Positions 1 to 64,000 of a stretch of DNA of 64,000 nucleotides are shown here, piece after piece. The stretch spans positions 4,119 to 68,118 of the forward strand of contig DUPJ01000092.1 in NCBI GenBank assembly GCA_012838355.1, written 5' to 3'. Made by a program: the position numbers and the translations under genes. The number at the start of each line of letters is the position of its first letter. The stretch's first letter is position 1. The notes below the pieces were generated by a model. It was not told the origin of the DNA, did not search any database, and saw only the letters and a list, made by a program, of their open reading frames with translations. Origin of the DNA: Clostridiaceae bacterium. Its GTDB lineage: Bacteria > Bacillota > Clostridia > Saccharofermentanales > DTU023.

Positions 1-1
1 G

Positions 2-1243
2 TTGAACATCTGGGGCTGGAACGAGGAGTTCAAAGGCTTGTTTGAGACGTACTTCCAGGGTGCCGGTCTGGTTCCGGAGGACGTTGAAGTGAGATTCACG
101 ATCGTGCCGAGTACCGACAACGCCTATCAAAATGCGCTTGACCAGGCGCTTTTGGATCAGGAAAACGCCGCTGATGACGACAAGATCGACCTGTTCCTGC
201 TTGAAGCCGATTACGCGCTCAAGTATGTCGACAGCGACTTCACTCTGGACATCATGAATGACGTCGGCCTGACCGAAGAAGACCTCGCCGGTCAATACAA
301 GTACACGCAGGAAATCGTGACTGACGGAAACGGCGCGATCAAGGGCACGTCGTGGCAAGCCACGCCAGGCCTGTTCGCGTACAGACGTTCGATTGCCCTG
401 GACGTTTTGGGCACAGACGATCCTGAAGCCGTTCAGGAAGCATTGTCCGACTGGGACAAATTCGCAGCCGTCGCCGAGCAAATGGCGGCAAAAGATTACA
501 AAATGCTGTCCGGCTTCGATGACGCCTACCGGCCGTTCTCGAACAACATGACGAATCCGTGGGTTGACGAAAACAACGTGATCAACCTGGACGAAAACAT
601 GGTGAAGTGGATCGAACTGACGAAAGACTTTACCGACAAGGGTTACCACAACAAATCGAGACTGTGGGACGATCAATGGTCAGCTGACCAGGGTCCCGGT
701 TCCAATGTGTTTGGATTCTTCTATTCAACCTGGGGCATCAACTTCACTCTGCTGGGCAACGCTCTCGAAGATCCTGAAGCGGAACAGGCTGTCGGCAACG
801 GCATCTACGGCGACTATGCCGTCGTGGAAGGACCGCAGAACTTCTACTGGGGCGGCAGCTGGCTGGCCGCAGCGGCAGGTTCTGACAATCTTGGACTCGT
901 GAGAGACATCATGTACACGATGACGTGCGACAAAGACACGATGCAGCAGATCACAAAAGACACACAAGACTTCACGAACCATGAAGAGGCCATGGCCGAA
1001 CTGGCCGCGGACGATGAGTTTGCGTCCGCTTTCCTCGGCGGCCAAAACCACATTGCACTGTTCGTCGAATCGGCCAAGGGCATTGACATGAGCAACATGT
1101 CGGCCTATGACCAGGGCATGAACGAGAACCTGCAGGAAGCCTTTGTTGATTACTTCAACGGCAACGTCGACTATGACACCGCGCTCGACAATTTCTACAC
1201 GGCTGTCATTGAAACGTATCCTGATTTGACAAGACCCGAGTAA
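2..1243 (+). CDS. ABC transporter extracellular solute-binding protein (carbohydrate type), 5' end cut by window edge
   Basis: The ORF is open to the left edge, with 413 codons visible and the N-terminus and signal peptide outside the window. Composition is Trp/Tyr/Asp/Asn-rich, as in binding proteins. It is followed by two MalF/MalG-type permeases, a GH94 enzyme and an MsmK-type ATPase. Confidence 0.75.
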   Translation: MNIWGWNEEFKGLFETYFQGAGLVPEDVEVRFTIVPSTDNAYQNALDQALLDQENAADDDKIDLFLLEADYALKYVDSDFTLDIMNDVGLTEEDLAGQYKYTQEIVTDGNGAIKGTSWQATPGLFAYRRSIALDVLGTDDPEAVQEALSDWDKFAAVAEQMAAKDYKMLSGFDDAYRPFSNNMTNPWVDENNVINLDENMVKWIELTKDFTDKGYHNKSRLWDDQWSADQGPGSNVFGFFYSTWGINFTLLGNALEDPEAEQAVGNGIYGDYAVVEGPQNFYWGGSWLAAAAGSDNLGLVRDIMYTMTCDKDTMQQITKDTQDFTNHEEAMAELAADDEFASAFLGGQNHIALFVESAKGIDMSNMSAYDQGMNENLQEAFVDYFNGNVDYDTALDNFYTAVIETYPDLTRPE

Positions 1244-1261
1244 CAGATTCCGGATTGAGAC

Positions 1262-1284
1262 GGGGGGGAGTTTATCTCCCCCCT
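1262..1284 (+). promoter_or_regulatory. Intercistronic GC hairpin between the binding-protein and permease genes
   Basis: GGGGGGAG-tttat-CTCCCCCC forms a perfect 8-bp stem about 20 nt after the TAA stop (1241-1243). No U-tract follows, so it is more likely an mRNA 3'-stabiliser or partial attenuator than a full terminator. Confidence 0.5.
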
Positions 1285-1309
1285 CTGTCATCCGCTGACA
1301 GGTGTGACA

Positions 1310-2251
1310 ATGAAGATGCTATCAAGTCAAAAGCGGAACTCTATCAGCTACAAAAAGTGGGGCTACATCTTTCTCGTGCCCTTTTTTGTCGTATACACTG
1401 TTTTTTCGCTGATTCCGCTTTTCTCGACTGTTTACTACAGTTTTTTTGAAAACTACATGAGCGGTCTGAAACAGATCGGACCGAATTATGTCGGAATCGA
1501 AAACTACAAGACGATCCTTCTTGAAACGGATTTGCCGAAGTATGCCTTCAATACGATATTCATCTGGCTGCTTGGATTTATCCCGCAGATCGTGGTGGCG
1601 ATGATTCTTGCCATCTGGTTTACCAGCCTGAAAATAAAATTGCGATTCACCGGCTTTTTCAAGACGGTTATTTATATGCCGAATCTGATCATGGCGGCTG
1701 CTTTCGCCATGCTGTTCTGGGCCTTGTTCTCCGATATCGGTCCGATCAACAATCTCCTTGTCGCCATGGGTTATGAACGCATCAGTTTTCTCCAGAATGT
1801 GGCCGGAACCCGCGGACTTGTCGCCCTGATGAATTTTCTCATGTGGTTCGGCAATACAACGATCATTCTGATGGCGGGCATCATGGGCATCGACAACTCG
1901 ATACTGGAGGCGGCGCAGATTGACGGTGCCAGCACGTGGCGGACATTCTGGGATGTGACGATACCCTCGATCAAGCCAATCCTCGTCTACGTTCTGATTA
2001 CGTCACTCATCGGCGGTCTGCAGATGTTTGATGTGCCGCAGATTCTGACAAACAGTTCCGGCGGACCAAATCGGACGTCGATGACGATGATCATGTATCT
2101 GAACAAGCATCTGTTTTCCAAAAACTTCGGTCTGGCTGGCGCACTTTCAGTCATCCTCTTTATCGTCACCGCCATTCTGAGCGTGATCATCTACCGAAAC
2201 CTTACCGAACGGGAACCGAAGCCGGTCAAGCTGAAGGGAGGCGAACACTAA
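1310..2251 (+). CDS. ABC sugar transporter permease (MalF/UgpA-like)
   Basis: Polytopic membrane ORF with an EAA-type loop, EAAQIDGASTWRTFWDVTIP. AGGTG lies 5 nt upstream of ATG 1310; the ORF track begins at the in-frame GTG 1304. Confidence 0.9.
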   Translation: MKMLSSQKRNSISYKKWGYIFLVPFFVVYTVFSLIPLFSTVYYSFFENYMSGLKQIGPNYVGIENYKTILLETDLPKYAFNTIFIWLLGFIPQIVVAMILAIWFTSLKIKLRFTGFFKTVIYMPNLIMAAAFAMLFWALFSDIGPINNLLVAMGYERISFLQNVAGTRGLVALMNFLMWFGNTTIILMAGIMGIDNSILEAAQIDGASTWRTFWDVTIPSIKPILVYVLITSLIGGLQMFDVPQILTNSSGGPNRTSMTMIMYLNKHLFSKNFGLAGALSVILFIVTAILSVIIYRNLTEREPKPVKLKGGEH

Positions 2252-3087
2252 TGCCTGTGGACAAAGCAAACCGGGTGCTGCGCTACGTCATCCTGATTCT
2301 GCTCAGCGTGCTGTGCCTCTTTTCGTTTTACATCCTGATTGTCAATTCTACCCGGCTCCATTCGCAGATCCAGAAGGGATTCTCCATTTTGCCGGATAAT
2401 TTTTTCACCCGCAATCTGAACAACGTCCTCGCCAACAAGGAAGTGCCTGTTGTCAAGGGCATTATCAACAGTCTCTTTGTGGCTGGGGCATCGGCTTTGC
2501 TGGCCACCTACTTTTCGGCTCTGACGGCATTCAGCATTCACATCTATGAATTCCGTTTCAAGAAGCTCGTGTTTACATTCATCATGATGATCATGATGAT
2601 TCCGGCACAAGTGTCGGCGCTTGGCTTTTTGCGCTGGATGAGCAGCCTCAATATGCTGGACTCTCTTGTTCCGCTGTTTCTGCCGAGCGTTGCATCTCCG
2701 ATTGTCTTCTATTTCATGTACTCGTACATGCAAAGCAACCTGCCGAAGGCCGTCATTGAAGCGTCGCGCATGGACGGTGCCAGTGAGTTTCGAACGTTCA
2801 ATCGTGTGGTCATTCCGATCATGAAGCCGGCGCTGGCAGTACAGGCGATTTTTACCTTCGTCGGTTCGTGGAACAATTACTTCATCCCGTCACTGCTGCT
2901 GCGCTCAAAAGAAAAGAAAACGATGCCAATTCTCGTGGCTCAGCTTCGCAGTGCCGATTATCTGAAGTTTGACATGGGCCAGGTGTATACGCTGATTTTT
3001 CTGGCCATTATCCCGATCATTGTGATCTATATCCTGCTGTCCAAGTACATCGTGCGCGGTGTCGCCGTTGGCAGTGTCAAAGAATGA
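2251..3087 (+). CDS. ABC sugar transporter permease (MalG/UgpE-like)
   Basis: Polytopic membrane ORF with EAA loop EASRMDGASEFRTFNRVVIPIMKP. Its start overlaps the upstream stop (TAATG at 2249-2253). Confidence 0.9.
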   Translation: MPVDKANRVLRYVILILLSVLCLFSFYILIVNSTRLHSQIQKGFSILPDNFFTRNLNNVLANKEVPVVKGIINSLFVAGASALLATYFSALTAFSIHIYEFRFKKLVFTFIMMIMMIPAQVSALGFLRWMSSLNMLDSLVPLFLPSVASPIVFYFMYSYMQSNLPKAVIEASRMDGASEFRTFNRVVIPIMKPALAVQAIFTFVGSWNNYFIPSLLLRSKEKKTMPILVAQLRSADYLKFDMGQVYTLIFLAIIPIIVIYILLSKYIVRGVAVGSVKE

Positions 3088-3091
3088 CGCT

Positions 3092-5464
3092 ATGAATTAC
3101 GGATATTTTGACGTCGAGAATAGAGAGTATGTGATCACCAGGCCCGACACGCCGGCGCCCTGGGCGAATTACCTTGGTTCTCCGGAGTACGGCGCAATTA
3201 TATCGAACAACGCCGGCGGATACAGTTTCGTCAAAAGCGGGGCGAAGGGAAGAATTCTGAGGTACCGCTTCAACAGTGACGACAAGCCGGGACGTTATAT
3301 CTACCTGCGTGATGATGAGACAGAAGCATACTGGTCGGCGTCCTGGCAGCCCGTCGGCCGGATGAACGGCTATGAAACGACATGCCGGCACGGTCTCGGC
3401 TACACGACGTTCAACACGACGTGTGAAGGCATCGCGTCCGACGCGACGTATTATGTGCCTTTGGATCGGGATTGCGAGGTCTGGCAGCTGAGCGTGACAA
3501 ACAAGTCGGCACGATCGCGCACAATATCGCTTTTCGGTTACGCGGAATTCACAAACAACAGCGACTATGAGCAGGACGGTGTCAATCTGCAGTACTCGCA
3601 ATTCATCTCGCGAACGTATTTTGAGACAAACAAAATCGTCCAGACAATCAGTGAAAACACTGACGAGCATGTGCCCCGGTTTTTTGCTCTGAGCGGTGCG
3701 CCGGTGCGCTCTTATGCAGGGGACAGGCAGTATTTCGTCGGCGCGTACCGCACTTACGCCAATCCTGAAGCCGTTATTCGGGGTATGTGTGACGACAGAC
3801 TGAATTACAATGGGAACAGCTGCGGTGCGCTGCACACGACATTGACGCTGAAGCCGGGAGAACGAAGGGAAGTTCGCTTCATCCTCGGCGAAAACGACAG
3901 CCGCGCCGCCGACGACATTATCGCGGCGTATGCCGAAACGGGACAAGCCGATGCCGATCTCGCGTTGCTCCGGACTCACTGGGATGACAGACTTTCGGGG
4001 TTCAAAGTAAAGACGCCGGATGACAATTTCAATCACATGGTCAATACCTGGAATGCCTATCAGTGCTTTATCACCTTCACCTGGTCGCGGGCTGCCTCCT
4101 TTGTTTACTGCGGCCAGCGAAACGGGTTCGGCTATCGCGATACGGTGCAGGATATTCAGGGCATCATCCACCTCGCACCGGAGCTGGCCAAGGCACAGCT
4201 GACATTCATGCTGACGGCTCAGGTCGACAACGGAGCCGGCCTGCCGCTCGTCAAGTACTCGCATGCGCCGGGCCGGGAGGATACGCCCGACGATTTTTCT
4301 TACCGTCAAGAAACGGGACACACGTCGTATCGTGCCGATGATGCGCTCTGGCTGTTTCCGACGATCCAAAAGTATATCGGCGAAACAGGCGACATTGGTT
4401 TTTTGGACACGATCCTGCCATACGCCAATAAGGGGGAAGACAGTGTCTACAACCACCTCAAAAGAGCGCTGCAGTTCTCCCTTGACCGGCGCGGTGTGAA
4501 TGGTCTGCCGGCAGGCCTGCATGCCGACTGGAACGACTGTCTGCGACTTGGCGAAAAAGGCGAATCGAGTTTTGTTGCGATGCAGCTTTTTCTTGCGTTC
4601 AGCATCATGGAGTCGTTTGCAAAGAGAAGGGACGACCAGCCTTACGTGACCTTTTTGCGTGAGTCAAAAGAGGAGCTGGCGCGAGTGATCGAAACCGTGT
4701 GCTTTGAACAGGACCGCTATATTCGAGGCATCACGGACAAGCATGAGCGTATCGGCTCAAGCGCCAGCCGGGAAGCCGGCATGTGGCTGAATCCGCAGAG
4801 CTGGGCTGTCATATCCGGGCTGGCAGCCGGGACGCGGGCCGATGATGTGCTGGCGCTGGTCCGCGATAAACTGAATACGCCCTACGGCGCGCGACTGATG
4901 ACGCCGCCCTTCGCCCGCGCAGGATTTCCCGGTGCGCTGGCGATTACGTACAACGCCGGTACAAAAGAAAACGGCAGTGTTTTTCTGCAGACTCAGGGCT
5001 GGCTGATTTTGGCGGAGGCACTGGCCGGACACGGTAATCGCGCCTATGCGTACTGGCAGGCAAGCTCGCCGGCCGAGCAAAATAACATGGCTGACATTCG
5101 TGTCATGGAACCTTACGTATACGGTCAATTCACAGAAAGCACCGGAAGTCCGTTCGAGGGACGCTCGCATGTGCACTGGCTGACGGGGACCGCTTCAACC
5201 GTGATGGTCGGCTGCATCGAGGGGATCCTCGGGATTCGTCCCGACGCAGACGGGATTTTGATTGCACCATCCATACCGGAGCGATGGCGGAGCGTCCGGA
5301 TAGAGAAGGCGTTTCGAGGCAAAATACTGCATATCACAATCGAGAACGGCAGTGCTTCGGAAAGCGGCTATCGGCAGGTGTGGCTGAACGACAGGCAAAT
5401 CGACAGCAATTACATTCCGGCAAAACAGCTGGATGCGATAAACGAAATACGAATCATCATGTAA
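3092..5464 (+). CDS. GH94 glycoside phosphorylase (cellobiose / N,N'-diacetylchitobiose phosphorylase family)
   Basis: About 790 aa. The N-terminus MNYGYFDVENREYVITRPDTPAPWANYLG is typical of GH94 disaccharide phosphorylases. The catalytic-acid region GLHADWNDCL is present. Start is placed at ATG 3092, the 12th codon of the tracked ORF. Confidence 0.85.
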   Translation: MNYGYFDVENREYVITRPDTPAPWANYLGSPEYGAIISNNAGGYSFVKSGAKGRILRYRFNSDDKPGRYIYLRDDETEAYWSASWQPVGRMNGYETTCRHGLGYTTFNTTCEGIASDATYYVPLDRDCEVWQLSVTNKSARSRTISLFGYAEFTNNSDYEQDGVNLQYSQFISRTYFETNKIVQTISENTDEHVPRFFALSGAPVRSYAGDRQYFVGAYRTYANPEAVIRGMCDDRLNYNGNSCGALHTTLTLKPGERREVRFILGENDSRAADDIIAAYAETGQADADLALLRTHWDDRLSGFKVKTPDDNFNHMVNTWNAYQCFITFTWSRAASFVYCGQRNGFGYRDTVQDIQGIIHLAPELAKAQLTFMLTAQVDNGAGLPLVKYSHAPGREDTPDDFSYRQETGHTSYRADDALWLFPTIQKYIGETGDIGFLDTILPYANKGEDSVYNHLKRALQFSLDRRGVNGLPAGLHADWNDCLRLGEKGESSFVAMQLFLAFSIMESFAKRRDDQPYVTFLRESKEELARVIETVCFEQDRYIRGITDKHERIGSSASREAGMWLNPQSWAVISGLAAGTRADDVLALVRDKLNTPYGARLMTPPFARAGFPGALAITYNAGTKENGSVFLQTQGWLILAEALAGHGNRAYAYWQASSPAEQNNMADIRVMEPYVYGQFTESTGSPFEGRSHVHWLTGTASTVMVGCIEGILGIRPDADGILIAPSIPERWRSVRIEKAFRGKILHITIENGSASESGYRQVWLNDRQIDSNYIPAKQLDAINEIRIIM

Positions 5465-5479
5465 AGGTCAGGAAATATC

Positions 5480-6589
5480 ATGGGCAACTTTGTGCTGAAA
5501 GACATTAAAAAAGTGTATCCGGGCGACGTCGTCGCCGTCAGTGATTTCAACCTTGAAATCAATGACAAGGAGTTTCTCGTTCTGGTCGGACCGTCCGGAT
5601 GCGGAAAATCAACGGTGCTGCGGATGATCGCAGGTCTGGAAGAGATCACGTTCGGCGAACTGTATCTGAACGGCCGCCTGATCAATATGGTGGCGCCCAA
5701 GGACCGTGACATTGCCATGGTGTTTCAGAATTACGCCTTGTATCCGCACATGACGGTCTATAAAAACCTCGCCTATGCGCTCTCACTGCGAAAAGTACCA
5801 AAGAGCGTGATCGATAAAAAAGTGCGCGATACAGCAAAGCTTCTCGAGCTGGAAATGCTCCTGAATCGCAAGCCAAAAGCGTTATCGGGGGGACAAAAGC
5901 AGCGCGTCGCACTTGGCCGGGCGATGGTGCGTGATCCCGAAGCTTTCCTGCTCGATGAACCGCTCTCGAATCTTGACGCCAAGCTGCGCGCCTCAACGCG
6001 CACGGAGATTACGAAGCTTCATAAAAAACTGGGTACAACGTTTATCTACGTGACGCATGACCAGACGGAAGCCATGACGATGGCCGACCGTATCGTCGTG
6101 ATGAAGGATGGCAGGATTCAGCAAATCGGTGAGCCGCAAGCACTCTACGACTGGCCGGAAAATCAGTTTGTCGCCGGGTTCATCGGCAGCCCGCAGATGA
6201 ATTTTCTGGATGCGGTAATCATGAAAAACGATCAGGGGTATGCGGCCGTGATCGATGAGATGAAACTGCCCTTGCTCGAGAATCGGTTCAGTCCTGATGT
6301 GCTTGCCGATTACATAGGGAAGACGGTCGTTCTGGGCGTGCGAGCAGAGGATGTTGTGCGCGCCGAAGAGAACGGGGCGAGAACTGATTTGCTCGAGACG
6401 TCCGTTGAGGTGTCCGAACACATGGGGGCGGAGATTCTCGTTTACATCGATTACGCGGGCAAGAAAATTATCGCCAGATTCGATGCTGACATGAACGGGA
6501 CGATTGAAGACAATCTGAAAATCAGCTTCAAAGCCAGGAAAATTCACTTATTCGACAAAGACTCGGAGCGTTCTTTGCTTTCCAGATAG
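5480..6589 (+). CDS. ABC sugar transporter ATP-binding protein (MsmK/MalK/UgpC type)
   Basis: Walker A GPSGCGKST, signature LSGGQKQR and Walker B FLLDEPLSNLD are present. The C-terminal regulatory (TOBE-like) extension is typical of MalK-type ATPases. Confidence 0.9.
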   Translation: MGNFVLKDIKKVYPGDVVAVSDFNLEINDKEFLVLVGPSGCGKSTVLRMIAGLEEITFGELYLNGRLINMVAPKDRDIAMVFQNYALYPHMTVYKNLAYALSLRKVPKSVIDKKVRDTAKLLELEMLLNRKPKALSGGQKQRVALGRAMVRDPEAFLLDEPLSNLDAKLRASTRTEITKLHKKLGTTFIYVTHDQTEAMTMADRIVVMKDGRIQQIGEPQALYDWPENQFVAGFIGSPQMNFLDAVIMKNDQGYAAVIDEMKLPLLENRFSPDVLADYIGKTVVLGVRAEDVVRAEENGARTDLLETSVEVSEHMGAEILVYIDYAGKKIIARFDADMNGTIEDNLKISFKARKIHLFDKDSERSLLSR

Positions 6590-6635
6590 CCAGGCGATTA
6601 AGCAGCATGGCGGTCAATTCGCTATACTGCGAGAC

Positions 6636-8657
6636 ATGGATGAACACGCTTTTATCTGGCGAAAGTGGAATCTGCCCGAACCGGACGTGTCAGATCGGCC
6701 GCTTTGGGAGAAAATCCTTTGCCGCCGCGGCTATGATACCGCGGCAAAACAGCGCGCCCTGCTTCTGACGGATCCGCTCGATCCGTTTGCATTTCGCGAC
6801 ATGGAAAAGGCCATTCTGCTTATGCGCGATGTGCTGGAAAGACGCGGGCATATCGTTGTGTTCGGAGATTACGACGCTGACGGACTGACCGCCGCCGCGA
6901 TCCTTGTGCGTCTTTTGCGCCATGTCGGCGGCGTTGTTTCCTGGCTGATTCCCGACCGACTGGACGATGGCTACGGAATCAGCAGCGGGCACGTGGATAA
7001 ACTGCTTCACGACCAGCCTGACCTCGTTATTACGGTCGACTGCGGCAGCAACAGCCAGGACGAAGTGCGCCGCCTGAAAGCAGCCGGTATTTTTGTCATC
7101 GTCACGGATCACCATGTCGTCGACATGAAGCCGGATATGGCAGACGCCCATATCAACCCGCGTGAGGAACCGCATGTCGAAGACCTTCTGTCCGGCGCAG
7201 GCGTGGCCTATCTCTTGGCTGAAGCGTATCTGCAGCGTTTCGGTGAGGGTGACGGCGAGCGAGTGCTGGCAACGCTTGTTGTGCTCGCCATGGTCGGCAC
7301 AGTTGCCGATATCATGCCGCTGACTGGTGCCAACCGCTCTTTGGTTAAAGCGGGACTGGCTGCATTTCTCTCATCGGCGCCGCCCGGCCTGCTCCAGCTG
7401 TGCAAGGCCAATACTGTCCCGAATGCCGGCACGATCGCCTATTCACTGGCACCGGCCCTGAATGCTGCATCACGGCTCGGCCAGGCTGAAACGGCTTTGC
7501 ATCTGCTGCTTTGTGACGATGAGGCGGAGGCATTCCGGCTGTCCGGGCGTCTGCGCGATCTGAATGAGCGCCGGCGTGAGCTGGAGCATGTCATCACCGA
7601 AGACGCCGTGGCGCAGGCAAAGGCGACGCCGCTGGATCAGGCGATAATCGTTGTGCGCGAAGCAAACTGGCATACGGGTGTTCTGGGCATCGTTGCCGCG
7701 CGGCTGGTCGAGCGATTCGGCAAGGCGGCGATTGTGCTGAATAAGGACGGAACTGAATGGCAGGGATCGGCGCGTGCACCACAAGGCTTTGATCTTCATG
7801 CCCTGCTCACGAAGACGTCGGAGCATCTGACGCGTTACGGCGGCCATCACCGGGCCGCCGGACTGGCCGTCGCGGAGCAGCAGTTCGAAGCATTTGTGGC
7901 CGCTTTGCAGCAAAGTGCCGCAAAGCTTCCCGATACGCTGCCGCCGCTCCAGGTCGATGCGTTGCTCAGTCCCGATGATTTAAGCCAGACGGAACTTGAA
8001 CGGCTTGCCCTGCTTGAGCCTTGCGGTGAAGCCAATCCCGAACCGCTGACGGCCGCCATCGGCTGCTGCATTGTTGCTGTGCGGCAGCTGGGACAAGGCA
8101 AACATGCCCGCATTGAGGTGGATTTCAACGGCATGCCGCTATCGTGTGTGATGTTTCGGCGCGGTGATCTGGCAGACTTTTACGGGCCGGGCGATGTGGT
8201 AGATCTTGTTGGCAAGCCGGTGTGGCATACGTTTCGCAATCAGGCGTACGCTCAGCTTCTCTTATCCGATATCCGCCCGTCCGCCTGCGGTGATCCGGCG
8301 TATGATGAACCGCTTCGAAGCGGCCAGCCGCTTGACCTTTTCGCTGCGAATCCGCTGGACGCGGCGCTGTTTGAGCAAACGTACCGATTGCTTATTCAGA
8401 CGATCGGTTACGCTGAGCGGCTGATCTCGCCGATTCTTTTTGCGAAGCGGCTGAGTCGGGCTTATAATAGGCACTATTCCGGACTGGCGGTGGTGATGGC
8501 ACTCACCATTTTGGCGGAGGCCCGCATGCTTACCCTGCGGCCGACCGATGATGAACGCCATGTGCGCGTGCGGCTGATCGAAAAACCTGTCCGCACGAAC
8601 TTGCGTGACACGCCCGCCTGGCAGAATCTGGAAGCGAAAGGATGGCTGAAACTGTGA
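6636..8657 (+). CDS. recJ: Single-stranded-DNA-specific exonuclease RecJ
   Basis: DHH-family motifs are present: VFGDYDADGLTAAA, VDCG and TDHH. Size is 673 aa. The position immediately upstream of relA is typical of Firmicutes. Confidence 0.85.
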   Translation: MDEHAFIWRKWNLPEPDVSDRPLWEKILCRRGYDTAAKQRALLLTDPLDPFAFRDMEKAILLMRDVLERRGHIVVFGDYDADGLTAAAILVRLLRHVGGVVSWLIPDRLDDGYGISSGHVDKLLHDQPDLVITVDCGSNSQDEVRRLKAAGIFVIVTDHHVVDMKPDMADAHINPREEPHVEDLLSGAGVAYLLAEAYLQRFGEGDGERVLATLVVLAMVGTVADIMPLTGANRSLVKAGLAAFLSSAPPGLLQLCKANTVPNAGTIAYSLAPALNAASRLGQAETALHLLLCDDEAEAFRLSGRLRDLNERRRELEHVITEDAVAQAKATPLDQAIIVVREANWHTGVLGIVAARLVERFGKAAIVLNKDGTEWQGSARAPQGFDLHALLTKTSEHLTRYGGHHRAAGLAVAEQQFEAFVAALQQSAAKLPDTLPPLQVDALLSPDDLSQTELERLALLEPCGEANPEPLTAAIGCCIVAVRQLGQGKHARIEVDFNGMPLSCVMFRRGDLADFYGPGDVVDLVGKPVWHTFRNQAYAQLLLSDIRPSACGDPAYDEPLRSGQPLDLFAANPLDAALFEQTYRLLIQTIGYAERLISPILFAKRLSRAYNRHYSGLAVVMALTILAEARMLTLRPTDDERHVRVRLIEKPVRTNLRDTPAWQNLEAKGWLKL

Positions 8658-10963
8658 TCGATTTGCTGCCCGTCCAGTTGCATGAACGGGTTGAAGTAAT
8701 CAAGCAGACATGGCAGGCGTACTCCGGTGAAAGGGACGCCTCCCTGATTCAGCGTGCCTTTGAATTCGCTTTGGAAGCCCATAAAGACCAGAAGCGTGCC
8801 ACCGGCGAGCCGTATATCATCCATCCCGTTGCGGCAGCCGAAATTCTGATCGAGCTGGAAGTCGATGAAGAGACGATCGCCGCGGCGTTTCTGCATGACG
8901 TGGTTGAAGATACCGGTGTCAGTCTGGATGATCTCGAGAAACAGTTCGGCAGGGAGATTGCCGATCTGGTCAACGGCGTCACGAAGCTGTCAAAACTTGC
9001 CTATTCATCGCTGGAGGAAATGCAGGCGGAAAATTTCCGCAAGATGTTCCTTGCGATGGCGAAGGATATCCGCGTCGTGCTGATCAAGCTGGCGGACCGT
9101 TTGCACAATATGCGCACGATGAAGCACAAAGCGCTGGAGCGGCAGCAGGCGACAGCCAGGGAAACGCTTGATATTTATGCGCCTCTGGCCCATCGGCTCG
9201 GCATCTATAAAATCAAGTGGGAACTGGAGGATCTCTGTCTCCGCTACATCGATCCCGATGCATATTACGAGCTGGTCGGATCGATCGCCCAAAAACGATC
9301 GGAGCGCGAACAGTTTCTCACAGAAATTGTGAGTGAACTGAACAGGCGCATTTCTGAAATGGGCATCGATGCCGAGATCGAGGGAAGGCCGAAACACTTC
9401 TACAGCATCTACCGCAAAATGAAGGCGCAGGACAAATCGCTGGATGAGATCTACGATTTGTTTGCCACCCGCATTATTGTGCCGACTGTCAGCGACTGTT
9501 ATTCCGTGCTCGGCATCGTCCATCAGATTTACAAAATGCTGCCCGGCCGGTTCAAGGATTACATTGGCACACCGAAGTCCAATATGTACCAGTCCATACA
9601 TACGACGGTGCTCGGACCGCAGGGCATCCCCTTCGAAGTACAGATCCGGACGAGGGATATGCACCGCACGGCCGAATACGGCATTGCCGCGCACTGGCGT
9701 TATAAAGAAGGGCACACGTCCCGCAAGGTCGATCCGACGGAGGCCAAGCTGACCTGGCTGAGACAGCTGATGGAATGGGAAAGCGACATGCAGGATGCCG
9801 GCGAGTTCATGGATTCGCTGCGCAATGTCCTGGTTGCAGACGAGGTTTTTGTCTTCACGCCGAAAGGTGAAGTCAAATCGCTCTCAGCGGGCGCCGGTCC
9901 GATCGATTTTGCCTATCACATTCACAGCGGTGTCGGCAACTCCATGTACGGTGCGCGTGTGAACGGCCGCATGGTGCCGCTGACCTACAAGCTGCAAAAC
10001 GGTGACATCGTCGAAATACTGACGTCCGATAAGGTGCACGGCCCGAGCCGCGACTGGCTCTCGATTGTGACCTCAAATACGGCCAAAAACAAAATATCCG
10101 CCTGGTTCAAGCGCGAAATGCGCGCCGAGAATATTGAACGCGGCAAGGAGATCATCGACAGGGAAATCAAGAAGATCGGATTTCAGCCGAGCCAGCTGGT
10201 CAAGAAAGAATTTTATCAGCAGCTCCTCACGCGCTATTCCCTGCATGCACTCGATGACCTTTACGCCGGCGTCGGGTATGGCGGTCTTTCGGCCGGGCGC
10301 ATCGTGCCGAAACTGCGTGACGATTACATCAAGTCACTGCCGGAAGAGGAGAGGACGAAGCTCGGCTATCGCGTGAACAAACTTGGCAATGTCATCTTCT
10401 CACCGCAATCCATGCTGAGTGAAGAGACGCTTGCCCAGCCGGTCAAGGTACCGAGCAAAACGGAACGGAAAAAGCAGGCTTCGAAATCAGTCGGGGTTAA
10501 GGTTCACGGTATTGACAACGTTCTGATCAAGCTGTCGCGCTGCTGTTCGCCCGTACCGGGCGACAGTATCATCGGATATGTTACGCGAGGCGTCGGAGTC
10601 ACCGTGCATCGCACCGACTGCTCAAATGTGCGCCATCTCCTCGAAGCGTTCGACCGGTCGCCTGTCGATGCTGAACGTGCCTCGCGCCTGATTGACGTGG
10701 AGTGGGAGGACCAGGCGGACAGCGGGACATATCCGGTTGATCTGCTCGTGATTGCGCGTGACCGGAAGAATCTCTTAACCGAAGTGTCTCATGCCATTTC
10801 CGAAGAACAGATTCGTATCCTGCAGGCAAATATGCGTTCCGCCAAAGACATCTCCGCACACATGCAGATAACGGTGGAAGTTCAGAATCAGGAGCAGTGC
10901 GACCGGCTGGTCGGGCGGATCAAGGCGATCCGAAGCGTCGTCGACGTGACCCGCTCGCATTGA
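8642..10963 (+). CDS. relA: Bifunctional (p)ppGpp synthetase/hydrolase (RelA/SpoT homologue, Rel)
   Basis: HD hydrolase motif HDVVEDT, a synthetase region (YRKMK...MYQSIHTTV...QIRT), and TGS and C-terminal ACT-like regions are present. Size is 773 aa. It overlaps the recJ stop by 16 nt. Confidence 0.95.
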   Translation: MAETVIDLLPVQLHERVEVIKQTWQAYSGERDASLIQRAFEFALEAHKDQKRATGEPYIIHPVAAAEILIELEVDEETIAAAFLHDVVEDTGVSLDDLEKQFGREIADLVNGVTKLSKLAYSSLEEMQAENFRKMFLAMAKDIRVVLIKLADRLHNMRTMKHKALERQQATARETLDIYAPLAHRLGIYKIKWELEDLCLRYIDPDAYYELVGSIAQKRSEREQFLTEIVSELNRRISEMGIDAEIEGRPKHFYSIYRKMKAQDKSLDEIYDLFATRIIVPTVSDCYSVLGIVHQIYKMLPGRFKDYIGTPKSNMYQSIHTTVLGPQGIPFEVQIRTRDMHRTAEYGIAAHWRYKEGHTSRKVDPTEAKLTWLRQLMEWESDMQDAGEFMDSLRNVLVADEVFVFTPKGEVKSLSAGAGPIDFAYHIHSGVGNSMYGARVNGRMVPLTYKLQNGDIVEILTSDKVHGPSRDWLSIVTSNTAKNKISAWFKREMRAENIERGKEIIDREIKKIGFQPSQLVKKEFYQQLLTRYSLHALDDLYAGVGYGGLSAGRIVPKLRDDYIKSLPEEERTKLGYRVNKLGNVIFSPQSMLSEETLAQPVKVPSKTERKKQASKSVGVKVHGIDNVLIKLSRCCSPVPGDSIIGYVTRGVGVTVHRTDCSNVRHLLEAFDRSPVDAERASRLIDVEWEDQADSGTYPVDLLVIARDRKNLLTEVSHAISEEQIRILQANMRSAKDISAHMQITVEVQNQEQCDRLVGRIKAIRSVVDVTRSH

Positions 10964-10970
10964 CGGTGCT

Positions 10971-12653
10971 TTACAGTTCGATTACGGACACCAGAATCAT
11001 CGGACGGCGTCTCGTTCGCTCAAAGAGCAGTTTCTGCAGCGAAGAACTGAGTTCATTGCCCCGCAATGCTGCGGTCAGCGGGCGATTCTGCTGCTTTGCC
11101 TTGGCCGCCACCTGATTGATGCGTTCGAGACAGTTTTTTGTCACATCCTTGATTTCACTCTCATAGATGAATCCCCGCGCCATGATTTGCGGTGTCGCCG
11201 CTATGCTGTTTTGTTTTTTGTTGACCGCAATTACAGCAACGACAACACCGTCGTCAGCCAGCAGGCGGCGGTCGCTCAGAACCGATTCGTCAACGTCACC
11301 CATGCCGGAGCCGTCGATGGGGATGCCCTGGCCGGATGTATATCCGCTCAGGACGAGTGATTCCTGGTCGATCATGAGGATGTCGCCGTTATTCAGAATG
11401 GTCGTCTTTTCAGGATCAACGCCCATGGCGACTGCAATGTCAGCGTGCTGCTTCAAATGCCGGTATTCGCCGTGTGCAGGTATGAAGAAGCGGGGTTTCG
11501 TCAATGCGATGATCAGCTTCAGTTCCTCGCGATAAGCATGTCCCGATACGTGAACATCGGCGAGCGAGCGGTAGATGACGTGGGCACCGCGCTTGAACAG
11601 TTCATTGATCACGCGGTAGATCTGCGTCTCGTTGCCCGGGATCATGCTGGAAGAAAAGATGACCGTGTCGTGTTCGTGAATCTCGAGCTGGCGGTGGGAC
11701 GCGAAGGCGATCCTCGTCAGCGCCGACATCGGCTCTCCCTGACTGCCCGTTGTGATGTAGACAACCTGGTCGTCTTTCAGCTGCTCTGCCTCATCCAATT
11801 CCTTGATTGTGCCCGGCGCCATGTCGAGGTAACCGAGACTGTCAGCCGCCTTGAATACGTTCAGCACGCTGCGGCCGACCAGCACCACCTTGCGGCTGTT
11901 GGCTTCAGCGGCCGAGATAATTTGCTGGAGACGATATACATTGGAGGAAAAAGTGGCCACAAAGATGCGCCCCTTGCATTCGGCAAAGAGCTGGTTGAAC
12001 GTATCGCCGACAGAGCGTTCGGACTGCGTATATCCGGGGATCTCGACGTTTGTGCTTTCAGAAAAGAGGGCCAGGACACCTTTTGTACCATAATAGGCAA
12101 ATCGGTCGAGTCCGATCTGTTCACCGTGAATCGGCGTGTGGTCGATTTTGAAGTCGCCTGTATGGATGACCGGCCCGAGCGGCGTGTCGATCGCCAGAGC
12201 GTTGGCGTCCGCGATGCTGTGGTTGACCGGAATAAACTCGATCGAAAACGGGCCGATGCCGACCTTCATGCCGGCTGTCACGAGACGCAGATCGGCATTC
12301 TTTACATGCGTTCCGCGGTCCTGCAGTTTCAGTTCAACCAGTTTCAGTGTCAATCGGTTGCCATAGACGGGGACCTGAAATTCGCGCAGCAGCCAGGGCA
12401 GAGCGCCGATATGGTCTTCATGTCCATGAGTCAGAAAGACCGCTTTGAATTTGGCCTGGTTTTCTCTCAGATAGGTGAAGTCCGGAATAATGATGTCTAC
12501 GCCCGGCATGTCTTCTTCCGGGAATGCAATCCCGCAGTCGACCACGATCATGGTATTGTCGTATTCATAAACGGTGAGGTTCTTTCCCACTTCGCGCATG
12601 CCGCCAAGGGGAGTGATTTTTAGTTTGCCGGTATCGGCCTTTTGTTTTTTCAT
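10971..12653 (-). CDS. rnj: Ribonuclease J (metallo-beta-lactamase / beta-CASP RNase)
   Basis: KLKITPLGGMREVGKNLTVYEY and the HxHxDH motif FLTHGHEDHIGALP are present. Start is placed at ATG 12653 (MKKQKADTGK, AAGGA SD 6 nt upstream). The 66 upstream in-frame codons of the tracked ORF look non-coding. Confidence 0.9.
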   Translation of the reverse strand: MKKQKADTGKLKITPLGGMREVGKNLTVYEYDNTMIVVDCGIAFPEEDMPGVDIIIPDFTYLRENQAKFKAVFLTHGHEDHIGALPWLLREFQVPVYGNRLTLKLVELKLQDRGTHVKNADLRLVTAGMKVGIGPFSIEFIPVNHSIADANALAIDTPLGPVIHTGDFKIDHTPIHGEQIGLDRFAYYGTKGVLALFSESTNVEIPGYTQSERSVGDTFNQLFAECKGRIFVATFSSNVYRLQQIISAAEANSRKVVLVGRSVLNVFKAADSLGYLDMAPGTIKELDEAEQLKDDQVVYITTGSQGEPMSALTRIAFASHRQLEIHEHDTVIFSSSMIPGNETQIYRVINELFKRGAHVIYRSLADVHVSGHAYREELKLIIALTKPRFFIPAHGEYRHLKQHADIAVAMGVDPEKTTILNNGDILMIDQESLVLSGYTSGQGIPIDGSGMGDVDESVLSDRRLLADDGVVVAVIAVNKKQNSIAATPQIMARGFIYESEIKDVTKNCLERINQVAAKAKQQNRPLTAALRGNELSSSLQKLLFERTRRRPMILVSVIEL

Positions 12654-12750
12654 GTAGATCCTTGCACGCGTACTTGACGCAGTTTTCTTCGCTTCGGCTG
12701 CGCGGAGGCAGCACACAGGTGTACACATTCTATCAGGAAAAGGGCATTGC

Positions 12751-12820
12751 GACGGCATGCTTTTCTGCCCGTCATTCGTTTTGGCCGGGCGGGCGATGCG
12801 GCTGCTGCCCGCACACGGCC
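12751..12820 (-). promoter_or_regulatory. Two stable tandem hairpins in the region upstream of rnj
   Basis: Hairpin 1 (12751-12773) is GACGGCA...TGCCCGTC, 7 bp with one bulge. Hairpin 2 (12783-12820) stacks GGCCG/CGGCC on GCGGGC/GCCCGC, about 11 bp. Neither is followed by a U-tract on either strand. Confidence 0.4.
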
Positions 12821-12935
12821 TGAATTCATGCATGTTTATGCTGCAAAGCAAAGTGCAGTCATGTCGTGCAATCTTTCATCAGGCCAGAAGTGAGCACCAT
12901 TATCCACTGTGACATGCCGTTATCCAGACACATGA

Positions 12936-12965
12936 ATATTAATTATTGCGGTTAACTATTGTAAA
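12936..12965 (-). promoter_or_regulatory. Candidate distal sigma-A promoter reading toward rnj (TTTACA-18-TAATAT)
   Basis: On the minus strand, -35 TTTACA lies at 12965-12960 and -10 TAATAT at 12941-12936, with an 18-nt spacer. This would give a ~290-nt leader. A second, proximal extended -10 (TGaTAGAAT, 12735-12727, minus strand) is also present. Confidence 0.35.
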
Positions 12966-13104
12966 GCCAAAAAATGTGTTGTAATCTGTGCGCAAATTTT
13001 ATGCGCATCATGCCACGTACTGGTGGGCGGCTTCGCGACGGTTACCGTCGCGTCCGTGCTTGTAGCCGGCATTTTCGTGAACCTTTTGTAGACGGGAGTT
13101 TGAG

Positions 13105-14502
13105 ATGAAAGCAAATCTGCTTGAATGGATCGACAATAACCGCGTTTTGTTCGGCAGCATGGCCAAAGCAATTTGGGACAATCCGCAGATCGGATTTGAG
13201 GAAACGATTGCCAGTCAGCTGCACCGCGACGCCGCAGCAAAGGCGGGGTTTCGGATCAGCGACGTCGATGGCATGCCGACTGCATTCGTCGCCGAATGCG
13301 GCAGCGGCAAACCGGTCCTGGGGCTGCTTGGAGAATTTGATGCGCTGGCCCAGATGTCGCAGGTCGTAAGCGGCGAACCGAAACCGGTCAAGGCCGGTGC
13401 GCCCGGGCACGGCTGCGGTCATAATCTGCTCGGCGTTGCGTCGCTCACGGCTGCGATTGCGCTGAAGGAAGCACTCGATAAGGGAGAAATACAGGGCACG
13501 CTGCGCTACTACGCGTGTCCGGCAGAGGAAATGCTGAGCGGCAAGGTGCGGATGGCCGAGCAGGGCGTTTTTGACGATCTCGATGCCTGTCTCGCGTGGC
13601 ACCCCTCGTCAGTCAATATGCCCTGGGCTGGGAGCCTGCTATCGCTCTGTTCAGCGGAGTTCTCGTTTAAGGGATTGTCTGCGCACGCCGGTGCGGCACC
13701 GCACATGGGCAGAAGTGCTTTGGACGCCGTTGAACTGATGGACATCGGAGCAAATTTCATGCGCGAACACGTGCACGAGTCGTCCCGCATCCACTACATT
13801 ATCACAAAGGGCGGCAAGCAGCCGAATACGGTGCCGGATGAGGCATCGGTCTGGTACAACCTGCGGGCACCCGGTTCGGAAGGACTTCTCGACAACTGCA
13901 GATGGCTGACCGAGATTGCGCGCGGTGCTGCCATGATGACGCAGACGACGCTTCTGCCGATCGATTTCAAGTCAGGCGTATACGAAGTGCTCTCGAATCA
14001 GACGCTTGTTTCCCTGATCGAGCAGAACATGCGTTATTGCGGTCCGCCCGTCTATTCTGAGGCGGATCACAAACTGGCCGCGAAGATCACGGCAAGCATG
14101 CCGCCGGCAGCCAAGCAAAAAGGCATGGATGCGGGATTCATCCCGCACCGGCTGAAGGACCTGTATCTGCATGAGGACATTCTCAGCCCCACCGATGAGG
14201 GTAAGTCGCAGTCGGCGTCGACCGATGCCGGTGACGTCAGTCAGATCGCGCCGTTTGCACAATTCGGCGCCTGCACCTGGCCAATCGGGGTGAATCCTCA
14301 TACGTGGCAGGCCACGGCATCTGCCGGTTCCGGTATCGGCACGACGGGCATGCTGTTCGCGGCAAAAACGCTGGCTTGTTCGCTCTATGACTTGTTCTCA
14401 ATGCCTGAAGTGCTGGACAAGGCCAAAGTCGAGTTTTTTGAAGTGACGGGCGGCGCCAGATATGTCAGCGTGATGGAAAGGGTAAAAGGACTCGATGGGT
14501 AA
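13105..14502 (+). CDS. M20-family amidohydrolase, AbgB-like (p-aminobenzoyl-glutamate hydrolase subunit B family)
   Basis: Collinear with E. coli AbgB as I recall it: IWDNPQIGFEE, GLLGEFDALA, GHGCGHNLLG, EEMLSGKVRMAEQGVFDDLDACLAWHP and GRSALDAVELM. GGGAG SD lies upstream of the ATG. Confidence 0.8.
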   Translation: MKANLLEWIDNNRVLFGSMAKAIWDNPQIGFEETIASQLHRDAAAKAGFRISDVDGMPTAFVAECGSGKPVLGLLGEFDALAQMSQVVSGEPKPVKAGAPGHGCGHNLLGVASLTAAIALKEALDKGEIQGTLRYYACPAEEMLSGKVRMAEQGVFDDLDACLAWHPSSVNMPWAGSLLSLCSAEFSFKGLSAHAGAAPHMGRSALDAVELMDIGANFMREHVHESSRIHYIITKGGKQPNTVPDEASVWYNLRAPGSEGLLDNCRWLTEIARGAAMMTQTTLLPIDFKSGVYEVLSNQTLVSLIEQNMRYCGPPVYSEADHKLAAKITASMPPAAKQKGMDAGFIPHRLKDLYLHEDILSPTDEGKSQSASTDAGDVSQIAPFAQFGACTWPIGVNPHTWQATASAGSGIGTTGMLFAAKTLACSLYDLFSMPEVLDKAKVEFFEVTGGARYVSVMERVKGLDG

Positions 14503-14600
14503 TCGCGTTCCATCGCGTGCATAGTGTGCGCCGATGCCGGTGAGATGTGAGACCCGCATTGTGCGCATCCTTTTCGGCAATCGACAGCTTAAAGTGGATC

Positions 14601-14629
14601 TTGCGATGCAAAAAGCATCGTGCTATAGT
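14601..14629 (+). promoter_or_regulatory. Sigma-A promoter for the permease leader (TTGCGA-17-TATAGT, TGc extended -10)
   Basis: -35 TTGCGA at 14601-14606, a 17-nt spacer, and -10 TATAGT at 14624-14629 preceded by TGc. Confidence 0.55.
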
Positions 14630-14639
14630 TCGAACAGCA

Positions 14640-14740
14640 AATATTTTTAAGCCGGTGCAGAGACGCTGGCAAGGTATTGCCCCAAGTGAATTTTTGGTAA
14701 ACGGGTGAGATCTTGTCGCAGCGGCAAGATCTTTTTTGTT
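14640..14740 (+). promoter_or_regulatory. PyrR-type transcription attenuator (binding hairpin plus intrinsic terminator)
   Basis: UUUAAGCCGGUGCAGAGACGCUGGCAAGG (14645-14673) resembles the PyrR binding loop of Bacillus pyr leaders (..AGUCCAGAGAGGCUGAGAAGG.., recalled from memory). A terminator follows: AGATCTTG...CAAGATCT plus T6 (14708-14737). It ends 25 nt before the permease ATG. Confidence 0.55.
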
Positions 14741-14762
14741 GCCGGGAGAAAGAGGAGACTGT

Positions 14763-16148
14763 ATGAAATCAGAACGTTACGCCCACGGCTATTTGCCGGA
14801 CGAAACACCGCCGCTCGGAAAGCTGATCCTGTATGCAATCCAGCAGGTTATCGTCATGTTTCCTGCGACGGTCACCGTCGCCCTGATCACGAATTTCCAC
14901 ATTTCAACCACGATTTTTGCAAGCGGCCTTGCCACGATCTGCTTTATTCTCGTCACGCGGGGCAAACTGCCGCTTTATTACGGCTCCAGCTTTTCCTACA
15001 TCGCGGCTATCGCGGGTCTGATGGGATCCGAGTTTCTGGCCGGCGCCAGTTTGAACGACAAGATCGCCCACGCTCAGTTCGGTATTGTCATGAGCGGTCT
15101 TATCTCGATTGCAGCAGGCATTATCGTCGCGCGATTCGGCCGCGACTCAATCGAAAAGATTCTGCCGGCGACCATTACTGGACCGATAGCTGCCGTCATT
15201 GGTCTCACACTGGCCGGTACGGCGCTGACGGACGCAGGTACGATAACAAATGCCGCCGGCATCGCGGAACCGTCCGGGTATGCCTGGGCAATTTCTCTGG
15301 TTACACTGCTTGCGACCATTTTGTTCTCTGTCTATCTGAAAGGTTTTTGGGGACAGCTTCCGCTCCTGTTCGGCCCGCTTGTCGGTGTCGCCTTTGCCTT
15401 CATTCTCAAGTTTGTATTTGATGTTGATCTGTTCAAAGTACTGCCGGAGAGCGCGAGTCAGGCGACGTTTGCCGTCCCGATATTCACCTTGCCAAAACCG
15501 TCCTGGGCAGCAGTGGCTGCGCTCATGCCGATCGCACTGGCGACTATCCCTGAATCGACAGCGCACGTCTTCCAGCTGGATGTTTACGTGAATGATCTGG
15601 CGAAGAAGAAGGGATCAAAGAAGCGCTACAATATCGCCGATAAGCTTGGTCTGAACCTGATCGGCGACGGAATCGGCGACATCGTAGCCGGTGCTGTAGG
15701 CGGTCCAGCCGGTACGAACTACGGTGAAAACATCTCCGCCATGGCCATCACAAAAGTATTCTCAATCCCCGTGCTGGTCGGCGCCGCCATTCTCGCCATG
15801 ATCCTCTCTTTCTTTTCGCCCCTGATCAACGCGATCTACGGCATTCCGCAGGCCGTTATCGGTGGTTTGGAAATCTATCTGTTTGGCGCCATTGCCGCTC
15901 AGGGCATTGCCATCATGATCGATCGGCAAGTCGATATGTTTTCCTCAAAAAATATCGCCGTCATCGCCTCCGTCTGTGTCATCGGCATCGGCGGCCACTA
16001 CGCCTTCAACGGTGCCATTCCGTTTTTCGGTATTCAGGTTCCGGCTATTGCGGGTGCTGCCATCTTCGGCATTCTGCTGAACCTTCTGCTTTCCATCGGC
16101 CCAAAACAGGATGTGACAGTCAGCGATACTGACCCGGCAGGTGAGTAA
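14763..16148 (+). CDS. pyrP: NCS2-family nucleobase permease, probably uracil permease
   Basis: Polytopic ORF of about 460 aa with uracil/xanthine-permease-like sequence. GAGGAG SD lies upstream of ATG 14763. The substrate assignment rests on the upstream PyrR-like attenuator. Confidence 0.75.
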   Translation: MKSERYAHGYLPDETPPLGKLILYAIQQVIVMFPATVTVALITNFHISTTIFASGLATICFILVTRGKLPLYYGSSFSYIAAIAGLMGSEFLAGASLNDKIAHAQFGIVMSGLISIAAGIIVARFGRDSIEKILPATITGPIAAVIGLTLAGTALTDAGTITNAAGIAEPSGYAWAISLVTLLATILFSVYLKGFWGQLPLLFGPLVGVAFAFILKFVFDVDLFKVLPESASQATFAVPIFTLPKPSWAAVAALMPIALATIPESTAHVFQLDVYVNDLAKKKGSKKRYNIADKLGLNLIGDGIGDIVAGAVGGPAGTNYGENISAMAITKVFSIPVLVGAAILAMILSFFSPLINAIYGIPQAVIGGLEIYLFGAIAAQGIAIMIDRQVDMFSSKNIAVIASVCVIGIGGHYAFNGAIPFFGIQVPAIAGAAIFGILLNLLLSIGPKQDVTVSDTDPAGE

Positions 16149-16203
16149 AACGGATTGGCGGACTATGAAGTTCGCGATTTAAAATGAAAGTGTAAGATTA
16201 AGC

Positions 16204-16234
16204 AAAAACTGCGCCGGTGCGCAGTTTTTGCTTT
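16204..16234. terminator. Bidirectional intrinsic terminator between the convergent permease and ggt genes
   Basis: AAAAACTGCGC-cggt-GCGCAGTTTTT is a perfect stem flanked by an A-tract and a T-tract. Confidence 0.8.
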
Positions 16235-16292
16235 CCAGACCAGAATATTTTTCAATCTTTGTTTCAATTTGGGGAAAGTTGACATTATTTGT

Positions 16293-17870
16293 TCAGAAGG
16301 CTGCCACCAGCGAATCGGTCCGCGGTTCGCACGCCCCTTCGAGTCGGCCGTCTTCATATCGATAAATAATCTGGCCGCGTCCGAAGGAAGCTTCGTCTTC
16401 CGATATTTCAATTTCATGGCCGCGCCGGCGCAGGTCGGCCAGAAGGTTGGCATCGAACTCCGGTTCCACGAGCAGTCGGTTGCCGCCGATCCACTGCCAG
16501 CGCGGGCGGTCCAGTGCTGACTGGGGATTGAGTTTGTCCTCAATCTGACTGAGCAGGACCTGCAAATGTCCCTGCGGCTGCATGAATCCGCCCATCACGC
16601 CGAACGGACCGCGGAATTCGCCTTTCTTTTCGATGAATCCGGGGATGATCGTATGGTAGGGCCTTTTGCCGGGAGCAAGCACATTCGCGGACGTCTCATC
16701 CAGCGAAAAATTGCAGGCTCGGTTGTTCAGAGCGATGCCGTACTCCGGAATGACGACGCCGGAGCCAAATCCCATATAGTTGCTTTGGATCAGGGAAACC
16801 ATGTTGCCGTCTCCGTCTGCCGCGGCCAGATAGACAGTGTCGTTGCCGAGCAGATCGGTCGTTTCCGGCGCAACGGCGCGTTCGTTCACCGCGTGCGCCG
16901 CGCGTACCGGATAGTCGTTCAGCAGTACAGCCACGGTCTGGCGCATGTGCTCTGTGTCAGCGACATGCAGACCGGCGTGATGGAGCGCCTGCTTCAGTGC
17001 CTCGATCGCATAATGGCAGGTATAGCCTTTTGCTGCCAGTGTTCGAAGCGCCATCAGAACGGCAATGCCCTGACCGCTTGGCGGGATCTCGTATATTGTA
17101 TGACCTTTATACTCTGCAGAAATTGGCGTGACCCACTCCGGTTCGAATGCCGCGAGATCCGGCAGGTCAAGCCAGCCATGGTTTGTTTGGCAAAACGATG
17201 CGATAGCGTCCGCAATCGGCCCGCGATAGAAGGCTTCGCCGTCCGTTTCGGCAATGGCCTCCAGCGCTCTGGCGTGGCCGCTTAAAACCATGCGATCGCC
17301 AGGTCGATAGGGAGACTTTTGGCCAAATACCTGAAACCACGTCTCCAGTTCCGGAAACGCCTTCAGCTGCGGCTCGTAAATGTCGCGAGCCCGATTGATG
17401 TGATCCGCAACCGCCGGCTGAAGTGCATATCCGTCTGCAGCTGCGCGCATCGCCGGTATGGCTAAATTTTTCAGAGGCAGCCTGGCAAAACGCCTGGCAA
17501 GTGCGGCAATGCCCGCGATCTGTCCCGGCACGTTGATCGGGAGAACGCCGAAGCGCGGCAGCTCGCTCATGCCGAGACCGCGCAAGGCCGGCAGACTCAT
17601 CGCAGCAGGCGAGGGTCCGTGGGATGACAGTCCATAGTATCGGCCGTCAAAATAGACGATGGCAAACAAATCACCGCCGAGGCCATTTGCCGTCGGCTCG
17701 GTGACCGTCAGCATCAGCGCTGCTGCGATGGCCGCATCGACGGCATTTCCGCCGGCTTTCAGGATGTCAAGTCCGGCATCGGCCGCCGTGATGTTGCCGG
17801 TCGCCACCATGCCGTTTCGGCCGTAAACGAGATGGCGTTTTGAAGGATAGGGATAACTGGCATTCAGCAT
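16293..17870 (-). CDS. ggt: Gamma-glutamyltransferase family protein (no signal peptide, YwrD-like)
   Basis: 525 aa. N-terminus is GRNGMVATGNITAADAGLDILKAGGNAVDAAIAAA. The autoprocessing Thr context is GNDTVYLAAAD. PYHTIIPGF and GVMGG motifs are present. No N-terminal hydrophobic signal is visible. Confidence 0.85.
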   Translation of the reverse strand: MLNASYPYPSKRHLVYGRNGMVATGNITAADAGLDILKAGGNAVDAAIAAALMLTVTEPTANGLGGDLFAIVYFDGRYYGLSSHGPSPAAMSLPALRGLGMSELPRFGVLPINVPGQIAGIAALARRFARLPLKNLAIPAMRAAADGYALQPAVADHINRARDIYEPQLKAFPELETWFQVFGQKSPYRPGDRMVLSGHARALEAIAETDGEAFYRGPIADAIASFCQTNHGWLDLPDLAAFEPEWVTPISAEYKGHTIYEIPPSGQGIAVLMALRTLAAKGYTCHYAIEALKQALHHAGLHVADTEHMRQTVAVLLNDYPVRAAHAVNERAVAPETTDLLGNDTVYLAAADGDGNMVSLIQSNYMGFGSGVVIPEYGIALNNRACNFSLDETSANVLAPGKRPYHTIIPGFIEKKGEFRGPFGVMGGFMQPQGHLQVLLSQIEDKLNPQSALDRPRWQWIGGNRLLVEPEFDANLLADLRRRGHEIEISEDEASFGRGQIIYRYEDGRLEGACEPRTDSLVAAF

Positions 17871-17933
17871 TAGATTACCTGCCTGTTGTTTTTCTTATTG
17901 TAGCAGGGCATGTGCGTTCCCAGATACGGCCGC

Positions 17934-17963
17934 TTGCATCTTTCACATCCCTTGTGCTACGAT
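17934..17963 (+). promoter_or_regulatory. Candidate rpsT promoter (TTGCAT-18-TACGAT)
   Basis: -35 TTGCAT at 17934-17939 and -10 TACGAT at 17958-17963. AGAGGA SD lies before ATG 17996. Confidence 0.4.
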
Positions 17964-17995
17964 ACAGCGGTATTTTCTAAGAAAGAGGACACTTC

Positions 17996-18256
17996 ATGCC
18001 GAATATTAAATCTGCGATCAAGCGCGTGCGAATTGCCGCAGTCAAAGCGGAAGCCAACCGTGCGAAAAAAAGTGAAACGCGCACGGCTGTGAAGAAAGCG
18101 TTGGCGGCGATCGAGTCGGGATCGGATCAAGCCCGGGATCTCGTCAGGGAGACCGGCAAAACGATTGACCAGGCCCAAGCCAAGGGACGCCTTCACAAAA
18201 ACACGGCGGCGCGCAGAAAGTCGCGGCTTGCGAGAAATCTCAACAAAATGGGTTAA
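17996..18256 (+). CDS. rpsT: 30S ribosomal protein S20
   Basis: 86 aa, highly basic, with the typical S20 N-terminus MPNIKSAIKRVR. Confidence 0.95.
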   Translation: MPNIKSAIKRVRIAAVKAEANRAKKSETRTAVKKALAAIESGSDQARDLVRETGKTIDQAQAKGRLHKNTAARRKSRLARNLNKMG

Positions 18257-18263
18257 TGGACAG

Positions 18264-18285
18264 CCGGAGCTAGACTCCGGTTTTT
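18264..18285 (+). terminator. Intrinsic terminator after rpsT
   Basis: CCGGAG-ctaga-CTCCGG followed by TTTTT. Confidence 0.7.
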
Positions 18286-18383
18286 CATCTGCCGGCGCTA
18301 TTTGTCACCAAATCGTTACGTACTGAGCCGTAAAGGTAAGTTTTACCGTGCTAGAATGAGACGATTACGGTTCGAGGTATAGT

Positions 18384-19364
18384 ATGGAACGGAAAAATGC
18401 ACATCGGGCGATGGTTGCCATCGGCCTTATTCTCGGAATTCTCCTGTCGGTAGCATCCTCTGCATATGCGATCGTTCAGTTTGGTTTCCTCAACATGATC
18501 GACTATGACAGCACGGTACACGAGACGCGTCCCATTGAAACCAATCTGGAGGAGCTCGAGGTCGACAGCTCCATCAAGAGCGGATTTTCGATTCCCGTGT
18601 ATCAAAATCCGAAAGTCAAGAATTATCTCCTCATCGGAAGTGACCGGCGCAGCGAGGCTGAACATGGCCGCTCCGACGCGATGATGATTCTCACGATCAA
18701 CAGCACGACGAAGAAGATTCACATCACGTCGCTGATGCGTGCCATTTACGTGTCGATTCCAAATGAACCGGATCCCGGCATGGAATCGTTTCTTTCGCCG
18801 CAGTACATGCTGAATGCCGCACATACCTGGGGCGGACCGCGACTGCTTATGAGAACGATCGAGCGAAACTTTCGCCTGGCACTGGACGGTTATTTCGAGA
18901 TGGATTTTGAGGGATTTGAACATGCGGTCGATTCCATCGGCGGTGTCGTCATTGACTTGAGTCAGGCTGAAGCCTACGCGCTTGGCAGAAATCCCGGCAG
19001 CAACCTGCTTGACGGGGCCACCGCGCTGAATTACTCACGCCTGCGCAATATTGACTCAGACTTCGCGCGAACTGGCCGCCAGCGCAATGTAATCGAAAGC
19101 GTCCTGCGCCAGTCGTTCGCCGCCGGTGCTGACCAGATGGTCGATCTCGCACAGGCCGTATTGCCGATGATGAAAACCGATGTCAGCTCGACTGAGATCA
19201 TGGGACATCTTGTCGCGTTGCCGTATTATGCCGCCTACGACATTGACCAGCTGATGCTGCCGATAGAAGGTACGTCCGAAATGATTTACGTGTCGGGCAT
19301 GGAAATGTACCGGATTGATTTCGCCGAAAATGTTGCGGCGCTGCACCAGTTCATGAACGACTGA
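18384..19364 (+). CDS. LytR-CpsA-Psr (LCP) family cell-envelope glycopolymer transferase
   Basis: An N-terminal TM helix is followed by LLIGSDRRSEAEHGRSDAMMILTIN and GGPRLLMRTIERNF, which is typical of LCP domains. Confidence 0.85.
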   Translation: MERKNAHRAMVAIGLILGILLSVASSAYAIVQFGFLNMIDYDSTVHETRPIETNLEELEVDSSIKSGFSIPVYQNPKVKNYLLIGSDRRSEAEHGRSDAMMILTINSTTKKIHITSLMRAIYVSIPNEPDPGMESFLSPQYMLNAAHTWGGPRLLMRTIERNFRLALDGYFEMDFEGFEHAVDSIGGVVIDLSQAEAYALGRNPGSNLLDGATALNYSRLRNIDSDFARTGRQRNVIESVLRQSFAAGADQMVDLAQAVLPMMKTDVSSTEIMGHLVALPYYAAYDIDQLMLPIEGTSEMIYVSGMEMYRIDFAENVAALHQFMND

Positions 19365-19425
19365 TCCTTGTCCTTTCGGCTTATGCTAAAATAAGAACAA
19401 TTGTTTGTTTGCCGAAGGGGGTTTC

Positions 19426-19929
19426 ATGATCATTCTCGGTATTGATCCCGGCTATGCTATTACTGGCTACGGAATCGTTGAACTGAAAGGGAACCGCATC
19501 AGGCCGCTTGTGTGCGGCGTGCTGCGCACGGCGGCAAAGACGCCGTTTCCAGAACGCCTGCTCAGGATTTCCGACGGACTGACTGAGCTTATCAGTACAT
19601 ATAATCCGGACTGCATGGCAGTTGAAGAATTGTTTTTTGCCAGAAACACGACCACAGCGATCGGTACGGCTCAGGCCCGTGGGGTCGCCGTTCTTGTCGG
19701 CGCGAAGGCCGGCATACCCGTTTTTGAATACACGCCCGTTCAGGTCAAGTCGGCCGTCGTCGGTTACGGCAAGGCCGATAAGAATCAGGTTCAGGAAATG
19801 GTCAAGCGCCTCTTGAATTTAGCGGCTGTCCCGAAACCGGATGACGCGGCGGACGCGCTTGCGCTCGCTATTTGCCATGCGCATACAGGCAACCGTGCCA
19901 ATTTTCTGGCGGTCGGAGGTTACCAGTGA
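19426..19929 (+). CDS. ruvC: Holliday junction resolvase RuvC
   Basis: The sequence MIILGIDPGYAITGYGIV plus the C-terminal DAADALALAICH are present. GAAGGGGG SD lies before ATG 19426; the tracked ORF starts at TTG 19405. Confidence 0.9.
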   Translation: MIILGIDPGYAITGYGIVELKGNRIRPLVCGVLRTAAKTPFPERLLRISDGLTELISTYNPDCMAVEELFFARNTTTAIGTAQARGVAVLVGAKAGIPVFEYTPVQVKSAVVGYGKADKNQVQEMVKRLLNLAAVPKPDDAADALALAICHAHTGNRANFLAVGGYQ

Positions 19930-19934
19930 GCATC

Positions 19935-20540
19935 ATGGATTATGTGCGTGGTGAAGTCACGGAGAAGGAGCCGGAACGCATCGTGCTCGAAACGGGCGGC
20001 ATCGGCTTTGAACTGATCATTCATCCCGGATTCATGAATCGTCTGCCGGCACTCGGCGAGACAGCCAGAGTATACAGTCATCTGCATGTCCGGGAGGATA
20101 TATTGCAGCTGTTCGGATTTCCCGGCCCCGAAGAAAAGGCATTGTTCCTGCAGCTGATCAATGTGTCGGGAGTCGGCCCCAAAGTGGCGCTGACGATTAC
20201 CGGTTCGCTCGATCCCGGCGTGTTTGCCCTTGCGGTGATGAATTCGGATGTTGAGCGACTCATGACAGTCAAAGGCATTGGCAAGAAAAGCGCCGAGCGC
20301 CTGATCGTGGAGATGAAAGACAAGGTTAAGAAGACACTCTCTGGCACGGCATCCGCGCCGGTAAGACAGATCGTGCCAGGCAGTATGTCAGAGGCCATGG
20401 AGGCTCTGCTGGTTCTCGGTTACCGCCAGGATGAGGCCGAAGCAGCACTGATGGCCGCGAATCCGGGGCCGGAAGATGATGCCGAAAACGTGATTCGCCA
20501 ATCGTTGCAATGGCTGGCGAAAAAGAGAGATGCCAGATGA
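19935..20540 (+). CDS. ruvA: Holliday junction branch-migration complex subunit RuvA
   Basis: The sequence [15 protein letters not shown], and the HhH region [12 protein letters not shown] / [12 protein letters not shown], are present. Start could alternatively be GTG 19926. Confidence 0.9.
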
Positions 20541-21631
20541 GCGAATTTTTGAATGACTGGGATTTGGAAGGCGGAGATGAGCGGATTCTTAGCCGCTCTC
20601 TCATCACGGGTGACCGGGAGGATGTGAGTTCACGTCCGACGCGCTGGCAGGATTTTTTCGGTCAGGAGAAAGTGCGGGCCAATCTGCAGATATCAATTGA
20701 GGCGGCATTAGGCAGAAACGATGCACTTGACCATTGTCTTCTGTATGGGCCGCCCGGTCTCGGCAAAACAACGCTTGCCGGCATTATTGCAAATGAAATG
20801 GGTGTTGAGCTGCGCATGACGAGCGGTCCGGCTATCGAAAGACAAGGCGATTTGGCCGCTATTCTGACGAACTTGAACGACCACGATGTGTTATTCATTG
20901 ATGAGATACACCGGCTCAACCATGCCATTGAAGAAATATTGTATCCGGCGATGGAGGATTATGCCCTCGACATCATGATCGGCAAGGGGCCGTCAGCGCG
21001 CTCGATCCGGCTGGATCTTCAGCCGTTTACCCTGATCGGCGCGACGACGCGTGCCGGTCTGCTGACGTCACCGCTGCGCGACCGCTTCGGCATTATCCAC
21101 CGGCTCGACCTCTACAACGAAAAAGAGATCGCACAGATTCTCGTGCGAAATGCTGCCATCATGGGCATTGGATACGACATGAAGGGGATTGCGAAGATTG
21201 CGTCGCGCTGCCGCGGTACGCCGCGCGTGGCCATCCGTCTGCTCAGGCGCGTACGCGATTACGCACAGGTGAAGGGCGACGGGGAGATTACGGAATCCAT
21301 TTGTGATTTCGCTCTCGATGCGCTGGATATCGACAAGCGCGGTCTTGATGCGATTGACCGCCGCCTGATGGAAGTGATGGCCGACTATTACAACGGCGGT
21401 CCGGTCGGTCTTGACACGCTGGCGGCATCAACCGGTGAAGACCCCGGCACCATTGAGGATGTTTACGAACCGTACCTGATGCAAATCGGGTTTTTGCAAA
21501 AGACGCCGCGCGGACGCATTCTGACCAGCCTGGCATACCGCCATCTCGGCTTGCCGTATCCGGCAGACGACGGTTCGGTCAGTGTGCGAGAACAGCCGCG
21601 AGCACAGATTGGCTTTGAGGAACTGACATGA
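20537..21631 (+). CDS. ruvB: Holliday junction ATP-dependent DNA helicase RuvB
   Basis: AAA+ motifs are present: Walker [10 protein letters not shown], Walker [10 protein letters not shown] and [18 protein letters not shown]. There is an ATGA start/stop overlap with ruvA. Confidence 0.95.
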
Positions 21632-22227
21632 AACTGCTGCTGCATGCTTGCTGCGGACCGTGTGCGCTCTATCCGCTCGATCGGCTGCTGGACGCCGGTC
21701 ATGAGGTGACGCTTTTTTATCTGAATCCGAATATCCAGCCATTGTCCGAGTGGCAGCGCCGGCTCGATGGAGTCCAGACGGTGGCAGCGAAAATGAACGT
21801 GCCGCTTTTCGCAGACGATCTGTATCTGGAACGCGAGTACGTGCGGCGTGCAGCAGATCCGAACCGCTGTCTTTATTGCTACGATTTGCGGCTGAGTCAG
21901 GTGCAAAGAAGAGCCGCTGCCGATGATTTTGAGGCGTTTTCAACCACACTCCTGGTCAGTCCCTACCAGAATCGGGATGCGATTGTCACCCGCGGCACGG
22001 CTCTGGCGGGAGATCAGCTTCTGTTTTTGGCAGATGACTGGCGTTCAGGTTATCGCCAGGGACAGCAGGCGGCGCGTGATCTGGGACTGTATCGTCAGAA
22101 ATACTGCGGCTGCCTTCCGTCAATTGAAGCGTCGCGTTTCAAAGACGAGATCAGGGCGCGTCACCTGGCCGAAGCAAAGCAGGATTCTGCGGTGCCACCC
22201 GCACCTGATAGTAGCCCTCGTAAATGA
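21628..22227 (+). CDS. queH: Epoxyqueuosine reductase QueH (DUF208)
   Basis: The Cys signature of the family is present: [20 protein letters not shown] and YRQKYCGC. There is an ATGA overlap with the ruvB stop. Confidence 0.8.
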
Positions 22228-23998
22228 CCTGACCGGGCCGCTGTCCGGAGCCTTTGCGCACACGGCCGGCGGGACAGTAATCGACATCTACTGCGCTTTC
22301 TGCACCTTTATTCAGGGACGAGAACCAGGCGGCCAGACCAGCCGCTTCCAGCACGTCACCATCGGGAAGATCCTCGAGACGCGCTTTCACAATCACATGC
22401 GCGCCAGGTGCCTGGTGCACATGGAGCCAGAGATCCTCTTTCGCGGCGTCTCGCAGCGTGAGCCGGTCGTTTTGCAGGTTATTGCGTCCGATCAGGATGG
22501 TGAATCCGGATGAACTGAGAAATGCACGATAGCCGGGCCGGACATCGCCCGGTTTATTCGCTTTCTGCTTTGGCTCTTTCTTTTTTCTGGCCATGGCACG
22601 CCGCTTTTTGCTGGCCGGTCTGCCAGGACGTTCATCTGCATCAGCGGACGCATGTCTGCCTGGCTCCCGCCGTTTTGCCGATGCAAGTTCATCGCCCAGC
22701 GCTTCCAGATCTGCCGGTTCTGAGGCGTGTTCGAGTGCCGTCTCCAGCGACGCCAGGTAGTCACGCAGGGAGCGATCTTTCATCAAGAATTTTGACGCAA
22801 CCTCGCGTTTGATTTTGGATTTGCGGTAACGCCGGTAATAGCGTTCCGCATTTTTTGCCGGAGTCAGCTTGCTGTCGAGTGTGACGGTCACCGGTTCACC
22901 GGTCGTGAAGTCCGGCAGCTGAATGTCCCTGGTACCCGGTTCGATCCGGTGCAGGTAGGCATAGATCAAGTCGGCCGACATCTTCAGCTGTTCAGCCCGG
23001 TCGCCCTCGGCAAGATCGGCTGCATGGATGGTGATGCGTTTATCTGCGTGCGCAATGCGCGAGCGCAGCTGCTTCTGCAAAGCAGCCTTGTGTTTGGCAA
23101 AGGTCGTGTCTGCGTCCGCCTGAACTGCCACTTGTTCCATCGCCAAGAAAAGGTCATCGACCGTTTTCTTATCCTTCAGATAGGCAAGCGAGAAGACGTG
23201 AAAATCGACCGGTTTCGTGGTGCCGGGAGCATAATAGACCGTCGGAGACGGTTCGCCGTTGCAGATTCTAATCAGAAACGTTTCGTACATGGCCAGTGCC
23301 AACTGACGTTCGGCCGGGCTTAAGCCGGCAATCTGGCGATCAACGAGATTGGCGAGATGCTCGGCTTCGCGTGCCAGAAAGGGCGAAATACCGGACGTGG
23401 TGCGGACGATCTGCTCGTGAATGGTGCGGGGAGATGTGCCGAACGGATCTGTGCCGGATTGAAGTGCGGCCAGCATCTCGGGCGGAGTCAGTTTGTCCTG
23501 ACGGGGCGGCGCAATGTACGGATGTGCCGGCAACGTTTCTCGCACACGATTTACCCGGCTGTCGATATGACGCACGGCGTCGATGATGCGCAGATCCTTG
23601 TTGACGAGTACGATATTGCTGTGCCGTCCCATCAGCTCGGCGATCAGCGTGAGCGAGACAAGATCACCCATTTCGTTTTTGGCCAGAAAACGAAAAGAGA
23701 AGACGCGCTCGTAGTCGAAGCATTCGACTCCTGCCAGTTCTGCGCCAAGCAGATGCTTGCGCAGAATCATGGTGAAGCGGGGGGCACGCTCGGGATTTGG
23801 CAGCGAGCCGGACAGCAGTCCGATCTGAGGCTGCTGCGGGTTTGCATCAAGATAGAGCCGGTGAGTCCGGCCCTGATTGCGCAAAGAAATGAGCAGTGCG
23901 AACGGTCTCGGCTGGCCAATCTTGTCCACTCGGCCGCCGTTCAGGCGACCGGCCAGTTCTGCGGCAACATACATGGAAACTACACCGTCAAGGGGCAT
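22151..23998 (-). CDS. rqcH: Ribosome quality-control factor RqcH (NFACT / FbpA family)
   Basis: The NFACT-N start is MPLDGVVSMYVAAELAGRLNGGRVDKIGQP. There is a coiled-coil middle region and a C-terminal NFACT-R/DUF814 (LWLHVHQAPGAHVIVKA). Start is placed at ATG 23998. Confidence 0.85.
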   Translation of the reverse strand: MPLDGVVSMYVAAELAGRLNGGRVDKIGQPRPFALLISLRNQGRTHRLYLDANPQQPQIGLLSGSLPNPERAPRFTMILRKHLLGAELAGVECFDYERVFSFRFLAKNEMGDLVSLTLIAELMGRHSNIVLVNKDLRIIDAVRHIDSRVNRVRETLPAHPYIAPPRQDKLTPPEMLAALQSGTDPFGTSPRTIHEQIVRTTSGISPFLAREAEHLANLVDRQIAGLSPAERQLALAMYETFLIRICNGEPSPTVYYAPGTTKPVDFHVFSLAYLKDKKTVDDLFLAMEQVAVQADADTTFAKHKAALQKQLRSRIAHADKRITIHAADLAEGDRAEQLKMSADLIYAYLHRIEPGTRDIQLPDFTTGEPVTVTLDSKLTPAKNAERYYRRYRKSKIKREVASKFLMKDRSLRDYLASLETALEHASEPADLEALGDELASAKRREPGRHASADADERPGRPASKKRRAMARKKKEPKQKANKPGDVRPGYRAFLSSSGFTILIGRNNLQNDRLTLRDAAKEDLWLHVHQAPGAHVIVKARLEDLPDGDVLEAAGLAAWFSSLNKGAESAVDVDYCPAGRVRKGSGQRPGQVIYEGYYQVRVAPQNPALLRPGDAP

Positions 23999-24039
23999 CG
24001 GCAATCCTCGCTTTCGACCTACATGATACAATACGGGGG

Positions 24040-24333
24040 ATGGCAGCGCGAAAATCAACTGCAAAAAAGAAAAATGCCCCGGCGACGCATGTCTGGACGC
24101 GTTTCAGTCGCTCAAAACCGGGACGTATCATTATTATGGCTTGTGCCTTTGCAGCAGTGATCGCGATTTTTGCCTGGATAGCCGGTTCGGATATTTCGCT
24201 TTTTTTGTTGTTGACGGGCATCCTCATGCTTTTGGCCAACATCCTGATCTGGGTGATTTATCTTGCCGTGCGCGAGCGCCAGCCGAAAACGGCGGCAAAA
24301 AAAAGGACGGCCCGCAAGCAGACCGTCCGCTGA
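24040..24333 (+). CDS. Small hypothetical membrane protein (two predicted TM helices, Lys/Arg-rich termini)
   Basis: 97-aa ORF from ATG 24040 (GGGGGA SD). Hydrophobic segments are IIIMACAFAAVIAIFAWIA and LFLLLTGILMLLANILIWVIYLAV. I recognise no family. Confidence 0.4.
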   Translation: MAARKSTAKKKNAPATHVWTRFSRSKPGRIIIMACAFAAVIAIFAWIAGSDISLFLLLTGILMLLANILIWVIYLAVRERQPKTAAKKRTARKQTVR

Positions 24334-24345
24334 TCAGCCGCGTTA

Positions 24346-25572
24346 TCACAGGTGGTTTCTTTCCAGCAGTGCGCGAATCTTGACTGTCGGGTCAATGAGC
24401 GATGACAGCGATGCGTTGTGATTGATCGCGTCGATCAGCAGTGCCACAAATTTTGCCATATCAACATCGACATACCAGGGTGCCTGCAGCAGGTCAGGTG
24501 ATCGGTGAACGAGATTCGTACAGTACACGCGTTCGATCAGGCCCTCTTCATACGCCTCATTGAAGGACGTCAGCCCGTCGGTGAAAAGACCGAATGTCGC
24601 GACGCAGAAGATGCGTCCGGCGTTGTTGCTTTTCAGCTGCTTGGCCAGATCAAGCATCGATTCGCCGGACGAGATCATGTCGTCGACAATCATGATATCG
24701 CATCCGTCGACAGAGTCTCCCAGAAATTCATGCGCGACGATCGGGTTCCGGCCGTTCTTCATCACTGTATAGTCGCGGCGTTTGTAGAAGGTGCCGAGAG
24801 GGACACCCAAAATGGACGCATAATACATGGCTCTCGTGATGCCGCCTTCGTCGGGCGATACCACCATGAAACAGTCGTGATTGAAATTGAGGTCTTTTTC
24901 CTTTCGGCTCATCGCCTTCAGCACCTGATAAGTTGACGGGATATTTTCGAAGCTGCCAAGCGGGATAGCGTTGGCCACGCGGTCGTCGTGTGCGTCAAAG
25001 GTGATGAAGTTGACCATGCCGAGATTCGACAGTTCCTCGAGCATGTATGCGCAGTCAAGCGATTCTCTGGCGTTGCGCCGATGCTGGCGCCCCTCATACA
25101 GGTACGGCATGATGACATTGACGCGGCGCGCTTTGCCGGACGCTGCCAGAATCACGCGCTTCAAATCCTGGTAATGGTCGTCAGGGCTCATCCGGTTATC
25201 TTCACCGCGGAGTTTGTACGTTACGCTGTGATTCGTGATGTCGCTGATCAGGAACAGATCGTGTCCGCGCACTGTATTTTCGATCACGGCTTTGCCTTCG
25301 CCCGACGAAAAGCGAAACAGATTCACCTTGATGTGGTAATCATCGCGCATGAAGCCCGGCTGTTCGATTTGTTCCGGCTCAGCCTCCAGATACTCGCGGC
25401 GCCGCTGCACCAGAAAATGATTGATGCCGTCGGTCAAAGCCTCCGTGCCCTTCAAACCGACAATGCCGACCGGCCCGAACGGCTCCATCGGGTTTTCCCC
25501 GTACTGGTCGTATTTGTAGTAGTTTTTATTGTGTTCGCCGGTTGTGACGTTCAGATAATCAAAAGAATCCAT
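24346..25572 (-). CDS. Long-form ribose-phosphate pyrophosphokinase (PRPP synthetase) homologue, copy A (catalytic motifs retained)
   Basis: 408 aa, collinear with class I Prs: RFSSGEG, VIMPYLYEGRQHRR, ITFDAHD, VVSPDEGG, FYKRRD and MIVDDMISSGES. It has an N-terminal extension and internal insertions. GAGGGG SD lies inside the 3' end of the upstream paralogue. Confidence 0.75.
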   Translation of the reverse strand: MDSFDYLNVTTGEHNKNYYKYDQYGENPMEPFGPVGIVGLKGTEALTDGINHFLVQRRREYLEAEPEQIEQPGFMRDDYHIKVNLFRFSSGEGKAVIENTVRGHDLFLISDITNHSVTYKLRGEDNRMSPDDHYQDLKRVILAASGKARRVNVIMPYLYEGRQHRRNARESLDCAYMLEELSNLGMVNFITFDAHDDRVANAIPLGSFENIPSTYQVLKAMSRKEKDLNFNHDCFMVVSPDEGGITRAMYYASILGVPLGTFYKRRDYTVMKNGRNPIVAHEFLGDSVDGCDIMIVDDMISSGESMLDLAKQLKSNNAGRIFCVATFGLFTDGLTSFNEAYEEGLIERVYCTNLVHRSPDLLQAPWYVDVDMAKFVALLIDAINHNASLSSLIDPTVKIRALLERNHL

Positions 25573-25574
25573 TC

Positions 25575-26837
25575 TTACCCCTCATTTGTCGGCAGGAGAC
25601 ATCCCGTTTTGTTATGTTCAGCAAGCCGCGCCGCGATTTTTTCGGATGGCGCCAGCAGACGCGACAGCGATGCGCTCTGATTCAGTGCATCGATCAGGCC
25701 GGCAACATTTTTTGTCAGGTTAACGTGGGAGAACCACGGCGCAAATTGCAGGATTGGCGGACAGTAGGTCAGGTTCGTGGCGAATACATGCTCAATGCAG
25801 CCTTCGTCATGGGCCTGATTAAATGCTTCAAATCCGCGTGTGAAAAGTGCGAAGCTGACGGCACAGAAGACACGCTTGGCTCCGAGCGCCTTGATTTTGG
25901 CGGCGGCTTCCAGCATGGTCTGGCCGGTGTGAATTGCATCATCGATGATCAGTACGTCCTTGTTTTCGACATTATCGCCGAGGAAATGCTTGTCTGCGGT
26001 TTGTCTGGCGAGTCCGTCCGTCTGCCGCGAAAAGTCACGGCGGCGGTAAAATGTGCCGAGCGGCACACGCAGCGTCGAGGCATAAAAAATCGCCCGCGAA
26101 ATCGACATTTCGTCCGGCGACACGATCATCAGATGGTCCGTATCGACTTTTATGTCGGGAAAGCGGGTGAGCAGCCCGTCCACGATTTCATAGGATATGG
26201 GAAACGTTTCGAAATTGTTTCGCGGGACGGCATTGGCCACCCGGCTGTCGTGTGCGTCAAAGGTAATGAAATTGTTGATCTGCATGGAGAAGAGAATCTT
26301 CAGCATTGTGCCGCAGTCGAGGGATTCGCGGCCTGTACGGCGGTAGCGTCTGCCCTCGTAGAGATACGGCATGATGACGTTGATGCGGGTGGCCGCAGAT
26401 CTTGTCGTTTGAATCAGTCTGACGAGATCGGCAAAGTGCTCATCCGGCGCTTTTGACACCATCTGATTGAAGCGCGTGTAGTACTGTCCGTAATTCAGCA
26501 CATCGGTGATGATGAAAAGGTCGTGCCCGCGCACAGTCTCCAGCACGGCCGCTCGACCTTCACCCGTATCAAAGCGCGTCAGATCGGCTCTGATCCGGTA
26601 ATCGGCGCGAAAATAGCCTGGAAGAAGATCCAGCTGCGGGTTCTGGCGCACGTGTTGCGCCCTCAGATTTCGCATGTGATAATTGATTTGATCCGAGAAT
26701 ATCGGATCGACTTGAGTGTCAATCACGGCAACCGGCGCTCTCGGCGCCAGGTAGTCGTCTGCGAGTTGACCAAATGAGCCGTAGCGGTTCGATTGAGTTC
26801 GGTCTTGCAATGGCGAGTCCCCCATCAGTAAATCCAC
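25575..26837 (-). CDS. Long-form PRPP-synthetase homologue, copy B (divergent at catalytic-loop positions)
   Basis: 420 aa and collinear with copy A (many identical blocks: VRGHDLF, NVIMPYLYEGR, RESLDC, NFITFDAHD.RVANA, VPLGTFY.RRD). It reads SPDEMS instead of SPDEGG and RRR instead of KRR. Start is GTG 26837 or ATG 26825. Confidence 0.7.
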   Translation of the reverse strand: MDLLMGDSPLQDRTQSNRYGSFGQLADDYLAPRAPVAVIDTQVDPIFSDQINYHMRNLRAQHVRQNPQLDLLPGYFRADYRIRADLTRFDTGEGRAAVLETVRGHDLFIITDVLNYGQYYTRFNQMVSKAPDEHFADLVRLIQTTRSAATRINVIMPYLYEGRRYRRTGRESLDCGTMLKILFSMQINNFITFDAHDSRVANAVPRNNFETFPISYEIVDGLLTRFPDIKVDTDHLMIVSPDEMSISRAIFYASTLRVPLGTFYRRRDFSRQTDGLARQTADKHFLGDNVENKDVLIIDDAIHTGQTMLEAAAKIKALGAKRVFCAVSFALFTRGFEAFNQAHDEGCIEHVFATNLTYCPPILQFAPWFSHVNLTKNVAGLIDALNQSASLSRLLAPSEKIAARLAEHNKTGCLLPTNEG

Positions 26838-26877
26838 TTATATTATAGCAAAGAAAGCGCGACAGGATCTTTTGAAA

Positions 26878-27486
26878 ATGAAGACACACGTTAATTTCAG
26901 GAACACACAATTCATCGGATCGTTTGCGGACCCGAATCAGGTGCCAACTGACGATAAGCCGCTCATCATGATCGCAGGCAAGTCCAATGTCGGAAAATCG
27001 AGTCTGCTGAATGTGCTGACCGGGCAAAAGCACGCGCGCGTCTCGCAGACGCCCGGCAAAACGCGACTTGTTCTTCTGTTCAACGTGGATGACTGTTTCA
27101 CGCTTGTTGATCTCCCGGGTTACGGGTACGCGAGAGCCGGCAAAAAAGAACAGCAGGTCTTTTCAAGTCGGACTGAAGCGTTCGTCATGAGCCGCCGCCC
27201 GGACCTCACCTTGTTCCTGCTCGACAGCCGGCATGAGCCTACCGCGCTGGATCTGCACATGCTGTCGTATCTGACTGAAGCCGGTCTTTTGTTTCTGCCG
27301 ATTCTGACGAAGGCAGACAAGAGCAGCCGTCAGGCTATGCAGCAGCAATTGAACCGGCTTCGGGAGATGTACCGTCTTCAAGACAGCCGGCTGCTTGCCG
27401 TTTCGGCTGAAAAGCGGACGGGAATCCGTGAATTGCGCGATGCGATTGCCGCACATTTTGATTTGCAGGCTGCCGTAACCGATTAG
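26878..27486 (+). CDS. engB: Ribosome-biogenesis GTPase EngB (YsxC/YihA)
   Basis: G1 GKSNVGKSS, G3 DLPGYG and G4 TKADK are present, in about 200 aa. ATG 26878 is preferred over the tracked TTG 26872. Confidence 0.9.
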   Translation: MKTHVNFRNTQFIGSFADPNQVPTDDKPLIMIAGKSNVGKSSLLNVLTGQKHARVSQTPGKTRLVLLFNVDDCFTLVDLPGYGYARAGKKEQQVFSSRTEAFVMSRRPDLTLFLLDSRHEPTALDLHMLSYLTEAGLLFLPILTKADKSSRQAMQQQLNRLREMYRLQDSRLLAVSAEKRTGIRELRDAIAAHFDLQAAVTD

Positions 27487-27553
27487 CCTTTGCCGGCTGT
27501 TTTCGGCGTTCGAATTCGGCGGTCACAGCCAAAACTGCGAATACGCTGGGTTC

Positions 27554-29908
27554 ATGGCGAACGATATGGTGAGGTCGCTGTCCCGGCGGCCGCTGCTTCT
27601 TCTGGCTTTGCAATGCATCTTGACCGGAACGGGACTTTTGGCTGCTGCTCCTACTGTCACTGCAGTTTTGTTTGTCCTGTCTGCCGTGATCTTTCTCATC
27701 GCGCCGGCAAAAATGATGCACGCGGCGGTCATCCTCCTCTTGATCTTGTCCTTTGCGCTTCGCGGCCATTTTGTGCAGGCACCGCTGCCGCAGCAGCTGC
27801 GGCTGGAGATTGTGGAGGGGGCGCCGGTCACCGCCGATGCCAAAGACTATACCTATGCCGTCGCCGTTTTGCCGGACGGCCGCCGCCTCGTCGTGTACGG
27901 CCGGAGCAATCAGCTGAAGGCCGGCTATGCGATGACAGTCAAAGGCCCCGCATCGGCCGGTCAGCAGGCCCGCAATCCCGGCGGTTTTAATGAAGCGCGC
28001 TGGGTACTAAGCCTCGGTGCGGTCGGCACTGTCCGGCTGCGCGCATCTGACTCACCCGTTCCCGCTGGCAGCGCGGTGGCCCGGCTTCGCTTTGGCCTCT
28101 GGTCGGCAAGGCGGCATATCTTCGGCACGGTTTCGGATGCACTGCCGGAATCGCTGGCCGGGTGGGTGACCGCATTCAGCGGCGGCAGCGGCCGTGCACT
28201 CGACGATCTTCAGGCAGGTCGGCTGTCGCAGCTGTCTCTCAGTCATCTGACCTCTGTGTCCGGCATGCATGTCGGCTTTCTCCTGGCACCTCTTGCAGCG
28301 AAACGGATGCGCCGTGCCGCCCGAAACCGGCGGCTGCTGCTGCAAACCGTGCTCATGATCTGGATCTATTTTCTGGCCGGCGGCCGCAGCGGCGTGACGC
28401 GGGCTGTGATGATGCGCCAGATCGGCATGGCCGCCGGGGTATCCGGAAGATACATCGGTGCGCTGGAAACGGTTTCCGGTGCTGTTCTCCTGATGCTTAT
28501 TGCATTTCCGTATCGGCTGCTGCAGACGGGATTTTGGCTGAGCATACTGGCTGCGGCGGCAATACATCTGTTGGCGGGTCCGTTCAGACAATACCTTCAC
28601 AGCGTCCTGCCCTGGCTGCCAAACCGCCTGGTCGGGGCACTTGCGGTTACCACCGTGGCACAGGCAGCCGTTCTGCCTCTGCTCATGGCCAAAAATGAAG
28701 TGGTAACCCCAATTTCCATCGTGTTGAATGTGGCCGTCTCGTTTGCGGCTCAGAGTATGACGGTTCTCGCGCTCCTTACCGTGACCTGCCTGCCGCTGCT
28801 CGCCTTGCTCGGGATAGCGCCGATTTTTGCCTGGATCATTGAGCCGCCGCTTTCACTTTTGACGGCGATTTTCGAGGCGGTTGTGAACGTGACGGTGCAT
28901 CCCGGCCGCTTGTGGCTGCCTGGATACGTGAGCATATTCGCCTTTCTGCTTTTCGCTTTGTTTGCCGGGTACAGCGCCGCCCGCGTCAATCAGTGGCGAA
29001 TTCGGCATCAGCGAGTGGGGCCGCTCGTGCTGACTGTTTTGCTTGCCGTGGTGCTCACATTCGCGGCACCGGCACTGAGAAGGATAACGGCACCGCCCCT
29101 GACCGTCTGGTTTCTCGATGTGGGACAGGGCGATGCCGCCGTCATCCATTTCAGGAACGGAACGACCTGGCTGCTTGACGGTGGCGAGCGATCGCACGGA
29201 TATAAAACTATTTGGCCGTTCATGAAAGCACAGGGCATTTCGGAGATCGATCTGGCCATTGTCAGCCACGGCCACAGTGACCATGCCGGCGGTGTGCTGG
29301 ATTTGCTCGAACTTGGCAAAATCCGGCAAATTGCGCTGAGCGGATTGGAAGGACGCGCGGATAAGGAGGAACCGGCCGACCCGAGCCCTTATAAGGAAGC
29401 CGATTTGTCGCAGGAACTGCTGAATGCAGCTGAGAATCATTGCGTGCCGGTTTTGCAGCTGATGCCCGGGGACATTGTGCAGGAAAATCAGGCAGTGATG
29501 ACAGTTTTGCCAGTTTTTCCCGAGGGGGACGATCCCAACGACCGGTCGCTGCAGCTCAGTCTCGCATTTTCGCATGTGACGATGCTGTTTACCGGTGATG
29601 CGACGCCTGAGGTGGAAGCTGCCATGCTGGCACTCGAACTGCAGCCGGTCACGGTTCTGAAAGTGGCTCATCACGGATCGCGCTTCACGACTGGCTTGCC
29701 ATTTGTGCGTGCAGTTCGTCCCGAGCTTTCCGTGATTTCGGTCGGATTCAATACATATGGACACCCGTCACCGGACGTTTTGTCGAATCTGGCCGCTGTC
29801 GGCAGCCAAGTCTGTCGCACAGATCACGCCGGTGCGATAAGATTAAGAACAGACGGCAGGAAAGTGGATGCAGATACATGGCTGAGACAACACACGACAT
29901 CACCATAA
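27554..29908 (+). CDS. comEC: DNA internalisation-related competence protein ComEC/Rec2
   Basis: 784 aa with a large polytopic competence domain. The C-terminal metallo-beta-lactamase domain carries DVGQGDA and SHGHSDHAGG. The comEC-holA order is typical of Firmicutes. Confidence 0.9.
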   Translation: MANDMVRSLSRRPLLLLALQCILTGTGLLAAAPTVTAVLFVLSAVIFLIAPAKMMHAAVILLLILSFALRGHFVQAPLPQQLRLEIVEGAPVTADAKDYTYAVAVLPDGRRLVVYGRSNQLKAGYAMTVKGPASAGQQARNPGGFNEARWVLSLGAVGTVRLRASDSPVPAGSAVARLRFGLWSARRHIFGTVSDALPESLAGWVTAFSGGSGRALDDLQAGRLSQLSLSHLTSVSGMHVGFLLAPLAAKRMRRAARNRRLLLQTVLMIWIYFLAGGRSGVTRAVMMRQIGMAAGVSGRYIGALETVSGAVLLMLIAFPYRLLQTGFWLSILAAAAIHLLAGPFRQYLHSVLPWLPNRLVGALAVTTVAQAAVLPLLMAKNEVVTPISIVLNVAVSFAAQSMTVLALLTVTCLPLLALLGIAPIFAWIIEPPLSLLTAIFEAVVNVTVHPGRLWLPGYVSIFAFLLFALFAGYSAARVNQWRIRHQRVGPLVLTVLLAVVLTFAAPALRRITAPPLTVWFLDVGQGDAAVIHFRNGTTWLLDGGERSHGYKTIWPFMKAQGISEIDLAIVSHGHSDHAGGVLDLLELGKIRQIALSGLEGRADKEEPADPSPYKEADLSQELLNAAENHCVPVLQLMPGDIVQENQAVMTVLPVFPEGDDPNDRSLQLSLAFSHVTMLFTGDATPEVEAAMLALELQPVTVLKVAHHGSRFTTGLPFVRAVRPELSVISVGFNTYGHPSPDVLSNLAAVGSQVCRTDHAGAIRLRTDGRKVDADTWLRQHTTSP

Positions 29909-30891
29909 GAACGCTGACAAAAGAATTGCAGGCCGGCCGAGCGCGACCGGTTTACGTGCTGGCAGGCGATGAGCGCTACCTGATCGATCAGGTGAAAAAT
30001 AAGCTGATCGATGCGCTGATCAATCCTCAGGCGACCGATTTTGATCTGTCTGTTTTTGACACATTCAAAGCGGATGCAGTGCAGGACGCACTGCATACAC
30101 CCCCGCTGCTTTCGGAAAAGAAACTTGTCATCGTCAGGCAGAGTGACTTGTTTGCCAATACCGGCAGCGCTGATCACATCGACCTTTCGGTACTGCCGGA
30201 TTTTTCCTGTCTCATGCTGATTGAAGCCAAGGTGCTGAAAAGCGGTGCGGCAAAAAAACGTCGCGAACAGGTAATGGCGGCGGGCGGCGCTTTTATGACG
30301 CTTTCAAAGCAGACAGCGGCAGATCTTTCGATCTGGCTCGCGCGACTGGCCAAAGCGGCGGGCATGCAGCTGTCACGGCAGGCCGCAAGCCGATTGATCG
30401 AACGCATGGACAGCGATATGTATGCACTGGCCGATGCGCTGCAGCGGCTGATGCTCTATGCGCAGCATGAAGGGGAGACGGCCATTGGCGAGACCGCCAT
30501 GGATCTTCTGATTCCGGCACCGCTGTCCGTGCGAATTTTCGATCTGATGGATGCGGTGTCGCAGAAGCAGGCCGGCATCGCCTTTGCGATAATTGACGAA
30601 CTCCTGAACCAGCGTGAAGCCGTACCGAAGATTTCCTTCATGATTCTGCGCCAGATTCGACAGCTGATGGTCGCAAGGGAGACAGGCGATCCGAATCTGA
30701 TCAAAGACACACTCAAGGTGCCCTCATTTGTGGCGCGAAAGATAGCAGCTCAGGCGAGACGCTTTTCGGACAGCCAGCTGTATGCCATTCACAGCAAGGG
30801 ATTTGACTATGATACGAATATCCGGCGCGGCACCATCGATGATAAGACGGCACTTTTCCTGCTGGTTGCCTATGCGTGCGAGGCTGCATGA
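29878..30891 (+). CDS. holA: DNA polymerase III delta subunit
   Basis: 337 aa. The N-terminus is typical of HolA (PVYVLAGDERYLIDQ). Position after comEC is typical. It overlaps the comEC 3' end by 31 nt. Confidence 0.75.
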   Translation: MAETTHDITIRTLTKELQAGRARPVYVLAGDERYLIDQVKNKLIDALINPQATDFDLSVFDTFKADAVQDALHTPPLLSEKKLVIVRQSDLFANTGSADHIDLSVLPDFSCLMLIEAKVLKSGAAKKRREQVMAAGGAFMTLSKQTAADLSIWLARLAKAAGMQLSRQAASRLIERMDSDMYALADALQRLMLYAQHEGETAIGETAMDLLIPAPLSVRIFDLMDAVSQKQAGIAFAIIDELLNQREAVPKISFMILRQIRQLMVARETGDPNLIKDTLKVPSFVARKIAAQARRFSDSQLYAIHSKGFDYDTNIRRGTIDDKTALFLLVAYACEAA

Positions 30892-31589
30892 CGGACCGTC
30901 AGGACAGCCCTTTGATTATGAAGGAATTGTCGGAGGATGACCGTCCTTACGAGAAACTTGAATGGCGCGGTGCCGCGCATCTGTCGGACGCGGAACTGGT
31001 TGCCATTCTTTTGAAAAGCGGTATTGCGGGCAAAAATTCGCTCGATCTGGCCCGCTCGCTGCTGGCGAACGATGCCGGCCTGATGATTCTGAACACAGCT
31101 TCGCTTGAGGAGCTGCAGCGTTACAGCGGCATCGGCCGCGTCAAATCGATCGTACTGAAGGCAGCCGTTGAAGTGGGGCGCCGCCTTGAGCGCACGCGCC
31201 CGCCCAAACGCGGCGAACCGATAAAATCGCCGGATGATGCAGTCCGCATCTTGTCACCTTTTATGGCCGATCTGGAGCGTGAGGAGTTTCACGTGCTGCT
31301 GCTGGATGCACGTCATCGCCTGATCCGGAGCGAACTGGTGTCGGCCGGGGGATTATCGGCAGCAGTTGTATTTCCGCGGGACGTCTTCCGTCTTGCGCTC
31401 AAAGCCAATGCGGCAGCGATTATGCTGGCGCATAATCATCCGAGCGGTGATGCCGAACCGAGCAAAACCGATATCGACGCAACCCGGGTCTTTGACAATA
31501 TCGGCCGGATGATGGGCATCACGGTGCTGGATCATCTTGTCATTGCGAGAGGGCGTTTTGTCAGTCTGAAACAGCAGGGGCACCTGTAG
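30888..31589 (+). CDS. radC: RadC-like JAB/MPN domain protein (UPF0758)
   Basis: HhH-like SGIGRVKS and the JAMM motif LAHNHPSGDAEPSKTD are present. There is an ATGA overlap with the holA stop. Confidence 0.85.
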   Translation: MTDRQDSPLIMKELSEDDRPYEKLEWRGAAHLSDAELVAILLKSGIAGKNSLDLARSLLANDAGLMILNTASLEELQRYSGIGRVKSIVLKAAVEVGRRLERTRPPKRGEPIKSPDDAVRILSPFMADLEREEFHVLLLDARHRLIRSELVSAGGLSAAVVFPRDVFRLALKANAAAIMLAHNHPSGDAEPSKTDIDATRVFDNIGRMMGITVLDHLVIARGRFVSLKQQGHL

Positions 31590-31718
31590 GGAACGCTGCC
31601 CGCCTGTGAGCGGCCCGGCTTTCTAGTCAAATCACGCGTAAACGGGTAAAATGAGCGGTGCGGCCTTTCGATTATGACCGCCAAATCGCGTCAACCGGAC
31701 GCCCTGCGAGGATCTCTG

Positions 31719-32561
31719 ATGGCGGAAAAACCCCGCATAAAAATCTTTGTTATTGTGATTACGACGCTCGCGCTGATCGCCCTCATCGTGCTGACGCTGG
31801 TGCCGAACAGCCCGCTGATGCATCTGACGTCGCCACTGGGGCGCGTCTTCAATCCGATTGTTCGGCTGGGGCAGGAAGTCACGCATGCGGTCAGCGGATG
31901 GCTCTCCACGCTCACGGAAAGTGACCGGATCCGCAACGAAAATGAGGCGCTGCGAGCTGAGAATGCACGTTTGCAAAACGAGCTTGCTCAGAGCGAAGAT
32001 GCTGCCAAGCAGTTTGAAGAGCTGAAGGATGCCCTCGGTCTCATCTCGCTGTTTCCGGACATGGAAGTCAGGGGCGGCTATATCATGAATCGTGCGATCG
32101 GCGAGTGGTACGACGTATTCAGGATCAATCTGGGACAAAAGGACGGCCTGATTATCGATGCTGAACGCTCATACGCGGTCGTTGACGCAAACTCCAACCT
32201 GGTCGGCAGGGTGCTGGCATCCGATCTCGATTCAGCAAAAGTGTTGCCGATCGTGCATGAAGGTTTTGTCGCCGGCGCACGGATGCAGGGGAGTCACGGC
32301 GTGGCACTTCGCATCCGCGGCGATATTTCGCTGAAAGACGACAATCTTGTCTATGCCGACCGCATCCCGCTCGATGCCGGTATCTCAGTCGGTGACCGTA
32401 TCGTTACGAGCGGAGCGGGCGGTGTGTTTCCGGAAGGACTGCCGATCGGGACCATCACGGAAATTCGCTTGGCTGACGACAGCCGGAGTCTGGAAGCAAC
32501 CGTTGTGCCGGCCACGTCCTTTGATCGCCTGACCGCGGTCTTTGTCCTTGTCGGGGAATAG
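31719..32561 (+). CDS. mreC: Rod shape-determining protein MreC
   Basis: An N-terminal TM helix, a coiled coil (NEALRAENARLQNELA) and a beta-rich C-terminal domain (VTSGAGGVFPEGLPIG) are present. GAGGA SD favours ATG 31719 over the tracked ATG 31674. Confidence 0.85.
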   Translation: MAEKPRIKIFVIVITTLALIALIVLTLVPNSPLMHLTSPLGRVFNPIVRLGQEVTHAVSGWLSTLTESDRIRNENEALRAENARLQNELAQSEDAAKQFEELKDALGLISLFPDMEVRGGYIMNRAIGEWYDVFRINLGQKDGLIIDAERSYAVVDANSNLVGRVLASDLDSAKVLPIVHEGFVAGARMQGSHGVALRIRGDISLKDDNLVYADRIPLDAGISVGDRIVTSGAGGVFPEGLPIGTITEIRLADDSRSLEATVVPATSFDRLTAVFVLVGE

Positions 32562-32565
32562 TCTT

Positions 32566-33147
32566 ATGTCCGGACGCCGCGTAACTATAGTCACGATCAT
32601 CTACCTTGTGCTCGCTTCACTTTTGCAAAGTCTCTTGTCACATCTTATTCACACGCCATATCGGATACCGGATCTGCTCCTGATGCTCCCTGTTTTGGGC
32701 GGCATCTGGTTCGGCCGGCACTACGGCTTCCGAGTCGGCCTTGCCGCCGGCTTTTTTCGCGACTTTCTGGCCGGCCGCCTGCTTGGTCCCGGCATGCTGA
32801 TCGGCATGTATATCGGCCTGGCCGCATCGCTTCTGAATCACGCTGACCGACGATTTCGATTCTTGTTTTCGGCTGTTGCCGTGCCGGCAGCGACCGTATT
32901 TCACACGGCAGTTATGACCGTACTCACTGTTTTATGGCCAATGTCACAGTCGATACCACACGATCCGCAGGTGATTTGGTCGAGAGCCCTGAGCCAGCTG
33001 CCGATGCGGCTTCTCGTCAATGCGGCGGCCGGCGCTTTTGTGCTCGCTCTCTTCTTTTTGCTACCATTGAAAAAGCGTAAGAAACAGTCTGACTTGAGCT
33101 ACGGGAAAGCCGGAGGAGTAGAACATGACGTCTTCGACCTCACTTAA
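32566..33147 (+). CDS. mreD: Rod shape-determining protein MreD (putative)
   Basis: Small polytopic membrane protein located directly between mreC and the PBP2 gene. The assignment is mainly positional. Confidence 0.6.
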   Translation: MSGRRVTIVTIIYLVLASLLQSLLSHLIHTPYRIPDLLLMLPVLGGIWFGRHYGFRVGLAAGFFRDFLAGRLLGPGMLIGMYIGLAASLLNHADRRFRFLFSAVAVPAATVFHTAVMTVLTVLWPMSQSIPHDPQVIWSRALSQLPMRLLVNAAAGAFVLALFFLLPLKKRKKQSDLSYGKAGGVEHDVFDLT

Positions 33148-35371
33148 TAAAGTCGATAAAAAGGATAAAAAACCAAAACAGCAGGAAGGACACGGCCGGT
33201 TTTATATTCTGCTTGTCCTCATTGTCGCGATGCTGCTGCTGATCCTCGGACGCACGGCACAGCTGCAGCTGGGGGACGATCAGGTCAGCGGCGTGATTGA
33301 GTCGGTAGGCAAGCGCCGTCAGATGACGGTGCCGGCCGCGCGCGGCGACATTGTCGATGTGAACGGGGTCCCGCTTGCGTTTTCCGAACAGACCAGGGCA
33401 CTTTACGTGGCTGATTCCGGCATCACCACTGTCCGCCTCGACCGCATGCTTCTCGATCTGTCGGACTTGCTGCTTGAAGACGGAATCGTCTATCGGGGCA
33501 ATCTGGCGAACTACTTCGACATCTCGAGCGGGAGTCAAGCGGAAGGGGCCGAGACATCCTTTGTCTTCAAGCGGGAGGCAGACGACATTCGCACCTGGCA
33601 GACGAACCGGGATCTGTTCGCGCTGATCGATCCCGAGAAAACGACAGTTCTCCGTCAGCAGCAAACCGTGAAAATGAATCCTGCCGAATTCTTTGATTTT
33701 CTGCTGTACGACTTCTTCAGCATCGAGGACCGGCAAGCCGGCGGTTCACGGCGTTACACAGACCGCGAGGCATATCGCATCATGGCTTTGCGCTATACGC
33801 TTTTGGAGAATAACTGGCTCTACCGCACCGGTAATCCAATCCTTATTGTCGACGATATCAGCAGCCGCGTTGAGGAAATCATCAACGATCAGTCGTACCG
33901 TTTTCCCGGAGTAATCATGGAAAATCATTATGCGCGCCGATACAGTGCCTATGCAGACTATGCCGGACACGCGATCGGTTACATCGGGGCCATCACGTCC
34001 GGTGAGTACGAGCAATTGAAGCGGTTCGATTACCGGATCGATGCGATGGTCGGCAAATCGGGCATCGAGCTGAGTGCCGAACGCTACCTGCGCGGCATTG
34101 ACGGCATCCGCCCGTACCTGGTTTTTGTCGATGATGAAACACAGATGCCGCTTGAGGGCGGTCGTCTGCCGCAGCACGGGGCGGAAACGCGCCTGACGCT
34201 CGATATTGACATTCAGCGCGTGGCCGTTGAATCGCTTGGCCGGCAGATGGAATTGCTGCGAGCACTGCCGCTGGAAAAGCCGATCACGGCAAAGAGCGGC
34301 TCATATGTCGTGATGAATCCGCAAACGGGGGGGATTTATGCGATCGGCAGCCTGCCGGATTATAAAGTGTCGGACTTTGTCAATCAGTCGGTTGATCCGA
34401 GTGCGGCGGAGCGCGTCAACGATTATCTGACAGACAATGAGACGAAGCCGATGCTGAATCGGGCCATCTCGGAAAACTATGCCCCCGCATCCACATTTAA
34501 GGTATTCACGGCCCTGGCGTCGCTGGAATCCGGCTCAACATCCGTCTACGATACGTATTACAACTGCGTCGGCACGGAAGATATCGGCGGCTGGGTATGG
34601 AGCTGCCTGCAGAGACCGACGTCCGGGCACGGTGCTTTGAATTTGACCCAGGGATTGACGACGTCATGCAACATGTATTTCTATCACATGGGCATGGCGA
34701 CGGGTATCGACAATATTTCGCGCTACGCCAAAATAGTCGGACTGGGCGAACTTTCCGGCATTGATCTGCCGGGCGAAGTCGCCGGCATCCGTCCCAGCCG
34801 GGAAATGAAGGCGCTTTTGCGCAGTCTGCCCGAGGACAAGCACTGGTTTCAGGCTGACACGTGTCAGACATCCATCGGCCAGTTCGACAACAGTTATACC
34901 ATGCTCCAGCTGGCCAGAGGCGTCTCGGCGCTCGGCACCAATTTCCTCGTTCGCCCCCACGTCATATCGGAAATTATTGATTCAAACGGCGTCACGGTGA
35001 GAGAAGAGCAGATCGAACGGCAGCCGCTCGGATTTGAACAGATCAATCTCGACGCCATCCGCGCCGGCATGGTCAATCTGACGTCAAGCGGCAATGGACG
35101 CACAGCCAAGCTTTTCAATGATTTTCCCGTGTCAGTGGCTGCCAAAACGGGAACAGCTGAAATCGGCTACGGTGACAGTGCGACGCTGAATGCTGTATTT
35201 GTGGCCTTCGCGCCGGCAAATGATCCCGAAATTGCGATTGCCTGCATGGTTGAAGATTCCAGCTACGGCGATCTGATCTCTGACGTGGCGTATTACGTTT
35301 TCTGTGAATACTTCGGTGTCACGCCAAAGGAGATTGAACCGCTGCGGCCAATCACCATTTCTCCCGGTTGA
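33125..35371 (+). CDS. mrdA: Penicillin-binding protein 2 (class B transpeptidase)
   Basis: An N-terminal TM anchor is present. Motifs are SxxK (ASTFK), SxN (TSCN) and KTGT (AAKTGTAE). GGAGGAG SD is present. Position after mreCD fits. Confidence 0.9.
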   Translation: MTSSTSLNKVDKKDKKPKQQEGHGRFYILLVLIVAMLLLILGRTAQLQLGDDQVSGVIESVGKRRQMTVPAARGDIVDVNGVPLAFSEQTRALYVADSGITTVRLDRMLLDLSDLLLEDGIVYRGNLANYFDISSGSQAEGAETSFVFKREADDIRTWQTNRDLFALIDPEKTTVLRQQQTVKMNPAEFFDFLLYDFFSIEDRQAGGSRRYTDREAYRIMALRYTLLENNWLYRTGNPILIVDDISSRVEEIINDQSYRFPGVIMENHYARRYSAYADYAGHAIGYIGAITSGEYEQLKRFDYRIDAMVGKSGIELSAERYLRGIDGIRPYLVFVDDETQMPLEGGRLPQHGAETRLTLDIDIQRVAVESLGRQMELLRALPLEKPITAKSGSYVVMNPQTGGIYAIGSLPDYKVSDFVNQSVDPSAAERVNDYLTDNETKPMLNRAISENYAPASTFKVFTALASLESGSTSVYDTYYNCVGTEDIGGWVWSCLQRPTSGHGALNLTQGLTTSCNMYFYHMGMATGIDNISRYAKIVGLGELSGIDLPGEVAGIRPSREMKALLRSLPEDKHWFQADTCQTSIGQFDNSYTMLQLARGVSALGTNFLVRPHVISEIIDSNGVTVREEQIERQPLGFEQINLDAIRAGMVNLTSSGNGRTAKLFNDFPVSVAAKTGTAEIGYGDSATLNAVFVAFAPANDPEIAIACMVEDSSYGDLISDVAYYVFCEYFGVTPKEIEPLRPITISPG

Positions 35372-35372
35372 T

Positions 35373-35401
35373 TTGCGTCGGGCCGATTCGTTCCCTATAA
35401 T
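35373..35401 (+). promoter_or_regulatory. Sigma-A promoter upstream of glgP (TTGCGT-17-TATAAT)
   Basis: -35 TTGCGT at 35373-35378, a 17-nt spacer, and a consensus -10 TATAAT at 35396-35401. Confidence 0.6.
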
Positions 35402-35451
35402 GGCGTGGCTATGTTTGCCGCCGTGAATCAACGGGGCTGGGAGAAGAGTAT

Positions 35452-37842
35452 ATGTCTTTTGACAAACAGCAGTTTGAGAATTATTTGCGCGCATGTGCGT
35501 TTGCCGAATACGGCAAGACGCTCGAAACCGTAAGTGAAAAGGAATTATGGGCAGTTCTTTCCAAGGTTACTGTCCAGGAACTCGGTGCACGCTGGGAGGC
35601 AACACGTGACCGCTACAGCCAGGTGCGGCAGGCACATTATTTCAGTGCGGAGTTCCTCGTCGGACGCTCACTCCGAAATAATCTGGTTAACCTCGGCATC
35701 TATGACGAGGTACGTGATCTGCTTGCCGAAAGAGACGTCGATCTGGCCGAGTTGCTGGAACAAGAGACTGATCCAGGCCTAGGCAACGGCGGTCTTGGCC
35801 GGCTTGCAGCCTGTTTTCTCGACAGCTGCGCGACGGCCGAATATCCGGTGACGGGCTACGGCATTTTGTACCGTTACGGTCTCTTCAAGCAAAAAATTGA
35901 AAACGGATTCCAAAAGGAATATCCGGATGCCTGGATGGAAGACGGCTATCCTTTCGTCGTGCCGCGCCGTGAAGACAAAGTGCTGGTCGATTTTCATGAC
36001 TTCAAAGTGTTTGCCGTGCCGTTCGACATGCCGATCACCGGATTCGGTACAGACAACGTGAACGTGCTTCGCCTTTGGAAGGCTGAGCCAGCTCAGGAAT
36101 TCGACTTCAATCTGTTCAATTCGCAGCGTTTTGATGATGCCATGATTTCGCGCAACAGAGTGCTCGATATATGCCGCGTTCTTTATCCGAACGATACATC
36201 GTATGACGGCAAAGTATTGCGCGTCCGGCAGCAGTACTTTTTTGTCTCGGCATCGCTGCAGACTATACTGAAGCAGTTCACCGCGGTGCACGGCCAGGAT
36301 TTCACACAGTTTGCCCGCCTGAACAGCATCCAGCTGAACGATACGCATCCCGTGCTGGCGATTCCCGAACTGATGCGTCTTTTGCTTGACGAATATCGGC
36401 AGAGCTGGGATGAAGCATGGCAGATCGTCTCACAGACATTTGCCTTCACGAACCACACGATTCTGCATGAAGCATTGGAAAAATGGGATATCGGCATTTT
36501 TCAGTTCCTTTTTCCGCGCATCTATCAGATTATCGAGCTGATCGATCAGCAGTTTGAGACGGAAGCGCTGCAGTTTGGCTTTACTCAGGAGAAAATCCAG
36601 GAGCTGTCACCAATACACGACGGCAAGGTTCACATGGCGATGCTAGCCATATATGCGTCCTATTCGATCAATGGTGTCGCGTCGATCCATACGAACCTGC
36701 TGAAGTCGACCGTATTCAATGATTTCTATCGTGTCTATCCGACGCGTTTCAACAACAAGACGAACGGCGTCACGCCGCGCCGCTGGCTCTACCAGAGCAA
36801 TCCCCGCCTGTCCCGTCTGCTCACTGAACTTTCCGGTTCGGATGCCTGGGTGACGGATCTCGACCGGCTGGCTGAACTGGAACGCTTCAAAGACGACAGT
36901 CATATCATGCGGCGTCTTCTCGAGATCAAGTCGCAGAACAAAGAGGATCTTACGCGGACGATTTTGCAAAATACCGGGATAAAAGTGGACAGCAGTTTCC
37001 TTTTTGATGTTCAGGTGAAGCGTCTCCACGAATACAAGCGCCAGCTGATGAACGCTTTCCTGATCCTGGATCAGTATTACCGCCTGAAGGAGAAGCCTCA
37101 GCAAAACGGTGTCACGCCGGTCGCTTACATTTTTGCGGCCAAAGCAGCCCCCGGCTATTTCAAGGCAAAAGCGGTGATCAAGTTTATTTCGGAGGTCGCC
37201 AAGCTTGTCAATGAAGACTCGGACATGAACGACAAGATGAAGGTTGTCTTTCTGCAAAACTACACGGTTTCCCTGGCTGAACAGATATTTCCCGCCTCCG
37301 ATATTTCAGAGCAAATATCCACGGTTGGCAAAGAAGCTTCCGGCACGGGCAATATGAAGTTCATGATGAACGGTGCGCTTACGCTTGGCACGTACGACGG
37401 CGCCAATATTGAAATTCTGGAAGAAGTGGGCGAAGAAAACAGCTTTATGTTCGGTCCGACCATAGACGAATTCCCCGCCACGCAAAACTATTACAACTCC
37501 CAGTGGCAGTACCAGAATGTCAGCGGCCTGAAGCGGGCAGTCGACTCACTCGTGAACGGTACGTTTGCAGACAACAACACGAATATGTTCTCAGATCTGT
37601 ACAACAGCCTGATCGCCGGGTCCAGCTGGGAAGGGGCCGATCCGTTCTACGTACTTGGCGATTTTGAAGCCTACCGGGACCGTCGGCGAGAGGCGCATGC
37701 CGCTTATAGATATCCGATCGAGTGGGCAGAGAAGTGCTGGGTAAATATTTGCCGTTCGGGGCGATTCTCGTCGGACCGTACTATCGGCGAGTATGCCAGC
37801 GGCATATGGAAAGTTGAGAAAACGCCGATCGTCGCAAGTTGA
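35452..37842 (+). CDS. glgP: Glycogen/maltodextrin phosphorylase
   Basis: 796 aa, with GNGGLGRLAACFLDS and the PLP-lysine region EASGTGNMKFMMNGA. Confidence 0.95.
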   Translation: MSFDKQQFENYLRACAFAEYGKTLETVSEKELWAVLSKVTVQELGARWEATRDRYSQVRQAHYFSAEFLVGRSLRNNLVNLGIYDEVRDLLAERDVDLAELLEQETDPGLGNGGLGRLAACFLDSCATAEYPVTGYGILYRYGLFKQKIENGFQKEYPDAWMEDGYPFVVPRREDKVLVDFHDFKVFAVPFDMPITGFGTDNVNVLRLWKAEPAQEFDFNLFNSQRFDDAMISRNRVLDICRVLYPNDTSYDGKVLRVRQQYFFVSASLQTILKQFTAVHGQDFTQFARLNSIQLNDTHPVLAIPELMRLLLDEYRQSWDEAWQIVSQTFAFTNHTILHEALEKWDIGIFQFLFPRIYQIIELIDQQFETEALQFGFTQEKIQELSPIHDGKVHMAMLAIYASYSINGVASIHTNLLKSTVFNDFYRVYPTRFNNKTNGVTPRRWLYQSNPRLSRLLTELSGSDAWVTDLDRLAELERFKDDSHIMRRLLEIKSQNKEDLTRTILQNTGIKVDSSFLFDVQVKRLHEYKRQLMNAFLILDQYYRLKEKPQQNGVTPVAYIFAAKAAPGYFKAKAVIKFISEVAKLVNEDSDMNDKMKVVFLQNYTVSLAEQIFPASDISEQISTVGKEASGTGNMKFMMNGALTLGTYDGANIEILEEVGEENSFMFGPTIDEFPATQNYYNSQWQYQNVSGLKRAVDSLVNGTFADNNTNMFSDLYNSLIAGSSWEGADPFYVLGDFEAYRDRRREAHAAYRYPIEWAEKCWVNICRSGRFSSDRTIGEYASGIWKVEKTPIVAS

Positions 37843-37894
37843 CAATCCCGATCGGTCTTGTCACAATACGCGGCAGAGCAACAAGGAGAGGTTT

Positions 37895-38137
37895 ATGGCT
37901 GAAATTAAATTCGAAATTATCAAGGAGATCGCGGTGCTCTCGTCGAGTAAATCCGGCTGGAACCGTGAATTGAATCTTGTGAGCTGGAACAACAACAAAC
38001 CGAAACTGGACATTCGCGACTGGGCGCCGGACCATGCCAGAACGGGCAAAGGCATTACGCTGAGCCGTGAGGAAGCCGCTATCCTGCGGGAAGTGCTTGA
38101 AGACTTGTCGCTGGACGATCTGATGGGCGAAGGCTGA
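37895..38137 (+). CDS. YdbC-like PC4-fold single-stranded-DNA-binding protein
   Basis: 80 aa from ATG 37895 (AAGGAGAG SD). MAEIKFEIIKEIAVLS..GWNRELNLVSWNNNKPKLDIRDWAPDH...GKGITLSREEA closely parallels Lactococcus YdbC as I recall it. Confidence 0.7.
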   Translation: MAEIKFEIIKEIAVLSSSKSGWNRELNLVSWNNNKPKLDIRDWAPDHARTGKGITLSREEAAILREVLEDLSLDDLMGEG

Positions 38138-38156
38138 CGGTTAATACGGCAAGCAT

Positions 38157-38206
38157 AAAAGGAGGGACGTTTCGGGAAACAAGCCCATTGGAACGCCCCT
38201 CTTTTT
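38157..38206. terminator. Probable bidirectional terminator between the ydbC-like and sortase genes
   Basis: AAAAGGAGGGACGTT ... AACGCCCCTCTTTTT is an imperfect long stem (one A/C mismatch) flanked by A- and T-tracts. Confidence 0.5.
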
Positions 38207-38230
38207 CATTGCGAGTCTGCTTCGCACGCA

Positions 38231-39001
38231 TTAGCGGGTAACAGGTATGACCTCAACCAGATGGCTGTAGATGAGCAATCGCTGCTCAGCTGTCGGCGTG
38301 CAGGTCACGAGAATCAGTCTGGCGTCGGTTGTCGGCGCAGTAATTGATGCGAGCAGGTCCTGCGGATAGATGATAAGCTGGCGATCGACCTGGTAGACAT
38401 AAACGGCATCATATGTGGTTACGATCAGCTGATCGCCCTGGATGACTTCGTTCAGACGGTTGAAGTGGCGCCCGTAATCTTGCATGTAATGGCCGAAAAT
38501 GACGGCATTGCCCTGCTCTCCAAAGCGCTGTCCGGGACTCCAATGACCGACCGCCAGACGTATGGCATAAAGTGTCGCTTCATTTGCCACGGGAATCGTC
38601 AGGTCAATCTTCGGAATCTGCAGGGTAGCATACAGATTGACGATCTCAGCTGGCCGGATCGCATCATCCTCGTCGGCCTCGCCTGTCTCGTTCGCCTCAG
38701 TCTCGCCGGGCTGCAGTTCTTCCTCAAATACGAGCTGTTCCAGTTCCTCGCCGGCAACCCGGTATTCATCTCTGCCGATAACCACAGTCACCGAAGGTTC
38801 TTCAAAGTTTTCAACGAGACTCAGAACTTCCTCCGTTTTCTGGTCGCTGAGATAATTTATGACACGGGGCCTGGCAAGGAAAAAGACTCCGGAGATGATC
38901 AGCACGGCGATCAGGATGTTCAAAAACCAGCTGACGGCGCGTCTTTTTCGTTTTTGCCCCGTGCCCTGCCGGTTCTGCTGACTGTCAGTTTTCTTATTCA
39001 T
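38231..39001 (-). CDS. Sortase family transpeptidase
   Basis: An N-terminal TM anchor is present. The catalytic His lies in AVIFGH, the Cys in RLILVTCTP, and the downstream Arg in QRLLIY. There is an acidic linker insertion. The class cannot be determined by eye. Confidence 0.8.
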   Translation of the reverse strand: MNKKTDSQQNRQGTGQKRKRRAVSWFLNILIAVLIISGVFFLARPRVINYLSDQKTEEVLSLVENFEEPSVTVVIGRDEYRVAGEELEQLVFEEELQPGETEANETGEADEDDAIRPAEIVNLYATLQIPKIDLTIPVANEATLYAIRLAVGHWSPGQRFGEQGNAVIFGHYMQDYGRHFNRLNEVIQGDQLIVTTYDAVYVYQVDRQLIIYPQDLLASITAPTTDARLILVTCTPTAEQRLLIYSHLVEVIPVTR

Positions 39002-39177
39002 AAATACCTCGCACGGCTTGCAGATTCATTGCATAAGTATAACGCGTCAGACTGAAGGCGACCGTCAGCGTGTTACCGCCTTGACAGAATCCGGCGGTTA
39101 AAACTTGAATATTTTGCCGCAAATCGATACGCTACCAGATGATTATAAAGCGGCCGCAGGCGGCAGGAGGATAAGGA

Positions 39178-41043
39178 ATGGACATAAAAAAAGGACAGGT
39201 AGGCGTCACGACAGAGAATATTTTTCCCATCATTCGTCAGTGGCTTTACTCGGATAAGGATATTTTTCTGCGTGAGCTTGTCTCCAATGCAGCCGATGCA
39301 CTGTCGAAACTGAGTCGTTTGCGCCTGATGGGACAGGCGGATGACGACGAGACTGAACTTGCGATCGACATTGTCTTTGACAAAGACGCGGGTACGCTGA
39401 CCATTTCAGACAACGGCATCGGCATGACAATGGCGGAAATCGAGAAATACATTAACCAGATCGCCTATTCGGGCATGGTTGATTTTGCCGAGCGATTCAA
39501 GGAGGAGGGCGCCGACGGCGGCGCGTTTATCGGCCATTTCGGTCTTGGCTTTTATTCAGCCTTCATGGTGGCGGATCGGGTGCGCATCGAAAGCAAATCC
39601 TATGCGAACGAGCCGGCAGCTTACTGGCAAAGCGAGGATGGCATCGATTACGAGATGGGGGCGACAGAAAAGAACACACGCGGATCGTCGATCATTCTCA
39701 CGCTGAACGATGAAGCCAGGAAACAGTTTGATACACATTCGCTGCAGCGCATCCTGACCAAGTACGTCGGTTTCATGTCATGGCCCATCTATTTCGTGGA
39801 TACGGCTGCTGCGGAGGGGGAGAGCGAACCGGCCAGAAATCTGGTGAACGACGTGAATCCGCTTTGGAAGAAATCGCCGTCACAGATTTCGGATGACGAA
39901 TACAAGGCATTTTACAAAAAGGTATTCGGCGACATGCGTGATCCGCTGTTCTGGATTCACCTGAACATGGACTATCCGTTCCGTTTGCAGGGCATTTTGT
40001 ACTTCCCGCGAACCGACAACATGTACGAGTCGCTGGAAGGGCGGATAAAGATTTACTACAACCAGGTATTCGTGGCTGACAATATCAAGGAAATTATTCC
40101 GGATTTTCTCTTTCTCCTGCGCGGTACGCTTGACGCTCCTGATCTGCCTCTGAACGTGTCGCGCAGTTTTCTGCAAAATGATACGTACGTCAATAAGCTG
40201 TCCGGTCATATCATCCGGAAGGTGGCCGACAAACTGGTCAGTCTGGCAAAAGACGATTTTGAGACATACGCTTCCTATTGGAAGGATATTGCCCTCTTCG
40301 TCAAGTACGGCATGATGAAAGAAGACGCATTTGCAGAACGCGTGACTCCCGCCCTGATTTTTGAAACGATTGACGGACGTTATGCAAAAATGGATGAACT
40401 GACCGACGGTGATATTTATTACACGCCGGGGCAAAACCAGCTCGCCGCATACGTCGATGTTGTGCGGCAAAAGGATCTGCCCGTTTACGTGATGGATCAC
40501 GAGATCGACAATCAGTTCATGTCGTTCCTTGAATACAAATCCGAAGGCAAAAAGCGATTTGTCCGCGTTGACGCCGAGCTTGGAAAAACCACCGAAGGTC
40601 AGGAGGAGAAACGCGATCTGCTGGAGAAAAAATTCCGTCAGGTTGCAAAGGACGATACGCTGAAACTCCGTCTGGTTTCGCTCGGAAATGACGGACTGCC
40701 CGCCATGATCGAAGAGTCGGAACAGTCGAGACGCATGACAGAAATGCAAAAACAGCTGGAGCGCATGGGGCAGTCTGGCCTTGGTGACGATCTGTTCAAG
40801 CGCGAACGTACACTTGTGATTAACGAAGATAGCGCACTCATCGATGCCCTGGCGCGGGAAGCGATCCAGAATGCAAACGATGAACCGGACACGGGGTTTC
40901 ATGTCGCCGCTTATCTTTATGACCTGGCAAGGCTCGGTCAAAACGATCTGCACGGCAGCGAGCTGCTCCACTTTATGAAACAGTCGGCAGAATTGGCAGC
41001 CGATCTCGCGAGCACCAAGTTTGACACGGGCGGCGAGATTTAA
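39178..41043 (+). CDS. htpG: Molecular chaperone HtpG (Hsp90)
   Basis: GHKL ATPase motifs are present: ELVSNAADA, DNGIGM and GHFGLGFYS. Size is 621 aa. GGAGGA SD is present. Confidence 0.95.
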   Translation: MDIKKGQVGVTTENIFPIIRQWLYSDKDIFLRELVSNAADALSKLSRLRLMGQADDDETELAIDIVFDKDAGTLTISDNGIGMTMAEIEKYINQIAYSGMVDFAERFKEEGADGGAFIGHFGLGFYSAFMVADRVRIESKSYANEPAAYWQSEDGIDYEMGATEKNTRGSSIILTLNDEARKQFDTHSLQRILTKYVGFMSWPIYFVDTAAAEGESEPARNLVNDVNPLWKKSPSQISDDEYKAFYKKVFGDMRDPLFWIHLNMDYPFRLQGILYFPRTDNMYESLEGRIKIYYNQVFVADNIKEIIPDFLFLLRGTLDAPDLPLNVSRSFLQNDTYVNKLSGHIIRKVADKLVSLAKDDFETYASYWKDIALFVKYGMMKEDAFAERVTPALIFETIDGRYAKMDELTDGDIYYTPGQNQLAAYVDVVRQKDLPVYVMDHEIDNQFMSFLEYKSEGKKRFVRVDAELGKTTEGQEEKRDLLEKKFRQVAKDDTLKLRLVSLGNDGLPAMIEESEQSRRMTEMQKQLERMGQSGLGDDLFKRERTLVINEDSALIDALAREAIQNANDEPDTGFHVAAYLYDLARLGQNDLHGSELLHFMKQSAELAADLASTKFDTGGEI

Positions 41044-41109
41044 GATAATGCACTCGTAGACGAGGGGAGAGCATATCAGCCCCCTATTTTGTTGTCTGCA
41101 CAGAGAAAT

Positions 41110-42840
41110 ATGATGAAAAAACGATTTAGATTAAATGCCCCGCTTTTTTTCGGCTTCACTTCGCTTCTGCTGATTCTTGTTTTCGGTACCCTTTTTCTGA
41201 TCCGCACGGTGCAAAACCGTCAGCTGAAAAACGATCCCGTGTTCGAGCGAGTTGAAGCACCGGCTGTTACGGCAGCTGCGACGGAGGCGACCGACACTCC
41301 GGCAGCGGCCGACGAGACGAAAGACGACGATGAGACCCCGGCCAACACAACTGACAGTGATGAGAGGCATCGTGAGCCTGTCTATTACTTCGACGAGGAT
41401 GTTTATCTTTCGAGACGACTGTCAGGTGAGGATGCGGTGACGGCAGAAACGGACCTTGTTCCTGTTTCCGACACCAAGCCGGCAGAAACGAATGCGGCTT
41501 TCGCAGCAACGGGACGTTATCGCCAGACGACGGTCGTCAGTCAATTCCGCCGTGAACCGAACGTCTTCGCATCCGCACACCGAGAATTGTGGGCCGGCGA
41601 ACAGGTCTTTGAAATCAGCAGCAACGGCACGTGGTCCCGCGTCCGTGATGCAAACGGGATTGAAGGCTACGTTTCATCGCCGCTCCTGGCTGCATTGACC
41701 GTGCAGGCGACGGCTGCACCGACGCAGGCGGCAACGGCTGCTCCGACGGCTAAACCGACCGCTGGCTATCAGGCCGTGAACCGAACGCGCTACATTGTGC
41801 AGGGCGTCGTGAATGTGCGGCAGAGCGATTCGGTTTACAGCACACTGCTGACTTCACTGCCGGTTGGCTCGTCGCTGACGGAAATTGCCGTCGGTCCGGA
41901 ATGGTCCCGTGTCAGGCTAAATGACGGCCGAACGGGCTATGTGGTCACATCATTGCTTTCCGCCGCGCCGGCAGCGACTGCACCGCCGACGGCTGCTCCG
42001 ACGAGCCCGCCGACAGCAGCGCCAACCAGTGCGCCAACATCAGCGCCGACCAGCCCGCCGACGACGGCGCCGCCTCAGTTTGCACCCGCTGACAAAGTGC
42101 AGTACATCACGGCCGGTACGGCAAATGTGCGTGCCGCCGCATCCACGTCTGCCAATGTGCTGACCAGCCTGCCGCAGGGATCGAGTGTCTATGTGACGGG
42201 GGTTGGCAGCGAATGGTCCCGCATCTCCCTGTCATCCGGCCAGATCGGCTATATTTACAATACGCTTCTCAGTGATACGAAACCTGCAGCGCCAACATCC
42301 CCGCCGACATCGGCGCCCACGTCTCCGCCGACCGCAGCGCCGACGACACCGCCTGCAAGCGGACTTTCCTTTGCGCGACCGGGCAGTGCCTCCGCGGCCG
42401 TGCACAATCTTGAGCAGATTCGTCCGTATATCCGGGCGAACGGCGACAAGCACTACAGCTCCTTTACGGTAAACGGCAACAATACGATTACGGTTGACGG
42501 TTTGACGCTTGCGTATCAGTCGGTGGCATCTTACGGCATGACCCACTACGACGGCCTGGCCGTCTCGGTGGCGATGGGTGAAACCCCGCCGAGAAATCGC
42601 AGCACAGCGAGCGGCATTCCGGCTCAGCGCGGACTGATTGCGATGAAACTTCCGGCCTACGGCGGTTTGCCTTTCGGCACGGTGGTTTTCGTTGAAGGAT
42701 ACGGCCTCGCCGTACTTGCCGACCGCGGCACGCTGTCATCCAAAACGCAGGTCGACCTTTGCTATAACGCCGGTGAGTCAAGCTACGTCCGGTATTACGG
42801 CTGGGCGATGCAGCGAATGTTCATCATTTCCACGCCCTAG
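41110..42840 (+). CDS. Secreted/anchored cell-wall protein: three SH3b-like repeats with Pro/Thr/Ala linkers and a C-terminal 3D (MltA/YabE-like) domain
   Basis: An N-terminal TM/signal segment is present. Three repeats end WSRVRDANGIEGYVSS, WSRVRLNDGRTGYVVTS and WSRISLSSGQIGYIYNT. The C-terminus GLPFGTVVFVEGYGLAVLADRG...QVDLCY matches the 3D-domain pattern. Start could be TTG 41089, ATG 41110 or ATG 41113. Confidence 0.7.
   Translation: MMKKRFRLNAPLFFGFTSLLLILVFGTLFLIRTVQNRQLKNDPVFERVEAPAVTAAATEATDTPAAADETKDDDETPANTTDSDERHREPVYYFDEDVYLSRRLSGEDAVTAETDLVPVSDTKPAETNAAFAATGRYRQTTVVSQFRREPNVFASAHRELWAGEQVFEISSNGTWSRVRDANGIEGYVSSPLLAALTVQATAAPTQAATAAPTAKPTAGYQAVNRTRYIVQGVVNVRQSDSVYSTLLTSLPVGSSLTEIAVGPEWSRVRLNDGRTGYVVTSLLSAAPAATAPPTAAPTSPPTAAPTSAPTSAPTSPPTTAPPQFAPADKVQYITAGTANVRAAASTSANVLTSLPQGSSVYVTGVGSEWSRISLSSGQIGYIYNTLLSDTKPAAPTSPPTSAPTSPPTAAPTTPPASGLSFARPGSASAAVHNLEQIRPYIRANGDKHYSSFTVNGNNTITVDGLTLAYQSVASYGMTHYDGLAVSVAMGETPPRNRSTASGIPAQRGLIAMKLPAYGGLPFGTVVFVEGYGLAVLADRGTLSSKTQVDLCYNAGESSYVRYYGWAMQRMFIISTP
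41962..42085 (+). repeat. Low-complexity coding repeat (APTSPPTAAPTSAPTS... linker)
   Basis: Reiterated GCGCC(G/A)AC / CCGCCGAC units encode (A/S)PT(S/A)(A/P)P. Confidence 0.7.
42281..42357 (+). repeat. Second Pro/Thr/Ala linker repeat in the same gene
   Basis: Encodes PAAPTSPPTSAPTSPPTAAPTTPPAS, built from the same nucleotide units as 41962-42085. Confidence 0.7.
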
Positions 42841-42842
42841 GG

Positions 42843-43676
42843 GTGAGTACGCTTAGACGATCTTTGCAGATTCGGCTCGACGCCTTGGGCATCGAGCCGA
42901 ATCGTTTGTTGGGACAGCACTTTCTGACTGACGAAAGTATTCTGGAACGTATCGTTCTGACATCCGGCGTTCAGTCAGGTGACGGTGTTCTGGAAATCGG
43001 TGCCGGGCCCGGTCAGCTGACAGCCTGTTTGCTTCGTGCCGGTGCCCGGGTCACGACGATAGAAAGAGACACGCGTTTTCTGCCGCTTCTGGCGGAACTG
43101 GAGACACCCGCCCTGCGAGTGGCGGCCGGGGATGCGCGAGCGATGTCCTTCACCGAGGTGCTGCCGGACGAGGGGGTGTCAAGGACGATCGGAAATCTTC
43201 CGTATTACATCACAACGGAACTGATTGAGAAATGTCTCATCGAGCTGCCGTATGCGGCAAGCCATACCTTTCTGATCCAGACGGAAGCTGCGCGACGGCT
43301 GATCAGCAGTCCGGGGAGCAAGGCATACGGGCCGCTTTCCGTTCTCATCCGCCGGTATGGCGAGGCCGCCATTCGTTTTCTCGTTCCAGCCGCGGCCTTT
43401 CTGCCGCCGCCGCATGTTGCCAGTGCCCTGCTTCACCTGGAACGGCGACAGGATCGACCGCCCGACAAAACGGATGACATGCTTGCCTTTGGCGGCTTTC
43501 TCAAACGCTTGTTTAAAACCCGGCGAAAAACAATCGCGAGTATCTGGAAACGCGAGTTCGGTCATGACGCCGCCGCATATTTCGAGACATTGGGAGTGAA
43601 GCCGGCGGACCGCGCGGAGACACTGTCGCCGGACACGATTTACCGGCTGTTCCTGTATTCAAGGGACGTTCATTGA
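42843..43676 (+). CDS. rsmA: 16S rRNA (adenine1518/1519-N6)-dimethyltransferase RsmA/KsgA
   Basis: GQHFL, the SAM motif LEIGAGPGQLT, and NLPYYITT are present. It uses a GTG start. Confidence 0.9.
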   Translation: MSTLRRSLQIRLDALGIEPNRLLGQHFLTDESILERIVLTSGVQSGDGVLEIGAGPGQLTACLLRAGARVTTIERDTRFLPLLAELETPALRVAAGDARAMSFTEVLPDEGVSRTIGNLPYYITTELIEKCLIELPYAASHTFLIQTEAARRLISSPGSKAYGPLSVLIRRYGEAAIRFLVPAAAFLPPPHVASALLHLERRQDRPPDKTDDMLAFGGFLKRLFKTRRKTIASIWKREFGHDAAAYFETLGVKPADRAETLSPDTIYRLFLYSRDVH

Positions 43677-43754
43677 ATTCGCGCCGGGCGTTCGGTATAC
43701 TTTTTTGGACGGCCCTGCGCCGCAGGGGTTGCGATCAATCAAGCGGGGGGAATC

Positions 43755-44213
43755 ATGGCTGAAACGATAACGGTGAAAATCGGCACAATGACCTACCATC
43801 TGCAGGCCGGCGAGGACGAGCAGTACGTGCGTGAAACCGCAGCCATTGCCGACGAGCTGGTGCAGCTTGCATCAAAGCGATATCCCGGCGTGAATCAGCT
43901 GACGACAACGGTCCTATCGCTTTTGAACGCCGTTGATGCCATGCGCCAGGCGCAGGCGGCAGAATCCGCCGCCGAAGCGGCGCTGACGTCAGCCGAGGCC
44001 AGAACGGAAGAGGCTGAGGCTGACCTTTTGCGGGTCAATGAACAGTTCTGGGAAATGAAAAAAGATCTGCTCTACTACCGCAATCTCTGCGGTGTCTACG
44101 AGCAGAAACTGGCGGGGGTAAATCCGGCTGCCGACGATAAAATTCAGGGACGAAAAAAACAGGCAGAGAGCGACTTGCAGCAGTCATTTGACGACATGAC
44201 GAACAGCCGTTGA
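43755..44213 (+). CDS. zapA: Cell division protein ZapA-like
   Basis: The N-terminal pattern VKIGTMTYHLQAGEDEQYVRETAAIADELV resembles ZapA (V.I.G..Y.i..e.e.y....A). It is followed by a coiled coil. Size is 152 aa. Confidence 0.55.
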   Translation: MAETITVKIGTMTYHLQAGEDEQYVRETAAIADELVQLASKRYPGVNQLTTTVLSLLNAVDAMRQAQAAESAAEAALTSAEARTEEAEADLLRVNEQFWEMKKDLLYYRNLCGVYEQKLAGVNPAADDKIQGRKKQAESDLQQSFDDMTNSR

Positions 44214-44252
44214 ACGTCAATGTCTGACAGTGTTTTTTCGAGAGGAGAAGGC

Positions 44253-44870
44253 ATGCGAGAACCGGTGACCGTACGTTGCCAGATGGATGAAAATGGCCGT
44301 TTGCCGCAGTACGAGAGCGGCGGAGCCGCCGGGATGGACGTGCGTGCTTCGGTTTCGTTCGTCATTTTGCCGGGTCAGACGGTTCTTGTTCCGACCGGAC
44401 TGAAGGTTGCCATCCCCGAAGGCTACGAGCTGCAGGTTCGGCCGCGCAGCGGATTATCTTACAGGACGACCCTGCGCATTGCCAATGCGCCCGGCACCAT
44501 TGACAGCGATTATCGCGACGAAATCAAGGTGCTGGTTGCCAACACGGCGTCGCTGACCGACTGGGGCACACAGGTATTAAACCATCCCGAACTTGCAGCA
44601 ACGCTCGGCGCTGACGATCGCGTGTGCACGCTCGAGCAGTTTTTGCAGGCACGCGGCATCGATTTGCCGGAACTGACACCCGGCGTGCATGTCCCGGTCT
44701 TCCTTGACGAGGACGGTTTTCCGCTTGGCACGGTGCGCATTGAAAAAGGCGAACGAATCGCACAGCTGGTGCTGTGCAAGGTGGCACAGGCAGTGTGGGA
44801 ACATGTTTCCGATGTATCTGAGCACGGACAAAACCGCGGCGGTGGATTCGGCTCCACGGGGACGGTCTAG
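44253..44870 (+). CDS. dut: Trimeric dUTP diphosphatase with a large internal insertion
   Basis: Motifs are I GAAGMDVRA, II RPRSGLS, III GTIDSDYRDEI, IV GERIAQLVL and V NRGGGFGSTG. About 55 extra residues lie between motifs III and IV. GAGGAGAAG SD lies before ATG 44253. Confidence 0.85.
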   Translation: MREPVTVRCQMDENGRLPQYESGGAAGMDVRASVSFVILPGQTVLVPTGLKVAIPEGYELQVRPRSGLSYRTTLRIANAPGTIDSDYRDEIKVLVANTASLTDWGTQVLNHPELAATLGADDRVCTLEQFLQARGIDLPELTPGVHVPVFLDEDGFPLGTVRIEKGERIAQLVLCKVAQAVWEHVSDVSEHGQNRGGGFGSTGTV

Positions 44871-44872
44871 GC

Positions 44873-45847
44873 ATGCTCGATATGTATATCTCACGGCTTG
44901 AAACAGAAAAACCGGAAAGCCCCGGCCGGCTGGAGCATTTGGATGCGTTCGAAAAAGGGGCATGGATCCGTCTGACGTCGCCGACAGAGGACGAAATCCG
45001 AACCGTTCGGCAAATAGTGCCGATTCCCGATGAGTTCATCCGCTACGCCCTGGACGAAGAAGAACGTCCGCGCATTGACTATGACGACGATGAGCATTGC
45101 GTGCTCATTCTGGTTGACCTTCCGTTTTTCGAAGGAGAAGGCACCGAAACGCGATATGTTACCATGCCGGTCGGCATCATTTTGCACGATACGGGCATAG
45201 TGACGGTGTCGCTGCGCGAGGTTCAGTCGCTTGAGTGGTTCAGCCGCGGCATGGTCAAGGAATTTTACACGCAGTATCATACACGATTTGCCCTGCAGGT
45301 GCTCTTGTCCGGAGCCAAATCGTACTTGCAGCTGCTGCGGTTCATCGATAAGGCGATAGACCGTGCAGAACTTCAGCTTTCGAAATCTGTCAGCAACGAT
45401 GAGCTGTTCACATTGATGCAGCTCGGCAAATCACTGATCTACTTCACCACGTCCCTGAAATCAAATCAGGCTGTGATTGAACGGCTGCGGCGCAGTCGCC
45501 TGATCAAGAAATATGAAGAAGACGACGACCTGCTGGAAGATGTTCTGATTGAATACAATCAGGCGCTGGAAATGGCAAATATCTACGCGTCCATCATCAA
45601 TGGCACGATGGATGCGTATGCTTCCATTATTTCGAACAACCTGAACGTGGTCATGAAATTTCTGGCGTCGATGACGATTGTGCTGACGGTACCGACCATG
45701 GTATCCGGCTTCTTCGGTCAGAATGTCGTGTTTCCGCACGATGCGGGGTTTTCCGCAAACTTCTGGCCATTTGTCCTGACGACAGGTCTCAGTCTCATCT
45801 TTGTCGGGCTGGCGATTTGGTATTTGAAACGGAAAGATCTGTTCTGA
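44873..45847 (+). CDS. corA: CorA-family (2-TM-GxN) divalent cation transporter, GQN variant
   Basis: 324 aa. The large cytoplasmic domain is followed by two C-terminal TM helices. The signature position reads VSGFFGQNVVF instead of the usual YGMNF. Confidence 0.8.
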   Translation: MLDMYISRLETEKPESPGRLEHLDAFEKGAWIRLTSPTEDEIRTVRQIVPIPDEFIRYALDEEERPRIDYDDDEHCVLILVDLPFFEGEGTETRYVTMPVGIILHDTGIVTVSLREVQSLEWFSRGMVKEFYTQYHTRFALQVLLSGAKSYLQLLRFIDKAIDRAELQLSKSVSNDELFTLMQLGKSLIYFTTSLKSNQAVIERLRRSRLIKKYEEDDDLLEDVLIEYNQALEMANIYASIINGTMDAYASIISNNLNVVMKFLASMTIVLTVPTMVSGFFGQNVVFPHDAGFSANFWPFVLTTGLSLIFVGLAIWYLKRKDLF

Positions 45848-45851
45848 GCCG

Positions 45852-46868
45852 TCAGTCGTACCACTGATCGAGAAATTCACGCAAATCCGTCAGATAGGCA
45901 TCCCGGTTCAGCAGATAGCCGGAGCCGTGTCCCTCGATGAACGTTTCGTAGAGTCTTGTCGTACCTGGAAAGATGCGGAGCCGCTCCTCAATCAGAGGGT
46001 CCGAAAGGCTGTTGTCCAGATACGGGTCGGGACTGTTTCTCGTAATCCACATGGGACACACGACCTTGGCAGACAGCTGATACAAATTGATTTCCGGCCG
46101 ATTTCCGGCTGACAGCCGCACACCGAATGGGAGTGTCCACGGCAAAAAGACGTTCAGGGGGAACGGCGTTTCGTCGCTGATCAGAGCGCGGATATAGTCG
46201 GCGGTTTTGCCGGCCGGCGTATCGAGCAAAATGCCGAAGATATCCTGGCGCCACAGTTCCAGTTCCTCAATCGGCCGGGCGATCTCAGCGTCCGGCCGGG
46301 TGGTTGACGGCAGGGCATCATATGCCGACAGGACGGCACCGGTGCCTGTGCCAAGTCCGAAGAGCAGGACGCGGCCGTTTGGCGTCAGTCTTTTGGCAAC
46401 GGCGGCAGCTGCGAGCACATCATCGCTTTCCATATAGCCGAAAGAGACAAGGTCGCCGCCGGAATTGCCGCTGGCTCTGAGGTCAAACGCAATAACCTGA
46501 AACCCTTCATCGGTGAAGAAGTGAAACAGATCGGCCGTGTCGAGACCATAAGGAAGACGGTTCTGTCCCTGGTCATGGACATAGACAACGGTCCCGCGGA
46601 CAGACGTCTGGTTCGCTTTCAGAAACCAGCCGGACAGCGATGTCTGGCCGTCGAGTGAGTTGAAACGCAGCGGTTCAAAGCGCGGCAGAATATTGATGGC
46701 GAACGGCTCCAGTGCCTTGGCTTCCTGCCGCATGATGAGGTTTGCCTGATTCAGGGTTACAACGACGATGCCCACGATCAGCAGCACGAGCAAAACAATG
46801 GGGATCAGCCAGAGCCAGATCGGCCGCTTTTTTTGTTCGTGAGTCGAAATAAATCCGGGCGTTGACAT
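45852..46868 (-). CDS. Membrane-anchored alpha/beta-hydrolase-fold protein (no canonical nucleophile serine visible)
   Basis: An N-terminal TM helix is present. DLRASGNSGG...SDDVLAAAAVAKRL...VLLFGLGTGTGAV matches the alpha/beta-hydrolase topology. The GxSxG elbow reads G-L-G-T-G-T-G. Confidence 0.6.
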   Translation of the reverse strand: MSTPGFISTHEQKKRPIWLWLIPIVLLVLLIVGIVVVTLNQANLIMRQEAKALEPFAINILPRFEPLRFNSLDGQTSLSGWFLKANQTSVRGTVVYVHDQGQNRLPYGLDTADLFHFFTDEGFQVIAFDLRASGNSGGDLVSFGYMESDDVLAAAAVAKRLTPNGRVLLFGLGTGTGAVLSAYDALPSTTRPDAEIARPIEELELWRQDIFGILLDTPAGKTADYIRALISDETPFPLNVFLPWTLPFGVRLSAGNRPEINLYQLSAKVVCPMWITRNSPDPYLDNSLSDPLIEERLRIFPGTTRLYETFIEGHGSGYLLNRDAYLTDLREFLDQWYD

Positions 46869-46913
46869 TTCACCATTCTAGCAGAAACGAATATCGCCTG
46901 TTAGAATGGCCGT

Positions 46914-47936
46914 ATGGCTGTCTCAAAGAAATCAAAAACGGTGCGCATTCTCGGGATTGAGTCGAGTTGTGATGAAACGGCTGCAGCCGTTGTGGAAAAT
47001 GGACGCACGGTGCTGGCGGAAATGGTGGCGACGCAAGTTGACCGCCACGCCGTCTTTGGCGGGGTCGTGCCCGAGCTGGCTTCGCGTCTGCATCTCGAGA
47101 CGATTGCACCGCTCGTGAAGATGACACTTCTGCAGGCAAAACTGGAACCGTCAGATCTGGATGCGGTTGCTGTGACGCACGGTCCTGGTCTCGTTGGGGC
47201 ACTGCTGGTCGGTGTCAGTTTCGCGAAGGCGTTTGCCTATCGCCATCAGAAACCGCTTGTGGCGGTCCATCATCTGGCGGGGCATCTGGCGGCCAACTAT
47301 GTTGAACACCCGGAACTGGAACCGCCGTTTCTCGCTCTGATCGTGTCAGGTGCGCACTCACATCTTGTCATGGTGGAATCGTACGGCCTTTATCGGGTTG
47401 TCGCCAGAACGAGGGATGATGCCGCCGGCGAGGCGTTTGATAAAGTCGCACGCGCGATGGGACTCGGCTATCCGGGCGGCAAGAAACTGGACGAACTGGC
47501 GAAAACAGGCCGGCCGGTGATTGCACTGCCGGAGACCTCGTTTCCGGACAGCTTTGATTTTTCGTTCTCGGGTCTGAAGACGGCTGCGGTCAACCGCCTG
47601 CACAAGGCAAGGCAGAAAGGTGAAACGATTGATCAGGCTGATTTTGCATCTTCCGTGCAGACGGCCATCGTCAACACATTGCTCACTCACACGGAACAGG
47701 CAATCAGGGCGCTCAACGTGAACACGCTCGTTGTGGCAGGCGGTGTGGCAGCAAATTCCGGCTTGCGCGAGGGGCTGAAATCGCTGCAGGAGACACACGG
47801 CATCGACGTGCTCATGCCGCGCCTTTCCTGGTGCACCGACAACGCCGTGATGATTGCTGCAGCCGGCTGCCATGCTTACATGAACGAATCGTTTGCCGGG
47901 CTGGATCTGAATGCGTATGCCGTGCTTCCGATGTGA
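46914..47936 (+). CDS. tsaD: tRNA N6-adenosine threonylcarbamoyltransferase TsaD
   Basis: ILGIESSCDETAAAVV, HLAGHL and GVAAN motifs are present. Size is 340 aa. Confidence 0.95.
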   Translation: MAVSKKSKTVRILGIESSCDETAAAVVENGRTVLAEMVATQVDRHAVFGGVVPELASRLHLETIAPLVKMTLLQAKLEPSDLDAVAVTHGPGLVGALLVGVSFAKAFAYRHQKPLVAVHHLAGHLAANYVEHPELEPPFLALIVSGAHSHLVMVESYGLYRVVARTRDDAAGEAFDKVARAMGLGYPGGKKLDELAKTGRPVIALPETSFPDSFDFSFSGLKTAAVNRLHKARQKGETIDQADFASSVQTAIVNTLLTHTEQAIRALNVNTLVVAGGVAANSGLREGLKSLQETHGIDVLMPRLSWCTDNAVMIAAAGCHAYMNESFAGLDLNAYAVLPM

Positions 47937-48079
47937 CCGTCGTGTACACTGTGGATAAAGCGCTGAAGAGCCGTCATACGTGCAGGACATATTGGATTAA
48001 ATTGTGAATAACCATGTGGACAGTGTGCATAACCACCCGTTTTGTAACCGGTTGGTGTTGCCTCTGTAACAAGAAAGAC

Positions 48080-48577
48080 ATGCAGGACATGAAAACAGGA
48101 TCAAGCAACAACAAAGTGGCGGCGAACAATCGCCGCGTATATCACGACTATTTTATCGACGAGACGCTCGAAGGCGGTCTGGTTCTTCTTGGAACGGAAG
48201 TAAAGTCGATCAGGCAAGGTGAGCTTTCACTGCAGGAATCATATCTGCAGGTGATCGACGGCGAACTCTTTTTGCTTGGCATGCATATTCGGCCGTATGA
48301 GCAGGGCAACCGATTCAATCACGATCCGCTCCGGCCGCGGAAAATTCTCCTGCACAAGCGCGAAATCAATCGTCTGCGTTCGCTTGTACAGGAAAAAAGC
48401 ATGACACTGGTGCCGACTAAACTGTATTTCAAAAACGGCAAAATCAAGGTGGAAATCGGCGTTGCCCGCGGCAAGAAGCTCGTCGACAAGCGGGAAGATC
48501 TGAAGAAGAAGGATGCCGAGCGCCGCATGGCTGATGCGCTGAAGCAGCGATCGAGAGCCGAAAGCAGTATGGTATAA
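48080..48577 (+). CDS. smpB: SsrA-binding protein SmpB
   Basis: NRRVYHDYFIDETLEGGLVLLGTEVKSIR and the basic C-terminal tail are present. Start is ATG 48080 or 48089; the tracked ORF extends further upstream. Confidence 0.9.
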   Translation: MQDMKTGSSNNKVAANNRRVYHDYFIDETLEGGLVLLGTEVKSIRQGELSLQESYLQVIDGELFLLGMHIRPYEQGNRFNHDPLRPRKILLHKREINRLRSLVQEKSMTLVPTKLYFKNGKIKVEIGVARGKKLVDKREDLKKKDAERRMADALKQRSRAESSMV

Positions 48578-48606
48578 TCCATGACAGCATTCATTAAGGA
48601 GACCTC

Positions 48607-49668
48607 ATGGCGAGTACGATCGCTTACGGTCTGACTGAGTCAGGCAGTAATCTGCACGTAAATGAAGATGCCCTCTATTTGTCCGGCCGCATGAAACCGG
48701 AACTCATCGGGGGCAGGGAAGTTGAATCGGGTAAATTCACCGAACGCACTCAGCTTTTTCTTGTCACTGACGGATTTGGCGGTCCCGGTGCCGGTGATCT
48801 GGCCGGACGCATTGTATTTCAGGTCGCCCGTCAGAATCTTGCCAAAATCAAGGAAGATCCCTTCGCCCCTTTTGATTTTCCCAAATGGATACGTGAACTT
48901 ATGGCGGAAGCCGACCGTCGGATCGGCAGCGAGCTCCTTTCGCGCTCTTTCGGTCAAGCCGGCTGCAGTGTGGCACTGCTCCTCCTGGTCGACACGGTCG
49001 CCTATACCATGTCACTCGGATCGGCATCCGTGTATGTCAGCCGAAATGGTGAATTGCACCTGCAGGCCGCTCCTCAGGAGGACGCGGACGGCAATCCGCT
49101 GATCCATCTTGGCCGCCGGCCGGACCACGACGTACCGGTCGCTCAGAATATCAAGAAGCTGGAAATTGAAGCGGACGATCGCTTTTTACTCCTGACGGAC
49201 GGCGCCTACCGAACGCTTGCCGCATCTGAAATCAAGACGGCGATGACGGATCAGCAGGCATTTTCGAGCTCAATCGATCACCTGTTCGATCTGGCGGCAA
49301 AAAAAGATGCCGGCGACAACAGAACGCTGCTTGCCGTAAAAGTGCTGGATCGATACGGTGATCCTGCTGAAACACCGAAAATATCCGATCAGTCGGTTTA
49401 TGTCCGAACGGATGAGTTTGACGTCACACGGCTGAGCCAGGAGCACCGCAAGAATGTTTATGCAGGTCCGGACCGCCGTGCAGCTGCGCCCGAGCAGGCC
49501 CGCTACCGGCATGCAGACAGCAGGGGACCCGCGAGGCAGGAGCCGGCCGAGTCTGATGAACCAGTGAAAGGAAAGAGTCTTGTGAGCACGTTTCTGAAAA
49601 GTCTATTGCTTGGTTTTCTAATCGGACTGGCGATCATGCTGACGCTCTGGTTTATTTTCCTGAGCTGA
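48607..49668 (+). CDS. PP2C-family Ser/Thr phosphatase-like protein with a C-terminal membrane anchor
   Basis: Metal-site motifs appear retained: VNEDA, LVTDGFGGPGAG, LLLTDGA and GDNRTLLAV. A disordered linker is followed by the C-terminal TM helix LLLGFLIGLAIMLTLWFIFL. Confidence 0.65.
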   Translation: MASTIAYGLTESGSNLHVNEDALYLSGRMKPELIGGREVESGKFTERTQLFLVTDGFGGPGAGDLAGRIVFQVARQNLAKIKEDPFAPFDFPKWIRELMAEADRRIGSELLSRSFGQAGCSVALLLLVDTVAYTMSLGSASVYVSRNGELHLQAAPQEDADGNPLIHLGRRPDHDVPVAQNIKKLEIEADDRFLLLTDGAYRTLAASEIKTAMTDQQAFSSSIDHLFDLAAKKDAGDNRTLLAVKVLDRYGDPAETPKISDQSVYVRTDEFDVTRLSQEHRKNVYAGPDRRAAAPEQARYRHADSRGPARQEPAESDEPVKGKSLVSTFLKSLLLGFLIGLAIMLTLWFIFLS

Positions 49669-49781
49669 ACTTGGTTGCGCGTAGTGAACCGGACTCTTGT
49701 TTGCTTGTCATGACAACGGTCTTTTTCATGAGCAGCGGTCATGAATAAAGCATTTTTCAGCATTCCATGGCGAGGTAGAAA

Positions 49782-50411
49782 ATGAATCACGAACGAGAAA
49801 TTATGCCGACAATCAGGATTGACGCAATGGGCGAACCGTGCCCGCAGCCTGTTGTCAAGACAACGAGAGCGCTGCAGGACATGCGCGAAGGGGATGTGCT
49901 GGAGGTGCATGTCGACAACGAAACGGCCGTTGAAAATCTCCTGCGTCTGGCGGACAACCGCAATATTCCAGCGCGAAGCAAGAAGGTGGCTGAGCGACAT
50001 TATCTGGTTGCGATGCAGTGTACCGTTCCGCATGAAAAAGAAGAAGAGACCGAAACTGCGCCAGCCGCCGGGCGAGGTGATCTGGTCGTGGCTGTGACTG
50101 GACGCACCATGGGAACAGGAAGTGACGAACTGGGTGAAATGCTTCTTAAGGGATTCTTTTTTGCCCTGACGCAGCTGGAGCCGCTTCCGAAGGTGATTCT
50201 TCTTTATAACGGCGGTGCGTTCATGTCGGCGGAAGGGTCACCTGTGCTGGACGACCTGAAGCAGCTGGAAGCGCGCGGTGTGGACATTCTGACCTGCGGG
50301 ACCTGTCTTGAGTTTTTCGCCCTGAAAGACAAGCTGGCGGTCGGCAGCGTCACGAACATGTACAGTATCGTGACGACACTCGCTGAAGCCATGACCGTCA
50401 TCAGTCCGTAG
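49782..50411 (+). CDS. yedF: YedF-type TusA(SirA)-DsrE fusion protein (sulfur/selenium transfer)
   Basis: The N-terminal TusA-like domain has the CPxP cysteine (IDAMGEPCPQPVV). The C-terminal DsrE-like domain follows (VILLYNGGAFM...TCGTCLEF). GAGGT SD lies 5 nt before ATG 49782. Confidence 0.7.
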   Translation: MNHEREIMPTIRIDAMGEPCPQPVVKTTRALQDMREGDVLEVHVDNETAVENLLRLADNRNIPARSKKVAERHYLVAMQCTVPHEKEEETETAPAAGRGDLVVAVTGRTMGTGSDELGEMLLKGFFFALTQLEPLPKVILLYNGGAFMSAEGSPVLDDLKQLEARGVDILTCGTCLEFFALKDKLAVGSVTNMYSIVTTLAEAMTVISP

Positions 50412-50415
50412 AGCC

Positions 50416-50652
50416 ATGCGCGAGAAAACGCTCTGCACGATCGTCACGTTTCTGACACCGACGGACGCTATGGCGTTCGAGTGCTTCGCAGGACAGCATG
50501 ACCTGCCGGGGCGATTGATCCCGGTACCGTCTGCAGTTTCGGCCGGCTGCGGAATCTGCTGGTGTGCGCCGCATGAGGAAGCCGGTGCGCTGGGCGCACT
50601 GAAAGCGGCCAATACCCTGGCGATCGAGGCCATTTATACCCTGTTGATTTGA
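50416..50652 (+). CDS. DUF3343 (putative S/Se carrier-like) small protein
   Basis: 78 aa, with TIVTFLTPTDAMAFE...LIPVPSAVSAGCGICW, which is typical of DUF3343. It lies 4 nt after the yedF-like stop. Confidence 0.65.
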   Translation: MREKTLCTIVTFLTPTDAMAFECFAGQHDLPGRLIPVPSAVSAGCGICWCAPHEEAGALGALKAANTLAIEAIYTLLI

Positions 50653-51794
50653 GAAGCGCCATGATTTATCTCGACAACGCCGCCACGACCGTAAAAAAAC
50701 CGCCCGCCGTGATCGAATCTGTGACCGCTGCCCTGACCTGCATGGGAAGTGCGAATCGTGCTGCTCACGACATCAGTCTCTCCGCTTCCCGTATCGTCTA
50801 TGAGGCAAGGGGCAAACTGGCCGCCATGTTTTCTTGTGACGCCGAGCGGGTGGTGTTCACGGCCAATGCCACGGAGGCGCTGAACATTGCCGTTCACGGC
50901 GTGCTGAAACCCGGGGATCACGCGCTGACCACAGACTGGGAACATAATTCCGTGCTCCGCCCGCTCTACCGGCTGGAACGAGACAGCCAGGTCGGATTGA
51001 GTTTCGCGCCGGCCGACAGCGCCGGCTCTATCGATTACGCAGACTTCGAACGGTTCCTGCAGCCGGATACGCGCGCCATCATCTGCACGCACGCCTCCAA
51101 TCTGACCGGCGACATGTTCGACCTCGGCCGAATCGGTGAACTGGCCAAGACCCGCGACATCCTTTTTATTGTCGATGCGTCGCAGACAGCCGGCATATTC
51201 CCGCTCGACATGAAGCGCTTCGGCATCGATATTCTCTGCTTCACCGGCCATAAAAGCCTGCTTGGCCCTCAAGGCGTCGGCGGTCTTGCGATCGGGTCCG
51301 GGGTTGACATCGCACCCTGGAAAGTGGGCGGAACGGGCATGGATACGTTCAATCACGATCAGCCGCAAGCATATCCCGAAAGGCTTGAGGCCGGTACTTT
51401 GAATGCGCACGGCATCGCCGGTCTGTCTGCAGCGCTTGATTTCATTCATGACACGGGTATGCAAGCCATCCGCATGAAGGAACAGGCACTTGCCGACCGC
51501 TTTTATCAGGGCATAAAGGATCTGCCGCAAGTGACATGTTATGGTGATTTCTCGCGAGAGCGTGCTCCGATCGTCAGTCTCAATATCGGTACCACGGATT
51601 CCGGTACCATATCCGCCGAACTGGCTGACGCATTCGGCATCGCGACGCGACCGGGCGGACATTGTGCTCCGCGTCTGCATGAAGCGCTTGGCACGAAACA
51701 GCAGGGCGCTGTCCGCTTCAGCTTTTCCTGGTTCAATACAGCAGACGAGACCGATGCGGCCATAGAAGCCATCCGGTACCTCGCCACTGAATAA
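50649..51794 (+). CDS. Class V aminotransferase-fold cysteine desulfurase / selenocysteine lyase family protein
   Basis: The PLP-lysine context is FTGHKSLLGPQG. The active-site Cys loop is ATRPGGHCAP. The start is MIYLDNAATT. There is an ATGA overlap with the DUF3343 stop. Confidence 0.85.
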   Translation: MRSAMIYLDNAATTVKKPPAVIESVTAALTCMGSANRAAHDISLSASRIVYEARGKLAAMFSCDAERVVFTANATEALNIAVHGVLKPGDHALTTDWEHNSVLRPLYRLERDSQVGLSFAPADSAGSIDYADFERFLQPDTRAIICTHASNLTGDMFDLGRIGELAKTRDILFIVDASQTAGIFPLDMKRFGIDILCFTGHKSLLGPQGVGGLAIGSGVDIAPWKVGGTGMDTFNHDQPQAYPERLEAGTLNAHGIAGLSAALDFIHDTGMQAIRMKEQALADRFYQGIKDLPQVTCYGDFSRERAPIVSLNIGTTDSGTISAELADAFGIATRPGGHCAPRLHEALGTKQQGAVRFSFSWFNTADETDAAIEAIRYLATE

Positions 51795-51823
51795 TCCTGG
51801 CCGTTACACAAAAGCGAACATAA

Positions 51824-51852
51824 TTGCGACCATAATTAAAAGGTGATACAAT
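51824..51852 (+). promoter_or_regulatory. ssrA promoter (TTGCGA-17-TACAAT with TGa extended -10)
   Basis: -35 at 51824-51829 and -10 at 51847-51852. The predicted start is about 12 nt upstream of the mature tmRNA 5' end. Confidence 0.65.
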
Positions 51853-51871
51853 GCATGTCCGGCTCCAATAC

Positions 51872-52251
51872 GGGGGCGTACAGGTTTCGACGGGGTCATT
51901 GGTCCCGGTGAAGCGGGTAGAGGATTCTCGTTGGCCTCTTTAAAAAGCGAGAACAACTTATAGTTGCCAAACAACCGCAACTCGCAGCAGCTTAATTAGC
52001 TGAAGCCGCCGATCCGTTTTTTCTGTGGGGCGGGTTATCGGCGCCATGACACAGACCTTACCCGCGGGAGGTTAAACGGGCAAACAGACGGGCCTAAGCT
52101 TTGCAGTCCGCTCTGAATTGATGAAGCTACCTGATCCATGAGCCTGCCGTGAGGCGCTTGCATTCGGGGAATTCTAAAGACACGGCTGCACCCGGAGAAA
52201 CACCGGAGGATGTGGTTTCGGACAGGAGTTCGATTCTCCTCGCCTCCACCA
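51872..52251 (+). ncRNA. ssrA: Transfer-messenger RNA (tmRNA, SsrA)
   Basis: The 5' GGGGGCG pairs with the 3' CGCCUCC-ACCA, giving a 7-bp acceptor stem with a G3:U pair. GUUUCGACGGGG follows at the 5' side. The T-arm is GGAGUUCGAUUCUCC. The tag ORF context AUAGUU|GCC AAA CAA CCG CAA CUC GCA GCA GCU UAA (51966-51995) parallels E. coli AUAGUC|GCA. Confidence 0.95.
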
Positions 52252-52257
52252 AAAATG

Positions 52258-52306
52258 GTCCGAAAATTCTTTATTTGCAAGGGTTTTCGGACTTTTTGCT
52301 TTTTTA
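52258..52306 (+). terminator. Intrinsic terminator after ssrA
   Basis: GTCCGAAAA (52258-52266) pairs with TTTTCGGAC (52284-52292), followed by TTTTTgcTTTTTT. Confidence 0.7.
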
Positions 52307-52492
52307 TGGTGCGTGCATCCGGGCGTGTTTGCGACAGGCATCGCGGCGCGTATGTCTGGCTCACGAGCGAGGTACTGGAGCGTTTTGGCAACCGGGTACG
52401 CCGAGCGTCTTTTGTCTGCCGATAAGTATGCCGTTGCTCGATTTCGTTCGTCACCTTCATAATTGTGCCAATTAACGTTACAATTCGTACTC

Positions 52493-53668
52493 ATGAAACG
52501 TTCCGGCAACCGAATGCAAATAAGTGAAGGGCAGGCGAAACGTCATCGCTTTCTGTACAGACTCCTGATCCGATTGATCAGGCGTTTCATTGAGAGGCGC
52601 TTCGGCTATACGTATGATCGCGTGCCCAATGACGGTGCGCCGTATGTTGTGGTGTGCAACCACAATGCGAACCTGGATCCCGCGCTGCTTGGCCTAGCCT
52701 TTGATCATATGTATTTTGTCGCCAGCGATCATATTTTTCGCAATGCCTTTTTGGCGTCGCTCTTGAATTTCGCCTTTGCACCGATTGCCAGACGCAAGGC
52801 GACGATCGCAGCTTCAACCGTGATTGAGATGCGTCGGCGACTTATGGCCGGACACAATGTCGCGCTGTTTGCCGAAGGCGAACGGTCCTATGACGGAAAT
52901 ACAGCCCCGATCCATCCGACGATGGGGAAGCTCGTGAAAAGCTTTGGCGCAACCCTCGTGACGTACCGTTTGAAGGGCGGATATTTCACGACGCCGCGCT
53001 GGGCCTTTTCCCATCGCGGCGGCAAAATGTCGGGTGAATTGAGAGGCATTTATACGAAGGAAGCACTGGACGGATATTCGGCCGATGAAGTGCACGACCT
53101 GATCCAGCGCGATATCAGTGAGGATGCTTACACCGAGCAGGATCAGGCTCCGGTAGCGTTTGTCGGCGATAAACTGGCGGACGGCCTCGAAACGGCCCTC
53201 TACCGCTGCCCGGCGTGCACGTCGTACGGAACCTTGTCCTCGGCGGAAGATTCGGTACGCTGTACTTGCGGATTTGAGACACGCATCGACCGTTTCGGCT
53301 ATTTCGCGCCGCCTGCTCCGCGTACGTTCACCGATTGGTATCGATCGCAGCGGGATGCTCTGCGCAGCCGGCTGTCTTCGGGGCAGGTACTGCCGTTCAA
53401 GGACGAGGTGACCCTGCTGACGATTGACGGAAAACGGGAAACGGCCATGGCAAAAGGCGTGCTGCGCCTGACCGGCGATCAGCTGTCGGTCGGAGATGAC
53501 CATGCATTTTTGCTGAAAGACATCCCGCTTCTCGGCATGTATGGACGCAACCATCTGGTATTCACGCATCAGTCGAATTATTATGAACTGCGAGGAGCAA
53601 AATACTTTAATGCAAGGTACTATCTTCACATATATGACTATTACAAAGGCCACGAGGTGAGAAGATGA
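52493..53668 (+). CDS. PlsC-family (lysophospholipid) acyltransferase with a C-terminal Cys4 zinc-ribbon-containing extension
   Basis: The HX4D motif VVCNHNANLDP and the FAEGERS block are present. About 200 extra C-terminal residues include CPACTSYG...VRCTCGF. Start is uncertain (ATG 52493 or 52514; the tracked ORF starts at TTG 52463). Confidence 0.7.
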   Translation: MKRSGNRMQISEGQAKRHRFLYRLLIRLIRRFIERRFGYTYDRVPNDGAPYVVVCNHNANLDPALLGLAFDHMYFVASDHIFRNAFLASLLNFAFAPIARRKATIAASTVIEMRRRLMAGHNVALFAEGERSYDGNTAPIHPTMGKLVKSFGATLVTYRLKGGYFTTPRWAFSHRGGKMSGELRGIYTKEALDGYSADEVHDLIQRDISEDAYTEQDQAPVAFVGDKLADGLETALYRCPACTSYGTLSSAEDSVRCTCGFETRIDRFGYFAPPAPRTFTDWYRSQRDALRSRLSSGQVLPFKDEVTLLTIDGKRETAMAKGVLRLTGDQLSVGDDHAFLLKDIPLLGMYGRNHLVFTHQSNYYELRGAKYFNARYYLHIYDYYKGHEVRR

Positions 53669-55059
53669 ACTACAACTGGACCCCGCTCGTCGTTATCGGC
53701 ATTATCGCGGCGGCGATCATCGTCGCCAATATCATGCGCCGGCGCATTGGGTTTGTGCGGCGCGGACTTGTGCCGACTGCCGTTATCGCAGGATTTTTGC
53801 TTCTCATTTTGCGCTCGGTCGGCTGGCTGCGGATCGATGTTGTTTTTCTGGAACAGCTGACGTATCACGGCATCGCGATCGGATTCATTGCGATGGCGCT
53901 CCGCATCCAGAAACCTGAATCAAAGGCGGCTAAGTTCATCGGAGCAAAAAGCGGTGCGCTGATCGTCGCAACATATTTGATTCAAGCACTTTCGGGCCTC
54001 GCGATTACGATCATCTTATTCTTCACATTCATCCCGAAACTCTTTCCGGCAGCCGGTATTCTGCTGCCCATGGCCTTTGGACAGGGGCCGGGTCAGGCTA
54101 ACAATGTCGGTCAGTCGTATGAGTTGCTCGGATTTGTCGGCGGACGTTCCTTCGGGCTGGCGCTGGCCGCGTCCGGTTATCTTTGTGCCTGCATCGTCGG
54201 GGTCGTTTACCTGAATGTGCTCGCGAAAAAGCGGGGCATCAGCCGAAGGGATACGGACGAACTGGCGAGCAACACATCACTTGCATTTTATGAGGATAAA
54301 GGCGAGATTCCCATCGCCGAATCGATTGACAAATTTTCAATTCAGGTCGCGCTCGTCATCCTCTCGTACATGATTGCCTACGGGCTCACGCTCGGCGTGA
54401 CGTCCCTGCTGACACGTGTCGCTCCCGGCGTCGCCTCGCTGGTCAATTCTCTGCTCTGGGGTTTCAATTTTATAATCGGTTCGGTCATTGCCATGGGTGT
54501 GCGCGCGCTGCTCGGTTTCAGCTACAAGCACAACATTATCCGGCATCAATACCAGAACTCCTATTTGCTGAGCCGCATTGCCGGCGTATCCTTCGACGTC
54601 ATGATCGTGGCCGGCATCACCTCGATCGAGATCACTGAGCTGGCGGGGCTCTGGCTGCCCTTTACTTTGCTTTCGCTGGCAGGTGCTGCAACGACGTACT
54701 TTTACATCCGCATGGTGGCGCGCAAGATCTATCCCGATTACTTTGCCGAGGGCTTTGTTTCCATGTACGGCATGCTGACGGGGACGATAAGTTCCGGTGT
54801 TCTGCTTTTGAGAGAGATCGATCCGGATCTGTCCACACCGGCCGCCAACAACCTGATCGCGGGCACCAGCTACGGCATCATTTTCGGGGCACCGCTTCTG
54901 ATCATCATCAACCTGGCAGCCTCGTCGATACCCATGCTGTTTGTCTCGGTCGGCATCATAGCGGTCTATTTCTATCTGCTCCATCGCTTCGTCATGCGGT
55001 TCGACGGTGTGAATAAGAAAGCGGACAGCACGAAGGAGACGTCAGAAAACACGGACTGA
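53665..55059 (+). CDS. Polytopic membrane protein, GltS-like (sodium/glutamate symporter family) putative transporter
   Basis: 464 aa with about 10-12 hydrophobic segments. The N-terminal region and Gly-rich re-entrant-like segments (AFGQGPGQAN; YGMLTGTISSG) resemble E. coli GltS. There is an ATGA overlap with the acyltransferase stop, and GAGGTGA SD. Confidence 0.45.
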   Translation: MNYNWTPLVVIGIIAAAIIVANIMRRRIGFVRRGLVPTAVIAGFLLLILRSVGWLRIDVVFLEQLTYHGIAIGFIAMALRIQKPESKAAKFIGAKSGALIVATYLIQALSGLAITIILFFTFIPKLFPAAGILLPMAFGQGPGQANNVGQSYELLGFVGGRSFGLALAASGYLCACIVGVVYLNVLAKKRGISRRDTDELASNTSLAFYEDKGEIPIAESIDKFSIQVALVILSYMIAYGLTLGVTSLLTRVAPGVASLVNSLLWGFNFIIGSVIAMGVRALLGFSYKHNIIRHQYQNSYLLSRIAGVSFDVMIVAGITSIEITELAGLWLPFTLLSLAGAATTYFYIRMVARKIYPDYFAEGFVSMYGMLTGTISSGVLLLREIDPDLSTPAANNLIAGTSYGIIFGAPLLIIINLAASSIPMLFVSVGIIAVYFYLLHRFVMRFDGVNKKADSTKETSENTD

Positions 55060-55085
55060 CGGCCTGCGCCGCAGCCGAGTTGCTG

Positions 55086-55490
55086 CTAATCGCGCCTCGT
55101 CTTGAACCGGAGCAGATGAATCGTCACAGCTGTGCCGATCGCGATCAAGAGGAGGGCGAGAGGCAGGATTTGAGTCAGAACCATCGAGGTGATGAGGGCA
55201 ATCCAGAGCACGCTGATGGCAAAAGTTTTCCTTCCGATCGTGATGCCGAGATCTTTTCGGTACGCTTCGATGTACGGTCCGAACAGGCGGTTTCTCTCCA
55301 GCCGATCCACCCATTCCGGGCGCGATCCGGCAAAACAGCCGGCAGCCACGATCAGGAACGGAGTCGTTGGGATAATCGGCAGCAAGGCTCCGATGGCGGC
55401 AAATATTGTCGCGATGATTCCGCCGATCAAAAGCAGTGTGCGCTTTAAGCCGGGACGGAGACGGTCTGTTTTTTTTCGCGGCGAAGACAC
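55086..55490 (-). CDS. YbaN-family (DUF454) small inner-membrane protein
   Basis: LLLIGGIIATIFAAIGALLPIIPTTPFLIVAAGCFAGSRPEW...L..NR.FGPYI matches DUF454. Start is provisionally the in-frame GTG 55490. The upstream part of the tracked 206-aa ORF overlaps the SDR gene antisense and looks spurious. Confidence 0.6.
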   Translation of the reverse strand: MSSPRKKTDRLRPGLKRTLLLIGGIIATIFAAIGALLPIIPTTPFLIVAAGCFAGSRPEWVDRLERNRLFGPYIEAYRKDLGITIGRKTFAISVLWIALITSMVLTQILPLALLLIAIGTAVTIHLLRFKTRRD

Positions 55491-55542
55491 AACGTAAAGT
55501 ATGATGATAACTAAACGACCGTCAAGTACGGAGGTATCAATA

Positions 55543-56307
55543 GTGAAAATTGCAATCGTGACGGGGGCTTCCTCAGGCCTTGGCGTCGAGCTGGCGAAAC
55601 GGCTGGACCGGGAAACGGGCATTGACATCATCTGGCTCGTTGCCAGAAGGGAAGACCGGCTTTTGGAAACGGCAAAAACGCTGACCCTGCCAACCCGCAT
55701 CTTCATACTCGACCTGACTGAGCCGGATGCGATTCGGCAGCTTGCAGCCTCGCTTTTGCCTGACGATCAGGTCGTTTGGCTTGTCAATAACGCGGGCATG
55801 GGCATTGCAGGCCCGTTTCGGGATCACACGAGCGACGATGTGCGCCTCATGATGCGTCTGAACAACGAAGTGCCGCTCATGCTGACCAGCTCACTGGCGC
55901 CGTTCCTGCGCGAGAAATCGCGCATTTTGAACGTGGCCTCGGTTGCCGGCTTTCTGCCTCAGCCCGGGTTCGCCGTCTACGCCGCGACAAAAGCCATGCT
56001 CATCTCATTCTCTCGTGCACTCAATCAGGAAATGCGCGATCGCGGTATCACGGTGACGACCTGCTGTCCCAATCCGATGGAAACGGAATTTTTTCTGCCG
56101 AGCCAGGCAAACGGACTGAGCATGTCGGGTGTCAAGCGAATCGGGCTGGAATCGCCGCTGCGTGTTGCCGATCTGGCAGTAAATGCCGCAAAAAAAGGAC
56201 GGGATATGTCGGTATCCCACCCTTTTGCAAAAATCATCCGTGTGGCCGCGAAGGTATTGCCGGCATCCGTCTTGTTCTGGTTTATGCGACGCGCCGGGAT
56301 TCACTAA
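55543..56307 (+). CDS. Short-chain dehydrogenase/reductase (SDR) family oxidoreductase
   Basis: TGASSGLG cofactor motif, NNAG, and the catalytic S...YAATK are present. GGAGG lies 8 nt before GTG 55543. Confidence 0.85.
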   Translation: MKIAIVTGASSGLGVELAKRLDRETGIDIIWLVARREDRLLETAKTLTLPTRIFILDLTEPDAIRQLAASLLPDDQVVWLVNNAGMGIAGPFRDHTSDDVRLMMRLNNEVPLMLTSSLAPFLREKSRILNVASVAGFLPQPGFAVYAATKAMLISFSRALNQEMRDRGITVTTCCPNPMETEFFLPSQANGLSMSGVKRIGLESPLRVADLAVNAAKKGRDMSVSHPFAKIIRVAAKVLPASVLFWFMRRAGIH

Positions 56308-57176
56308 AATTCGCGGACATTTTTGGCTTTCACATTCTTCTTGTCTTCGCCGTTCTTCTTTTCTTCGCGAATGCGCACATAAATGTGCTTGGACTGGCCG
56401 CTGCCGCCGCTGTCGCGCACGTCGACCTCATACGTTCCGATACTTTGAATCAGAGGCGTGAGGCGAGAAAAGCCGTAGTTCCGCGCGTCGAATGACGGCT
56501 GCTTTTTCATCATCAGGTTGCCGACTTCAGCCAGAAAAGCCCAGCCGTTGTCATCCTGGACGTCTTCGATTGAAGAGGAAATCAGCGAAATAAGGTCGTC
56601 GTCAATTTTGCGAATTGCCGGCGATTCCGGTTCAACGGCCTTGGTTTTTGTTCTGCTCTTGTCCGGTGATGCCTTTTTCTTATCTGCGGCCGGATCCGGT
56701 TCATGAGTGGCCTTCGCCTTTTTCTGACCGCGAATGACCTCCTGGAAGATGAAACGGTCACAGGCCGATATGAAAGCATTCGGTGTTTTCTGTTCGCCGA
56801 TCCCGATGACCAGTTTGCCTGCTTCGCGAAGCCGCATGGCCAAACGCGTGAAATCACTGTCCGAAGAGACCAGGCAGTAGCCGTCGACACGTCCTTCAAA
56901 AAGGATGTCCATGGCGTCAATGATCATGGCGGAGTCAGTGGCGTTTTTGCCGGATGTGTAGGCAAACTGCTGCACCGGGCTGATCGCGTAATCGAGCAGA
57001 AGTGTCTTCCAGCTTCCGAGATTCGGTCTCGTCCAGTCGCCGTAAATGCGCTTGATGGTTGGATTGCCGTAACGGGCGATTTCCTCCATCATTGGCTGAA
57101 TATTGGTCGATGAAACATTGTCGGCGTCAATCAGGACTGCGAGACGAACCTCGCCGATATTTGCAGGTAAATCCAT
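56304..57176 (-). CDS. NYN (LabA-like) ribonuclease-domain protein with a C-terminal OST-HTH/LOTUS domain
   Basis: The NYN core is LAVLIDADN...KRIYGDW...GKNATDSAMIIDAMD...CLVSSDSDFTRLAMRLREAGKLVIG. A basic linker follows. The C-terminal segment WAFLAEVGNLMMKKQPSFDARNYGFSRLTPLI is typical of OST-HTH. Confidence 0.75.
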   Translation of the reverse strand: MDLPANIGEVRLAVLIDADNVSSTNIQPMMEEIARYGNPTIKRIYGDWTRPNLGSWKTLLLDYAISPVQQFAYTSGKNATDSAMIIDAMDILFEGRVDGYCLVSSDSDFTRLAMRLREAGKLVIGIGEQKTPNAFISACDRFIFQEVIRGQKKAKATHEPDPAADKKKASPDKSRTKTKAVEPESPAIRKIDDDLISLISSSIEDVQDDNGWAFLAEVGNLMMKKQPSFDARNYGFSRLTPLIQSIGTYEVDVRDSGGSGQSKHIYVRIREEKKNGEDKKNVKAKNVREF

Positions 57177-57269
57177 GTGTATTCCTTTCGGGATGGCGAA
57201 CATCCGCATTTATTATACAAGCAAACGCGTAACAGCGGTGCATAGAGTGTGATGCGTTCCTCCAAACGG

Positions 57270-57298
57270 TTGAACGCGGCCGCCGCATGAACGATAAT
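57270..57298 (+). promoter_or_regulatory. Sigma-A promoter upstream of pfkA (TTGAAC-17-GATAAT)
   Basis: -35 at 57270-57275 and -10 at 57293-57298. TAGGAGG SD lies before ATG 57329. Confidence 0.55.
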
Positions 57299-57328
57299 AT
57301 AGCCAGCATAGCGCATTAGGAGGCTGAT

Positions 57329-58423
57329 ATGGCATTGCGGGTAGGCATATTGACGAGTGGCGGCGATTGTCAGGGGTTAAATCCTGCGATGCGAGGTGTG
57401 GCCAAGGCACTTTACGAAGCCGATGCGAGCAACGAGATAATCGGTTTTCTGAACGGGTATGAGGGACTCATGACCGGTCGTTCAAAGAAAATGCGGGAAA
57501 CGGATTTTTCCGGGATACTGACGCGCGGCGGTACCATTCTCGGTACGAGCCGGCAGCCGTTCAAACTCATGAAGGAGCCGCTCGACGCAAACCATCCTGA
57601 AGGACCTTCGAAACTGGAAGCCATGATTGACACGTATCGCACGCAGTCGCTCGATGCGCTCGTCATACTGGGCGGCAACGGGACACATAAGACGGCACAT
57701 TTGCTGTCCGAAAACGGATTGAACGTGGTCACGCTGCCAAAAACGATCGACAACGATTTATGGGGGACCGAGCGTACCTTCGGCTTTCAAAGTGCGGTCG
57801 ACATCGCCACGCAGGTTATCGACGGCATTCATTCCACGGCGACGTCGCACGGGCGTGTATTCATCATTGAAATCATGGGTCACAAAGCCGGCTGGATGAC
57901 GCTCGAGGCCGGCATCGCCGGCGGCGCGGACGTTATCTTGATCCCCGAAATCCCGTACGATCCGCTTTATATCCTGAAAGCGCTGAACCGACGCGAGAGC
58001 AAGCACAAACGCTTCTCGATCATCGCGATTGCCGAGGGCGCGAAAACGATCGCGGAAGCGGCACTCGGCAAATCGGAACTGGAGTCCAAACGAAAAGCCA
58101 GCTGTCATCCTTCGGTGGCGTATGAACTGGCTGAAACGCTCGACTCAATGATGGTTCAGGAAGTGCGCTGCACCGTGCCGGGGCATTTTCAGCGTGGCGG
58201 TGAACCGTGTGCCTTTGACCGGGTACTGACGACGAGGCTGGGCGTGGCGGCGGCCAATGCTGTGATGAACGGCCACTTCGGCTGCATGATGGCCATCAGG
58301 CACGATAAGGTCGAGCCGATGCCGCTCGCTGACATTGCCGGCCGTCTCAAATACGTACCGCTTGACCATGAGTTGATTCAGGTGGCGCGCCAGACGGGTA
58401 TCAGCTTTGGCGACGCGGACTAG
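57329..58423 (+). CDS. pfkA: 6-phosphofructokinase (ATP-dependent type by the GGNG signature)
   Basis: Motifs GILTSGGDCQGLN, LVILGGNGT (Gly, not Asp, at the ATP/PPi discriminator position), PKTIDNDL, MGHKAG and GHFQRGG are present. Confidence 0.85.
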   Translation: MALRVGILTSGGDCQGLNPAMRGVAKALYEADASNEIIGFLNGYEGLMTGRSKKMRETDFSGILTRGGTILGTSRQPFKLMKEPLDANHPEGPSKLEAMIDTYRTQSLDALVILGGNGTHKTAHLLSENGLNVVTLPKTIDNDLWGTERTFGFQSAVDIATQVIDGIHSTATSHGRVFIIEIMGHKAGWMTLEAGIAGGADVILIPEIPYDPLYILKALNRRESKHKRFSIIAIAEGAKTIAEAALGKSELESKRKASCHPSVAYELAETLDSMMVQEVRCTVPGHFQRGGEPCAFDRVLTTRLGVAAANAVMNGHFGCMMAIRHDKVEPMPLADIAGRLKYVPLDHELIQVARQTGISFGDAD

Positions 58424-59972
58424 CAGCAAGGAAAAATCCCTGGCGGCTGCGATCGATGTGGGCTCACACGAAACGGTCATGCGTATCGCTGAGATGCATA
58501 TGGGCAAAGCTCCCATCGACATCGAGGTTGTGCATCGCACGCTTCCGCTCGGAAGCGACACCTATTCCGAAGGGCGAATCAGCCAGGCCTTGCTTGACCA
58601 GCTGATCAAAATACTGCAGTCATTCAAGCAGAAACTGGCTGAATACGGTGATATTCCGGTCGTTATCACGGCAACCTCCTCGTTCCGCGAGGCGTCGAAC
58701 GTGGCCTACGGGGTTGAACAGATTCGGCGCTGCACAGGATTTGAGATTGACGTTTTGCCGAACAGTATTGAAACGTCACTGCATCTGCTCGGTCTGGCGG
58801 CCACACTGCAGCATTATCGCGATGTGGTCAACGAGACGACACTGATCGTCGATATTCGAGCAGGCAGTATCCAGCTGTCCCTGTACGATCAGGGAACCCT
58901 GATCAATTCTCTGAACTTTCGCATCGGTGCGCTGCGCGTCCGCGAGCTGCTGGGCGACCTCGAACGGCAGGCGATCGACTATTCGGCGCTGCTTGCCGAA
59001 TTTATCGGCGGGGATCTGACCTATTACACAACGCTCGGGCCGAAACGGACGACATACAAGCATGTCATTGTCATCGGGGGAAACGTGCGCTTTATGCGCC
59101 ATCTTCTGAAAATGGAACCGGCTGAAAGCAGCGTCGATGTTTCAGCATTCAAGGAAATGTATGCGCACCTCGCGGACCGCAATGAAACGGTACCGCGCTT
59201 TGCTGACATACCGGATGAACACCGGACACTTCTTTTGCCCACAGCGATTATTGTCGATGAAGTTGTGCGGCATGCCGGGGTCGACACGATCATCATGCCC
59301 AAATTCTCGCTTTCATCCTGTCTCCTTCATGACATTGCTGTGCGCCGTTTCAAACTGAAAGTACCCTACGACATGGAAGCCGACCTGATCTCATCAGCGC
59401 GACAGGTGGCGCGCCGCTACCGGACGGACAAGCGACATGCCATGCGTGTTGAAACTCTGGCGCTGACACTTTTCGATCTGACAAAAAAGATGCACGGGCT
59501 GAAGAAGGAAGAACGGCTCTGTCTCCAGCTGGCGGCGATTCTCCACAATGTCGGCAAGTACATTGCCATTCAGGACGACGGCTCAGGTACGCTTGCTGTT
59601 TTGTCCGCGACAGAATTCATCGGTCTGACGCCGGAACGAAAGCAGCTGGTGTCGTTGCTCGCCTGTTTTCACAACGGCCACGTGTCCATTTCCGAATATC
59701 ATGTCAGGCAGCTGCCGGAACCGATGCGGCTCGTCCTGATGAAACTTATTGCCATCCTGTGCGTGGCGAACGCGCTCGATGCAGGACATGCAGGGAAGAT
59801 ACAGCTGATTCGGGCCAAACAGACGGAACGCGGTCTTGCTCTGACTTACGAAGCCTCGGCCGACGAAACGCTGGAACGCTGGCACTTCAAAAAACACAGT
59901 CCTTTTTTTCTGAACGTATTCGGTGTTGAGCCGTACCTGGTGAAGCGTCAGGCGCGGGAGACTGAAGCCTGA
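58407..59972 (+). CDS. ppx: Ppx/GppA-family exopolyphosphatase
   Basis: An ASKHA-fold N-terminus (AAIDVGSHETVMRIAE) and an HD-like C-terminal domain (LAAILHNVGKYI) are present. The start is tentative at TTG 58407, overlapping the pfkA stop. Confidence 0.8.
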   Translation: MATRTSSKEKSLAAAIDVGSHETVMRIAEMHMGKAPIDIEVVHRTLPLGSDTYSEGRISQALLDQLIKILQSFKQKLAEYGDIPVVITATSSFREASNVAYGVEQIRRCTGFEIDVLPNSIETSLHLLGLAATLQHYRDVVNETTLIVDIRAGSIQLSLYDQGTLINSLNFRIGALRVRELLGDLERQAIDYSALLAEFIGGDLTYYTTLGPKRTTYKHVIVIGGNVRFMRHLLKMEPAESSVDVSAFKEMYAHLADRNETVPRFADIPDEHRTLLLPTAIIVDEVVRHAGVDTIIMPKFSLSSCLLHDIAVRRFKLKVPYDMEADLISSARQVARRYRTDKRHAMRVETLALTLFDLTKKMHGLKKEERLCLQLAAILHNVGKYIAIQDDGSGTLAVLSATEFIGLTPERKQLVSLLACFHNGHVSISEYHVRQLPEPMRLVLMKLIAILCVANALDAGHAGKIQLIRAKQTERGLALTYEASADETLERWHFKKHSPFFLNVFGVEPYLVKRQARETEA

Positions 59973-62224
59973 TGGATTACACGCGGCTGTATAGCGACAA
60001 GCTCCATTTTTTTGCAGGATTGGCCACCGAAGAGCCGAGGGACGAATTTATGCCGCTCGACGGGCGATCGGTTTACCTCAATCGCGAATTGTCGTGGCTG
60101 GAATTCAACAAGCGAGTGCTGGAGGAGGCAAGAGATCCTGATAATCCGCTTGCCGAGCGGCTTAACTTTCTCTCGATCGTTAGTTCAAATCTTGATGAGT
60201 TCTTTATGATCCGGGTTGCAGCTCTGCATGATCAGGTGCAGGTTGGCTTCAGGCAAAAGGATCCGTCGGGGCTGACGCCGGCCGCGCAGCTCGATGCGAT
60301 GTCCGAGATGACACATGAGATGGTCAAGCGCCAGTACTCGACGTTCAACCGAGCGCTGATACCGGCGCTGGAAAAGGAGAATGTGCGGCTGCTTCGGCCG
60401 GATCAGCTGGATGCGCGGCAGCTGGAACACCTGTCACGCTTGTTTGACGAGGAAATTTTTCCCGTTTTGACTCCGATGGCTATCGATGCCAGCCATCCGT
60501 TTCCACTGATCGCCAACCGGACCATCAACCTGATCGTTCGCATTGATTCGGATGAACCGGTAAAACCGGCCGGCAAAAAAACAAAAAAACAAAAACCGGA
60601 CTACAAGTTTGCCGTCGTGCAGATTCCGAATGTGCTGTCGCGTATCGAGCGCCTGCCGTCCGCCCCGGACGAATCGGCCTTCATTCTCCTCGAGGATATT
60701 GTTCGCATTCACCTCTCGAAATTATTCTCTGGAGTCCGCCTCGGCGCATCAGCCTGTTTTCGCATCATGCGCAACGCCGATCTTGATATCGACGAAGAGG
60801 AAGCGGCTGACCTGTTGAGTGAAATTGAATCCCAGCTGAAGCAGAGACAATGGGGAGAGGTGATCCGGCTTGAAGCGGAGCGCGGCCTTGACGCTCAGAT
60901 TCTCAGCTTCCTGATGCGATCGTTCGGCATCACTGAGAAGGCCGTATACGAAATTCGCGGTCCGCTCGACCTGACATTTGCCGGGCGTCTGCGCAAAGCG
61001 CTCGTCAAACCGGAACATTTCTATGAACCGTTTGCACCGCAGCCGAATCCGCACCTGTCTGCGGCCGCTGATCTGTTCGCGGTGCTGCGCGAGCGCGACG
61101 TGTTTCTGCATCATCCGTACGAATCGTTCGATCCCGTGGTCCGGCTGATTCAGACAGCGGCGCACGATCCGGAAGTGCTGGCGATCAAGCAGACGCTGTA
61201 TCGGGTCAGCGGCACCTCCCCGATCATTCAGGCACTCGCCCAGGCTGCGGAAAACGGGAAACAGGTCTTCGTTCTGGTCGAACTGAAGGCGCGCTTCGAC
61301 GAGGAAAACAACATCGTCTGGGCGAAGCGGCTGGAGAAAGCCGGCTGCCATGTTATTTACGGCCTTATGGGTTTGAAGACGCACAGCAAAATCACGCTGA
61401 TCGTGCGGCGTGAAGGAGGCGGCATCCGGCGCTATGTTCATCTTGGAACCGGCAACTATAATGACATCACAGCCAAAATCTATACGGACATGGCCATTCT
61501 CACGTCGCGGGAAGCCTACGGACGGGATGCCACCGATTTCTTCAACATGATTTCGGGATACTCGCTGCCGCTTCACCTGCGCCGGATCGTGACAGCTCCG
61601 CGCTGGCTGAAAAACGATACACTGGAAAAGATCAGGCGGGAAACGGCGCATGCGCGAAACGGGAAGGCGGCCGGCATCATTGCGAAAGTCAATGCTCTGG
61701 TCGATACGGATATCATTGATGCACTTTACGAAGCATCGGCCGCAGGCGTCTCAATCGACCTGATCGTGCGCGGCATCTGCTGCCTTAGACCCGGCATTAA
61801 AGATCTCTCGGAACACATCCGCGTACGGAGTCTGATCGGCCGTTATCTGGAGCACTCGCGCATTTTTTACTACTACAATGACGGCAATGAAGAGATTTAC
61901 CTGTCGTCTGCTGACTGGATGCCGCGAAATCTGGAGCGGCGGATAGAAATACTGTTTCCCGTTGAGGACCAGGAAGCGAGAAACCGCGTGAAGCGTGTAC
62001 TGGAAGTTGAACTCCTCGATACGGACCGCGCCTGGCTGATGCACGCGAACGGCAGTTATGCAAAGGTTGACCGGCGCCGGTTTCCGGCGATGGACAGTCA
62101 GAATCAGCTGATGGAGGACGCGCTTTTTGCGGCTGGGGTAAAGCAGAATGCTCCCTATGAGATGGACCGTTATATTCCGCGCACCACAGCAGATCACGAA
62201 AAGTATGATTCTTCGATAGAATAG
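59972..62224 (+). CDS. ppk1: Polyphosphate kinase 1
   Basis: 750 aa, with YLNRELSWLEFNKRVLEEA, the phospho-His region GLKTHSKITLIVRRE and two PLD-like HKD-type segments. TGATG overlaps the ppx stop. Confidence 0.95.
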   Translation: MDYTRLYSDKLHFFAGLATEEPRDEFMPLDGRSVYLNRELSWLEFNKRVLEEARDPDNPLAERLNFLSIVSSNLDEFFMIRVAALHDQVQVGFRQKDPSGLTPAAQLDAMSEMTHEMVKRQYSTFNRALIPALEKENVRLLRPDQLDARQLEHLSRLFDEEIFPVLTPMAIDASHPFPLIANRTINLIVRIDSDEPVKPAGKKTKKQKPDYKFAVVQIPNVLSRIERLPSAPDESAFILLEDIVRIHLSKLFSGVRLGASACFRIMRNADLDIDEEEAADLLSEIESQLKQRQWGEVIRLEAERGLDAQILSFLMRSFGITEKAVYEIRGPLDLTFAGRLRKALVKPEHFYEPFAPQPNPHLSAAADLFAVLRERDVFLHHPYESFDPVVRLIQTAAHDPEVLAIKQTLYRVSGTSPIIQALAQAAENGKQVFVLVELKARFDEENNIVWAKRLEKAGCHVIYGLMGLKTHSKITLIVRREGGGIRRYVHLGTGNYNDITAKIYTDMAILTSREAYGRDATDFFNMISGYSLPLHLRRIVTAPRWLKNDTLEKIRRETAHARNGKAAGIIAKVNALVDTDIIDALYEASAAGVSIDLIVRGICCLRPGIKDLSEHIRVRSLIGRYLEHSRIFYYYNDGNEEIYLSSADWMPRNLERRIEILFPVEDQEARNRVKRVLEVELLDTDRAWLMHANGSYAKVDRRRFPAMDSQNQLMEDALFAAGVKQNAPYEMDRYIPRTTADHEKYDSSIE

Positions 62225-62253
62225 AACACAGGAAAGACAAAAAGGAGCCTGAC

Positions 62254-63183
62254 ATGCACACAAAAAAACCAACACTTCTGATCATGGCGGCCGGTATGGG
62301 ATCGCGCTATGGAGGCCTGAAGCAGATCGACCCGATCGGACCGAGTGGCGAGATCATCATGGATTATTCTCTTTGGGACGCCCGAAAAGCCGGCTTTGAG
62401 CGCGTTGTTTTCGTCATAAAGGAAGAATTTGCGGATATGTTTGACGAGACAATCGGTCGCCGGATCAAGCCGTACATGGAAGTCATATACGCCTTCCAGC
62501 GTCAGGACGATCTCCCTTACGGATATGAAGTGCCGGAGGGACGCGTCAAACCGTGGGGCACGGGGCACGCCGTTCTGGCCGCCAGAGATGTGCTGGACGG
62601 ACCGTTTGCCTGTCTCAATGCCGACGATTATTACGGGCCTGAAAGTTTTGCAAAAATATATGCTTATTTGACGGAGGAACAAGAACCCGGCAAGGCGGCC
62701 ATGTGCGTATGGCAGCTGAACAACACGACGTCGCCCCACGGGCATGTCGCCCGCGGGATCTGTGAAATAGATGCCGGCCACAATCTGATGCGCATCGTCG
62801 AACGAAAGAAAATCAAAAGAGACGGCGATCAGGCGAGTTTCACGGAAGATGACGGCGCGACCTGGCAGCCGCTTGCCGGCAGCAGTCCCGTGTCCATGAA
62901 CTTCTGGGGGTTCGGGGCCGAGATGGTCGGCCTTTTGACCCACGGCATGGTTGATTTTCTCGATATCACGCTGCAGACGAACCCGCTTATGGGCGAATTT
63001 CTGCTGCCGACGTTTGTCGATTCGCTGATACAAAGCGGACAGCTGACCGTGAGGACAATACCGGTCAAAGACCGCTGGTTCGGCGTTACCTACCGGGAAG
63101 ACAAAGAAAGCGTGATGAGAGCCGTTGCTGATTTGCATGCGTCCGGCCAGTATCCGACGCCGCTTTGGTCCCATGAATCCTGA
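62254..63183 (+). CDS. Sugar-phosphate nucleotidyltransferase family protein
   Basis: The N-terminal NTP-transferase signature is LLIMAAGMGSRYGGLKQ, with a GT-A-like fold pattern (WGTGHAVLAA, NADDYY). The substrate is unknown. Confidence 0.7.
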   Translation: MHTKKPTLLIMAAGMGSRYGGLKQIDPIGPSGEIIMDYSLWDARKAGFERVVFVIKEEFADMFDETIGRRIKPYMEVIYAFQRQDDLPYGYEVPEGRVKPWGTGHAVLAARDVLDGPFACLNADDYYGPESFAKIYAYLTEEQEPGKAAMCVWQLNNTTSPHGHVARGICEIDAGHNLMRIVERKKIKRDGDQASFTEDDGATWQPLAGSSPVSMNFWGFGAEMVGLLTHGMVDFLDITLQTNPLMGEFLLPTFVDSLIQSGQLTVRTIPVKDRWFGVTYREDKESVMRAVADLHASGQYPTPLWSHES

Positions 63184-64000
63184 GTATTTGAAACGGCAGC
63201 TCAGCAAGGCAATCGGCCAGCTGAGCGGAGTGCCGGAGACCGATATTTATGCCTGGATTGAAGTGCCGCCGGACCCGGCTATGGGCGATCTGGCATTGCC
63301 CTGCTTTCGCCTGTCCAAACACATGCGCCAGGCGCCGCAGAAAATAGCCGGTTTTTTGCATGAGCGACTGACTGAACGGTTCGATCAGATAGTGCGCATG
63401 GAAGCCGTCAACGGTTACTTCAACGTGTTTTATGACCGCGTCTGGTTTGCCGACAGCGTCATCCGGGAAGCGCTGGAGGCGGACGGCCGTCCCGGCTATA
63501 ATCCCACGGCGGGCGCCGGCAAGACGGCTCTGATTGAGTTTTCCTCGCCCAATATTGCGAAGGAATTTCATATCGGACATGCGTTCACGACGCTGCTCGG
63601 CCAGGCAATTGCCAACCTCTATGAATACCGTGGTTACAGCGTCGTTCGCATGAATCATCTGGGTGACTACGGCACTCAGTTCGGCAACCTGATCGTCGCC
63701 TGGAAACGCTGGGGTGATGAGGCGGCGCTTGCTGCCGACCCGATTGCCGAACTCCAGCGCGTCTACGTGCGCTTTCACCGTGAGTCAGAGGCGGATCCTG
63801 AACTGGAAGCCGAGGGGAGAGCGGCATTCCTGAAACTGGAACGCGGTGATCCCGAAGCCGTGAAGCTGTGGCAGACGTTCAGACAGCAAAGTCTCGACTT
63901 TTTCAATCTCACATATGACCGTCTCGGCATTCACTTTGACAATACGAACGGCGAGAGTTTTTACTCCGACAAAATACCCGGCCTGATGAACTGGCTGCGA
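63173..64000 (+). CDS. argS: Arginine--tRNA ligase, 3' end cut by window edge
   Basis: This frame is not in the supplied ORF track because it has no stop. My own translation from ATG 63173 gives MNPEYLKRQL...ALIEFSSPNIAKEFHIGHAFTTLLGQAIANLY..MNHLGDYGTQFG. That contains the class I HIGH motif and the ArgRS-specific blocks. It overlaps the upstream stop by 11 nt. Confidence 0.9.
   Translation, partial: MNPEYLKRQLSKAIGQLSGVPETDIYAWIEVPPDPAMGDLALPCFRLSKHMRQAPQKIAGFLHERLTERFDQIVRMEAVNGYFNVFYDRVWFADSVIREALEADGRPGYNPTAGAGKTALIEFSSPNIAKEFHIGHAFTTLLGQAIANLYEYRGYSVVRMNHLGDYGTQFGNLIVAWKRWGDEAALAADPIAELQRVYVRFHRESEADPELEAEGRAAFLKLERGDPEAVKLWQTFRQQSLDFFNLTYDRLGIHFDNTNGESFYSDKIPGLMNWLR

Follow-up and report, generated by a model that had tools for sequence, protein, structure and literature searches.

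A tandem pair of long-form PRPP synthetase paralogues in Clostridia, with a complete catalytic residue set in one copy and a degenerate set in the other

The window analyzed here, a stretch of 64,000 nucleotides from a Clostridiaceae bacterium, contains two adjacent minus-strand genes (24346-26837) that encode paralogues of PRPP synthase, the entry point to the synthesis of nucleotides, NAD, histidine and tryptophan. The upstream gene, copy B (25575..26837), is a maximal open reading frame of 420 aa with a GTG start at 26837; the downstream gene, copy A (24346..25572), encodes 408 aa from an ATG start. Both genes are co-oriented and lie in different reading frames. The junction (25570..25583, minus strand), read directly from the sequence, consists of a GAGGGG SD element inside the 3' end of B (25583-25578), the stop codon TAA of B (25577-25575), the dinucleotide 'ga' and the start codon ATG of A (25572-25570), so that 2 nt separate stop and start. 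Lengths, strand, spacing and SD element are thus as given in the original prediction, and the arrangement suggests that B and A are probably co-translated by translational coupling. The start of B is uncertain: one public gene call uses the ATG at 26825 (416 aa), and HHU12675.1, a close homologue of B from the same 90%-identity cluster, is annotated at just 383 aa. The choice between 420, 416 and 383 aa leaves the motifs discussed below unaffected. For another protein of the window, at 6636-8657, no record was found in the contig index.

A terminator scan finds an intrinsic-terminator-like hairpin on the minus strand (24297..24328), with a 10-bp stem of which 7 pairs are G-C, a 4-nt loop and a following run of eight T. 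It starts 18 nt past the stop codon of A and marks the putative end of the B-A transcription unit; the B-A junction contains no terminator-like site of comparable strength. At the other end, the spacer of about 50 bp between B and the divergent gene engB harbors an extended -10-like element, TGcTATAAT (26842..26850, minus strand), a weak match that is a possible promoter of the unit. Its distance from either start candidate of B (GTG or ATG) is so small that, unless the unit has a very short leader, the true promoter must lie further upstream. A consensus promoter scan upstream of B on the same strand gave no full -35/-10 pair and no convincing sigma-70 match, and an Rfam search found no riboswitch or leader near the pair, the sole match in the window being a tmRNA.

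A and B are collinear across 391 residues with an identity of 44% (E = 7e-124), a similarity that far exceeds chance. Both pass the curated cutoffs of NF005299 (PRK06827, "long-form" PRPP synthetase; A 528.9 and B 417.9 bits, cutoff 327) and of TIGR01251 (ribose-phosphate diphosphokinase; A 159.7 and B 142.4 bits, cutoff 113), and hence are members of the PRPP-synthase family. Both also pass Pfam Pribosyltran_N and Pribosyltran; the gathering score of Pfam Pribosyl_synth is exceeded by A alone. Neither protein scores as a class I Prs (NF002320: A 108 and B 92 bits, cutoff 297), and neither comes near the cutoff of any NCBIfam Prs equivalog model; these models have profile lengths of 287-332 and describe canonical enzymes of ~300-330 aa. 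Compared with class I in a multiple alignment, the long form has about 30 extra residues at the N-terminus, 15-25 at the C-terminus and four internal insertions, one of these within the catalytic flexible loop. Mutual collinearity, N-terminal extension and insertions had all been described from the sequence and are confirmed by this alignment. At the C-terminus, A and B share a similar S-x-S-x-L motif with class I Prs. AlphaFold2 models (pLDDT 75.5 for A, 87.6 for B) match the Prs structures of E. coli, human, Thermus and B. subtilis with Foldseek E-values of 1e-19 to 1e-21 and a target-normalized TM score of 0.83-0.88, and both are predicted to adopt the two-domain PRPP-synthase fold. The PDB holds no solved long-form structure (best match E. 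coli Prs, E ~1e-18), we found no paper mentioning PRK06827, and neither the literature nor the PDB yielded biochemical data for any long-form member; as far as found, NF005299/PRK06827 is an annotated yet uncharacterized family.

Copy A has the residues expected of an active enzyme. Its motifs are RFSSGEG for the FLAG (with E92), GRQHRR for the RF loop, FDAHD around the histidine, SPDEGGI for the PP loop, FYKRRD for the CF loop and VDDMISSGESM for the R5P loop. The cis catalytic set is complete (R162-Q163, H195, D241-E-G243-G244, K264-R-R266 and D297-D298-MISSGES; the Lys264 codon is 24781-24783), and the catalytic residues are identical to those of class I Prs (B. subtilis and E. coli, ~315 aa), an enzyme of the same fold. 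Aligned with the B. subtilis sequence, checked against PDB 1dkr, His135 corresponds to H195 of A and H196 of B, Asp174 to D241 and D242, Arg199 to R266 and R267, and Lys197 to K264 of A and R265 of B; replacing Lys197 by alanine reportedly abolishes catalysis in the B. subtilis enzyme. The A motifs are nearly invariant among the best 120 database relatives of A. In the A-type and single-copy samples of our genome scan, the invariance of the Lys and of the SSG loop is partly by construction, as the retrieval patterns contained both. This bias is offset by the best 120 relatives and by four A partners that were retrieved without any Lys-containing search pattern and have intact catalytic motifs. 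The earlier description of A as catalytic-looking, based on SPDEGG and KRR, therefore extends to the full set.

Copy B is different. Its motifs are RFDTGEG for the FLAG, GRRYRR for the RF loop, FDAHD around the histidine, SPDEMSI for the PP loop, FYRRRD for the CF loop and IDDAIHTGQTM for the R5P loop; all motif strings quoted in the original prediction were found in the two proteins. Arg164 replaces the Gln of the RF loop, Met244-Ser245 replaces the Gly-Gly of the PP loop (Met244 codon 26106-26108), Arg265 replaces the catalytic Lys of the CF loop (codon 26043-26045), and the R5P loop is altered to DDAIHTGQT. B thus departs from the cis catalytic set (RF-loop Arg-Gln, His, PP-loop D-x-G-G, Lys/Arg, R5P loop) and, in the catalytic flexible loop, is without several residues that are otherwise invariant. 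It retains the FLAG glutamate (RFDTGE93G), His196, Asp242, Arg267, the Asp-Asp pair and a C-terminal S-L-S motif. The proposed degeneration at the glycines of SPDxGG and at the Lys197 equivalent is borne out by the alignment, which adds the lost RF-loop Gln; the equivalents of His135, Asp174 and Arg199 are kept. Judged from its residues, B is a family member by homology that lacks the complete catalytic set, and the copy in this window is only moderately degenerate. Automatic annotation calls both genes "ribose-phosphate diphosphokinase", which for B is probably wrong catalytically.

The wider family makes the pattern clearer. Among 115 positions that are invariant in A-type and single-copy proteins, 60 are kept and 29 are lost by 21 partner copies. 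The kept positions (A numbering) include the FLAG residues R87, G91, E92 and K94, as well as R162, D193, H195, D196 and D298; the lost ones include Q163, H164, G243, K264, R265, R275, N276, H281, E282, S301 and S305. Retention in the 118 closest database relatives of B is 100% for the FLAG R/G/E/G residues, 40% for the RF-loop Gln, 9% for the PP-loop Gly and 3% for the catalytic Lys, and none of the 118 is free of catalytic-site changes. Where the Lys is absent, the position is Arg, Ser, His, Met or Asn. A Fisher test for an excess of lost positions in the cis loops gives an odds ratio of 1.9 at a lenient cut (<60% retained; p = 0.18) and of 5.3 at a stricter, post-hoc cut (<=15% retained; p = 0.03). 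This enrichment is statistically weak, not significant at the one cut and just nominal at the other, and the argument for degeneration rests on which residues were lost.

The same data bear on the reading that A and B are both active isozymes which differ in kinetics or allostery and form homo-oligomers or an all-catalytic mixed oligomer. B clears the same curated HMM cutoffs as A, is under strong purifying selection (see below) and still has the His, the Asp of the PP loop, the second loop Arg, both residues of the Asp-Asp pair and S-L-S. The exchange of Lys for Arg is conservative, and Arg is the commonest state at this position (76% of partner copies), which could mean that Arg is functional there. 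We know of no measured effect of a Lys to Arg exchange at the catalytic loop, only of alanine substitutions. However, the Lys that is invariant in A-type and single-copy proteins is all but gone from the closest relatives of B, and many partner copies are further without the PP-loop Asp, the first R5P-loop Asp or, in one copy (L003), the His. This pattern points to relaxed catalytic constraint and argues against an alternative active enzyme. In addition, the exchange Lys197Ala reportedly affects catalysis in the B. subtilis enzyme (Hove-Jensen 2005, as cited in PMC12238573). We therefore consider two active isozymes unlikely.

The pair is a conserved unit, a point that the prediction had left to a survey across Clostridia. 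The pair recurs in every one of the 25 further dyads that we inspected, which all stem from uncultured Clostridia: 19 with B upstream, two with reversed gene order and four picked via B alone. In 17 of the 19 B-upstream dyads the two genes share a strand and the gap between their maximal ORFs is 9-66 nt, a count that leaves out two dyads whose maximal ORFs overlap. The pair is flanked by engB-comEC-holA on one side and, in most dyads, by rqcH-queH-ruvB on the other. The neighborhood consists of housekeeping genes and is no defence, phage or salvage island. Long-form relatives of A are widespread, with at least 599 candidate stretches in a set of species-representative genomes, and the A-like gene is single-copy in all 59 single-copy loci examined; these are mostly from Lachnospiraceae, which have one A-like gene. 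In the tree the duplication giving A and B is internal to the bacterial long-form family, and sub-groups of B mirror sub-groups of A. The name NF005299/PRK06827 implies one enzyme; here the family falls into two types, one conserved and catalytic and the other a degenerate partner, the latter found exclusively adjoining the former. No canonical prs was found in the 64-kb window or in the ±6 kb flanks of 80 genome-scan loci. Should a canonical prs exist elsewhere in these genomes, the pair would have a different physiological role.

The two copies evolve at different rates. Over 171 species pairs the mean identity is 49% for partner copies and 69% for A, and A is the more conserved protein in 99% of the pairs. 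Faster evolution and the loss of catalytic residues would suit a decaying duplicate, a functionless pseudogene-to-be. Against this, the dN/dS of partner copies is 0.05-0.15, and hence B is under purifying selection; its ORF is intact in all genomes examined, pair and synteny persist in lineages between which A has diverged to ~64% identity, and the AlphaFold2 model of B is of high confidence (pLDDT 87.6). The data on selection and conservation effectively refute decay.

A selected B without A's catalytic residues might instead have acquired a new function on the same fold, for example with another acceptor or as a sensor of PRPP or nucleotides, independent of A and adjacent to it for co-regulation. 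PRPS-fold enzymes can switch substrate. The phage enzyme Adps, an ADP-ribose diphosphokinase of the NARP1 pathway, has a PRPS-like fold, forms a hexamer, transfers the diphosphoryl group of ATP and makes ADPR-PP (PMC13586617). The R5P loop also differs consistently between the types, being I-[VNDH]-[ST]-G-x-T in B and I-S-S-G-[ED]-S in A. However, Adps requires its catalytic Lys185 (PMC13586617), which B-type proteins are without. It is a protein of ~280 aa encoded on phage genomes beside Namat (PMC13586617), and neither A (408 aa) nor B (420 aa, no Lys), both in a chromosomal housekeeping context, belongs with it. A new specificity should further leave a conserved signature, yet just five positions are conserved specifically in B, of which one (Lys to Arg) is in a functional site; such a small number argues for loss as opposed to new chemistry. 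The complete FLAG retention in the closest 118 relatives is difficult to account for unless a partner active site exists, and the neighbors are housekeeping genes. We regard an independent new function as quite improbable. The possibility raised at the outset that the pair makes a different pyrophosphorylated product is disfavored too, given that the sole known PRPS-fold enzyme with another product, Adps, needs the Lys.

We thus favor, at a probability of roughly 55%, that the operon encodes two subunits of a heteromeric long-form ribose-phosphate diphosphokinase, with A as the catalytic subunit and B as an impaired, structural or regulatory subunit that completes the site of A. In PRPP synthases the FLAG reaches the active site of the neighboring subunit in a bent dimer and holds the adenine of ATP (E39 in PRPS1). 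Two surveys describe the FLAG as acting in trans and the RF, PP, CF and R5P loops as acting in cis, and report that PRPSAPs have lost cis residues and kept the FLAG (PMC12238573, PMC13252144). By this scheme, A would employ the residues of class I Prs to move the beta,gamma-diphosphoryl group from ATP onto C1 of ribose 5-phosphate. B, a paralogue by duplication inside the bacterial family, would have lost or weakened its cis apparatus and retained the fold and the FLAG, which in an A:B dimer would complete the active site of A; the site of B itself would serve for nucleotide binding or be incapable of turnover, making B a structural or regulatory subunit, the role proposed for mammalian PRPSAP1/2. 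From operon structure, co-inheritance and FLAG retention we infer both that A and B assemble and that B is inactive; a regulatory role of B is probable. The broader statement that a whole order-level lineage of Clostridia uses an obligate A+B enzyme for PRPP synthesis, in which B lends its FLAG and its dead site regulates, is more tentative, and we put it somewhat short of an even chance.

The closest known parallel is mammalian PRPS1/2 with PRPSAP1/2 (PAP39/PAP41), likewise a catalytic enzyme with a paralogue of the same fold. In PRPSAPs, as in B, the glycines of the PP loop and the Lys of the catalytic loop are gone and the R5P loop is partly lost, but the trans-acting FLAG is kept; both arose by duplication followed by faster divergence. 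PAP39, whose sequence was checked against PDB 2c4k, is also without GG, K/R and T-x-G-T in our alignment. Together with the FLAG kept in B-type proteins, this strengthens the resemblance to PRPS and its associated proteins that was noted originally. In its sequence B shows the PRPSAP pattern of PRPS fold, cis residue loss and FLAG retention, which has been described for PRPSAP2 (PMC12238573). The origin is nevertheless independent: B has 44% identity to A, but structural alignments with human PRPS1 and PAP39 give just ~16-21%, and at ~18% identity to PAP39 and E 4e-5 to 2c4k it is no orthologue of the eukaryotic PRPSAPs. By analogy, B would work in a PRPSAP-like manner yet sits outside the PRPSAP family. 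The B-A pair further differs in being bacterial, operonic, probably translationally coupled and built on a long-form scaffold (~400 aa) instead of class I, and B differs in its retained second loop Arg and in a catalytic loop free of large insertions. Several PRPS paralogues also form obligate heteromeric enzymes in yeast (Prs1-Prs5), some of them with insertions. An expansion of the regulatory loop is mentioned for Prs5 (PMC12238573). In contrast to B-A, the yeast genes are eukaryotic and unlinked, and the subunits they encode derive from class I.

As suspected in the original prediction, such a pair seems not to have been described in bacteria: we found no paper on a bacterial PRPS pseudoenzyme, heteromer or pair of this kind. 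According to two recent surveys, bacteria typically have one PRPS, and multi-paralogue complexes and pseudoenzymes are a eukaryotic hallmark (PMC12238573, PMC13252144); the accessible text of the latter, which covers bacterial PRPS classes V-XI, contains no Clostridia names that we could find. A conserved bacterial operon of a catalytic and a degenerate PRPS would be a counter-example to this view. If the heteromeric reading holds, B would be the first bacterial PRPS pseudoenzyme and the pair an independent, convergent counterpart of the PRPS-PRPSAP complex, so that the solution of an enzyme plus a dead paralogue would have evolved convergently. The pair would also provide an easily expressed two-gene model for the role of a partner subunit in trans completion, allostery or assembly. 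For the mammalian complex this role is still unsettled.

A protein of 593 aa (P0007) was considered as a fusion of long-form Prs and UPRTase, which if real would have argued for PRPP as the product; it was rejected, as the Prs core is repeated exactly within this protein. P0085 resembles P0007, and both were discarded as probable assembly artefacts. Members of the lineage harboring the dyad include relatives of Saccharofermentans and of Mageeibacillus, and many of these come from anaerobic digesters and rumen.

The gene pair lies on the minus strand and consists of B (25575-26837, 420 aa when the maximal ORF is read from its GTG), the upstream copy of a long-form PRPP synthase (Prs) with substituted catalytic residues, and A (24346-25572, 408 aa, ATG start), the downstream copy with intact catalytic motifs. 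As originally predicted, only 2 nt separate the genes and a GAGGGG Shine-Dalgarno sequence is found within the upstream one: the junction, read directly at 25583-25570 (minus strand), is GAGGGG-TAA-ga-ATG, hence the ribosome-binding site of A is located inside the end of B. A terminator-like hairpin (24328-24297, minus strand), consisting of a 10-bp G+C-rich stem followed by T8, begins 18 nt past the stop of A, and a terminator scan of the B-A junction returned no site of comparable strength. The public gene call also contains a 65-aa hydrophobic ORF (24136-24333, plus strand) convergent with A. The final codons of this ORF coincide with the complement of the hairpin, which may therefore act as a bidirectional terminator, or else the ORF may be spurious. 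At the other end, B and the divergent engB are separated by roughly 50 bp. This spacer harbors a TGcTATAAT element (26850-26842, minus strand), and a consensus promoter scan detected no full consensus promoter upstream of B. The start of B is uncertain, with sources differing within 26723-26837 (minus strand) between GTG 26837 (420 aa) and ATG 26825 (416 aa, public gene call); for HHU12675.1, a close homologue that clusters with B at 90% identity, the annotated length is 383 aa. Since the TGcTATAAT element is located only 5-17 nt upstream of these two starts, its use would leave a very short leader or none.

Both proteins, collinear and 44% identical, are members of a long form of Prs. In line with the initial family assignment, an NCBIfam profile search places A and B above the curated cutoffs of NF005299/PRK06827 ('phosphoribosylpyrophosphate synthetase', the long form, with roughly 383 profile positions) and TIGR01251, and far below the cutoffs of all NCBIfam Prs models based on canonical enzymes of ~300-330 aa. 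The Pfam domains Pribosyltran_N and Pribosyltran are detected in both copies. The closest matches in the PDB come from ordinary Prs enzymes, A reaching E about 1e-18 and B 6e-14, and no structure of any long-form member is deposited there. The AlphaFold2 models (pLDDT 75.5 for A and 87.6 for B) superpose on the Prs of E. coli, human, Thermus and B. subtilis with target-normalised TM scores of 0.83-0.88, which suggests a common fold. In the alignment, the long form consists of the class I core plus additions, namely about 30 residues at the N-terminus, four internal insertions, one of them within the catalytic flexible loop, and a C-terminal extension of 15-25 residues. The C-terminal sequence A-S-L-S-x-L is present in both copies (24382-24402 in A, 25654-25674 in B, both minus strand) and aligns with the class I segment Q-S-V-S-Y-L-F, which contributes to the phosphate/ADP allosteric site. 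Its retention in both copies may indicate that the long form retains class I-like allosteric control.

The catalytic residues were assigned by alignment to B. subtilis Prs (checked against PDB 1dkr; residue numbers leave out Met1) and to the human PRPSAP-type protein PAP39 (checked against 2c4k); E. coli Prs and human PRPS1 were aligned as well, and the core of the former agrees with the PDB alignment. The Arg-Gln of the RF loop corresponds to R162-Q163 in A and R163-R164 in B, and His135 to H195 and H196, respectively. The PP loop (Asp174-x-Gly-Gly) reads D241-E-G-G in A and D242-E-M-S in B. In the CF loop, Lys197 corresponds to K264 in A and R265 in B, and Arg199 to R266 and R267, respectively. 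The R5P loop (DDIIDTAGT) reads DDMISSGES in A and DDAIHTGQT in B. The loss of the Gly-Gly and the loop lysine in B, as well as their retention in A, were thus correctly identified in the original prediction. PAP39 exhibits analogous losses: the Gly-Gly and the Lys/Arg are gone, and its R5P loop reads DDIIDDVES.

The same division is found among database relatives. Six motifs (RFSSGEG, RQH[KR]R, FDAHD, SPDEG[GA]I, FYKRRD and VDDMISSG[ED]SM) are almost invariant in the 120 best database relatives of A. Within B's 118 closest relatives, the Arg/Gly/Glu/Gly of the trans-acting FLAG motif is kept in 100%, the catalytic Lys in 3%, the PP-loop Gly in 9% and the RF-loop Gln in 40%; each of the 118 has at least one catalytic-site change. 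In the genome scan, the partner copies (the second, degenerate gene of a B-type plus A-type dyad) never possess the catalytic Lys, which is most commonly replaced by Arg, else by His, Met or Thr, nor the first PP-loop Gly, and some have additionally lost the PP-loop Asp, the first R5P-loop Asp or, at locus L003, the His. We note that the invariance of A-type proteins at the Lys and the SSG loop is partly by construction, because the genome-scan patterns contained both; the 120 database relatives of A, as well as the A partners of four dyads chosen through B, are free of this bias. It is possible, though rather improbable, that A and B are two active isozymes: Arg is a conservative replacement for Lys and several catalytic residues are retained in the B of the window, but degeneration takes many different forms across the B-type clade at large.

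Partner copies keep 60 of the 115 positions that are invariant in A-type and single-copy proteins, including the FLAG residues, the RF-loop Arg, the D-x-H-D block and the second R5P-loop Asp. They have lost 29 of the 115, including Q163, H164, G243, K264, R265, S301, S305 and five residues of the catalytic-loop insertion. The aligned positions hint weakly at a clustering of losses within the cis loops (OR 1.9, p = 0.18 with a lenient cut; OR 5.3, p = 0.03 with a strict, post-hoc cut). Conservation specific to partner copies is confined to five positions, and only one of them, the Lys to Arg change, is a functional-site position; so few B-specific residues favor loss over new chemistry. That B has acquired a new function or product is accordingly unlikely, as B-type proteins have no conserved signature of their own and the phage enzyme Adps, the sole PRPS-fold enzyme known to make a different product, remains dependent on its Lys185 (PMC13586617).

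The pairing is not confined to the window. With one genome per species, at least 599 candidate stretches encode an A-like gene, and 80 loci were kept. A second long-form gene is located directly upstream on the same strand in 19 of the 80, the order is reversed in two, and in 59, mostly from Lachnospiraceae such as Butyrivibrio, Herbinix and Moryella, the gene has no second copy within ±6 kb. Four further B-type proteins, chosen solely as relatives of B and differing widely in their degeneracy patterns, are all found upstream of an A-type gene with GTFYKRRD. The suggestion that the pair might be a conserved dyad is therefore borne out, with 21 of the 80 kept loci paired plus the four found via B alone. 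Dyads are flanked by engB-comEC-holA on one side and, in most cases, rqcH-queH-ruvB on the other, as in the window. Every sampled organism with the dyad is an uncultured MAG or belongs to a poorly studied taxon. No canonical prs is present in the window or in the ±6 kb flanks of any genome-scan locus.

Mean identity over 171 species pairs is 69% for A orthologues and 49% for partner copies, A being the more conserved in 99% of the pairs. Partner copies nevertheless evolve under purifying selection (dN/dS 0.05-0.15 in pairs with unsaturated dS), which, together with their long-term retention, effectively excludes that B is a decaying duplicate. In a neighbour-joining tree, compatible with one duplication or several, A-type and single-copy proteins form one clade with short branches; partner copies have long branches and fall into sub-groups that parallel those of the corresponding A proteins.

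In PRPS enzymes, the adenine of ATP is held in each active site by the FLAG region of the neighbouring subunit, and the cis-acting elements are the RF, PP, CF and R5P loops; in PRPSAPs the cis residues are lost and FLAG is retained, which suggests that these proteins still dimerise functionally with a catalytic partner (PMC12238573; PMC13252144). B-type proteins show exactly this split, and on this basis we propose a co-assembly mechanism. B and A would be expressed from a single operon with coupled translation and assemble together, such that the FLAG motif of B completes the active site of A. The site of B itself would no longer turn over and may instead have a role in regulation or assembly. 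Judged from sequence and gene arrangement, we assign this heteromeric reading as a whole a probability of roughly 55%.

Expression of just one PRPS is typical of bacteria and archaea, and multiple genes are regarded as a hallmark of eukaryotes (PMC12238573). A 2026 preprint sorts bacterial PRPS into classes I, II and IV-XI and catalogues 37 pseudoenzyme origins, all eukaryotic (PMC13252144); the long form probably corresponds to one of the new bacterial classes described there. Our literature search found no paper that mentions PRK06827 and no description of a bacterial PRPS pseudoenzyme or heteromer. The pair therefore appears to be new for bacteria, as a version of an arrangement already known from eukaryotes, built on an annotated but uncharacterised scaffold.

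Several dyads deviate in their arrangement. In the two reversed dyads (L020, 2241-4884; L021, 121-2580), the A-like copy (FYKRRD, SPDEG[GA]) comes first and the degenerate copy (FYRQRD, S[ST]DE[TR]GM, FDPHD) follows 40-90 nt downstream, which suggests rearrangement or independent duplication. In six dyads (L009-L011 and L013-L015, about 2300-4700 each), engB directly precedes the B-type gene in the same orientation, and the transcription unit of this sub-lineage may therefore include engB; in the window and the remaining dyads, engB is divergent from B. The single prs of Lachnospiraceae (L022, L030, L040 and L064, about 1500-7200 each) directly follows a block of genes, conserved and on the same strand, that encode a Mur ligase, a DnaB_2 (DnaD/DnaB-like) protein and a DnaI-like protein (IstB/DnaA ATPase). 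These surroundings are likewise housekeeping, but differ from the engB/rqcH neighbourhood of the dyads.

A-type proteins of dyads (L003-L019) share an N-terminal motif, K-N-Y-Y-x-Y-[DN]-Q-Y-G-x-N-x-M (25486-25527, minus strand; residues 16-29 of A), with Y18, Y21, Q23, G25, N27 and M29 invariant. The single-copy long-form Prs of Lachnospiraceae lack the motif, as do most partner copies. It is modelled as disordered (AlphaFold2, pLDDT below 50) and could be a docking element particular to two-subunit enzymes. Two database relatives, P0007 (L084, 2278-4059; 593 aa) and P0085 (515 aa), are over-long due to an internal repeat of the Prs core, exact in P0007; both repeats probably arose as artefacts of metagenome assembly. 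In other respects P0007 is a gene of the Lachnospiraceae type that reads YYRRLD, with Arg at the catalytic Lys position, and its 'UPRTase' label reflects merely a faint PRTase cross-match. Elsewhere in the window, the sole Rfam match at the gathering threshold is a full-length tmRNA gene (51872-52251, plus strand; RF00023, 158 bits), about 3 kb downstream of smpB (about 48014-48577).
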